Positions 1 through 30,199 of a stretch of DNA of 30,199 nucleotides are shown here, one piece after another. Both the position numbers and the translations under genes were made by a program. This stretch comes from a virus. Under the pieces are notes generated by a model. It did no database searches and had not been told where the DNA came from. It worked only from the letters and a program-made list of their open reading frames with translations. The stretch lies in the IMG/VR virus record IMGVR_UViG_3300027859_000002, one strand, 5' to 3'. Each line of letters opens with the position of its first letter. The first letter of the stretch is position 1.

Positions 1-127
1 TAAGAAACAAAAGCGACAGTTACGCTAAAGCAAACGACAACTTTAGTATTCTTGCAGACGCAATAGACAGCATTGAATCTGTTACAGGCAAAAAAACTGA
101 TTTTGACTCAATCACAACTGGAAAACA
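1..127. repeat. Terminal overlap, copy 1. Identical to 30073-30199, marking closure of a circular or circularly permuted 30,072-bp genome.
   Basis: Read directly: the window begins taagaaacaaaagcgacagttacgc..., and the same 127 nt end the window at an offset of 30,072. The repeat lies inside an ORF that reads through the junction in frame. Confidence 0.95.
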
Positions 128-530
128 GTTAGGTACATTATTAAGAAGATTGACTGGAAACGCTGTTTCTCGCTCTAAACTATTAGATGCAATCAACAAG
201 GTTCAAACGGTTGGGGGCGTAAAAGATCAAGATTTATTTACTCTTACAATTTTTGCAGAGAGTTTAGACGATGTTCTTGACAGACCAAGTGCAATGACTT
301 CTTTCAGAGGAGATTTACAAAGAGGCGTGGAATCAGGAGTTGAGAATACTTTGTTAGGGCAGCCGACAATGATGCAAACAGGCATTAATCTAGCAAAAGG
401 CGCAACAAATAGAGTGAGAGGCATCAATCAAGAAAATGCTCTCCAATCAATCAGAAACTTACTTGAACGAGATTTGCGAGAAAACAGACGCAGACAATCA
501 AAGTCTAAAGAGATAGTTCCTAGAGACTAA
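1..530 (+). CDS. 3' part of the junction-spanning 606-aa late protein (1-127 duplicates 30073-30199).
   Basis: The frame with codons starting at 3, 6, ... is open from position 3 to TAA 528-530. The ORF-track entry 150..530 is only the part after an internal TTG. The upstream codons (RNKSDSYAKANDNFSILADAIDSIESVTGKKTDFDSITTGKQ...) match the end of the window. Confidence 0.7.
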   Translation, partial: RNKSDSYAKANDNFSILADAIDSIESVTGKKTDFDSITTGKQLGTLLRRLTGNAVSRSKLLDAINKVQTVGGVKDQDLFTLTIFAESLDDVLDRPSAMTSFRGDLQRGVESGVENTLLGQPTMMQTGINLAKGATNRVRGINQENALQSIRNLLERDLRENRRRQSKSKEIVPRD

Positions 531-859
531 ACATCCTCTGGCGTTGGTTCTCCCCAATTATTCGCAACCTTATAAACGCTCGTTTGTTTCTTGATCTTAA
601 AGAACCCCTCATGCTCCGGGTATGTTTCTATGAACGCTCTGGCGTAAAAGGGAACATGATTGTTTGAGATTTTAAAATCAGTGGTGTTGTCATTGGTAAT
701 AATTTTGCTCCACCTGATTACCTCAAAGATTGCTTTAGCCGAATACTTTGGTTCTTTAGCAATCATCTGAAAGGTGTGTTTAACAAACTCTTCCCAGATG
801 TGAGGGTTGTTTTTGTGAAAAGCCTCAAACTGTTCCTGCATCTCTTCAAGTCTATTCAT
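527..859 (-). CDS. Hypothetical early protein (110 aa), the last gene of the leftward operon.
   Basis: The ORF track gives 527..874. I prefer the ATG at 859 (MNRLEEMQ...) because GGAGG lies 4 nt upstream of it (reverse complement of 864-868). Motifs NPHIWEEF, IRW and NNHVPFYAR look like a conserved phage family, but I cannot name a function. Its stop (reverse complement of 527-529) overlaps the TAA (528-530) of the converging late gene. Confidence 0.6.
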   Translation of the reverse strand: MNRLEEMQEQFEAFHKNNPHIWEEFVKHTFQMIAKEPKYSAKAIFEVIRWSKIITNDNTTDFKISNNHVPFYARAFIETYPEHEGFFKIKKQTSVYKVANNWGEPTPEDV

Positions 860-860
860 G

Positions 861-980
861 CTACCTCCATTCATTTTTTAAATTTTTGTCTATAAAATTT
901 TCTTTTTTCTCAGGCAATTTTCGTGCAATGTCTAAAGCAGCAAAAGATAAAAATAAAATCAGAATAAATATTTTTTTCAT
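861..980 (-). CDS. Small signal-peptide or membrane protein (39 aa).
   Basis: Hand-translated because it is below the ORF-track cutoff: MKKIFILILFLSFAALDIARKLPEKKENFIDKNLKNEWR. The ATG shares its A with the upstream TGA (TGATG), and GGAG lies 8 nt upstream. It has a KK N-terminus followed by a 13-residue hydrophobic core. Confidence 0.45.
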   Translation of the reverse strand: MKKIFILILFLSFAALDIARKLPEKKENFIDKNLKNEWR

Positions 981-1660
981 CAAATTAACTCCATTTGTTC
1001 TGATTCATCTTTTTCCCAATGAATCGGGCAATTAAAAGAATCTATTTTCCGAGCCATTTTTTCAGGATCACAATTGAGAGTTTTAAAATTTCTAGCCACA
1101 TTGGTTGAATCAGCTGATGAGAAGGGCCATCGTTCCCCTCCGACAGACAACCCTCTTAACATATGAATCCACGGCATTTGCTTATTTTTAGAAAGGAGGT
1201 AATTAAACGCATCATCAATTCTCCGATTCCATTTCTCGCTACCAATCTGCCAAAACTCTCCAGAACTCCCGAAACAAACTTTAGAATAATTATCAATTAA
1301 GAAAGACAAGTAATCGAAAGATAAATTAATATGCCAGACAGGAGATCCCAAATCTTTTCGAAAAGGCCAATCTTCTAAAGTATTTTTGTTTTCTTTCTCG
1401 CTGCCCCCGATGATGTCAGGTATGACCGCCCAATGGGGATGGCCTAATAATGGATCAAGCCATTCATAATATTTTTTTTTATCAAACCTTTTGCCTAACG
1501 TAAATGAAGAAAAAGCACCGTTGTCTAGCATGACACTTTGCCCAATCGCTAAACATATTTTGATCTGATCCGGTCTTGCAAAGCTCACGCAAAAATGCTT
1601 GCCTCCCATCTTATAAAGTTGAGCGTTTGGTGTGAGTGGAGTACCGTGATAATGAATCAT
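980..1660 (-). CDS. Minimal TGT-fold protein: candidate DpdA-like (queuine/archaeosine tRNA-ribosyltransferase superfamily) base-exchange enzyme.
   Basis: This 226-aa ORF carries motifs in the same order as bacterial Tgt, as I recall it. HGTP matches FMPVGT. MLDNGAFSSF matches LTDSGGFQVFS. PDIIGGS matches GIIQGS. HMLRGLS matches YLMGVG. SADSTNVARN matches MFDCVMPTRNARN. The CxCxxC...H zinc site is absent. The start overlaps the upstream stop (ATGA). Confidence 0.5.
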   Translation of the reverse strand: MIHYHGTPLTPNAQLYKMGGKHFCVSFARPDQIKICLAIGQSVMLDNGAFSSFTLGKRFDKKKYYEWLDPLLGHPHWAVIPDIIGGSEKENKNTLEDWPFRKDLGSPVWHINLSFDYLSFLIDNYSKVCFGSSGEFWQIGSEKWNRRIDDAFNYLLSKNKQMPWIHMLRGLSVGGERWPFSSADSTNVARNFKTLNCDPEKMARKIDSFNCPIHWEKDESEQMELI

Positions 1661-1962
1661 TTGTTGTCGCTGTTGAATTCAGATATAACTTTGACTCCTT
1701 CATGTTCTCCAACCAAAATGACACGCAGAAAATCTAATTTAGGTTCTTTTTTTAAAATATCAAAATAAACAAATCTGCATAGATCCTCTTGGTAAATGGA
1801 TCCCTCATAATATTTAAAGATATTTTTTAAAACTCCAACTTTAAACCATAAACTCGATTCAATCGTTGCTGCATAAGAATTTTTTACTACGTTCTCTTGA
1901 TGCTCTAGTTCAGGACAACTAAATCCATCAACTTCTAAATGATAAATAAATGTTTCTATCAT
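1657..1962 (-). CDS. Hypothetical early protein (101 aa), translationally coupled to the TGT-like gene.
   Basis: ORF track. AGGAGG lies 8 nt upstream of the ATG, and the stop overlaps the downstream ATG (ATGA). The gene is very AT-rich and I recognised no motifs. Confidence 0.6.
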   Translation of the reverse strand: MIETFIYHLEVDGFSCPELEHQENVVKNSYAATIESSLWFKVGVLKNIFKYYEGSIYQEDLCRFVYFDILKKEPKLDFLRVILVGEHEGVKVISEFNSDNK

Positions 1963-1974
1963 TAATGCTACCTC

Positions 1975-2331
1975 CTAGAATGGTATATCATCATCAACAA
2001 GTGGTTGGTCTTTTGGGGACAAGAATTGAAAGTTGAACGCCCGAATTGAAGTTGAGTATCTCTTCTCTCCTTCCTTCTCCCATTCCCTATACTGAATCTT
2101 GCCCTCGACATATATCTTTGAACCTTTCTTGAGCGTGTCGGCTGCCTCGGCTATTGCCCCTCTGAACTCTACTTTGTGCCATTCTGTTTGTTCTTTTCTT
2201 TCACCTTCAGGCGTTTTCCACTTGTCTGAAGTAGCAAGGCTAATGGTCATGGTCTTTGTGCCATCCTCCCAATATTTAATATCTGGATCTCTGCCAAGAT
2301 TCCCCACTAAAATCACTTTATTCACTGACAT
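1975..2331 (-). CDS. ssb: Single-stranded DNA-binding protein.
   Basis: It has an OB-fold N-terminus (MSVNKVILVGNLGRDPDIKY..., TEWHKVEFRG) and the canonical acidic C-terminal tail ...DDDIPF. Confidence 0.9.
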   Translation of the reverse strand: MSVNKVILVGNLGRDPDIKYWEDGTKTMTISLATSDKWKTPEGERKEQTEWHKVEFRGAIAEAADTLKKGSKIYVEGKIQYREWEKEGEKRYSTSIRAFNFQFLSPKDQPLVDDDIPF

Positions 2332-3148
2332 CAGTTTTCTCCGTTATGTTGATTTTCTTATAACTCGATGACTTGGAAAAATACGGTTCGAGTTGCTTAA
2401 AAAGATTGGGATCTTCCTCTTCCAACTTTTGAAGATTGAGAGAGCCTTTCCTTTCAACCGTAGACACCGCAACCCCAAAGCCAAAGCACTCGCCTTGGTC
2501 TTTAAGAGTTTTACTGATTGCCGATAACTCGTCTTTGATTTGCTTCTCTATCCTCTTCAGGCTCTTGTACTCAGTTGCAATCTTCTCAAAAGCCTCGTCA
2601 GTCCTTTCAGATTCAAAATTGTTCCATGCTTCTATGAGTTGGGTGAAATGATCCTCAGTAATATGACATTCTTGGAGTCTGCTTCTATCCTCGTCATAAG
2701 TGTAAAGAAACGTCCTTTTGGCCCCGGAACAGAGTTTTTGGTGAACTAATTGCCAAAATGTAGGGTGCTTTTCGTCCAAATCGTCCCAGTACGCACTAGA
2801 GGAGCTTGAGGGACATTTTATCTCTACGATGACCTCTACCCCTCCCAACTCTCCAAAAGCGTCCAGAGAGGCTCCAAATAAGCCCATTTCATAGCAACGT
2901 GGCTCAAGACTTATGCCAAGCTCCTCCCCTACGGCTGCCCTAGCTATAGGCTCCATATTCGACCCTCTGACCATCGCCTCGTTAACAAAAGTTGATGTTT
3001 GCTCTGACTTCTGCTTTCTGAGGGCGTTTTGGGATTGATATGGATTGACGTTCATAACAGTGGGAGTTTCTGAGGCGGTTCGGAGTGACCCTCGCCACTC
3101 CAACCACTCCGGGGAACCTTGCTCTAAAAAGACTCGTTTATTCTTCAT
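2318..3148 (-). CDS. YqaJ/lambda-Exo-like recombination exonuclease (PD-(D/E)xK).
   Basis: QGSPEWLEWRGSLRTASETPTVM is a typical YqaJ N-terminus, and LDAF...VEIKCP fits the D...ExK nuclease motif. The ORF-track start at 3178 is a TTG. I prefer the ATG at 3148 (MKNKRVFLEQGS...). Confidence 0.8.
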   Translation of the reverse strand: MKNKRVFLEQGSPEWLEWRGSLRTASETPTVMNVNPYQSQNALRKQKSEQTSTFVNEAMVRGSNMEPIARAAVGEELGISLEPRCYEMGLFGASLDAFGELGGVEVIVEIKCPSSSSSAYWDDLDEKHPTFWQLVHQKLCSGAKRTFLYTYDEDRSRLQECHITEDHFTQLIEAWNNFESERTDEAFEKIATEYKSLKRIEKQIKDELSAISKTLKDQGECFGFGVAVSTVERKGSLNLQKLEEEDPNLFKQLEPYFSKSSSYKKINITEKTDVSE

Positions 3149-3761
3149 TGGTGACAGCCTTTTTAGTTGCTTGATCAAGGTGTCTTTTTAGCTTTTCCTC
3201 AATCTGTGCGTCAGTCATCTTCTCGTTGCGCCAGTTCTCAATCGTTTTGGGAAACACTATCTTGGCTTCAAGAGCTTTAGCTATAATCCCACTCTCTTTA
3301 ACTTCTTGCTTTGGCATTGTGCCAATCTTCTTGATTTGTTGTTTTGTGCTTTTCTTATGAGTCTCTTCTGCAGCAGTCCCATCATCGTCTTCATCCGACC
3401 CGATTCCGCAAGCTGTAGCAAGTGAGTATCGTTTTGCGTATGTCAGGGCAGATCCATAACCTTGAGGCGAGTTCTTATCCAGTGGCACAGTCGTAAGCCC
3501 AAAGCTCATCTGACCATCTGGGCCGTGAAAGATTGTCTCAACACAAACAGCGTTCTCACGCTCGTGTACTTTCTGCTGATAGAAAATGCCATTCTTGTTG
3601 AGAGGCTCCTTAACTGCATCGATGATAGCCTCAAGCGTGGCGTACTTAGAATTGAAGTGAGGGTTTTTCTTGTCTTTACTTGCGTGACTGATCTCTGACT
3701 GAGCCTTTACAAGTGCAGTCATAAAGGCTTGTGTTTCTAAGTTTTTGTTTATCTCTAACAT
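3138..3761 (-). CDS. erf: ERF-family single-strand annealing protein.
   Basis: Motifs KNPHFNSKYATLEAI and GYGSALTYAKRYSL are characteristic of the ERF superfamily. It sits directly upstream of the exonuclease and SSB genes. Confidence 0.8.
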   Translation of the reverse strand: MLEINKNLETQAFMTALVKAQSEISHASKDKKNPHFNSKYATLEAIIDAVKEPLNKNGIFYQQKVHERENAVCVETIFHGPDGQMSFGLTTVPLDKNSPQGYGSALTYAKRYSLATACGIGSDEDDDGTAAEETHKKSTKQQIKKIGTMPKQEVKESGIIAKALEAKIVFPKTIENWRNEKMTDAQIEEKLKRHLDQATKKAVTNEE

Positions 3762-3938
3762 TTATTTCCCCTTGTTTAAACATTTAGGTTTAAGGTTTTT
3801 ATAGTCCGGGTGTATGCCCGAACAGACGTCTTTAAAATACTGTTGTTCCTGAATTAGCTCGTCTTGATAGTCTTGATTCCCGATCAATCCAAGTGCCAAC
3901 AGAATCGCTGCAAGGATGCTAAGGTTCTTGAGGCTCAT
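3762..3938 (-). CDS. Small membrane or secreted protein (58 aa).
   Basis: Hand-translated: MSLKNLSILAAILLALGLIGNQDYQDELIQEQQYFKDVCSGIHPDYKNLKPKCLNKGK. There is an ATGA overlap with the upstream gene, and its TAA directly abuts the erf ATG. It has an N-terminal hydrophobic helix and two Cys residues. Confidence 0.5.
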   Translation of the reverse strand: MSLKNLSILAAILLALGLIGNQDYQDELIQEQQYFKDVCSGIHPDYKNLKPKCLNKGK

Positions 3939-4216
3939 AGAAGATTCTCCCTAACGATGCGTATTTCTTCAGTCGCATCAAAGCCAACGCTTAAATCATG
4001 CGAATAAGCCCGATCTTTGATGTCATCTTTCCAATCCTGATAACCTTTAAGAACAGCCTCAAAAAGCTCAAGAGGATTGTCTGATTCTGTACGCTCGCCT
4101 ATTGACTGTTCTACTGTCCAAACTACGCCAGTCTGATGTTTTAGGAATTCTCCCCACAGACCATACTCGTCTCGGTTGATCCGTTCACTCTCTTTAATTA
4201 ATTGATCGTTTGTCAT
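3935..4216 (-). CDS. Acidic hypothetical protein (93 aa), the first gene of the leftward operon.
   Basis: The ORF track gives 3935..4258. I prefer the ATG at 4216 (MTNDQLIKE...), which is preceded by AAGGGAGAAAACAA. Hand count: 21 D/E against 11 K/R. Confidence 0.6.
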   Translation of the reverse strand: MTNDQLIKESERINRDEYGLWGEFLKHQTGVVWTVEQSIGERTESDNPLELFEAVLKGYQDWKDDIKDRAYSHDLSVGFDATEEIRIVRENLL

Positions 4217-4240
4217 TTGTTTTCTCCCTTTACACAAAGA

Positions 4241-4268
4241 ACTATAATTCATTGACAAATTATTTCAA
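4241..4268 (-). promoter_or_regulatory. Candidate leftward early promoter: TTGAAA-N16-TATAGT.
   Basis: On the minus strand, the -35 TTGAAA is the reverse complement of 4263-4268 and the -10 TATAGT is the reverse complement of 4241-4246, with a 16-nt spacer. This places it about 25 nt upstream of the ATG at 4216. Confidence 0.4.
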
Positions 4269-4276
4269 CAAAGAAT

Positions 4277-4304
4277 TTGAATTCATGCAAAAAAAGATTA
4301 TAGT
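4277..4304 (+). promoter_or_regulatory. Candidate rightward early promoter: TTGAAT-N16-TATAGT.
   Basis: The -35 is at 4277-4282 and the -10 at 4299-4304, with a 16-nt spacer. The -10 ends 6 nt before the ATG at 4311, and there is no Shine-Dalgarno sequence between them. Confidence 0.4.
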
Positions 4305-4310
4305 GTCCGA

Positions 4311-4511
4311 ATGTTGAAAGAAAGAACAATAGAACTTTTGAGAGAAACTAGCATACCAATTTCGCAGATTGCTAAAGATTGTGAACTGCAAGAACGGTGG
4401 CTGTTTTTTTTTAGACAAGGTCAATACGATGATCCGGGTGTAAGAAAGGTAGAAAAGATTTACACCTACCTGACTCGTAAGCCTTTGAAGTTAGTACCAA
4501 AAAGGAAATAG
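4311..4511 (+). CDS. Small HTH transcriptional regulator (Cro-like, 66 aa).
   Basis: It has a helix-turn-helix-like segment, SIPISQIAKDCELQERWLFFFRQG. It is the first gene of the rightward operon at the divergent promoter region. Confidence 0.6.
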   Translation: MLKERTIELLRETSIPISQIAKDCELQERWLFFFRQGQYDDPGVRKVEKIYTYLTRKPLKLVPKRK

Positions 4512-4684
4512 TGACCCAACGTGACGGAATAAGAAAACCGTTATCCCAGCGCACCATCTGGACAAAAGGGAAACTAAGAAATGGATAAATCTGTAGTTTA
4601 GAGACTCGTTATTCGATATTGCTATTTCCTCCGTCAAGATTTTAAAAAATCGCTCGTCGGTTAAATGGTTTATGGGAGAAAGAT

Positions 4685-5101
4685 ATGGAATACACTAAAA
4701 ACTTTGAACACTTCTGGAGCCTGTACCCTAAGCAGACCGGGAAGGGAGCCGCCTTTGCAAGCTGGAAAAAGTATACGAAAGCAGAGCATGAGCTAATACT
4801 AGATCACCTTCCTCAACGTCTTAAAACTGATTCAGATTGGCTAGAGGGTAAGTTTATTAAGAACCCTGCTACTTGGTTAAATCAAAGGTGTTGGGAAGAC
4901 AATTACAAGAGAGCATCTCAGTTCGCAAGGATCTCAGGAATCAAAGAGGAGACTTGGTGCGACAAGTGCGACAGCTATAACTTCACTCGAAGGCATGAGG
5001 ACATCTGCGAAAACGGAGAAGAGTTTTATCACTTGAGACTTAAAAACAAAAAATGGGTTTTCTCTAACTACAAGGCGACTGAACTTGAAACGGTCGCTTG
5101 A
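4685..5101 (+). CDS. Conserved phage early protein (138 aa), possibly replication-associated.
   Basis: GGGAGA lies upstream of the ATG. The N-terminal motif FEHFWSLYPKQTGKGAAFASWKK...NPATWLNQRCWED recurs in phage early or replication-region proteins, as far as I recall. The C-terminus has a Cys/His cluster (CDKCD...H..IC). Confidence 0.55.
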   Translation: MEYTKNFEHFWSLYPKQTGKGAAFASWKKYTKAEHELILDHLPQRLKTDSDWLEGKFIKNPATWLNQRCWEDNYKRASQFARISGIKEETWCDKCDSYNFTRRHEDICENGEEFYHLRLKNKKWVFSNYKATELETVA

Positions 5102-5426
5102 ACAGAATGACTGCCTTCACAAATGGACAAGGGTTATTGCTGACCACCTTCAAGACTCAGGCGTGGCGGTGAGTCACGATACAGTAAAAGAGTTAATTCT
5201 TTTAGAGTTGGGGAATACAAAGAGAGTCAAAGTGCCTGGACTCAAAGAAAGGGTCATTCCCATGCGAAGTCATCAATACAAACAGATGGACTTTGATTTG
5301 AGTGAGTACGATAGAAAAAATAATTTCATCTCGATGAACGCTTTACTCTCAAAGGTAGAGGCATGGGCTGCGACAGACTTGAATCTCCAACTGGAAGGAG
5401 TAAAATCTAAAGAGGGAGTAAGCTAA
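5085..5426 (+). CDS. ninB: NinB (lambda Orf family)-like recombination mediator, N-terminally short.
   Basis: KRSLEQNDCLHKWTRVIADHL parallels lambda NinB RSLDQNRKLWACLGDVS. The only available start is the TTG at 5085, preceded by AAGG 9 nt upstream. Confidence 0.5.
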   Translation: MKRSLEQNDCLHKWTRVIADHLQDSGVAVSHDTVKELILLELGNTKRVKVPGLKERVIPMRSHQYKQMDFDLSEYDRKNNFISMNALLSKVEAWAATDLNLQLEGVKSKEGVS

Positions 5427-5623
5427 TGTTTTTTAAAAAGAAATGCGCAAATCAAGCGTGTGACAATAAACACAAGATGACCCTCGACCCCGATGAACAT
5501 TGGTGCAATGGATGCTATAACAAACGAGTCAATAAGCAGGAACGCCACCTCCGAGGACTAAGGAGAGAACAGGAACTTGTCGCTAAATATTGGAAGGCTC
5601 CAACGTGGGTTCCAGAGACATGA
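5426..5623 (+). CDS. Zinc-ribbon protein (65 aa), equivalent to the N-terminal domain of lambda NinG.
   Basis: It has CANQAC...(14)...CNGC followed by a basic linker. Compare lambda NinG RRCKNDEC...WWCSPEC followed by a K/R/E-rich linker. Confidence 0.55.
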   Translation: MFFKKKCANQACDNKHKMTLDPDEHWCNGCYNKRVNKQERHLRGLRREQELVAKYWKAPTWVPET

Positions 5624-6033
5624 GGGGCAGGAAGGGACCACAGAATTTAGAAAAGAAAACGGTTCCCCAACTCCAAAACACCTTATGGCCTATTTTCGCT
5701 AACTACATCAAAGCAGTTTATGGTTCAGAGTGCTTTACTTGTGGAAAACGATGCGAGGGTAGGGACAGACAAGCCGGACACTTCATTCCCCGGACGTACT
5801 CTCCAGTTAAATACGATGAGGACAATGTCAGAACTCAATGTAGTGCGTGTAATGAGTACCACCATGGAAAGCCTGTCGAATTCGAGAGAAAGCTAAGACT
5901 TCAAATAGGAGACGAGGCAGTCGAACATCTCAAACAAGAATCCACTAAGTCGTGGAAGTGGGAAAGACAGTGGTTGATCGATAAGATTCTTTACTATCGA
6001 CAAGCCTTAAAGGAAAGGGAGGAAGCTGCATGA
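5620..6033 (+). CDS. ninG: NinG/Rap-like structure-specific endonuclease, C-terminal catalytic domain.
   Basis: CFTCG...QAGHFIPR...VKYDEDNVRTQCSACNEYHHGKP parallels lambda NinG CISCG...DAGHY...[21 protein letters not shown]. I chose the ATG at 5620 because it overlaps the upstream stop (ATGA). The ORF-track start at 5590 is a TTG. Confidence 0.65.
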   Translation: MRGRKGPQNLEKKTVPQLQNTLWPIFANYIKAVYGSECFTCGKRCEGRDRQAGHFIPRTYSPVKYDEDNVRTQCSACNEYHHGKPVEFERKLRLQIGDEAVEHLKQESTKSWKWERQWLIDKILYYRQALKEREEAA

Positions 6034-6410
6034 GTCTACTTACTTCACTGATTGCGCCAGTTGCTAACATTGCTACTGGGATTATAAAAAACAGAGGCGA
6101 GATTTCCAAAGCGAAACACGAAGCTAAAATGTCGCAGATTCAGAATGACGCAGATTGGGAATCTAAGATGGCCGATGCTTCTGCTAATTCGTGGAAAGAC
6201 GAGTGGTTTACAATTTTGCTTTCCATACCCTTACTAGCGGTCGGTGCTGGCGTTGTGATGGACGATCCCCTTATCATTGACCGAGTAAAGTCAGGCTTTC
6301 AAGCTCTCGAAGAGTTGCCAGATTGGTACAGCTATCTTTTATTCCTAGCAGTCTCCGCATCTTTTGGAGTGAAAGGCGTTGATAAACTTATGAACTTGAG
6401 AAAGAAATGA
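6030..6410 (+). CDS. Holin, resembling the GTA-type 3-TM holin family.
   Basis: It has an amphipathic N-terminus, the motif SWKDEW immediately before the TM segment FTILLSIPLLAVGAGVVM, and a second TM segment WYSYLLFLAVSASFGV. It is two genes upstream of the endolysin and has ATGA overlaps on both sides. Confidence 0.55.
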   Translation: MSLLTSLIAPVANIATGIIKNRGEISKAKHEAKMSQIQNDADWESKMADASANSWKDEWFTILLSIPLLAVGAGVVMDDPLIIDRVKSGFQALEELPDWYSYLLFLAVSASFGVKGVDKLMNLRKK

Positions 6411-6745
6411 ACAAAGAACTAGAGCCGGGAAGTGAATACAACAAGTACGATACTGACGGAGATGGCGTAGTAACAGACGCAGAGCTTGCCACTACTGAAA
6501 AACTCCAAGCCTTAGAGCTAAAAAACGAACGAGCAACGCAGCAAGCGTCTATGGCATGGTTTGGTCTATACGGCATGGTGGGTTATCCGGTGCTGGTAAT
6601 TGCGTCTCAGTATTTTAATTTAACTCAGGCTGCATCGATTCTTGGGGACATGGCGGCTGTGTATTTCGTCAGTACCGCAGGAATCGTCGGGGCATTCTTC
6701 GCGTCAGAATCGTTTAAGGCAAAAAACGGAAACGGTAAGCAATAA
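6407..6745 (+). CDS. EF-hand (DTDGDGVVTDAEL) protein with two C-terminal TM helices. Lysis-cassette component of unknown role.
   Basis: Residues 15-27 satisfy every position of the canonical EF-hand loop pattern. Two hydrophobic helices follow (MAWFGLYGMVGYPVLVIASQYF and AVYFVSTAGIVGAFFAS). The gene lies between the holin and the endolysin. Confidence 0.6.
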   Translation: MNKELEPGSEYNKYDTDGDGVVTDAELATTEKLQALELKNERATQQASMAWFGLYGMVGYPVLVIASQYFNLTQAASILGDMAAVYFVSTAGIVGAFFASESFKAKNGNGKQ

Positions 6746-6810
6746 TGGAAATACTGATCGCAGTTGGTTTTATTGTTGGTTATGTATTAGGGAAACACTA
6801 TGGGCGTTAA
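6745..6810 (+). CDS. Possible 21-aa single-TM micro-ORF.
   Basis: Hand-translated: MEILIAVGFIVGYVLGKHYGR. It has a TAATG overlap with the upstream gene and overlaps the endolysin start by 11 nt. There is no other support. Confidence 0.2.
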   Translation: MEILIAVGFIVGYVLGKHYGR

Positions 6811-7288
6811 CCTAGACCAGTTATACGAAGAGATTAAATCAGACGAGGGACTTGTCACAAACGACGAGGGCGAGTCTCTGATCTATAGGTGTACAGAGGG
6901 CTATCTGACTTGCGGCATTGGTCATAAGATCGTGGAGGGAGATGCAGAATATGGATTTGTTGAAGGCGATACAGTCCCAATGGACTCAGTTAAGCAACAT
7001 TTTGAGAAAGACGTTCAAACAGCTATTGAGGACTGTCGAGCGATTTATGGAGACGGATTTGATTCGTGGAGTGAGGAACGCTGCCATATCGTCACTAACA
7101 TGGCTTTTCAACTTGGTAGAAAAGGGCTATCTAGCTTTAAAAAGTTTAATGCGTACTTTCAAGAAGGAGCTTATGGCGGTGCGTCCTTGGAAATGATGGA
7201 TAGCAAATGGGCTTTACATCAAACACCAAATCGGGCCAAAAGATTGAGTAAACGAGTCCTAGCCTTAGCCAATGACCCTCGCGGATAA
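6800..7288 (+). CDS. GH24 (T4-lysozyme-like) endolysin.
   Basis: SDEGL...IYRCTEGYLTCGIGH aligns with T4 lysozyme [23 protein letters not shown]. There is no N-terminal signal or SAR helix. Confidence 0.85.
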   Translation: MGVNLDQLYEEIKSDEGLVTNDEGESLIYRCTEGYLTCGIGHKIVEGDAEYGFVEGDTVPMDSVKQHFEKDVQTAIEDCRAIYGDGFDSWSEERCHIVTNMAFQLGRKGLSSFKKFNAYFQEGAYGGASLEMMDSKWALHQTPNRAKRLSKRVLALANDPRG

Positions 7289-7682
7289 AGCAGACAAGTT
7301 AATAGAATTATGGGTGAGGGAACTGGCGCAAGAATCAGCCAACCCTTACAAGGCTCAGAGTCTCCTCGATGGACACTTTGCCTTAGAGGTGGGAGGAAAA
7401 AAAAATCCCTTGAAGTCATACATCAACGCAAAGGAAACGAAGTCCCCACCGAGGGATGTTATCAGTAGTGATTTAATTTTGATTGACTCGATTATCGGGC
7501 AGATTAGTAAGGTAAACAGTAAGTACCCTCTAGTCTTGAAGTGGTTTTATAGTACCGGGGACATGAAGCGAGTAGCGAAAGAGGCAAGCGTTAGCCTCAC
7601 TAAAGCAAGAGAACTAAAGAATACTGCATTTGATTTGGTGCAAGTTTTATTAGATGAAAAATTAGGAAAAAACTATGGTTAA
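7272..7682 (+). CDS. Q-type antiterminator-like late regulator (or sigma region-4-like HTH protein).
   Basis: It has LIELWVRELAQ near the N-terminus, then D(L)ILIDSIIGQISK...YPLVLKWFYSTGDMKRVAKEASVSLTKARELKNTAFDLVQVLL. This matches my recalled pattern for the Phage_antitermQ family: W..W, D.al.iD..v..L, ...Y..g.s.r.iA...g.s...v...l..a...v.g.L. Confidence 0.45.
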   Translation: MTLADKADKLIELWVRELAQESANPYKAQSLLDGHFALEVGGKKNPLKSYINAKETKSPPRDVISSDLILIDSIIGQISKVNSKYPLVLKWFYSTGDMKRVAKEASVSLTKARELKNTAFDLVQVLLDEKLGKNYG

Positions 7683-7782
7683 AAAGTTATGGGAAAAGAT
7701 TAAAAAATTGTTAGGCTTGACCCCGGAGGTTGAACCCCCAAAAGCCAAGCCCGGAAAAGGAAAAAAGAACAAGGGCAGATAA
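7675..7782 (+). CDS. Cationic amphipathic micro-protein (35 aa): candidate outer-membrane disruptor (disruptin-like).
   Basis: Hand-translated: MVKKLWEKIKKLLGLTPEVEPPKAKPGKGKKNKGR. AGGA lies 7 nt upstream of the ATG. Hand count: 12 K/R against 3 E. Hydrophobic residues fall at positions 2, 5, 6, 9, 12, 13 and 15, which is an i/i+3/i+4 amphipathic helix pattern. Confidence 0.4.
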   Translation: MVKKLWEKIKKLLGLTPEVEPPKAKPGKGKKNKGR

Positions 7783-7979
7783 AACCCTTTGCAAGACGTT
7801 TTTTATGATGTAAGGTATGGAAAGGTGCGACTGCTGACTCTTTCCCCCTTGAGGGAGTCTCAGCGTACCGGTGCATGAATCACCTTTTCATTGATGACAT
7901 GATAGGGGTTGGACCGAGCCGTAGCTTTGGGAGATAGTAGTAAAAGTTCTTCCTTCCCCTTGATTGTTTCGAGAATCCC
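7783..7979 (+). promoter_or_regulatory. Non-coding leader upstream of the late operon, containing a candidate late promoter and weak hairpins.
   Basis: No ORF longer than about 20 codons is present on the plus strand. Candidate promoter: TTGCAA (7789-7794)-N16-TAAGGT (7811-7816). Weak hairpin with a T-run: GGTG-catgaat-CACC-TTTT (7870-7888). The region lies directly downstream of the Q-like gene. Confidence 0.25.
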
Positions 7980-8114
7980 ATGACAAAACGAGTCGAAAGA
8001 AAACTCAAAAAAATAGCGAAGTCTCTGAACAAGGCAAGCAGGACTCATAAGGGCCAAGCCAGAGAGATCAACAAGATCGTTAAGAAAAAAGCCAAGGCAA
8101 GGCGCAGGAAATGA
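7980..8114 (+). CDS. Highly basic micro-protein (44 aa), the first ORF of the late operon.
   Basis: Hand-translated: MTKRVERKLKKIAKSLNKASRTHKGQAREINKIVKKKAKARRRK. Hand count: 20 K/R against 2 E. Its stop overlaps the next ATG (ATGA). The RBS is weak. Confidence 0.4.
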   Translation: MTKRVERKLKKIAKSLNKASRTHKGQAREINKIVKKKAKARRRK

Positions 8115-8449
8115 GTAGACGCATCCTTATTGACCCTCATAGGAATAGCTCACAAAACCGGAGCTACGGACAGAACGTAACTACTGAGATGCTGTATAAA
8201 GTAGACTTCAGTAACGCAGCCTCAGACCAGAGTACATCAGTCTCAGGCGTTACGGCCGAAAGCAAAGGCAGACAAGGGCTTACTCTTACAACTCCCTCAG
8301 TCAGTAGTAACGTGGCTAGTTTCTACGCAAGCTCGGCTCATTCCGGGGATGGGGTGATAAAAGTGACTGCGACTTATGCCAATGGAAAGAAAGACGCCAG
8401 CTTTATCAAAGTAAAGGTAAACAACCCAACAGACCACAGACACTTCTGA
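8111..8449 (+). CDS. Hypothetical protein (112 aa), Ser/Thr-rich and likely beta-rich.
   Basis: ORF track. It is translationally coupled on both sides, and I recognised no motif. Confidence 0.55.
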   Translation: MSRRILIDPHRNSSQNRSYGQNVTTEMLYKVDFSNAASDQSTSVSGVTAESKGRQGLTLTTPSVSSNVASFYASSAHSGDGVIKVTATYANGKKDASFIKVKVNNPTDHRHF

Positions 8450-8637
8450 TGACAGAAGAACTCAAGGGCAGAATTGAGATACTGGAACAGCAGCGAAACG
8501 ATGCGATGAACCAATGCGTTTTGTTAGGCGGCCAGATCAAACAGATGATTGAACAGATTGAAGCATTGAAGAAGTTAAAGGACTCAGAAGATGGCAATGA
8601 CGAGAGCGCAGACGAATCGGAAGATCAGACAGGATAG
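8449..8637 (+). CDS. Small coiled-coil protein with an acidic tail (62 aa).
   Basis: ORF track. It has a TGATG overlap, a heptad-like stretch (IEILEQQRNDAMNQ...IEQIEALKKLK) and the tail DSEDGNDESADESEDQTG. Confidence 0.5.
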   Translation: MTEELKGRIEILEQQRNDAMNQCVLLGGQIKQMIEQIEALKKLKDSEDGNDESADESEDQTG

Positions 8638-8887
8638 TCTGCGAGAACAACTTGCTAACCAGAAGCACATTGAGCAAGTCGTTGAGTCTATTAAAAAATT
8701 AGAGGAGCTGGACACTGAAATGGACAGTGTTGCAGTAAGTCGGATCAAAGGAGCCATCGACAGCAGGATCAAGCTCGTAAGTAAGTATTTACCCGACCTC
8801 AAGAGCATTGAGCTTTCCGGGGACGAAGATTACCCAGTTCAGATCGCAGCCTATGAAATCCAATTCAGTGATCAGCCTGAAACGTAG
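8591..8887 (+). CDS. terS: Probable small terminase subunit (98 aa).
   Basis: It lies immediately upstream of TerL and overlaps it. Its size and the C-terminal motif IDSRIKLVSKYLPDLKSIELSGD resemble small terminases of T7-like podoviruses (..LL.K.LPDLK..E..). Confidence 0.4.
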   Translation: MAMTRAQTNRKIRQDSLREQLANQKHIEQVVESIKKLEELDTEMDSVAVSRIKGAIDSRIKLVSKYLPDLKSIELSGDEDYPVQIAAYEIQFSDQPET

Positions 8888-10118
8888 GGTTCCAACCGCA
8901 TTCAAAGAACTGTACGAGCCTCACAGGATTAAATGTTATTGGGGAGGTCGAGGAGCCGGGAAATCGGTACAGATGGCTTCAGCCCTTTTACTAAAGGGAA
9001 CGGAAACCCCGAAAAGAATTCTATGCGCCAGAGAGATTCAGAGATCAATCAAGGATTCTGTTCACTCTCTCCTGGCATCGAGGATCGAAGCGTTAGGACT
9101 GGAAAGGTTCTACGAGGTAACTCAGAACGAGATTCGTGGAGTAAACGGCACGACGTTTATATTCACTGGACTCCTTGCGAATATCCAGTCGATCAAGAGC
9201 ATAGACAACATTGACCTTTGTTGGGTGGAGGAGGCGAGCTCGGTCAGTGAGAACTCTTGGAGGACTTTGATACCTTCAATACGAAAGCCCGGATCCGAGA
9301 TTTGGGTGAGCTTTAATCCAGAGCATAAGACAGACGCAGCGTACCAGAGATTTGTTTTGTATCCACCACAAAACGCAATGGTCAAGAAAGTCAGCTACCG
9401 GGACAATCCTTACTTTAGTCAAACGACATTGCCCGAAGAGATGCAAATCCTCAAAGATCAGAACGAGGAAGAATATCTCCATGTATATGAGGGCGAGCTA
9501 AAGCAATTCGTTGACGGATCGATTTATAGAAATCAACTTCAGCAAGCCAGAGACGAGGGCAGGATTTGTTGGTTCCCTGTCGAAAGCTTAGAAGTGCATA
9601 CATTTTTCGATCTCGGTCGTAACGATTCGACTGCAATATGGTTCATGCAAGCAGTCGGAAAAGAGTTTAGATTCATTGATTACTATGAACATAGGTTAGT
9701 GGATTTAGATCACTACGCTCATGTACTCAAGGAAAAAGGCTATCTCTACGGAACGCACTACCTACCTCACGATGTTGAGGTGATCTCGCTTGGAAGTAAC
9801 AACCGAAGCAGGAGAGACATCTTGGAAGGTTTAGGAGTGCATCCGATTACAACTGTTCCAAGGATAGCAAGCGTTGAAGACGGTATAGCGATGGTGCGAG
9901 ATAAATTTAAAGCTTGCTGGTTCCATGAGGAAAACTGCGAAGAAGGTTTAGAAGCTCTCTCAAACTATCAGTACCAGTTCGATGAGAAACATGACACATA
10001 CAGAAAAGTTCCTTTGCACAATGCAGCAAGCAATGGGGCTGACGCCTTCAGGATGTTTGCACAAGCATTTGAAGAAGATACTTACATTCAAGAACTCGAC
10101 TTTGCGAGTGAGTGGTAA
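8853..10118 (+). CDS. terL: Terminase large subunit (Terminase_3/PBSX-like).
   Basis: It has the Walker A motif YWGGRGAGKS, then LCWVEEAS (Walker B-like) and a C-terminal nuclease region (FFDLGRND..., HYLPHD, NGADAFR). The ORF-track start at 8808 is a TTG. I prefer the ATG at 8853 (MKSNSVISLKRRV...), but the start remains uncertain. Confidence 0.85.
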   Translation: MKSNSVISLKRRVPTAFKELYEPHRIKCYWGGRGAGKSVQMASALLLKGTETPKRILCAREIQRSIKDSVHSLLASRIEALGLERFYEVTQNEIRGVNGTTFIFTGLLANIQSIKSIDNIDLCWVEEASSVSENSWRTLIPSIRKPGSEIWVSFNPEHKTDAAYQRFVLYPPQNAMVKKVSYRDNPYFSQTTLPEEMQILKDQNEEEYLHVYEGELKQFVDGSIYRNQLQQARDEGRICWFPVESLEVHTFFDLGRNDSTAIWFMQAVGKEFRFIDYYEHRLVDLDHYAHVLKEKGYLYGTHYLPHDVEVISLGSNNRSRRDILEGLGVHPITTVPRIASVEDGIAMVRDKFKACWFHEENCEEGLEALSNYQYQFDEKHDTYRKVPLHNAASNGADAFRMFAQAFEEDTYIQELDFASEW

Positions 10119-12095
10119 ATGAAAAGAAACAGCGAACAACAAAACGAGATCGTCAAAGAGGCGTTGGAACGCTTTGAAACTGCGTCCGATGGGTGGTCAG
10201 ACATCTATGAGCAATCCGTTGCTGATGTGTCGTTTATCGATGACGATGAAGGCCAGTGGGAGGATTCAGTCCGAGAATCACGACACAATCGTCCTTGCTT
10301 AACTTTTGACAAGCTCTCTGCATCCGTTGACCGAGTTGTTGGCGGCCAGATGGCACAAATGCCCTCAGTCAAAGTCAGAGCCGCAGAGGAAGGCGATGAG
10401 GACATAGCTGAAGTCTACCAAGGGTTAATACGTCAAATCGATCAGAGAGGCTTACAAGCCTTTAAAACTGCATTTAAGTTTGCGGTTAAGTCTGGTTGGG
10501 GCTGCCTACTGGTGGATCACGACTACATCGATGACGTTTCTCTCGATCAAGACATTATCCTCCGAGAGATCAAGAATCCTTTTTCTGTACTTCTTGACCC
10601 AATTATCCAAGCGCAACACGTTCAAGAGGCTCGATTTGGCTTTATGTTTGAGGACATGGAGCGTAAGGAGTTCGAAAGGCTTTACCCCGAAGCAGAGACT
10701 TATCCGGGTGAAAGCGACTTTACTTCAACTGGAAACATGGATTCATGGGTAAGCGAGGACTTTGTTCGTGTAGCTGATTACTTCAGGATCGTGAACGAAG
10801 AGAGAACGCTAGTCCAACTGTCAGACGGACGAGTCCTAGACTTAGAAGAAGTCCAACCAGTTAGAGACGAGTTGAATCTGCAAGGCATCACACTAGGCAA
10901 GACAAGGAAGGTTCAAAAGCGAAAGCTAGAGCGATTCAAGATCAGCGGCATGGAGATACTTGAAGAAGTTGAGTGTGTTGGTCGGTTCGTCCCTCTTGTC
11001 CCGATGTTTGGTAAGACTTCCAACATCAACGGCCGGTACATCACAAGAGGCATTGTGCGCAAAGCTAAGGATGCTCAGAGACTTTATAACTACTCTCGAA
11101 GCGTAGCGGTTGAGGTTACAGCCCTTACTCCTAAACAGCCTTACTTCGTAACTCCAGCCATGATAAAAGGGCATGAGTCAAAGTGGAAGAACATGATGGT
11201 TTCAAACGACCCAGTGTTGCAGTTCAATTTTGACCAAGGGCAGAAACCGTACAGAGAATCCCCAGCACAAGGATCACCAGGACTCTTACAAGATGCTCAG
11301 TTTGCAGCCGAGGACATCAAAGCAACCACCGGGATATTCGATGCAAACATAGGACAGCAAGGTCAAGAGACGTCAGGCGTAGCAATCGGCCGAAGACAGT
11401 TTCAGGGCGAGATGTCTAACTTTGAGTACCAAGATCAACTCATTGACTCGATGGAGTTAGCCGGGAGGATTATGATTGATATGATTCCTGCCGTGTACGA
11501 CACCGAGAGAACAATCAGGATTATAGGCGAGGACGAGCGCGAGGAAACGATCAGCGTCAACAAGACTTTGATGGACGCTCAGACCGGGACATTCGTTAAG
11601 ACAATGGACTTGAACGCAGGAAACTATGACATCAAGATTGCAAGCGGCCCATCGTTTACAACTCGTAAGCAAGAAACAGCAGAACAACTGTCCTCAATGA
11701 TCTCTCAAAACCCTGCCATGAGCCAGTTGGTCGGAGACATTCTATTCCAGAACCTTGATTTAGTGGGAGGCGATGAAGCAATCAAACGTCTCAGAAGCGC
11801 AGGAGTTAAAGCAGGAATCATAGAGCCTAACCAAGAGGAGGCCGTTGCACTTCAGTCTCAGATACAGGCAAGCAAGCAACTAGAGCAACAAGCAGCGCAG
11901 TTAGAACTTGCATTAAAACAAGCAGAAGTTTCAACCGAAAGAGCCGAGGCAATCGAACGAGAGAGCAAAGCAGCGATGAACACGGTCAAAACAGCAGTGG
12001 AGCAAATGAAGCTCGCAGAAGCTCAAGAAGACTTAGAATCTAAGCAGATCGCTCAGATGAGATTACGTCAGTCAGTAGGACTCCCAGTTATTTGA
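10119..12095 (+). CDS. Portal protein (P22-like portal family).
   Basis: It is 658 aa and lies directly after TerL. The N-terminal motif DVSFIDDDEGQWEDSVRESRHNRPCLTFDKL is typical of this family, and there is a long C-terminal coiled-coil barrel (QLEQQAAQLELALKQAEV...). Confidence 0.85.
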   Translation: MKRNSEQQNEIVKEALERFETASDGWSDIYEQSVADVSFIDDDEGQWEDSVRESRHNRPCLTFDKLSASVDRVVGGQMAQMPSVKVRAAEEGDEDIAEVYQGLIRQIDQRGLQAFKTAFKFAVKSGWGCLLVDHDYIDDVSLDQDIILREIKNPFSVLLDPIIQAQHVQEARFGFMFEDMERKEFERLYPEAETYPGESDFTSTGNMDSWVSEDFVRVADYFRIVNEERTLVQLSDGRVLDLEEVQPVRDELNLQGITLGKTRKVQKRKLERFKISGMEILEEVECVGRFVPLVPMFGKTSNINGRYITRGIVRKAKDAQRLYNYSRSVAVEVTALTPKQPYFVTPAMIKGHESKWKNMMVSNDPVLQFNFDQGQKPYRESPAQGSPGLLQDAQFAAEDIKATTGIFDANIGQQGQETSGVAIGRRQFQGEMSNFEYQDQLIDSMELAGRIMIDMIPAVYDTERTIRIIGEDEREETISVNKTLMDAQTGTFVKTMDLNAGNYDIKIASGPSFTTRKQETAEQLSSMISQNPAMSQLVGDILFQNLDLVGGDEAIKRLRSAGVKAGIIEPNQEEAVALQSQIQASKQLEQQAAQLELALKQAEVSTERAEAIERESKAAMNTVKTAVEQMKLAEAQEDLESKQIAQMRLRQSVGLPVI

Positions 12096-12275
12096 TAACT
12101 ACTCTTTACCTCATTAGTAATTTAAGTTGGTATCACTTCAAAGACTTCAACGGTGACTACCAGATAGATGCGTGTTTAGGAACCAAAGCGCACATACAGA
12201 AGAACTTTAAGGTCAAGGGCGTTTGTTTATCACAGTGGGACGATATTCTTATCCTCGACAACAAGGTATATTTTA

Positions 12276-12566
12276 ATGGCAAAAAAAGATCCCAGACTTA
12301 CTAGGGCAGGAGTCACAGGATTCAACAAACCTAAGCGAACACCTAACCATCCGAAGAAGTCTCACATTGTCGTAGCAAAGCAAGGTGACAAGATCAAAAC
12401 AATTCGATTCGGACAACAAGGAGCCTCAACTGCTGGCGCACCGAAGAAAGGCGAAAGCCAAGCCACAAAGAACAGACGCAAATCTTTCAAAGCAAGACAC
12501 GCAAAGAACATAGCAAAGGGCAAGATGTCAGCAGCATTTTGGTCGGATAAGGAGAAATGGTCGTGA
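12276..12566 (+). CDS. Conserved Lys-rich small protein (96 aa).
   Basis: NKPKRTPNHPKKSHIVVAKQGDKIKTIRFGQQG...RRKSFKARHAKNIAKGKMSAAFWSDKEKW resembles a family I recall as widespread in aquatic phages and giant viruses (...KSF.ARH... motif). Its function is unknown. Confidence 0.65.
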   Translation: MAKKDPRLTRAGVTGFNKPKRTPNHPKKSHIVVAKQGDKIKTIRFGQQGASTAGAPKKGESQATKNRRKSFKARHAKNIAKGKMSAAFWSDKEKWS

Positions 12567-12715
12567 GCCTCTATAAAAACATTCATAAAAAACGCAAGCG
12601 CATAAAAGCAGGATCAAAAGAAAAAATGAGAAAGCCGGGAACTCCGGGCGCACCAACTGCCGCAGCTTTCCGTAAAGCAAAGAAAACCGCAAAGAAACCT
12701 AAATACGACAAATAA
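12563..12715 (+). CDS. Lys-rich micro-protein (50 aa).
   Basis: Hand-translated from a GTG that overlaps the upstream TGA (GTGA): (M)SLYKNIHKKRKRIKAGSKEKMRKPGTPGAPTAAAFRKAKKTAKKPKYDK. The NIH.KRKRI.AGS.E.MRKPG..GAP motif looks conserved. Confidence 0.5.
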   Translation: MSLYKNIHKKRKRIKAGSKEKMRKPGTPGAPTAAAFRKAKKTAKKPKYDK

Positions 12716-12725
12716 GGAAATCATT

Positions 12726-12839
12726 ATGCCAATGGTAAAAGGTAAGAAGTTCCCTTACACGAAAGAAGGAATGGCCGCAGCAGCAACGGCTAAAAAGAAA
12801 AAAAAGAAAGCTAAAAAGAAAGGTGGATACGACAAATGA
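12726..12839 (+). CDS. Lys-rich micro-protein (37 aa).
   Basis: Hand-translated: MPMVKGKKFPYTKEGMAAAATAKKKKKKAKKKGGYDK. Its stop overlaps the next ATG (ATGA), and it shares the C-terminal YDK with the preceding ORF. Confidence 0.45.
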   Translation: MPMVKGKKFPYTKEGMAAAATAKKKKKKAKKKGGYDK

Positions 12840-13285
12840 ATCAACCTATGAACCGCACTCCGGCTCAAGACTTGGTTATGTCTCGCAGAGAAACACCGGG
12901 AACAGGTACGGCAGGAGCTACTGCACTCGCTAACCAAATGACTATACCTCGCACGGCATTACCCTCGTCAACGCCTCAAACGAATATGCCTAAGCTACCT
13001 ATGAATTCTATGCAATTGGTCACAGGTAAGGACGGCAAGAAATACCAGATCGTGATTGACGACATCACAGGCTTACAAACTTTCATTTCCTATCGTGAAC
13101 CAGCAGGTCGAGGAATGGGGCAGATGCGTGGTATGGGCGAGATGCGAGGTACGGGACAAATGCCCGGAGGTTCTGGACAAGGCGGCAGGATGGAGCGCAT
13201 ACAACAACTTGCTAGTCGTATGGGGCAAATGCAAGGCCAGAATCCGACCAATCGTCTAAGTAGTCTACTGTCTGCAAGTGGCTAA
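12836..13285 (+). CDS. Met/Gly/Gln-rich low-complexity protein (149 aa).
   Basis: ORF track. It contains three tandem 18-nt units encoding MGQMRG/MGEMRG/TGQMPG, with further MGQMQGQ downstream. Confidence 0.6.
   Translation: MNQPMNRTPAQDLVMSRRETPGTGTAGATALANQMTIPRTALPSSTPQTNMPKLPMNSMQLVTGKDGKKYQIVIDDITGLQTFISYREPAGRGMGQMRGMGEMRGTGQMPGGSGQGGRMERIQQLASRMGQMQGQNPTNRLSSLLSASG
13115..13168 (+). repeat. Three tandem 18-nt in-frame coding repeats.
   Basis: The units are atggggcagatgcgtggt, atgggcgagatgcgaggt and acgggacaaatgcccgga. Confidence 0.8.
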
Positions 13286-15068
13286 TCAACTCCAAGACTT
13301 GTTAGAAGGCTACGCTCGTCGTAGACAGTCAAACAGATTAGCAGGATTTGAACCTCTTATGACAGTTGGTTCTGCTGTAGCTTCTGAAGTTCCTGCCCTT
13401 GCAGTTGGTTTAGCTTCTCTCAACACAGTAGAAGACATGCAGAGACCGTTCAGCGAAGCAGTATCAGCCGCAGACGAAGTTAGAGATATGCTTACCTACA
13501 ATCAAAACTCAATGGAGGGTCAGGCAGGGATGCAATCCCTTATAAACTCTGTTAAGTATTTGATAGAAACAACTGGACTCGATAAAGCCTTTCAAGTCTT
13601 AAATGAGGAGATCATTCCTAGAGTACAAAGCACACTAGGCGAAGACGCTGCGAGAGAGCTTGGCTCAATGGCTATGATGATCCCGGCTGTTAAAAGAGTC
13701 ACAAAAGTAGTGCAACCAAGCGCAGACATAAAACAAGAAATAATTGACCCTGATAGAAATTTAATGTTTTTGCACAACACAACTCAGGAGGCGTTAGAAA
13801 GTTTTGACGAGATTGGTGGGCTTCCAATGCCGTCAATAGCAGTTACAAAAACAGAAATACCCTTTGAAGATTTTGGAGAAATAACTTTAGTTGGAAAACC
13901 TGAGAGCCTTGATCCTAGAGCTTCAAGAACTAACGAAATGTTCGCTGCTGACGCTTATACAGTGCGCGCGCCAAGATCAATGCAGTTAGCAAAGAAGAAC
14001 GCAGACGATATTTTTGAAGAGAAAATATCAAATATAAAAGAATACGTTACTCCAGATGGGATGTTTTATGACTTACAACAGCAATCACGTAAAGGCGAAG
14101 CAAATCCTTTTAGATTCAATGATATTTCTGAATATTTTCAAAGAGAAGACGGAAGAAAATTATTTGCTGTAGAAAAAGGTTATAAAAAAGAAGATTTACC
14201 GCCTAGTAGTGGCCCAGAAGTCAATAGCCCTGAAAACATTAAAAAAGGCAATAAATTAGCTGAATTTTTGAAAGGAGAAGAAACAGAGTTCGCAGAATGG
14301 CAAACTCAACAGCTAAACGATTTGTTAGAACCAGAAAAAGTTTTTGTTTCTAAACAAAGGTATGCGACAGATACAAAGCCTTACCGTCAAACAATATCAC
14401 CTTATACAGCTGAAGAAGTAACGAAAGTAATGCGGAGAAGTAGTGGGCCAAATCAAGAGGCAGGATTTGGTACACAATCAGGGATCGGAGCGCAAAGGGC
14501 TGCAACTGCTGAACGAATTAAATCGTTAAAACAAGCAAAAGAAAGAAAAGATCAATTACAAACAAAAGACGCGCTTGATAATTTAAAATCAACGCAGTTT
14601 GAAGCCTTTAATGCAATTACAGAAGATTTAAAAAAATATTATGAATTTGATGCAGATAGATTCGGATTTTTAGATGAGGTAGGAGACTTAATAAAAATAT
14701 CAGAGAGAAAAGGATTAGACGCTGCGTTTCGAGAAGTTGGGTTCAAAGATGTCCCAAACAGTTTAAAAGACGCAATCAACGAGTATAAAGATTCGTTACG
14801 CTCTGCGCCTACTCAGTATTTTGAATCAAAACCTAAACGAGTTGTTGACCTCTCAGAATTTGGAGGGGCAATTGTTCCCAAAGGATCTGAACCACAAATC
14901 AGAAAAATTTTAGAAAAGTACGGAATCACCAAAATAAAAACGTATAACAGAGATTTTGAAGGACGAGGGGCGGCACGAAAAGCGTTTCAAGAGTTAATGT
15001 TTTCTATTGGCCTACCAGCAACAGTCGCAGGGTCAATAATTTATGGGGAAGAAGATCAATCGGTCTAA
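13278..15068 (+). CDS. Large head-module protein of unknown function (596 aa), compositionally chimeric. Candidate packaged or ejected cargo protein.
   Basis: ORF track, with a GTG start overlapping the upstream stop region; the start is uncertain and the next ATG is at 13359. It lies between the portal and scaffold genes. Sampled 60-nt lines give about 47% GC before roughly 13,730 and about 27-32% after. Confidence 0.65.
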   Translation: MANQLQDLLEGYARRRQSNRLAGFEPLMTVGSAVASEVPALAVGLASLNTVEDMQRPFSEAVSAADEVRDMLTYNQNSMEGQAGMQSLINSVKYLIETTGLDKAFQVLNEEIIPRVQSTLGEDAARELGSMAMMIPAVKRVTKVVQPSADIKQEIIDPDRNLMFLHNTTQEALESFDEIGGLPMPSIAVTKTEIPFEDFGEITLVGKPESLDPRASRTNEMFAADAYTVRAPRSMQLAKKNADDIFEEKISNIKEYVTPDGMFYDLQQQSRKGEANPFRFNDISEYFQREDGRKLFAVEKGYKKEDLPPSSGPEVNSPENIKKGNKLAEFLKGEETEFAEWQTQQLNDLLEPEKVFVSKQRYATDTKPYRQTISPYTAEEVTKVMRRSSGPNQEAGFGTQSGIGAQRAATAERIKSLKQAKERKDQLQTKDALDNLKSTQFEAFNAITEDLKKYYEFDADRFGFLDEVGDLIKISERKGLDAAFREVGFKDVPNSLKDAINEYKDSLRSAPTQYFESKPKRVVDLSEFGGAIVPKGSEPQIRKILEKYGITKIKTYNRDFEGRGAARKAFQELMFSIGLPATVAGSIIYGEEDQSV

Positions 15069-15137
15069 CGCACCGCAAAAGCGTGGGCTTACTTGCTGCC
15101 CTCTTAGCAAGGTAAACATTCGTGGAGACGTACTCAT

Positions 15138-16007
15138 ATGGAAACTGATGCAGCAATAGCTGAGGCTGAAATATTGCCAACGGAAATAGAGCAAGCCGGA
15201 CAAGATGCTCAAGAGCCTGAACAGGGCGAAACCTCTGAAGCAGTAGAAACTCCAGAAACCGAGGAGAAAGCCGCAGAAGAGTCATCCGGGGAAGAGACAC
15301 CCGAACAAGCAGCAGAGGAAAAGCAGAAAAAGCGCAACTCTGTTCAAGAAAGAATCTCACAACTGGCACGACAAAAAAACGATGCGAACACTCGTGTACA
15401 AGAACTAGAACAGCAAGTTGCTTACTTACAGGCTCAGAGTCAGCCTCAAGCTCAGGATGCGCCACAAGCCTATCCAAGACTTGAAGACTACGACTACGAC
15501 GAAGCAAGACATCAACAAGCAGTTCTACAGTACACCTCAAGCTTAAATGCTCAGAACGTCCAGCAGGTCATGCAGCAACAACAGCAAGCCCAGATTGCTC
15601 AATTACAAGCTCAAAAGGCACAAATTGCGTCTCAAGAGTTTGTGGAGAAATCTAACGCCTTTGCTTTGGACTACAAGGATTTTAACGCAACTGTTACTAA
15701 TCCTAATTTCCATCAGTCGGATCAAGTAGCAAGGACAATTGTTGAATTGCCGAATGGCCCTGATGTTGCTTACTACCTTGGCAAGAACTTAAAGATTGCC
15801 AACGCTCTGAACAATAAAAGCGAGAGGGACGCCAGAGATGATTTGATAAGAATCTCAACAGCGTTACAAGTGAACTCTCGGAAACGTCGTGCTAACACTA
15901 CTAACGCTCCTACGCCTGGAAAGACGGTGACGCCTAAAGGAAAAGTCTCTAAGGACTTGGACAAAATGTCGCCTGAGGAATATCGAAAGGCAAGGGGCTA
16001 TACTTAA
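15138..16007 (+). CDS. Scaffolding protein.
   Basis: It lies immediately upstream of the coat gene. It has an acidic N-terminus, long Gln/Ala-rich coiled-coil segments (QQQQQAQIAQLQAQKAQIA) and a basic C-terminus. GGAGA lies upstream of the ATG. Confidence 0.75.
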   Translation: METDAAIAEAEILPTEIEQAGQDAQEPEQGETSEAVETPETEEKAAEESSGEETPEQAAEEKQKKRNSVQERISQLARQKNDANTRVQELEQQVAYLQAQSQPQAQDAPQAYPRLEDYDYDEARHQQAVLQYTSSLNAQNVQQVMQQQQQAQIAQLQAQKAQIASQEFVEKSNAFALDYKDFNATVTNPNFHQSDQVARTIVELPNGPDVAYYLGKNLKIANALNNKSERDARDDLIRISTALQVNSRKRRANTTNAPTPGKTVTPKGKVSKDLDKMSPEEYRKARGYT

Positions 16008-16019
16008 AGGTAAATTAAC

Positions 16020-17207
16020 ATGGCTAATTCATTGCTCACACCGAGCATAATCACGAAAGAAGCCCTTGCTATACTTCATCAGAAGCTTAATTTCATAGGT
16101 ACGATTAACAGGCAGTATGATGACCAGTATGCTCAAAGTGGGGCTAAAATTGGATCGGACTTAAAAATCCGACTTCCTAACGAGTTTACTGTTAGAACTG
16201 GCGCAACTCTCTCGTCTCAAGACGTAACAGAGCAAAGCGTAACTCTTTCAGTTGGGACTCAAAAAGGTGTGGACTTTACGTTCTCATCGCAAGAGTTGTC
16301 TTTGACGATTGATGAGTTCAAAGCACGATACATTGAGCCAGCAATGGCGGTATTGGCTGCGAACATTGAAAGCGATGCTTTCTCGATGTCCAAGGACGTA
16401 AGTAATTTCGTAAATGGAGTAGGCTCTGCAAACTCCTTTGCCAACATAACCAAAGCACAAAAGGAACTGACCCTTGGCCTAGCTCCTTACGGTGATCGAG
16501 TGTACATGCACGATCCTCAAAGTGTTGTGGATATGCTTGCAGATACGAAAGGACTCTTTCAAGACTCCGGACAGATCGCCAAGCAGTACAAAGAAGGTAT
16601 GCTAGGACGGATTAGTGGATTTGATCACTACGAAAATACTTTGGTCCCCTCACATACCACTGGAACGGCTGCGGCCTCAACAGGGTATCTTGTGAACGGA
16701 GCCTCTCAAACAGGTGCATCTTTGACCGTTGACGGAGGAACCACGACCTTTCTAGTTGGGGACATAATAACCATTGCAGGAGTCAACAGGGTTCATCCTG
16801 AAACTAAAGCAGATACCGGAGTTCTTCAGAACTTTGTCGTGACTGCAAACTCAGGTAGCTCTGCGACAAGTCTATCCATATCACCTTCCATCGTAGCGTC
16901 AGGCGGTAATCAAAATGTTAGCGGTAGCCCTGCTGACAACGCTGCTGTCAGTAAGTTAGGCGGTGGCAATGGAGCCGATTGGACTGATACTTTGGCTTAT
17001 CACAAGGACGCCTTCTGTTTTGCTACAGCTGACCTTGTTATGCCGGAGGGAGTTGACTTCAGTGCGAGAGAAGTTATGGACGGTATCTCTATGAGAATCG
17101 TGCGAGACTACTCAATCAGTGCTGATACCTTCCCTTGTAGAATTGATATTTTGTACGGATATAAAACTATTCGTCCTGAGATCGCTACGAGAGTGGGCAT
17201 TAACTAA
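16020..17207 (+). CDS. Major capsid protein (P22 coat protein family).
   Basis: The N-terminus is MANSLLTPSIITKEALAILHQKLNF. The C-terminus, HKDAFCFATADLVMP...GISMRIVRDYSISADTFPCRIDILYGYKTIRPE, parallels the P22 gp5 C-terminus (...RIVSQP...LCRIALWYGVNATRPE). Confidence 0.85.
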   Translation: MANSLLTPSIITKEALAILHQKLNFIGTINRQYDDQYAQSGAKIGSDLKIRLPNEFTVRTGATLSSQDVTEQSVTLSVGTQKGVDFTFSSQELSLTIDEFKARYIEPAMAVLAANIESDAFSMSKDVSNFVNGVGSANSFANITKAQKELTLGLAPYGDRVYMHDPQSVVDMLADTKGLFQDSGQIAKQYKEGMLGRISGFDHYENTLVPSHTTGTAAASTGYLVNGASQTGASLTVDGGTTTFLVGDIITIAGVNRVHPETKADTGVLQNFVVTANSGSSATSLSISPSIVASGGNQNVSGSPADNAAVSKLGGGNGADWTDTLAYHKDAFCFATADLVMPEGVDFSAREVMDGISMRIVRDYSISADTFPCRIDILYGYKTIRPEIATRVGIN

Positions 17208-17217
17208 ACCCCCTATT

Positions 17218-17249
17218 AGCCGGGGCGTAAAAACCCCGGCTTACTTTTT
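17218..17249 (+). terminator. Rho-independent terminator or attenuator after the coat gene.
   Basis: A perfect 8-bp stem, AGCCGGGG (17218-17225) with CCCCGGCT (17234-17241), encloses an 8-nt loop and is followed by tacTTTTT. Confidence 0.8.
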
Positions 17250-17258
17250 AGGTGAGAT

Positions 17259-17663
17259 ATGGCAACAAGTCAGGAAATCATTGATCGAGCAACGAGTCTT
17301 TTGCGTGTCCGTACATCAGGCGTTACGTTCTCAACTGATGACGCAAACAAAAACGCAGATGTATTTATTGCGTTTAAGAATATGCTGAATGAGTTTGGTG
17401 AAGACGGTCTAGTAAACATTCCTGAGCCTTCTAGTTTGACGGCTACGCTAGACATCCCGGCAGGATCAGTTCGAGGACTTGCTTACAACCTAGCGGTAGA
17501 AGTAGCAGCAGAGTTTGGTCTTGACCCGACTCCAATAGTCTTTGAGATAGCAAAAGAGACAAAAGATCGTCTTGAAAGTGAAATTACTTTAGACATGTCA
17601 ATCGATGCCAGTGATCTTAGATGGTCGCATGGTAAATATGAGATAGATAGCGATAGCCTATGA
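17259..17663 (+). CDS. Head-to-tail adaptor, P22 gp4-like.
   Basis: QEIIDRATSLLRV...DANKNADVFIAFKNMLNEFGEDG...VRGLAYNLAVEVAAEFGL parallels P22 gp4 GDLVRAALRKLGV...MQDAVDDLEAMMAEWYQDG...SAVFHNLACRIAPDYAL. The position after the coat gene also fits. Confidence 0.6.
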   Translation: MATSQEIIDRATSLLRVRTSGVTFSTDDANKNADVFIAFKNMLNEFGEDGLVNIPEPSSLTATLDIPAGSVRGLAYNLAVEVAAEFGLDPTPIVFEIAKETKDRLESEITLDMSIDASDLRWSHGKYEIDSDSL

Positions 17664-19084
17664 GAGCTTCAGTACCTTTAGAGTCTAGCTATCAAAGCAC
17701 ACGACTAGACGCAAACAGACAGCAAACCTTAAATCTGTTTCCTCACACGCTAAGAGGATATAGGCAGTTTCCCGGCCATGTTACCTTTGCATCGTTTCAG
17801 GCTACAGGAGAGTCTCTTACAGACGCGAACGCAAGTGCCATAACAGACAGTGCAGGAGATGCGGTTCTAGTCTCAGTGACGCCAGGAGGCGCAGACAGAG
17901 GACTTATTGCAAACGGCCCAAATGGACTTTTGTATCAGGTTACAGGCTCGTCTCTGTACAGTATAGACTCAAGTGGTGCAGCAACGTTTAGAGGCGAGGT
18001 GGCAAATGATCCTCAGCCTGTAGTGATGGCAACGGACGCAAACCAGTTGATTATTTGCACTGGTGGCACTCCTTCCGCGCTTGTCTATACTGTTTCGGGT
18101 GGATTACAAACTATATCGGACTCTGACTTGCTTACGACTAGCAGCGTGGCCTTTTTGGATTCAAGGTTTATCTATCAACAACCAGACGGCTTTTTTGTTG
18201 TCTCAGCGTTGAACGATGGCACAAGCATTGAATCCCTTGACTTTGCACAAGCTGAGGCTTTACCAGATGACTTGCTAAGAGTTTTCTCTCAAGACCAATA
18301 CCTATACCTATTCGGAGAAACAACGACTGAGATATGGTTTACGAGTGGTACAGGTAGACCGCCTCTTTCAAGACAAGCAGTCTTGCAGCAGGGCATTTGC
18401 GGAACTTACGCAGTTGGTTCAATAGACGGAATAATTTATTTCATAGACGCAAACAGAAGACCGGGAATGATTCAGGGCGAATCGTTTCAGCCTTTGTTTG
18501 TTCCTGCAATCGGAGAACAGTGGGCAGGGTTTGGAGCAAGCGACTTCGAAACAGCAAGGGTAGCAACTTACTCCTTGCACCAAGAAAACTTTGTAGACTT
18601 TATATTCTCAGATCAAGGTCAAATCTGGACGTATCATGTAACGTCTAAGACTTGGTTTGAAAAAGACTTTATGACCACTTCAATAGTTCACGATTACGAT
18701 TTAGTCCTTGCCGCACATTCGGCAAACAAAAAGATTTACAAACTAGACTTTGCAAATTTCCAGCAGGACGGTGCAGACATGACAAGGCGTAAAGACTTGC
18801 CTTTGATTAGCTCTGAAGTGTTAGACGTTGGAGGCGCAGAGATGGTTATTGATAAAGTAAAATTACACGTTGATACGTCTGCAAGTTCTTCAGTAGCTTT
18901 AAAAGTATCAAAAGATTTAAACAGTTTCTCAACAATCAACACAATAGACGTTGACGGAAATAAAACCCTTGATGTGAAATCTATCGGCAAATCAAGAGAG
19001 ATTATTGTCCGAGTAGAAACTAGCTCTAATACAAAAGTCGATATCTTGGACGCAGCAATTGATGCGCAAGTATTAAGAGGATGA
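17660..19084 (+). CDS. Tail hub or DNA-stabilisation protein, P22 gp10-like.
   Basis: It is 474 aa (P22 gp10 is about 472 aa). LYLFGETTTEIWFTSG...QQGICGTYAVGSIDGIIYFI parallels gp10 FIVCFGSSTIEYFSLTG...QKGIAGTYCKTPFADSYAFI. It has an ATGA overlap with the gp4-like gene. Confidence 0.6.
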   Translation: MRASVPLESSYQSTRLDANRQQTLNLFPHTLRGYRQFPGHVTFASFQATGESLTDANASAITDSAGDAVLVSVTPGGADRGLIANGPNGLLYQVTGSSLYSIDSSGAATFRGEVANDPQPVVMATDANQLIICTGGTPSALVYTVSGGLQTISDSDLLTTSSVAFLDSRFIYQQPDGFFVVSALNDGTSIESLDFAQAEALPDDLLRVFSQDQYLYLFGETTTEIWFTSGTGRPPLSRQAVLQQGICGTYAVGSIDGIIYFIDANRRPGMIQGESFQPLFVPAIGEQWAGFGASDFETARVATYSLHQENFVDFIFSDQGQIWTYHVTSKTWFEKDFMTTSIVHDYDLVLAAHSANKKIYKLDFANFQQDGADMTRRKDLPLISSEVLDVGGAEMVIDKVKLHVDTSASSSVALKVSKDLNSFSTINTIDVDGNKTLDVKSIGKSREIIVRVETSSNTKVDILDAAIDAQVLRG

Positions 19085-19085
19085 C

Positions 19086-20912
19086 ATGGGACAACTAACA
19101 CAAACGACTACCCAGCTTCAAACGATCTTAGATGATGCAGACGCGAGTAATGCCGGTAACACTTCGATTTCAGACGCGAGTGATACAACTGCAACCAGTT
19201 TAAAAAAATCAGGATTTTATTCTCTACAAGCTTCTAGCTCTAACGCACCGAGTACAGACAGATCGGCTCTCTTGACTGCTGTAAGAAATACAGGTGCAAC
19301 GGGTGAGATCAGATACGGCCAGATAGTTTGGACTGAATCTAACGGACTATGGTGGAACCGAGACGATGGCGGTAGCTTAGGGACTTGGTACGAAGCAGTC
19401 GGAACAGCAGCAACCCAAACACTTACAAACAAGACTCTTACAAGCGCGGTACTGACTACACCTCAGATTAATGACAGTAGTGCAGACCACCAGTATATCT
19501 TTGCAGCAGCCAACTTAGCAGCAGATCGGACTGTATCTTTACCCTTGCTGACAGATAACGACACTTTTGTTTTTCTAGCACACACACAAACACTGACGAA
19601 CAAAACCCTCACTTCTCCAGTCATTACAGGCGGCTCAATTAATAACACGCCTATCGGAGCAAGCACCGCCTCGACAGTCGTAGCGACTCAAGTAAATATA
19701 GAGGGTCAAGGTGATCTTAGATTACAAGATAGCGCAGGATCAGAATATGTAGCTTTACAAGCTCCTGCTACATTAAGCGGATCGTACACTCTTACCCTAC
19801 CAGGAGACGATGGAACTGCTAATCAAGTTCTGCAAACAGACGGATCAGGTGTTACGTCGTGGACAAATATTAGCTCGGCAGGAATTGCAGACGGAAGCAT
19901 AACTACCGCAAAACTAGCAGATGATGCCGTGACTCAGGCAAAGGTCGCAGACGATGCCATAGGCGCAGATCAACTTGCAGCTAGTAGTGTAGTAACTGCC
20001 TCAGTGGTAGACGATGCAATTACCTCGGCAAAGTTGGCTCATGCTTTAGATGTCGTAACCTCCCTTGGAATAGGAGGAGGATCAACTAACGGAGTCTCAA
20101 TCACGCAAGGCGCAATCTCTATAAAGAACGGAGGGGCGCAAAGCTACATTGATCTATATTGTGAATCAGGGAATGCCCACTACGCAAGGCTCTTAGCCCC
20201 TGCACACTCTGCGTTCTCAGGTAACATTACTCTCACCCTCCCGGCTGCAACAGATACGTTAGTTGGAAAGGCAACGACTGACACCCTTACGAACAAGACG
20301 CTTACCTCGCCTAAAATTAATGAAGATGTAGCAGTCACCTCAACCGCAACAGAAATAAATATTCTTGATGGCGTAACGTCCACCACCGCAGAACTTAATA
20401 TCTTAGATGGCGTTACAAGCACCACAGCAGAAATAAATATCTTGGACGGTGTGACGGCTACCACAGCAGAGATCAACTATCTTGATGTAACAACACTTGG
20501 CACATCAGAAGCTAATAAAGCCGTAACTTCAGATGCCAATGGCGTCACAAAGTTTGATAATGCAATTACAGAAGAATCTACAGTTATAACATCAGCCGCA
20601 ACAGCAGCTTTGAATGTAAGAGATGGAAGTGTTTTTACGCTTACAATCGCACACGACATAAGCACTTTCAACTGGTCTAATCATGCAACGTCAGGGTATT
20701 CCTCCTCTTTTATTATGAAAGTTACTCAAGATGGAACAGGAGGTAGAACTATTGCATGGCCTGACGGCACTAATAGCGTCACAGTGCGATGGGCCGGAAA
20801 TACAGCCCCCACTTTATCTACAGGTGCAGGAGATATTGATGTATTTGCTTTCTTTACTGTAGATGGGGGAGCTAATTATTATGGCTTTACGGCTGGACAG
20901 GATATGTTATGA
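19086..20912 (+). CDS. Tail fibre protein, repeat-rich.
   Basis: It has three copies of T(Q/D)TLTNKTLTS(P/A), several I/VTxAKxADDA repeats and four tandem (T)TAE(I/L)NxLDGVT(S/A) units. These are all motifs typical of phage fibres. Confidence 0.75.
   Translation: MGQLTQTTTQLQTILDDADASNAGNTSISDASDTTATSLKKSGFYSLQASSSNAPSTDRSALLTAVRNTGATGEIRYGQIVWTESNGLWWNRDDGGSLGTWYEAVGTAATQTLTNKTLTSAVLTTPQINDSSADHQYIFAAANLAADRTVSLPLLTDNDTFVFLAHTQTLTNKTLTSPVITGGSINNTPIGASTASTVVATQVNIEGQGDLRLQDSAGSEYVALQAPATLSGSYTLTLPGDDGTANQVLQTDGSGVTSWTNISSAGIADGSITTAKLADDAVTQAKVADDAIGADQLAASSVVTASVVDDAITSAKLAHALDVVTSLGIGGGSTNGVSITQGAISIKNGGAQSYIDLYCESGNAHYARLLAPAHSAFSGNITLTLPAATDTLVGKATTDTLTNKTLTSPKINEDVAVTSTATEINILDGVTSTTAELNILDGVTSTTAEINILDGVTATTAEINYLDVTTLGTSEANKAVTSDANGVTKFDNAITEESTVITSAATAALNVRDGSVFTLTIAHDISTFNWSNHATSGYSSSFIMKVTQDGTGGRTIAWPDGTNSVTVRWAGNTAPTLSTGAGDIDVFAFFTVDGGANYYGFTAGQDML
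20343..20498 (+). repeat. Four tandem 39-nt (13-aa) in-frame repeats within the tail fibre gene.
   Basis: The units are 20343-20381, 20382-20420, 20421-20459 and 20460-20498. They encode TATEINILDGVTS, TTAELNILDGVTS, TTAEINILDGVTA and TTAEINYLDVTTL. The differences between units are mostly at wobble positions. Confidence 0.85.
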
Positions 20913-22966
20913 GTTTTATAGCTAGAAAAATTATCTCTGCATCTGGAGGCGTTCAAGAAGAAACAGATGATGACTTCAATTTAGTCACACAGTTATATCA
21001 GTTTGACGGCACAAACGGAGCGCAGAACAATACGTTCTTAGATTCGTCTAGCAATTCTTTTAGTGTTACGCGATCAGGAAGTGCAACGCAAGGAACTTTT
21101 AGTCCTTTTAGTTCAGAAGAAGGTAAGTGGTCAGTAGAGTTTCCAGTCGGTGTTGCATCAAACAAATTAGAGTGCGCTTCTTCTGCTGATTTTGCTTTTG
21201 GAACAGGTGCTTTCACGGTAGAAGGGTGGGCTTTTGTTACAGCAGACACTTACGACTACAGCAGATTGTTTGCTATTGGGCCATACTATAACAATGCTAA
21301 TAGTGTGGGAATTACTATAAACCACACTGATAATAGTGATAAAACCTCTTTTTATGCTTACAACGCAGTAAACGGTGCAATCTGCCTTTCTACAAGTGCC
21401 ACTCCAAGAAATGAATGGTTTCACTGGGCTGTTACAAGAGATAGTACAGGCGATTTTAGGCTATTTACAAATGGAAACTTAGACTCAACAAATACGTCTT
21501 ACAGAAGTGTTGATATAAGCCCCGGAGGTAATCAACCTTTTGTTATTGGGTCAACAACCGATAGGGCTGTTTCAGAACCCTATGAAGGGTTTATGTCAAA
21601 CGTGAGAGTAGTAAAAGGAACAGCTTTATATACCTCTAGCTTTACAGTGCCTACTGAACCCTTAACTGCTGTAACAAATACCGTATTGCTTACTTCTTGC
21701 AGTAATAGGTTCAGAGACAAAAGTACATCTGCACATACTATAACCACTGGAAATCTCCCAAGAATACAACCCTTCTCACCTTTTGCGCCTAGTGCAGCTT
21801 ATGATCCAGCAGTGAATGGAGGATCAGGGTATTTTAGTGCCACAGCGGATTACGCATCTATTGCGGCAAGTAGTGATTTTGATGTTTTGAGTAATGGTAC
21901 ATTTACCATAGATTTTTGGTTCTATAGAACTGATGCGCTTGGGCTTTATGCGGATTACGTTGGAATATTCAATGGTGTAAGTTCTGGTGTTTTATTGTAT
22001 CAATATAGCACAGGCTTTCATGTTTATATTAATGGTTCTACAGTTTTCAATGTTACTCATCCTGCTTTAAATCAATGGGTTCATGTAGCATTAACAAGGG
22101 ATGGAACGACACTAAGGCTTGCTTTAAATGGAGTTCTTCAAGCAAGCTCAACTTCTAGTCTAGGAACGTCTAACTACCCTTTGAATATTGCAGGAGATAG
22201 TACAGGAAGAGCAGGACTCCAAGGATATATATCAGATGTGCGAGTGGTAAAAGGAACAAGAGTATACGCTTCTAATTTTACTCCTCCCACTGCACCCTCT
22301 ACAGCTATAACTAACACCGAAGCACTTTTAAGTTTTACCAATGCCGCTATGTTTGATCAGACAGGCAAGAGTAATATAGAAACTGTAGGAAATGCACAGT
22401 GCAATACCTCTATAAAGAAATTTGGAAGTGCAAGCGCAAAATTTGATGAATCAGGTGATTATCTAATTGTACGCAATGCTCCTCTTTTAGGCGGTGGTGA
22501 TTTTACTATAGAAGGATTTGTGTATTTTAACTCATCTCCTACAGATGGTCAGGGGTTGTTTGTTTATGATAGCCAATCATTAGGAAATAGGGCTGGATAT
22601 GGGCCAGCATTAGGGACTTACGCACACGCTCCGTATGCTGGAAAGTGGCACTCTTACTATGGAACTCAGGCAAGTGCTGGAACTGGCACTCAAGGGAACT
22701 CTGAAGCCACCCCTAGCGGTACAACGTGGATTCATTTTGCTTATGTACGAACATCGGGGGTTATTAAAATTTTTATTGATGGTAGCCAAATAGGAAGTGA
22801 TATTGCTTTTACTGGTAATTACAAGGCAAATGATGTTCTTACATTAGGAGGCTACTACTCAACTAGTTATTTATTAAACGGCTACTTAGATTCTTGGCGT
22901 GTGACTCTTAAAGCTCGATACACATCTAATTTTACCGCACCAACTGAAGCATTCCTAAATAGGTAG
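20909..22966 (+). CDS. Tail fibre or receptor-binding protein with three concanavalin-A/LamG-like modules.
   Basis: There are three modules, each with G(A/T/D)FT(V/I)(E/D)(G/F)W.. (GAFTVEGWAF, GTFTIDFWFY, GDFTIEGFVY). Each closes with (V/I)R/(W)RV(V/T)(K/L)(G/K)..YTS.FT.PT..., which are hallmarks of the Laminin_G_3-type fold. Confidence 0.7.
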   Translation: MSFIARKIISASGGVQEETDDDFNLVTQLYQFDGTNGAQNNTFLDSSSNSFSVTRSGSATQGTFSPFSSEEGKWSVEFPVGVASNKLECASSADFAFGTGAFTVEGWAFVTADTYDYSRLFAIGPYYNNANSVGITINHTDNSDKTSFYAYNAVNGAICLSTSATPRNEWFHWAVTRDSTGDFRLFTNGNLDSTNTSYRSVDISPGGNQPFVIGSTTDRAVSEPYEGFMSNVRVVKGTALYTSSFTVPTEPLTAVTNTVLLTSCSNRFRDKSTSAHTITTGNLPRIQPFSPFAPSAAYDPAVNGGSGYFSATADYASIAASSDFDVLSNGTFTIDFWFYRTDALGLYADYVGIFNGVSSGVLLYQYSTGFHVYINGSTVFNVTHPALNQWVHVALTRDGTTLRLALNGVLQASSTSSLGTSNYPLNIAGDSTGRAGLQGYISDVRVVKGTRVYASNFTPPTAPSTAITNTEALLSFTNAAMFDQTGKSNIETVGNAQCNTSIKKFGSASAKFDESGDYLIVRNAPLLGGGDFTIEGFVYFNSSPTDGQGLFVYDSQSLGNRAGYGPALGTYAHAPYAGKWHSYYGTQASAGTGTQGNSEATPSGTTWIHFAYVRTSGVIKIFIDGSQIGSDIAFTGNYKANDVLTLGGYYSTSYLLNGYLDSWRVTLKARYTSNFTAPTEAFLNR

Positions 22967-22971
22967 ATAAT

Positions 22972-23451
22972 ATGCAAATAGCCATAATCAAAGATAACAA
23001 AGTAGAGAGCATGGGAGAACACAAAGAGTTGTTCTCTAATGTGAGCTTTCCTGAAACTGGCCCATCATCTGATTGGATGACTGAAAACTCTGTAATGCTT
23101 GTAACCATGAGTCGTTCATATGACCGAATGACACAGAAAAGCACTAGCGTAGATCCATACATAGAATCAGGCGTGGTGTACTTGCATAAAATAGAAAGTC
23201 TGACAGACAGTGAAAAGACAGCAGCACAGACAGAAGCAAATAACAGACAGGCAGAGGCACAAAGGGCAGAGCGAAACAGAAGACTAGCAGAGACAGATTG
23301 GATGGCTTGCAGTGATTTAACTATGTCTGAAGATTGGAAAACATACAGGCAAGCTTTAAGAGATATAACTAAACATAGTAACTGGCCTAATTTAAAAGTG
23401 CCTGACATGGATGGATCAGGCGATAACGATTGGCCTGTAAAGCCTAGCTAA
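22972..23451 (+). CDS. Tail-fibre assembly or chaperone-like protein.
   Basis: The C-terminal motif RNRRLAETDWMACSDLTMSEDWKTYRQALRDITKHSNWP matches the tail-assembly-chaperone-like consensus as I recall it (R..LL..SDW....D......W..YR..LRD.....WP). It lies directly after the fibre genes. Confidence 0.65.
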   Translation: MQIAIIKDNKVESMGEHKELFSNVSFPETGPSSDWMTENSVMLVTMSRSYDRMTQKSTSVDPYIESGVVYLHKIESLTDSEKTAAQTEANNRQAEAQRAERNRRLAETDWMACSDLTMSEDWKTYRQALRDITKHSNWPNLKVPDMDGSGDNDWPVKPS

Positions 23452-23594
23452 TGACTAAGCTTTCGCAACACGAAAAAGAGTGCTTGATTCGCTATCAAAA
23501 CATTGAACAGCGAATGAATCGAATTGAGGTGAGTGTTTATGCGCTCTATCCTTTCTTGGTAGGGAGTTTGTTGGCCGCAAAATTCATAGGTTAA
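23451..23594 (+). CDS. Small protein with a C-terminal TM segment (47 aa).
   Basis: Hand-translated: MTKLSQHEKECLIRYQNIEQRMNRIEVSVYALYPFLVGSLLAAKFIG. It has a TAATG overlap with the upstream gene. The antisense ORF 23448..23648 in the track is less plausible. Confidence 0.45.
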   Translation: MTKLSQHEKECLIRYQNIEQRMNRIEVSVYALYPFLVGSLLAAKFIG

Positions 23595-23597
23595 AAA

Positions 23598-24155
23598 ATG
23601 ATCTTTGAAGTAGCCGGGATCATCAGTGCCATTAGCTCGATTAACCAAGCGGTGAGTTTAGCTAGAGACACTCAGCAAACGGCTTCGACAGTCGGAGACA
23701 TGATCTCAAATCTGACAAATGCTGAGTCTCGCATTTTACGATTTGAACAAAAGACAAAAGCTAAACGCCCTTTAACAACTGCTGAGGCGATGAAGATCAG
23801 CCTTGCAAAAAGGGACGCTCAAGCGATTGATCGAAAATTGCATGATATGTGCCTTAGCGTAAATGGAGGCATGGAGCTTTATAGAAACGCTCAAAAGATC
23901 AAGGCAAAGGCTCAGGCAGATCACGCAAAGTTTTTAAAAACAGTTGCAAAAAAACGAGCTGCAAGAAAACAAAGGATCGAGGAGTACGTCACGGCTTTTG
24001 CGGTAGTCTTTGCTATGCTTTTAGTCTTAGGTTTTGCTTATTCTGCTTACGAATATGCTTATAAGCCCTATCAACTCAAAGACGCAAAAGAACGACTGCA
24101 AAAGGCAAAAGAACGCCAAAAAAACATAAGGCAATGCGGCAGGGTGAAATGCTAG
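23598..24155 (+). CDS. Membrane-associated virion or ejection protein candidate (185 aa).
   Basis: ORF track. It has a hydrophobic N-terminus (IFEVAGIISAISSI), a basic coiled-coil middle region and a TM helix (YVTAFAVVFAMLLVLGFAYSAY). The function is inferred from position only. Confidence 0.55.
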   Translation: MIFEVAGIISAISSINQAVSLARDTQQTASTVGDMISNLTNAESRILRFEQKTKAKRPLTTAEAMKISLAKRDAQAIDRKLHDMCLSVNGGMELYRNAQKIKAKAQADHAKFLKTVAKKRAARKQRIEEYVTAFAVVFAMLLVLGFAYSAYEYAYKPYQLKDAKERLQKAKERQKNIRQCGRVKC

Positions 24156-24377
24156 ATGAGCAAGCTCGCTTTCGCCTTAATAGTTTTAATAGACGGCCAG
24201 CAGCAAGAGGTTAGCTATTGGGCCGACATCCTGAGATGCAATCAATTCAGTGAGTGGGTAGAACACGGCCACACTTACGCAAAAGAAAAACGACACAAGA
24301 AAAGAAATTCACAAGTGAACATCACAAGTTATTGTAAACCAGTGTTTGTGAACGCTAATACGAAGTTACTAAACTAA
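24156..24377 (+). CDS. Hypothetical protein (73 aa).
   Basis: ORF track. It directly abuts the upstream stop and has a hydrophobic N-terminus (LAFALIVLI). Confidence 0.5.
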   Translation: MSKLAFALIVLIDGQQQEVSYWADILRCNQFSEWVEHGHTYAKEKRHKKRNSQVNITSYCKPVFVNANTKLLN

Positions 24378-24410
24378 TGTTTACGAACTGGCTTAGAAAA
24401 AAATACTATT

Positions 24411-24788
24411 ATGACTACAAGAATTTTAAGAGATCCAAAAGGAATCAGGGTCAACCCAGAAGCGGAACCCCTGCGTCAAGTAGTGATCGATATGTTCTCC
24501 CTGGTGAAACCTTTTTACTCAAGACAGACAGCAGCCTACACAACAACCGGAGAAGCTGCGCTAGAGATCGTTGAGGTCGATAGTTCAAGTAGTGTGGTAG
24601 TGTCTCTTCACGTTTCACCAAAGGACGGACAACAAGTTATAGTCAAACGCATGGGATCAGGGGCGGTCACCGTAGCTACAGCAGGAGCAGAATTGATAGA
24701 TGGGTCAGCCTCTAAATCGATTGCAAGCCAATATGATGCCTTGAGAGTAGTGTACCTCGATGCGTCAGGCGAGTACGTGGTGATCTGA
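24411..24788 (+). CDS. Hypothetical beta-rich virion-module protein (125 aa).
   Basis: ORF track. Its stop overlaps the next ATG (TGATG). I prefer it to the overlapping ORF 24377..24574, whose product is low-complexity and basic. Confidence 0.55.
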   Translation: MTTRILRDPKGIRVNPEAEPLRQVVIDMFSLVKPFYSRQTAAYTTTGEAALEIVEVDSSSSVVVSLHVSPKDGQQVIVKRMGSGAVTVATAGAELIDGSASKSIASQYDALRVVYLDASGEYVVI

Positions 24789-27430
24789 TGGCAGTAATAA
24801 ATTATGGTAGTTATGGAGAACAAACAGATGTTCCTCGTAGCGATTTTCCAATTTTCATCCCGACAGGGCCGATCTATGGCGATGAACGCTATTACGAAGA
24901 ACAGCAGGATCGGGCTGACGCACAAGATCGCCAAGACTTAATACAAGACATCAGAGAGGGTTTGGTAAATCCTTTTGATCTGACGGATGAACAGCTTAAT
25001 TTTTTCACCAAAGAAACAATGTCTCCAGAGGAGGGAAGGAACAGTTTAGCTCCTTTCTATGGTGTCGATGATCCCGGCTTTCCGAACGGAATCACAAATG
25101 AACAAACGCTTGATTTTGTTCACCAGCAATCCAACAAGTACAAAAACCGAATTGCTGAAATCGTCAACACTGAAGATTTAGATGTCATTGCAGCAGTTGA
25201 ACGACAGCAATCGAGGTTAGAGCAAGGAGGAGATTTAAACGGTGACGGCATCGTTGCAGATGATGCAGAGTGGAAAATCTCACAAACTAATTTACCGCAA
25301 GACGTTAAGTCTCAAGTTTATGATGTTTTAACAACAGTTAATGTTACAACAGTTGACGGAGTTACCGACAAGGAATCAGTCCTCACTCAAGTATTCGGAG
25401 AGAACTGGTCAGACCAAACTGAAGAGGTTCTTAGAGGCGTTTTAGATGTATTCGATGCAAATGACGGCACTCCCATTCGTTATCCAGAAGGAGATCCAAG
25501 AAACGAAGATGCAGACATTGGCGAGGAAGGGACAGAGGTAGGAGACAGAACGCCACAAGAAGGAGATCCAGAAGATCAGGGACAAGAACCGGGAGAGGAG
25601 TTACCGCCAGAAGATGAAGCCCCCGGAGAGGAACCACCTGAAGACGAGTTACCTGAGTTACCTCCTCCTGATGATGATTCAGAAAACGATATTCCTCCCG
25701 GCCCCTCGCAAGAAACAGATGCCGGACAAGAAGATGAGTTTCCTCCTTTTCCTCCTTTCCCAGATGCAGAAGACGATTCAGATCAGCAACCCGAAGATGA
25801 TTTTCCTGAGCTACCTCCTCCTAGCGACACGCCAGATGATACAGGCGATGACACAGTTGAAGAAGAGTTCCCAGAGCTTCCGACTCCTGATGATGACAAT
25901 GAGCCTCCAGTCCAAGATGAGCCGGGAGAGAGTGAGTTACCAGCTGATGATGAAATAGAGTTACCTCCTACTGATGACGAAACCACAGATCAATCTTCAG
26001 AGCCACAGGAAGAATCAGAAGCAGAGGCAGAAACAACAACAGAGGCAGAAGATCAGTCTGATGAACCTACTGATCAATCTCAAGATTTACCACCCGGAGA
26101 GTTGCCCCCAGAAGAAGATCCGCAACCTCCAACAGACGAAGAAGATTTACCACCAACAGATCAACAGCCACCGGGACAACCACCGGGAGACTTGCCACCG
26201 GGAAATCAAAACCCTGAAGGCGAAGACGATTTACCACAATTACCACCACCCGGAGACGGTGGAAGTAGCAACGAGGACGATGACATGGAAGACGATGGTT
26301 TTTTAAATACGCTTGGTGATCTTCTCACTAGAGGCTTAGAAACTGTAGGAGGTGCTTTATCTCAAGCATTTTCTCAAGGCGGTGAAGGCGGTAGCGCATC
26401 AATTAACAATATAATTGATGTGGCAGCGGCAGCCCTTCAAGATCGAAAAGCGACAGAATATTATACGGATGCTTTGCGAGATGCGAGTGATGCTGAGTTA
26501 GCGTTTTTAGAAAACATGATAGCTCGTCAAGAAGTGTTCAGGCCGTTTTATAACGTCGGCACTGGCGATAAAGCTCCGTTTACTGGTTATCAAATTAATC
26601 AACTTAGAAAATTAGTAAATAGAGATCCAAGCTTTCCAGAAGGCCGAATGATTCAGCCAGAGGTCGATATTCTTCCTTTGATTGAAGAAGCAGGAGCTAT
26701 AGAAACAATTGACCCCACACTAAATCAAATCAACGTAGCTGATATGCTTTTAGGCTTAGATACTAGCGGTGGAATCCCTGAAGCAATGAGAACAGACGTC
26801 AATCAAATTGATCCTTTCAACCCACAAGATCCGGCCTTACGATTCTTACAGGATGAAGGTAGACGAGCCATTGAATCTGCTGCTGCTGCTGAAGGCCGAT
26901 TAAATACAGGCGGCACTCTGCAAGAATTACAACAGCAAGCCATCGGAACTGCTGCCCAATACGCAGGAGACTTAGCCGACATTGGAAGGGTTCAGGACGC
27001 AAGCAGACTTGACGCAGATCAACAGTTCTACACGCAGTTATTAGGCTCAGGCAGAGAAGGCGTAGGTCGAGAAATGGATCGGCTCTCAGCCATCTCAGAC
27101 GCTCAAAGACTGCAAGACGAACAAGCCTTGCAAGGAGACATCAGAAGATTTGAGTCTGAGGCTGACAGAGTAGGCGAACAGTTTGATATGTCTCGCTTTG
27201 CAAACCTTGACGCCATCAACCGAGATCAAACGCTCATAGATCAGTTGACTGGACTTGTTGACGTAGGGCGAATCGGTGCAGAAGGGTTGACCGGAAACAC
27301 CTCAGCCTTTTCAACGCTAGGAGGAAACGTGTATTCTCAACTTGGGGATGCTATGGGGTATGAAGGTTTAAAGCGAGGAGATCGATTCAGCAATGCAATC
27401 GGTGGATTATTTTCTAAGGATAACAAGTAA
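24788..27430 (+). CDS. Large ejection or internal virion protein (880 aa) with a hyper-acidic Pro-rich central insert.
   Basis: ORF track. The C-terminal motif DPALRFLQDEGRRAIESAAAAEGRLNTGGTLQELQQQAIGTAAQYAGD resembles a motif I recall in podovirus internal or DNA-transfer proteins (F..EG..A.E.SAAA.G...SG.T...L). The central 272 aa are described separately below. Confidence 0.7.
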   Translation: MAVINYGSYGEQTDVPRSDFPIFIPTGPIYGDERYYEEQQDRADAQDRQDLIQDIREGLVNPFDLTDEQLNFFTKETMSPEEGRNSLAPFYGVDDPGFPNGITNEQTLDFVHQQSNKYKNRIAEIVNTEDLDVIAAVERQQSRLEQGGDLNGDGIVADDAEWKISQTNLPQDVKSQVYDVLTTVNVTTVDGVTDKESVLTQVFGENWSDQTEEVLRGVLDVFDANDGTPIRYPEGDPRNEDADIGEEGTEVGDRTPQEGDPEDQGQEPGEELPPEDEAPGEEPPEDELPELPPPDDDSENDIPPGPSQETDAGQEDEFPPFPPFPDAEDDSDQQPEDDFPELPPPSDTPDDTGDDTVEEEFPELPTPDDDNEPPVQDEPGESELPADDEIELPPTDDETTDQSSEPQEESEAEAETTTEAEDQSDEPTDQSQDLPPGELPPEEDPQPPTDEEDLPPTDQQPPGQPPGDLPPGNQNPEGEDDLPQLPPPGDGGSSNEDDDMEDDGFLNTLGDLLTRGLETVGGALSQAFSQGGEGGSASINNIIDVAAAALQDRKATEYYTDALRDASDAELAFLENMIARQEVFRPFYNVGTGDKAPFTGYQINQLRKLVNRDPSFPEGRMIQPEVDILPLIEEAGAIETIDPTLNQINVADMLLGLDTSGGIPEAMRTDVNQIDPFNPQDPALRFLQDEGRRAIESAAAAEGRLNTGGTLQELQQQAIGTAAQYAGDLADIGRVQDASRLDADQQFYTQLLGSGREGVGREMDRLSAISDAQRLQDEQALQGDIRRFESEADRVGEQFDMSRFANLDAINRDQTLIDQLTGLVDVGRIGAEGLTGNTSAFSTLGGNVYSQLGDAMGYEGLKRGDRFSNAIGGLFSKDNK
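25484..26299 (+). repeat. Low-complexity coding region (aa 233-504): acidic and proline-rich, with a recurring [DE][DE][FL]P[EQ]LP[PT]P[DSG]D motif.
   Basis: Hand count: 104 D/E, 59 P and only 2 K/R in 272 aa. Motif copies: EDELPELPPPDD, EDDFPELPPPSD, EEEFPELPTPDD and EDDLPQLPPPGD. Looser copies: DDEIELPPTDD and EEDLPPTD. Confidence 0.85.
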
Positions 27431-28782
27431 TGGCAAATAGACTTCAAAGAATCATGGCGATGGATCAAATGATGAAAAATCGCAATATGCCTCAGACCGG
27501 GATGCAAAGTGTTTTTAATCCCACAACAGGAACATTTGTAAGCGTACCCTTTCAGACTGATCCTAATTTTAAAGGGCGCAGGACGGTTATGACTCCCTCT
27601 GGCCCTCAAGTGTTACCAGGATTTGAGGGAGTAGAAAACCCTTATCGACAACTAGGTCGAGGCGTCAGGAATCTACTCGGTAACTTGTTTGATCGTGGAT
27701 CGCTCAGACGAGAAGAAAGAAAACGAGAGCAAGGTATGGAACAAGCAGATCAAATGCTCGACACGATGGATCCGTCAGTTCTTCAGCGTCCTGAGTTTGA
27801 TCCAGTACCAGACAATCAAGCAAGAATTGACGAGCTTCAAAAAAGAATCAATCGTCCAATTATGCGTGGCCCTGCGCCCCTGCCTACCTTTGACATTTCT
27901 AGGGTTAGAGGGCAAACAGCAAAACTTTCTCAAGAAGACAAAAATATTGAAAACTTTTTACCTACTGGCGTTACGTCAGACGGAAGAATTGTAAACGGTC
28001 AAACGACTACCAAAGCAACAAGAGAGCAATTACGAACAGCATTACAAGATAGAAAAAGTTTAGAAGGGGTCGATCAAAGAACTAAAGACTTGCGAGGAGA
28101 ATTTAGAAAAGCTACAGATCAGTTTTCAAAAATCGATCAAGCTTTTGGTCGGCTACAAGGAAGTCTTACAGGTACAGGGGCAGGGGATTTGTCTTTAATT
28201 TTCCAATACATGAAGATTTTAGATCCCGGCTCAACAGTAAGAGAGGGAGAGTTTGCAACGGCACAAAATTCAGGAGGCGTGGACGATAAAGTAAGAGGTT
28301 TATATAATCAAATTGTAGACGGAGCGCGTCTCGCTGGTAGTCAAAGAATTGACTTTTACGAACGATCTAAAGATTTATACAACGCTGCAAAAGAGGGATA
28401 TAATTTAAACGTTGCAACTTATAACGATCTGGCAGAAAAGTCTAAAGTCAATAAAAATTTAGTTACTTATGATAGGGCAACGTCAGCAGCAGCAGGAGAT
28501 AAAATAAACATAATTTTAAGTGGATTAGATGAGTCTGAATTGAACTCCCTAACCAATGAAGATTTAAAAAGGTTAGGCGGTCAGGATTTAGTCAATAGAG
28601 TTGCAAAGTTTAAACAAGGTGGAGGTGAAAGTTCTGCTGACCCATTTGGTTTTTCTACCATGCCACTAGTCACGATTGAAAAAATTGCAAGTCAAGATCG
28701 ACAATCTTTATTAGATAGTTATGGTCAAGAGTTTGTAGATGCTTTAGTAGCAGAGTTAACTAGAAGAGACGAGCAAAAATAA
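27430..28782 (+). CDS. Internal virion or ejection-type protein (450 aa).
   Basis: ORF track, with TAATG overlaps at both ends. The core DLSLIFQYMKILDPGSTVREGEFATAQNSGG looks conserved and resembles a motif I recall in podovirus internal proteins. Function is not established. Confidence 0.6.
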   Translation: MANRLQRIMAMDQMMKNRNMPQTGMQSVFNPTTGTFVSVPFQTDPNFKGRRTVMTPSGPQVLPGFEGVENPYRQLGRGVRNLLGNLFDRGSLRREERKREQGMEQADQMLDTMDPSVLQRPEFDPVPDNQARIDELQKRINRPIMRGPAPLPTFDISRVRGQTAKLSQEDKNIENFLPTGVTSDGRIVNGQTTTKATREQLRTALQDRKSLEGVDQRTKDLRGEFRKATDQFSKIDQAFGRLQGSLTGTGAGDLSLIFQYMKILDPGSTVREGEFATAQNSGGVDDKVRGLYNQIVDGARLAGSQRIDFYERSKDLYNAAKEGYNLNVATYNDLAEKSKVNKNLVTYDRATSAAAGDKINIILSGLDESELNSLTNEDLKRLGGQDLVNRVAKFKQGGGESSADPFGFSTMPLVTIEKIASQDRQSLLDSYGQEFVDALVAELTRRDEQK

Positions 28783-30199
28783 TGGCTACTTTACTTGAAG
28801 AAATACGATCTCGAAAAAAGTCAGATAACTCTCAATCTCAAGAATCTGAAATTCCAACTTTAGAGGAATTTGCCCCAACTAGAACTTTGTTAGATGAAGT
28901 TAGAAATCAACAGCCAGATATTGCAAAAGGAAGAAGGCAATTATTTAGATCAATTACGCCTCAAGCAGTTGATGATTTTGTTGACAGATTTCCATCTGAA
29001 ACACCTTTAGACGAATTGTTTAAAGACGTACCGGGAGGGTTAGAAGGAGCGAGAGGCGTGGCAGATGTTGTGCTTTCAGGTGCAACCTCAGTTATTCCTG
29101 CGATTGGTAATGTGGTCGGGACAGTTGAAGGATTTGGAAAAGCTCTATCAGATGGCAGTTTTGGAACACAAGAAGGCGCAAGAGACATTCAAAGAACCGC
29201 AGAGCAAAGGGCTGAAGCGTTTGGTCGTAACCGATTGATTCCTTTTTATGAGCCTTCCTCAGAGGCAGGAAGACAATTACAACAAAATTTAGGTAGATTT
29301 GCTGGAAGATATTTACCTCCAATTTTATCTGGTGGCCCTAGTCAGTTTCTTACTGGCAGACAACCAACAATTACGAAAAAAGAGGAAACTGCAAATAGAA
29401 TTAGATCAGGAGATGAAAGCGCAGAACTTGCTAAAACTAGAATTCCAGATCCCGAAGGTTTTACTAAAGATAAAACAATAGAAAAAGACAGAGAAGCTAT
29501 TGAAACAATAAAACAGGGGCTTGATGAATCTACCGTTCAAATGCTTAAACAGGCGTCTATTGCTGACAAAGAAAGAATGTTAGAAATGCTTAATTTAAGA
29601 TCAAAGGGATTAACTAACAAAAGAGACGAGCAATTAAACAGAGCGCACGATATACCCGGAACAGCACTTTTAAACAATATTAAAAAGTTAAAAATTGCAA
29701 AAACTAAAGCAGGACAAGACGTTGATAAAGAAGCCAACACTTTAAGAGGCGTTTCTATAGATGGCGATCAAGAAATTTTAAATATTGGCAGAAGATTTAT
29801 AAATGATCTTTCAGAACGATTAAACATAAAATTTGATGAAAACTTAAACCCAATTTTTGAAGGCACAACAAGGATTGAAAAAAATCCAACTTCTATGAAA
29901 TTAGTCAAAGACATTTTTGACCTTGCTAAAAATCCGAAAGACGCTAAAGGGTTGCATGATCTCAAACAAGCAGTAAACGAAAAACTTAATTATGATAAAG
30001 CGCAGCCGGGAGGAATTGCCGGGAACACAGAGCAAGTGATTAAAGATTTCAATCGAGATATTAATAATTATTTAAGAAACAAAAGCGACAGTTACGCTAA
30101 AGCAAACGACAACTTTAGTATTCTTGCAGACGCAATAGACAGCATTGAATCTGTTACAGGCAAAAAAACTGATTTTGACTCAATCACAACTGGAAAACA
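28782..30199 (+). CDS. Large late protein, 5' part. It wraps through the contig junction and continues to 530, giving 606 aa on the circular map. Probable internal virion or ejection protein.
   Basis: The ATG at 28782 overlaps the upstream TAA (TAATG). The frame stays open to the window end, so the ORF is missing from the ORF track. Because 30073 equals position 1, the frame continues at position 3 and stops at TAA 528-530 (1,821 nt in total). The gene is AT-rich and I recognised no motif. It is the last of three large ORFs after the tail genes. Confidence 0.7.
   Translation, partial: MATLLEEIRSRKKSDNSQSQESEIPTLEEFAPTRTLLDEVRNQQPDIAKGRRQLFRSITPQAVDDFVDRFPSETPLDELFKDVPGGLEGARGVADVVLSGATSVIPAIGNVVGTVEGFGKALSDGSFGTQEGARDIQRTAEQRAEAFGRNRLIPFYEPSSEAGRQLQQNLGRFAGRYLPPILSGGPSQFLTGRQPTITKKEETANRIRSGDESAELAKTRIPDPEGFTKDKTIEKDREAIETIKQGLDESTVQMLKQASIADKERMLEMLNLRSKGLTNKRDEQLNRAHDIPGTALLNNIKKLKIAKTKAGQDVDKEANTLRGVSIDGDQEILNIGRRFINDLSERLNIKFDENLNPIFEGTTRIEKNPTSMKLVKDIFDLAKNPKDAKGLHDLKQAVNEKLNYDKAQPGGIAGNTEQVIKDFNRDINNYLRNKSDSYAKANDNFSILADAIDSIESVTGKKTDFDSITTGK
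30073..30199. repeat. Terminal overlap, copy 2 (identical to 1-127).
   Basis: Same observation as copy 1. A length of exactly 127 nt is typical of a de Bruijn assembler k-mer overlap on a circular contig. Confidence 0.95.

Follow-up and report, generated by a model that had tools for sequence, protein, structure and literature searches.

A minimal DpdA-like gene overlapping a QueF-L-like gene in a marine P22-like podophage: a putative 7-deazaguanine DNA-modification module

7-Deazaguanine DNA modifications defeat restriction enzymes and form an active front of the phage-host arms race, in which newly found defences (GrwAB and the Dag glycosylases) target these modifications. DpdA encoded without precursor-synthesis genes is the largest class of phage DpdA, and its function has been obscure since 2019, when 76 phages encoding DpdA only were reported as the largest group (Hutinet et al., 2019). 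The DpdA-only group includes MED16 gp38 and the Salmonella phages SEN1, SW9, BTP1 and SPN3UB as well as Shigella phage SfI (group 3 of Hutinet et al., 2019; Simoliuniene et al., 2021). These genomes lack preQ0 synthesis genes, and in the lambdoid and P22-like members dpdA lies in the early region beside recombination genes. The DNA of Pantoea phage MED16 carries dADG, and the levels reported for DpdA-only phages are very low, with 0.13% of G modified in MED16 and 0.02% in phage 7-11, or nil, as in Mycobacterium phage Orion. MED16 DNA is also unprotected against the restriction enzymes tested.

The DpdA of Escherichia phage CAjan (DpdA1) is a genetically validated dPreQ0 DNA transglycosylase, and deletion of its gene abolishes dPreQ0. 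The enzyme has 306 aa and no CxCxxC zinc motif, it is encoded with a full FolE-QueD-QueC-QueE-YhhQ cluster, and about 32% of G is modified. Bacterial DpdA, part of the restriction-modification system Dpd (Salmonella Montevideo, 7UI4), and the TGT/ArcTGT enzymes are larger (375-420 aa), with an Ins8 domain and a CXCX2CX22H zinc site, and bacterial DpdA also requires DpdB and ATP. A further relevant enzyme is the archaeosine synthase QueF-L of Pyrobaculum calidifontis (5JYX, 5K0P), a unimodular T-fold amidinotransferase of about 100 aa that uses ammonium to make archaeosine from preQ0 in nucleic acid and whose catalytic Cys21 forms a thioimide with preQ0. The one QueF-L characterised so far has preQ0-tRNA as its substrate, and with free preQ0 it forms a stable thioimide that does not turn over. 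A 2023 survey reported no alignment of any phage QueF sequence with QueF-L.

Here we describe a locus in which a DpdA-like gene overlaps a gene for a QueF-L-like protein. Phages with DpdA only have been described before and are hence not new; what is new is the overlapping 101-aa gene, which encodes a tiny relative of QueF-L.

Genomic setting of the locus

The window, that is, the whole analysed stretch of 30,199 nucleotides (IMG/VR record IMGVR_UViG_3300027859_000002), holds the complete 30-kb genome of a marine P22-like podophage, a circle of 30,072 bp as judged by a 127-bp exact terminal repeat. The features relevant here are as follows.

1657-1962, minus strand: 101-aa ORF (ORF list and sequence)
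980-1660, minus strand: 226-aa ORF (ORF list and sequence)
861-980 from an ATG (861-983 from a TTG in the ORF tool), minus strand: 39-aa putative ORF
527-859 with the second ATG as start (527-874 with the first), minus strand: 110-aa ORF
4241..4268, minus strand, leftward: promoter-like site TTGAAA-16-TATAGT (consensus scan, 10/12 matches)

The genes are tightly packed. As read from the sequence, the ssb stop TAG (1977-1975) overlaps a GGAGG (1975-1971) that stands 8 nt ahead of the 101-aa ATG (1962-1960). The stop of the 101-aa ORF and the start of the 226-aa ORF share the ATGA at 1660-1657, which couples the two genes translationally, and base 980 is common to the 226-aa stop TGA (982-980) and the 39-aa ATG (980-978), forming TGATG. 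The 39-aa stop TAG (863-861) is followed after 1 nt by the 110-aa ATG (859-857), ahead of which lies a GGAGG at 868-864. GC content over 527-1962 is 35.7% against 43.0% for the genome, placing this segment in the lowest 0.3 percentile of all 1436-bp windows of the genome; gene by gene it is 23% (39 aa), 30% (101 aa), 38% (226 aa) and 40% (110 aa). The four minus-strand ORFs, the ATGA/TGATG overlaps and the low GC of the initial annotation are therefore borne out.

The genes belong to a leftward early operon that runs through a 93-aa gene, a 58-aa gene, Erf, the YqaJ exonuclease and SSB (operon gene identities from Pfam) to the QueF-L-like, DpdA-like, 39-aa and 110-aa genes, so that the DpdA-like gene is located in a recombination/SSB operon. 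The site at 4241..4268 is a weak candidate promoter for this operon, with promoter-like sites across the genome not exceeding, in total, the shuffled expectation in the consensus scan. Comparison with relatives points to 861-1962 as a horizontally mobile, AT-rich three-gene cassette: its nucleotide identity to relatives is 96-100%, as opposed to 63-89% in the flanks. Changes at third codon positions outnumber those at first and second positions in both enzyme genes.

Among all ORFs of at least 60 aa in the complete genome, Pfam searches detected none of FolE, QueD, QueE, QueC or YhhQ, in line with the earlier observation that folE/queD/queE/queC-type genes are missing. Because the genome has no preQ0 genes, dependence on a host precursor is the natural reading. 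The view that DpdA normally accompanies such genes does not fit the phages described above, where the largest group, MED16 included, has DpdA alone.

The DpdA-like and QueF-L-like proteins

Sequence comparison places the 226-aa protein in the phage DpdA family as a minimal TIM barrel devoid of a zinc site and a putative DNA guanine/7-deazaguanine transglycosylase. It matches PHROG 887 (E 9.7e-46), is 37% identical to MED16 DpdA in BLASTP (E 6e-41) and has homologues in 105 phage records, several of them annotated as 'queuine tRNA-ribosyltransferase'. An hhalign comparison of the 21-sequence clade alignment with CAjan DpdA gave a probability of 95.6% (E 1.3e-8, 153 columns). Neither the protein nor 21 diverse relatives matched the Pfam TGT model PF01702 at E up to 1; NCBIfam and PADLOC models, the PADLOC DpdA models included, matched neither the protein nor its relatives; and hhalign comparisons with E. 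coli Tgt, run singly and as an alignment of 80 sequences, were not significant (probability at most 2.6%). A direct TGT link is thus demonstrable neither by curated models nor by Tgt profile comparison at the sequence level. The AF2 model (pLDDT 84.9, pTM 0.80) has eight beta/alpha units, with the barrel ending at about residue 210. Foldseek searches of BFVD returned probability 1.0 to many phage 'queuine tRNA-ribosyltransferase'/DpdA models, nt-1 DpdA2 among them, and searches of the PDB returned generic TIM barrels only (E about 0.01), the best probability being that of the TGT-like Cap10. The predicted structure therefore confirms the TIM-barrel fold, yet resemblance to TGT in particular is weak among PDB structures.

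Residues D46, D82, H110 and D184 are invariant in the 21-sequence alignment (34-64% identity). hhalign pairs LDNGAFS, VWH and SADST of the 226-aa protein with LDSGAFS, CFH and SCDSS of CAjan DpdA (D46/D63, H110/H132 and D184/D206); D82 stands opposite no Asp of CAjan DpdA, and its alignment is ambiguous. The order and spacing of the four residues match D95, D130, H181 and D256, the catalytic set of bacterial DpdA, and the arrangement of three Asp and one His along the strands is the same as in bacterial DpdA and TGT/ArcTGT. These results support the initial annotation in assigning the protein to a DpdA-like TGT-superfamily barrel and in its choice and numbering of D46 and D184 as the putative catalytic Asp pair. 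Its equation of PDIIGGS with the TGT motif 'GIIQGS' was probably out of register. In the AF2 model PD82IIGGS lies at the end of strand 4, whose TGT counterpart we take to be the strand with the substrate-binding Asp ('AFDEC'), and judging from this strand order the motif probably corresponds to 'AFDEC' rather than to 'GIIQGS'.

The sequence contains no CxCxxC or CXCX2CX22H zinc motif and no Ins8-type domain, so its shortness and the missing zinc site had been described correctly. However, the missing zinc site is not distinctive: the validated CAjan DpdA also lacks the motif, and the zinc site therefore does not define phage DpdA. The protein and those of the DpdA-only group are alike in being zinc-less TIM barrels of only 226-261 aa; they are 34-39% identical along almost their entire length and have in common the motifs LDNGAFS, VIPDII.GSE, WH, CFGSSGE, IH.LR and ADSTN.

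The 101-aa protein is, on profile evidence, a divergent member of an unnamed T-fold family of about 80 aa, which corresponds to the unannotated PHROG 37496. A family HMM built without it scores it at 30.3-30.7 bits, which corresponds to E 2e-7 in a search of 9686 ORFs and to E 2.6e-6 when Z is set to 177635. Neither the protein nor 22 family members had a Pfam match, and no NCBIfam model recognises the family. The only significant PDB match of the family profile is QueF-Like (5jyx/5k0p, E 7.9e-6); because this match is the only sequence link, we call the protein 'QueF-L-like' and not a member of QueF-L. The AF2 model (pLDDT 87.5), computed from an alignment of family members, has beta-beta-alpha-alpha-beta-beta topology, with strands at 5-15 and 27-36, helices at 42-51 and 58-70, and strands at 79-87 and 90-97. 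All of its top 13 Foldseek matches in the PDB are QueF-Like (5k0p/5jyx; TM 0.71-0.73), which is also the only significant match by fold (E 4e-5, TM 0.72).

Cys16-Pro17 of the 101-aa protein aligns with Cys21-Pro of QueF-L, and the protein also keeps Tyr30, Glu59 and His87; both of the conserved Tyr residues are retained. The Cys and Glu59 occur in all 62 family members. Like QueF-L, the family combines a unimodular T-fold with the catalytic Cys of Cys-Pro and a conserved Glu in (H/Q)E. It likewise lacks the motif by which QueF binds NADPH, E(S/L)K(S/A)hK(L/Y)(Y/F/W), which is found in 0 of the 62 sequences, the 101-aa protein included. The family differs from QueF-L in its length (about 80 aa), its own invariant His and Tyr, its linkage to DNA-transglycosylase genes and the want of a clear equivalent of the general-acid Asp. 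Family members do have an Asn or Asp 2-3 residues past Cys-Pro, which in the HMM alignment is unaligned with that Asp. Within the family the 101-aa protein is an outlier. At the position of the near-invariant Glu it has Gly43, and Gly occurs there in 3 of the 62 sequences, each from this lineage. A 5-residue insertion follows Cys-Pro beside the catalytic Cys and contains Glu23 (+7 relative to the Cys). On these sequence features the protein may therefore be impaired or altered.

In all 80 viral loci found for the family, a DpdA-like gene lies downstream on the same strand, and the two genes abut in all three GenBank phages that carry the small gene. Among cultured phages the pair is carried by Mae-JY30 of Microcystis, RHph_X2_30 of Rhizobium and Epa33 of Pseudomonas. 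Fusions of the family to Vut_1/YhhQ and to PTPS/QueD-like domains also exist. The 101-aa gene keeps the family-typical position and the 4-nt overlap with dpdA. Viewed from the transglycosylase, the 80 closest viral loci (DpdA 52-98% identical to the 226-aa protein) contain a YhhQ-like gene within 1 kb in 73 cases, a QueF-L-like gene in 26 and QueC in three. The best NCBIfam match of the YhhQ-like transporter is 'queuosine precursor transporter', and in phage DMCA a QueD-like gene lies in the neighbourhood of the DpdA-like gene. Unlike most of its closest relatives, our phage has no YhhQ, and the QueF-L-like ORF is its only gene for 7-deazaguanine supply or processing. As far as gene neighbourhoods indicate, one large clade of minimal DpdA is thus not solitary and occurs with a precursor transporter, an overlooked mini QueF-L-like protein, or both. 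In contrast to the DpdA-only group, this clade, mostly of aquatic, soil and cyanobacterial phages, nearly always has one of these genes; neither was present in the MED16 locus examined, and a tblastn search of GenBank, queried with a single family member, yielded no enterobacterial phage with the small gene. The earlier description of an orphan enzyme among three unknown ORFs consequently no longer applies, the 101-aa ORF being a QueF-L-like T-fold, a fold of the 7-deazaguanine pathway, and belonging to a tightly DpdA-linked family.

A putative two-enzyme module and rival explanations

We consider it somewhat better than an even chance (roughly 55%) that the two genes form a 7-deazaguanine DNA-modification module that has no precursor synthesis of its own and is fed by host preQ0. 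Free preQ0 would come from the host queuosine pathway, and the 226-aa barrel would put it in the place of guanine in DNA by the double-displacement mechanism of TGT/DpdA, with the putative roles, by homology, of nucleophile for D184, general acid/base for D46 and base recognition for D82 and H110. Cys16 of the 101-aa protein would then form a thioimide with the preQ0 nitrile, to be resolved by ammonia into 2'-deoxyarchaeosine (dG+) or by water into dADG. Since the substrate of archaeal QueF-L is preQ0-tRNA, this step would most likely take place on dPreQ0 already in the DNA. The expected purpose would be the evasion of restriction or of other DNA-targeting defences, and modification may be low, by analogy with other DpdA-only phages.

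The resulting hypothesis is that a precursor is salvaged, inserted and then finished on the DNA. It is a tentative proposal, one we would not back at even odds, that the mini QueF-L-like proteins (about 80-101 aa) constitute an enzyme family new to DNA hypermodification, the first T-fold enzymes to act on DNA, converting dPreQ0 to dG+ or dADG via a Cys-thioimide. If so, a module of mini QueF-L and minimal DpdA, two genes or, where YhhQ is present, three, would suffice for a finished modification from a salvaged host precursor, and the enzyme missing from some dG+/dADG phages that have no known amidotransferase or hydratase would be found. Confirmation would improve the sequence-based prediction of modified phage genomes, which is relevant to phage therapy, sequencing artefacts and restriction-resistant DNA tools.

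Several other explanations need to be weighed against the two-enzyme module. It is rather unlikely, yet conceivable given the outlier features of the 101-aa protein, that the DpdA-like enzyme works by itself with preQ0 from the host and that its partner is a degenerate or non-catalytic relative of QueF-L, either a decaying relic or a carrier that keeps scarce preQ0 from host QueF and passes it to DpdA. Only the lineage of this protein has lost the near-invariant Glu and gained the insertion beside the catalytic Cys; the stable thioimide of QueF-L with free preQ0 makes a role in binding only chemically plausible; and MED16 makes dADG without any member of the family. Against such decay, Cys16, Glu59, His87 and both conserved Tyr are retained, as are the position of the gene and its 4-nt overlap with dpdA. 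Further, the excess of third-position changes, a signal drawn from only about 11 differences, indicates purifying selection, and 96-98% identity to relatives within a mobile cassette would be unexpected for a relic. We find it improbable that the pair acts on tRNA, as archaeal TGT/ArcTGT and QueF-L do, or on protein, as Cap10 of type IV CBASS does, and so serves host takeover or counter-defence and not the modification of phage DNA. Such a target would suit the lack of the large Ins8/zinc domain, which forms the DNA-binding crescent of bacterial DpdA, as well as the best-probability PDB match to Cap10, complexed with a nucleobase-modified CD-NTase, and the tRNA substrate of QueF-L. However, CAjan DpdA, to which the protein has profile homology, works on DNA and is likewise devoid of the zinc motif, dADG occurs in the DNA of MED16 with its 37% identical minimal enzyme, DNA is the substrate of every phage DpdA subfamily so far tested, and the gene lies within a recombination/SSB operon.

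The initial annotation had also offered a base-exchange module with a different substrate and other partners. This explanation, in which a base-exchange or glycosylase-type TIM barrel acts on something unrelated to 7-deazaguanines, is very improbable. The failure of the Pfam TGT, NCBIfam and PADLOC DpdA models to recognise the 226-aa protein would agree with it, and so would DpdA-only phage Orion, whose DNA has no 7-deazaguanine. The neighbourhoods, though, point to 7-deazaguanines through YhhQ (73/80), QueF-L-like genes (26/80), QueC (three loci), the QueD-like gene of DMCA and the fusions, and the 39-aa and 110-aa ORFs, which would be the partners, do not co-occur with the enzyme outside this lineage.

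The 39-aa and 110-aa ORFs

The 39-aa putative ORF has a hydrophobic N-terminus and a charged tail. It is found only in five loci (L001-L004 and L012), at 97-100% amino-acid and 99-100% nucleotide identity, and appears from these comparisons to be a lineage-specific part of the conserved cassette, with no relatives outside this phage lineage. Its confinement to near-identical relatives speaks against a general role as partner. Co-occurrence with the transglycosylase in other phages, raised earlier for the 101-aa and 110-aa ORFs alike, holds for the 101-aa family and fails for the 110-aa protein. The latter, encoded by the last gene of the leftward operon, corresponds to phrog_13625 (E 5.5e-20) and has homologues in 63 phages, including phages of Acinetobacter, Polaribacter and Mycobacterium and cyanophages; the genera reported for these homologues share none with those reported for the DpdA matches. 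Its gene is 63-78% identical to relatives at the nucleotide level, compared with 96-100% for the cassette. By these sequence comparisons the 110-aa ORF is a widespread, unrelated phage gene that adjoins the cassette and lies outside it.

The gene block and its QueF-L-like protein

The main finding is the 101-aa ORF at the head of a tightly packed minus-strand block, whose product is, judging from a family profile and a predicted structure, a miniature QueF-L-like protein. It overlaps the gene of a 226-aa relative of DpdA, the phage enzyme that exchanges DNA guanine for 7-deazaguanine. ORF calls and the junctions read in the sequence bear out the four ORFs of the initial annotation as real.

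Genes of the block, with nucleotide identity to the related phage contigs L012 / L001
ssb, 1975-2331: Pfam SSB (E 3e-30); 78% / 89%
101-aa ORF, 1657-1962, minus strand: predicted QueF-L-like small protein; 96% / 98%
226-aa ORF, 980-1660, minus strand: DpdA-like; 97% / 96%
39-aa ORF, 861-980, minus strand: no relatives beyond near-identical ones; 100% / 99%
110-aa ORF, 527-859, minus strand: phrog_13625; 63% / 78%

The TAG stop of ssb overlaps a GGAGG, and the ATG of the 101-aa ORF follows 8 nt further on. The 101-aa and 226-aa ORFs overlap in ATGA, the TGA stop of the 226-aa ORF shares one base with the ATG of the 39-aa ORF, and the 110-aa ORF starts 1 nt past the 39-aa TAG and 4 nt past a second GGAGG. 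The block is also as AT-rich as had been proposed, with a GC content of 35.7% against 43.0% for the genome, a value within the bottom 0.3% for equal-sized windows.

Searched alone, the 101-aa protein retrieved only near-identical sequences and no GenBank phage, so the QueF-L-like link needed a family profile. The seed of this small family came from 80 viral loci with DpdA proteins at 52-98% identity to that of the window; many of these loci carry an ORF of ~80 aa that overlaps the start of DpdA. Fifteen of the ~80-aa proteins were made into an HMM, with the window protein excluded, and it matched the 101-aa ORF over its whole length (E 2e-7, 9,686 ORFs); this ORF was the sole match when the window was scanned in six frames with the small-family HMM. 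Against the PDB, the family profile found a single match, the archaeosine synthase QueF-Like of Pyrobaculum calidifontis (5JYX/5K0P; E 7.9e-6), with the Cys-Pro motif, Val/Ile-Glu and (H/Q)-Glu in register; the match was kept at E 1.8e-5 when the profile omitted the window protein. Similarly, AlphaFold2 predicts a beta-beta-alpha-alpha-beta-beta tunnelling fold for the 101-aa protein (pLDDT 87.5), and the best 13 Foldseek matches of this model in the PDB are all QueF-Like chains (E 4e-5, TM 0.71-0.73), followed by the T-fold enzymes dihydroneopterin aldolase, GTP cyclohydrolase I and QueD.

All of 62 members of the small family share the Cys and the (H/Q)E-motif Glu, none (0/62) has the NADPH-binding motif of QueF, and the general-acid Asp of QueF-L has no clear counterpart in the family. 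The 101-aa protein is itself an outlier: Gly43 takes the place of the Glu found in 59 of the 62, and five extra residues are inserted next to the Cys. The family has no Pfam model, its PHROG (37496) is unannotated, its GenBank label is 'hypothetical protein', and it amounts to about 811 cluster representatives among 1.84 billion; neither CAjan nor MED16, two phages with described DpdA proteins, carries a member. A 2023 survey of phage 7-deazaguanine genes reported no phage QueF sequence that aligned with QueF-L, and the phage genes earlier called 'QueF-L' proved to be true QueF reductases. Both the mini QueF-L-like family and the strict coupling of its genes to minimal DpdA genes appear to be new.

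The 226-aa protein as a phage DpdA relative

The initial annotation had read the 226-aa product as a minimal enzyme of the TGT fold, DpdA-like, with D46 and D184 as its catalytic residues. Several lines of evidence point to the phage DpdA family. PHROG 887, 'queuine tRNA-ribosyltransferase', matches the protein at E 9.7e-46, 105 GenBank phage records contain homologues by tblastn, and more than 7,000 relatives are present in a large protein database. Pantoea phage MED16 encodes a homologue, gp38, with 37% identity across 219 residues (E 6e-41); the MED16 authors assigned it as DpdA and reported an HHpred probability of 99.2% to Thermotoga TGT. In addition, hhalign of a 21-sequence clade alignment against the DpdA of phage CAjan gave a probability of 95.6% (E 1.3e-8, 153 columns), and deletion of that CAjan gene is known to abolish dPreQ0 in CAjan DNA. 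AlphaFold2 confidently models an eight-stranded beta/alpha barrel (pLDDT 84.9), which Foldseek pairs at probability 1.0 with numerous phage DpdA models, Vibrio phage nt-1 DpdA2 among them. No member of the clade deviates at D46, D82, H110 or D184; these residues follow the order of D95, D130, H181 and D256 in the bacterial DpdA crystal structure and are spaced much alike.

The link to TGT itself fared less well. Pfam, NCBIfam, PADLOC and PDB sequence searches with the 226-aa protein were all empty, and hhalign against E. coli Tgt was not significant, whether Tgt was entered as a single sequence or as 80 aligned gammaproteobacterial sequences; the match was confined to the LDNGAF/LTDSGGF segment. 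Foldseek against the PDB returned generic TIM barrels (E 0.01 or worse), with no TGT or 7UI4 among the best 50, and the TGT-like Cap10 as the match of best probability. Thus, the profile and structure comparisons that had been suggested succeeded with CAjan DpdA and phage DpdA models but not with E. coli Tgt or the PDB; by homology and modelled fold the protein is a relative of phage DpdA, and its tie to TGT proper depends on published work and on the fold. Lack of a zinc site is nothing exceptional, since CAjan DpdA has no CxCxxC motif, and short length without a zinc site is normal for phage DpdA.

Gene linkage and the extent of the cassette

When viral contigs were scanned with a subgroup alignment of the small family, a DpdA-like gene lay just downstream on the same strand in 80 of 80 viral loci, at a distance of at most 60 nt in 45 of them. 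The two genes abut in all three GenBank carriers (Microcystis phage Mae-JY30, Pseudomonas phage Epa33 and Rhizobium phage RHph_X2_30), and a Paraburkholderia contig has an overlapping pair of the same layout, with the small gene followed by a 250-aa candidate partner. No gene of the small family was found in the DpdA locus of Pseudanabaena phage Pam5, which has DpdA and YhhQ only. Viewed from the DpdA side, a YhhQ-like gene, best matched in NCBIfam by 'queuosine precursor transporter', occurs within 1 kb in 73 of the 80 closest loci; in the same loci a QueF-L-like gene occurs in 26, QueC in 3 and a nucleoside deoxyribosyltransferase-like gene in 3. Only three loci have none of these, two of them truncated; members of this DpdA clade thus seldom stand alone. 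The description of the enzyme as an orphan is therefore not upheld, its overlapping neighbour being QueF-L-like and from a family tightly linked to DpdA-like genes. In some proteins the small domain is fused with either a Vut_1/YhhQ transporter or a PTPS/QueD-like domain. Together, this gene context argues strongly that the DpdA substrate is a 7-deazaguanine.

Transporter fusions include a 240-aa ORF (viral contig L005, 7282-8004) and the database protein P0416 (252 aa), while PTPS/QueD-like fusions of the mini QueF-L-like domain are 180-186 aa long (fusion proteins listed: P0416, P0285, P0295 and P0310). Because its counterpart in contig L006 is two separate genes (7287-7781 and 7765-8004), the L005 fusion may be real or an assembly frameshift. 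Between the DpdA-like and YhhQ-like genes of some contigs lies a nucleoside 2-deoxyribosyltransferase-like gene (Pfam Nuc_deoxyrib_tr; L007:8675-9064, L008:4697-5086, also L062, L072 and L073), which might salvage 7-deazaguanine bases from nucleosides. In Caulobacter phage DMCA a 98-aa QueD-like protein with an HGH motif (L095:3705-4001) is encoded immediately 5' of the DpdA-like gene, where the QueF-L-like gene lies elsewhere, and the stretch examined has no annotated QueE or QueC. Another conserved small protein, of 81-86 aa and with the motif GGLEPRFIIERxDGxPI...RRYxxVLDFSGADP...QHR, adjoins the DpdA-like gene in Pseudanabaena phage Pam5 (L093:3678-3938), RHph_X2_30 (L094:2512-2757) and DMCA (L095:4723-4977); it is unrelated to the QueF-L-like family and absent from the window.

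The remaining two ORFs were rejected as partners. The 39-aa ORF has near-identical relatives only and bears no relation to the short ORFs that follow DpdA elsewhere. Homologues of the 110-aa protein (phrog_13625) occur in 63 phages of diverse groups (Acinetobacter, Polaribacter, Mycobacterium, cyanophages), genera absent from the DpdA matches. Hence, of the two neighbours proposed for a test of co-occurrence with DpdA in other phages, the 101-aa ORF does co-occur through its small family and the 110-aa ORF does not. The latter also falls outside the mobile unit, which we defined by nucleotide identity to L012 and L001: identity drops at ssb and at the 110-aa gene (63-78%, against 96-100% within the cassette), so the proposed four-gene module 527-1962 reduces to a three-gene cassette, 861-1962. 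Its high identity relative to the flanks, together with low GC, suggests recent horizontal exchange. Third-codon-position differences exceed those at first and second positions in both enzymes, as expected under purifying selection, although the counts are small.

Precursor supply and the phage

An exact 127-bp direct repeat at the window ends (1-127 = 30073-30199) indicates that the window is the complete genome, 30,072 bp, assembled as a circle. From 28782 a tail-region ORF on the plus strand crosses the circular junction and stops at 530, convergent with the 110-aa gene. As the initial annotation had stated, preQ0 genes are absent: in Pfam scans of every ORF of at least 60 aa, none matched FolE, QueD, QueE, QueC, QueF or YhhQ, which leaves no hidden candidates in that set. 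Such a DpdA-only situation is already known. The 76 DpdA-only phages of Hutinet et al. (2019) were the largest group there, with host preQ0 or uptake proposed as the source, and the measurements were 0.02% of G as dADG for Salmonella phage 7-11 and no 7-deazaguanine for mycobacteriophage Orion. MED16, also without preQ0 genes, has dADG at 0.13% of G. Modification levels in known DpdA-only phages are very low, and MED16 DNA was unprotected from the restriction enzymes tested.

DpdA homology with conserved catalytic residues, a predicted QueF-L-like fold with a conserved Cys, gene coupling and the lack of precursor-synthesis genes are the observations that a mechanism has to accommodate. Host preQ0 would be put into DNA by the 226-aa protein through double displacement, in which D184 would be the nucleophile and D46 would act as acid/base. 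The 101-aa protein could then attack the preQ0 nitrile with its Cys16, and the resulting thioimide might be resolved by ammonia to dG+ or by water to dADG. QueF-L is known to perform the thioimide step on preQ0-tRNA with free ammonium, and with free preQ0 it forms a stable dead-end adduct. For specialists, the pairing of a mini QueF-L with a minimal DpdA is a specific hypothesis that lends itself well to testing, and not a surprise in kind.

The genome is, by its Pfam content, that of a P22-like podophage, with P22-type portal and coat, Terminase_3, Erf, YqaJ exonuclease, SSB and NinG. The portal is only ~35% identical to that of any cultured phage, and the first 8 kb of the window has no megablast match among GenBank phages, which indicates an uncultured lineage; about 100 contigs, Tara Oceans samples among them, encode identical or near-identical proteins. 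Pfam found no integrase, repressor-type peptidase or recognisable replication-initiation protein in the whole window, and the late-region ORFs include a PBECR5 nuclease domain (E 4.5e-22) and a Laminin_G_3 domain (E 1e-42). The leftward operon also holds recombination genes, the four ORFs forming its far end. A consensus scan, weak evidence in itself, places a divergent promoter-like pair at 4241-4304 (TTGAAA-16-TATAGT leftward, TTGAAT-16-TATAGT rightward), and these back-to-back sites resemble an early control region. The ORF 3935-4258, as called from a TTG start, encloses the leftward site, and relatives annotate a 93-aa product there, so its true start is probably an internal ATG near 4216.

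Follow-up and report, generated by a model that had tools for sequence, protein, structure and literature searches.

The genome of an uncultured marine podophage contains, as the last cistron of a rightward operon that carries its lysis genes, a 35-codon micro-gene that is kept throughout its closest relatives and is very probably a genuine, translated gene, to judge from its pattern of substitutions. The encoded peptide begins with a predicted amphipathic helix (residues 2-12/15), ends in a disordered tail rich in Pro and Lys, and has a net charge of +9. The genome encodes no recognisable spanin. The best explanation as a whole, a disruptin-like last cistron in a spanin-less phage, is put forward tentatively and is to be regarded as doubtful.

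The stretch of DNA analysed, hereafter the window, is 30,199 nucleotides long. Its first 127 bases are identical to its last 127, forming an exact direct repeat, and the window is therefore a complete circular genome of ~30.07 kb. Both ends of the window are joined in the contigs of relatives, and the ORF left open at the 3' end runs on into the ORF left open at the 5' end. The genes include those for a portal and coat of the P22 type and for a Terminase_3 large subunit, and the phage is a complete marine P22-like podophage of an uncultured lineage. The nearest cultured portals share ~35% identity and belong to Vibrio, Shewanella, Thalassomonas, Xylella, and enterobacterial phages. The nearest large terminase (TerL) genes in bacterial genomes share ~50% identity and are found in a Pseudomonadota MAG and a Cellvibrionaceae contig. 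Because these portal and TerL relatives come from Gammaproteobacteria and other Pseudomonadota, an outer membrane probably must be breached. A Gram-positive host, named in the original prediction as a finding that would speak against it, is not indicated by these phages and prophages, and the uncultured host is likely to be a diderm member of the Pseudomonadota. A blastn search with positions 5500-9000 against 50,697 phage records returned no match; by such comparisons, no cultured relative of the phage has been sequenced. Neither Rfam families nor tRNAs were found when the window was scanned.

Two groups of relatives were compared. Clade A comprises ~21 distinct marine viral contigs, retrieved via neighbouring proteins, in which the Q-like protein encoded directly upstream of the micro-gene is 95-99% identical. 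Clade B comprises sister phages in which the Q-like protein is 52-69% identical. Table 1 lists the features of the window that are discussed.

Table 1. Features of the window relevant to the micro-gene and its surroundings
Feature	Position	Strand	Basis or remark
NinG-like gene	5590-6033	+	First gene listed in the plus-strand string
126-aa GTA_holin_3TM-type membrane protein, probable holin	6030-6410	+	phrog_2524 match, TM segments
112-aa protein with EF-hand-like loop and C-terminal TM segments (second holin or antiholin-like)	6407-6745	+	
21-codon ORF with a single hydrophobic (TM) segment	6746-6811	+	Overlaps endolysin start by 12 nt
T4-lysozyme-type endolysin	6800-7288	+	Pfam PF00959, PHROG
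136-aa helical protein with C-terminal sigma-region-4/Q21-like HTH (Q-like)	7272-7682	+	AF2, Foldseek
Shine-Dalgarno AGGA	7664-7667	+	7 nt before micro-gene ATG; within last codons of the upstream 136-aa gene
35-codon micro-gene	7675-7782	+	ORF reading, conservation, AF2 helix, public gene catalogues
Conserved untranslated leader, ~200 nt	7783-7979	+	Alignment and consensus fold of 10 relatives
44-aa ORF, +18, helical	7980-8114	+	First ORF after leader, just upstream of packaging/structural genes
52-aa ORF, +17	12557-12715		phrog_16028 match
37-aa ORF, +12	12726-12839		
127-bp terminal direct repeat	30073-30199 (identical to 1-127)	.	Circular assembly, ~30,072 bp genome

The plus-strand genes form an uninterrupted string that runs from the NinG-like gene through the holin-like, EF-hand/TM, 21-aa, lysozyme, and 136-aa genes to the micro-gene. 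In some relatives the 126-aa holin-like protein is replaced by an alternative allele, assigned to PF11351 by precomputed annotation. The 112-aa EF-hand/TM protein is conserved in both clades, and the 21-aa TM ORF is found by tblastn at 68-95% identity in many clade-A relatives. The endolysin scores 20 bits against PF00959, below the cut-off of 22.3, and matches PHROG endolysin and tail-lysozyme families at 1e-8 to 1e-11.

The 136-aa protein was predicted by AlphaFold2 (AF2) with a pLDDT of 74 overall. Its C-terminal four-helix part (residues 66-131) exceeds 90, and residues 24-63 are of low confidence. The top Foldseek match is the phage 21 Q protein complex (6jnx_P, probability 0.96, E 0.19, TMq 0.53), and sigma region 4 domains come next; the matches are weak, with E of at least 0.19 and TMq of 0.4-0.53 across the top ones. 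FliA is also matched weakly. A profile scan of genome contigs with the Q-like alignment found no relative. On the basis of the model, the 136-aa protein would be a Q21-like regulator, and the start of the micro-gene would be translationally coupled to the stop of the regulator gene. The micro-gene is thus the last cistron of a rightward nin-lysis-regulator operon, in which it is not adjacent to the endolysin gene. Its placement at the end of a lysis cassette, as first proposed, holds insofar as the operon carries the lysis genes, but the Q21-like regulator gene lies between it and the endolysin gene.

A consensus promoter/terminator scan found no plus-strand terminator after the micro-gene. 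The untranslated leader begins there. It contains a -35/-10-like box, placed just past the end of the micro-gene, and a hairpin (alignment columns 51-96) that is strongly conserved. Its place beside the 44-aa ORF and the packaging/structural genes is constant, both in relatives with a cassette behind the micro-gene and in those lacking one. The leader has no Rfam match and may, from its conservation and position, be a candidate late promoter and Q-utilisation region.

The micro-gene starts with an ATG at 7675 and ends with a TAA at 7780-7782, and its start overlaps the stop of the 136-aa gene by 8 nt. This layout of 35 codons, AGGA, a 7-nt spacer, and an overlap with the upstream stop had been predicted, as had a net charge of about +9, and both are confirmed by reading the sequence: the peptide contains 12 Lys/Arg and 3 Glu residues. 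It has no TM segment, signal peptide, cysteine, or hydrophobic segment. With 35 residues and a charge of +9, it falls within the range set for disruptins (fewer than 80 residues, a charge of at least +4, and no export signal). Composition alone does not set the peptide apart: a six-frame reading of the window yields 262 ORFs of 25-60 aa, and 12 of them carry a charge of at least +9.

The N-terminal part of the peptide is predicted to be helical. AF2, run on a 16-variant alignment, places a helix at residues 2-12 with a pLDDT of ~84, and the tail is of low confidence and non-helical. An Eisenberg hydrophobic moment of 0.61 was calculated for residues 2-15, with 0.79 for the best 11-mer; when residues 2-15 are shuffled, only 2.7% of the permutations attain the observed moment. 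The amphipathic helix was initially assigned to residues 2-15; the AF2 helix is shorter and ends at residue 12. In the model, Trp and Leu/Ile would line one face of the helix and Lys the other, constituting a short, interfacial, amphipathic element.

Conservation distinguishes the micro-gene from other short ORFs. Size and charge by themselves are not unusual, and it is because the ORF is conserved that it stands above chance. The ORF is intact in all ~21 clade-A contigs, with the ATG and AGGA kept throughout. There are 16 distinct DNA versions in clade A, encoding 34, 35, or 38 residues. A 3-nt in-frame indel lies at codon 3, and all indels are multiples of three. Variable sites are distributed 7/9/19 over the first, second, and third codon positions, and eleven codons vary only synonymously. 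Over codons 4-26, pS is 0.34 and the in-frame pN/pS is 0.08, while the other two forward frames give 0.87 and 2.7; for the upstream 136-aa gene, pN/pS is 0.03. The minimum number of changes over the same codons is 15 synonymous and 5 non-synonymous, where 23% would be expected to be synonymous (p=1e-6). An interrupted or unconserved ORF in close relatives had been named as contrary evidence, and the opposite is observed: the frame is uninterrupted in every clade-A relative and its substitutions are of the coding type. Public gene catalogues, including that of Tara Oceans, list the peptide on more than 200 contigs.

The variants also preserve the character of the peptide. Residues on the hydrophobic face are either invariant or change only from Leu to Trp, and every variant has a net charge of +8 to +13. 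Two unrelated C-terminal tail alleles exist, one with and one without a downstream antisense cassette, and both are rich in Lys/Arg. This pattern suggests selection for a cationic tail, yet A/G-rich DNA favours Lys and Arg codons anyway.

Two other readings of the same DNA were considered and rejected. An antisense ORF at 7662-7772 is not a real gene, since it contains a stop in one relative (L010) and its start is not conserved. An A_AAA_AAC heptamer lies at 7667-7673 in the zero frame of the Q-like gene, and a -1 slip there would enter the micro-gene frame and fuse the two products. In about half of the relatives' upstream variants the heptamer is broken by AAG at the Lys codon, and it is probably fortuitous.

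A marine metatranscriptome yielded a 441-nt relative contig that corresponds to 7558-8001 and contains the whole micro-gene as the allele with the in-frame 3-nt deletion. The contig comes from a single-run RNA library that possibly contains DNA, and its presence there does not establish transcription.

Roughly 13-15% of the phages with Gram-negative hosts lack spanins. The complete genome was scanned for lipoboxes in strict and relaxed form, from every start codon in all six frames, and for TM segments. No o-, u-, or i-spanin-like ORF was found on the transcribed strands. The lipobox matches arose at internal starts within long genes or in frames that begin with TTG and run antisense to long genes. 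In the TM scan, no ORF of the genome had both a TM segment at its N-terminus and a long soluble domain or coiled coil. The lack of recognisable spanins, noted at first for the lysis cassette and its neighbours with the proviso that one might lie elsewhere, extends to the whole phage because the genome is complete. The micro-peptide would share with the spanins, either two-component (Rz/Rz1) or unimolecular (T1 gp11), the last step of Gram-negative lysis as its hypothesised role. It contains no lipobox, cysteine, TM segment, or periplasm-spanning domain, and therefore cannot itself be a spanin.

The disruptin of phage phiKT, gp28, is a small, signal-less, cationic protein with a predicted amphipathic helix from a spanin-less phage (Holt et al., bioRxiv 10.1101/515445). 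For comparison, its sequence was translated from the phiKT record (JN882298, 37102-37272). The two share these general properties. In addition, both genes are co-directional with holin and endolysin and overlap the upstream stop by 8 nt, but this stop is that of the endolysin in phiKT and that of the regulator gene here. The proteins themselves differ in most respects. The micro-peptide is shorter (35 versus 56 aa), slightly more charged (+9 versus +7), and much more hydrophilic (29% versus 43% hydrophobic residues), and has four prolines where gp28 has none. A hydrophobic central stretch is present only in gp28, which is mostly helical, whereas the micro-peptide would form one 11-14-residue helix with a disordered Pro/Lys tail. 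BLASTP gave no alignment between the two at E<=100. The resemblance, as far as sequences tell, is one of class (small, cationic, amphipathic, from a spanin-less phage) and not of family, which agrees with the wording of the original prediction, a much shorter and unrelated-looking analogue.

The peptide would also resemble linear helical cationic antimicrobial peptides such as LL-37, cecropins, and mastoparan in its short Lys/Leu/Trp amphipathic helix, high moment, and strong positive charge. It differs from them in that it is made inside the target cell and has a long non-helical Pro/Lys tail, and a PDB sequence search detected no homology.

Searches for relatives of the peptide were uniformly negative. 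A profile search of 1.84 billion representative proteins returned only its own 50% cluster, and tblastn against the 50,697 phage records gave no match. Pfam, PHROGs, and PADLOC had nothing for the micro-gene. A PDB sequence search gave chance-level matches only (E>=0.3), and Protein Atlas only a 0.76 feature match to an unnamed cluster. The micro-peptide thus appears as an orphan of one narrow clade.

One small-protein family of marine podophages (P0049-P0082) invites comparison. It occupies the same slot after the Q-like gene in some sister phages (L038-40, L049) and, like the micro-peptide, has a Trp-containing amphipathic N-terminus and many charged residues. The family is defined by a conserved C-terminal motif, Arg-Asp-Ala-Lys-Gly-Arg-Phe ... 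Asn-Glu-Ala-Tyr, that is missing from the micro-peptide. Homology between the two was rejected: hhalign gives a probability of 1.4%, and the motif is absent from all six frames of the window. In another abundant marine podophage (L051:3582-5851, L052, and L053), a 73-aa member of the family is encoded between a TerS-like protein (140 aa) and an SNase, with TerL next. The family lies away from lysis genes there and travels with SNase and packaging genes.

The region directly after the micro-gene is subject to turnover. Most clade-A relatives carry there a leftward cassette of 0.1-1.3 kb, whose 3' end overlaps the last codons of the micro-gene and so gives rise to the two unrelated tail alleles. 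The insertion point corresponds to ~7772-7783 of the window; examples are L001:4489-5436, L016:4486-5780, and L020:1925-2875. The cassette is absent from the window, L007, and L011. Its first gene is a 54-aa RHH-like one; small helical proteins and a Cys-rich protein of 145-200 aa are also encoded, an HTH gene occurs in some cases, and the right end bears an operator-like palindromic repeat that is duplicated.

None of the clade-B sister phages examined has a micro-gene. The slot after their Q-like gene is occupied by an SNase gene in L041-47 (SNase-like in L044), with or without a signal peptide; by genes for a 33-aa TM peptide and a 79-aa protein of the small-protein family just described in L038-40; by a gene for a 50-aa relative of the 79-aa protein in L049; and by unrelated ORFs in L022 and L024. 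Since the sister phages differ in this way, the slot behaves as a site of accessory-gene swapping. No spanin occupies it in any sister phage, and evidence for a swap against a spanin is hence absent.

Clade B contains a different candidate for the outer-membrane step. Directly after NinG, in the position taken in clade A by the GTA-type holin (window 6030-6410), a gene for a 64-78-aa lipobox lipoprotein overlaps one for a signal-less, cytoplasmic class-3 lipase (PF01764). The EF-hand/TM protein and the lysozyme follow the pair, as seen in L039:1176-1947, L041:2373-3132, and L048:564-1371. By analogy, the pair might let a Gram-negative phage deal with the outer membrane by means of a lipase, in the manner of LysB. 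The micro-gene in clade A and the lipoprotein-lipase pair in clade B are mutually exclusive in the sample. This complementary distribution was not counted as support for an outer-membrane role, being essentially a single phylogenetic contrast in which one phage, L044, has neither.

The micro-gene is not the only small basic ORF of the genome. At least three others are highly basic (Table 1). The 44-aa ORF that follows the leader combines its charge with a very high hydrophobic moment; it keeps its full 44 aa in every clade-A relative, is missing from clade B, and is a rival small cationic candidate. The 52-aa and 37-aa ORFs sit between the portal region and genes for a 149-aa and a 596-aa protein. 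In 91 genomes without spanins, the authors of the phiKT study found 528 small cationic candidates (10.1101/515445), from which a low base rate follows for any one candidate disruptin. They also expect disruptins in other spanin-less phages of Gram-negative hosts (10.1101/515445). According to a 2026 paper, disruptins are diverse and hard to predict, and the outer-membrane step in spanin-less phages is still an open question (PMC12819732).

Several alternatives to a disruptin have to be weighed. The swapping of genes in the slot of the sister phages (SNase, the 33-aa TM peptide with the 79-aa protein, or the 50-aa protein), the insertion of cassettes directly behind the micro-gene in most clade-A relatives, and the orphan status of the peptide would all suit an accessory, moron-type gene unrelated to lysis, encoding a small host-interference or anti-defence peptide at the recombination-prone boundary between the early-right and late operons. 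Such a gene is unlikely here, as every clade-A genome keeps it despite heavy turnover alongside, its nearest functional neighbours are lysis genes, and PADLOC, Pfam, and PHROGs contain no match. A further alternative is an untranslated ORF, or a young gene that has no function, in which the apparent constraint is imposed by the antisense frame or by a DNA/RNA element that overlaps it. Wobble positions are common to the micro-gene and the antisense frame, which also looks constrained (pN/pS 0.15); the ORF is short, and A-rich sequence yields in-frame Lys by composition alone. This is nonetheless very unlikely: the forward frame has the lowest pN/pS, a conserved ATG, and a conserved AGGA, indels are multiples of three, and the antisense frame has no conserved start and is stopped in L010.

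The peptide might instead act within the cell. In one scenario its helix docks on the inner face of the inner membrane and tunes holin triggering or endolysin release, in an antiholin- or Lcc6-like manner and not as an outer-membrane disruptor. Having no export signal, the peptide would be cytoplasmic before triggering, and the two holin-like proteins and the 21-aa TM ORF of the cassette suggest layered control; work on Shewanella LambdaSo shows that the holin step can depend on additional small factors (10.1101/2024.01.23.576932). The known antiholins and Lcc6 are transmembrane proteins, though, whereas the micro-peptide has no TM segment, and the micro-gene does not co-vary with the holin, occurring with both GTA-holin alleles. 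These points make an inner-membrane modulator distinctly improbable. Comparably improbable is a nucleic-acid or regulator-associated factor, whose Lys/Pro tail would bind DNA or RNA or which would act with the Q21-like protein at the late promoter or leader. The tail presumably resembles basic, proline-spaced nucleic-acid-binding tails, the stop-start overlap with the regulator gene implies co-expression, and the conserved leader with its promoter-like box begins just past the micro-gene stop. On the other hand, both the Q-like gene and the leader are present in the sister phages, which lack the micro-peptide, and the conserved part of the peptide is an amphipathic helix, atypical for nucleic-acid binding.

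Returning to the disruptin reading, the peptide would build up in the cytoplasm beside the endolysin and the holin-like proteins. Its polycationic tail would bind polyanionic lipid surfaces, such as LPS or anionic phospholipid, and its helix would wedge into the membrane interface. Once the holin has triggered and the murein has been degraded, the envelope, most plausibly the outer membrane, would thereby be destabilised. The peptide would then be an analogue of the phiKT disruptin that is shorter, more hydrophilic, and unrelated to it in sequence. In keeping with the original prediction, the gene is conserved, the genome is spanin-less, and the host is likely diderm. The reading is weakened because the peptide is an orphan of a narrow clade, a regulator gene separates it from the endolysin gene, the slot is one of gene swapping, gp28 is unlike it, and other basic ORFs are present. 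A lysis-linked, membrane-active role of any kind is a reasonable possibility that nevertheless falls on the doubtful side, and a spanin-replacing role at the outer membrane specifically is somewhat unlikely.

To our knowledge, only one disruptin has been tested experimentally so far. The present case is a modest addition, whose value lies in a complete, small, spanin-less genome from a lineage that is abundant across the ocean and found on hundreds of metagenome contigs, and in a short list of conserved candidate peptides that are cheap to synthesise. It is rather unlikely that an abundant, spanin-less P22-like marine lineage completes lysis with a 34-38-residue peptide unrelated to gp28, a second and structurally different type of outer-membrane disruptor in which one interfacial amphipathic helix is joined to a polycationic Pro/Lys tail, while its sister clade B uses a lipoprotein and a class-3 lipase. 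If the disruptin reading is untrue, attention would shift to the remaining basic micro-proteins or to the lysis components proper, the endolysin and the holin-like proteins. If it is true, the micro-peptide would represent a second, unrelated type of disruptin and a new minimal membrane-active scaffold.
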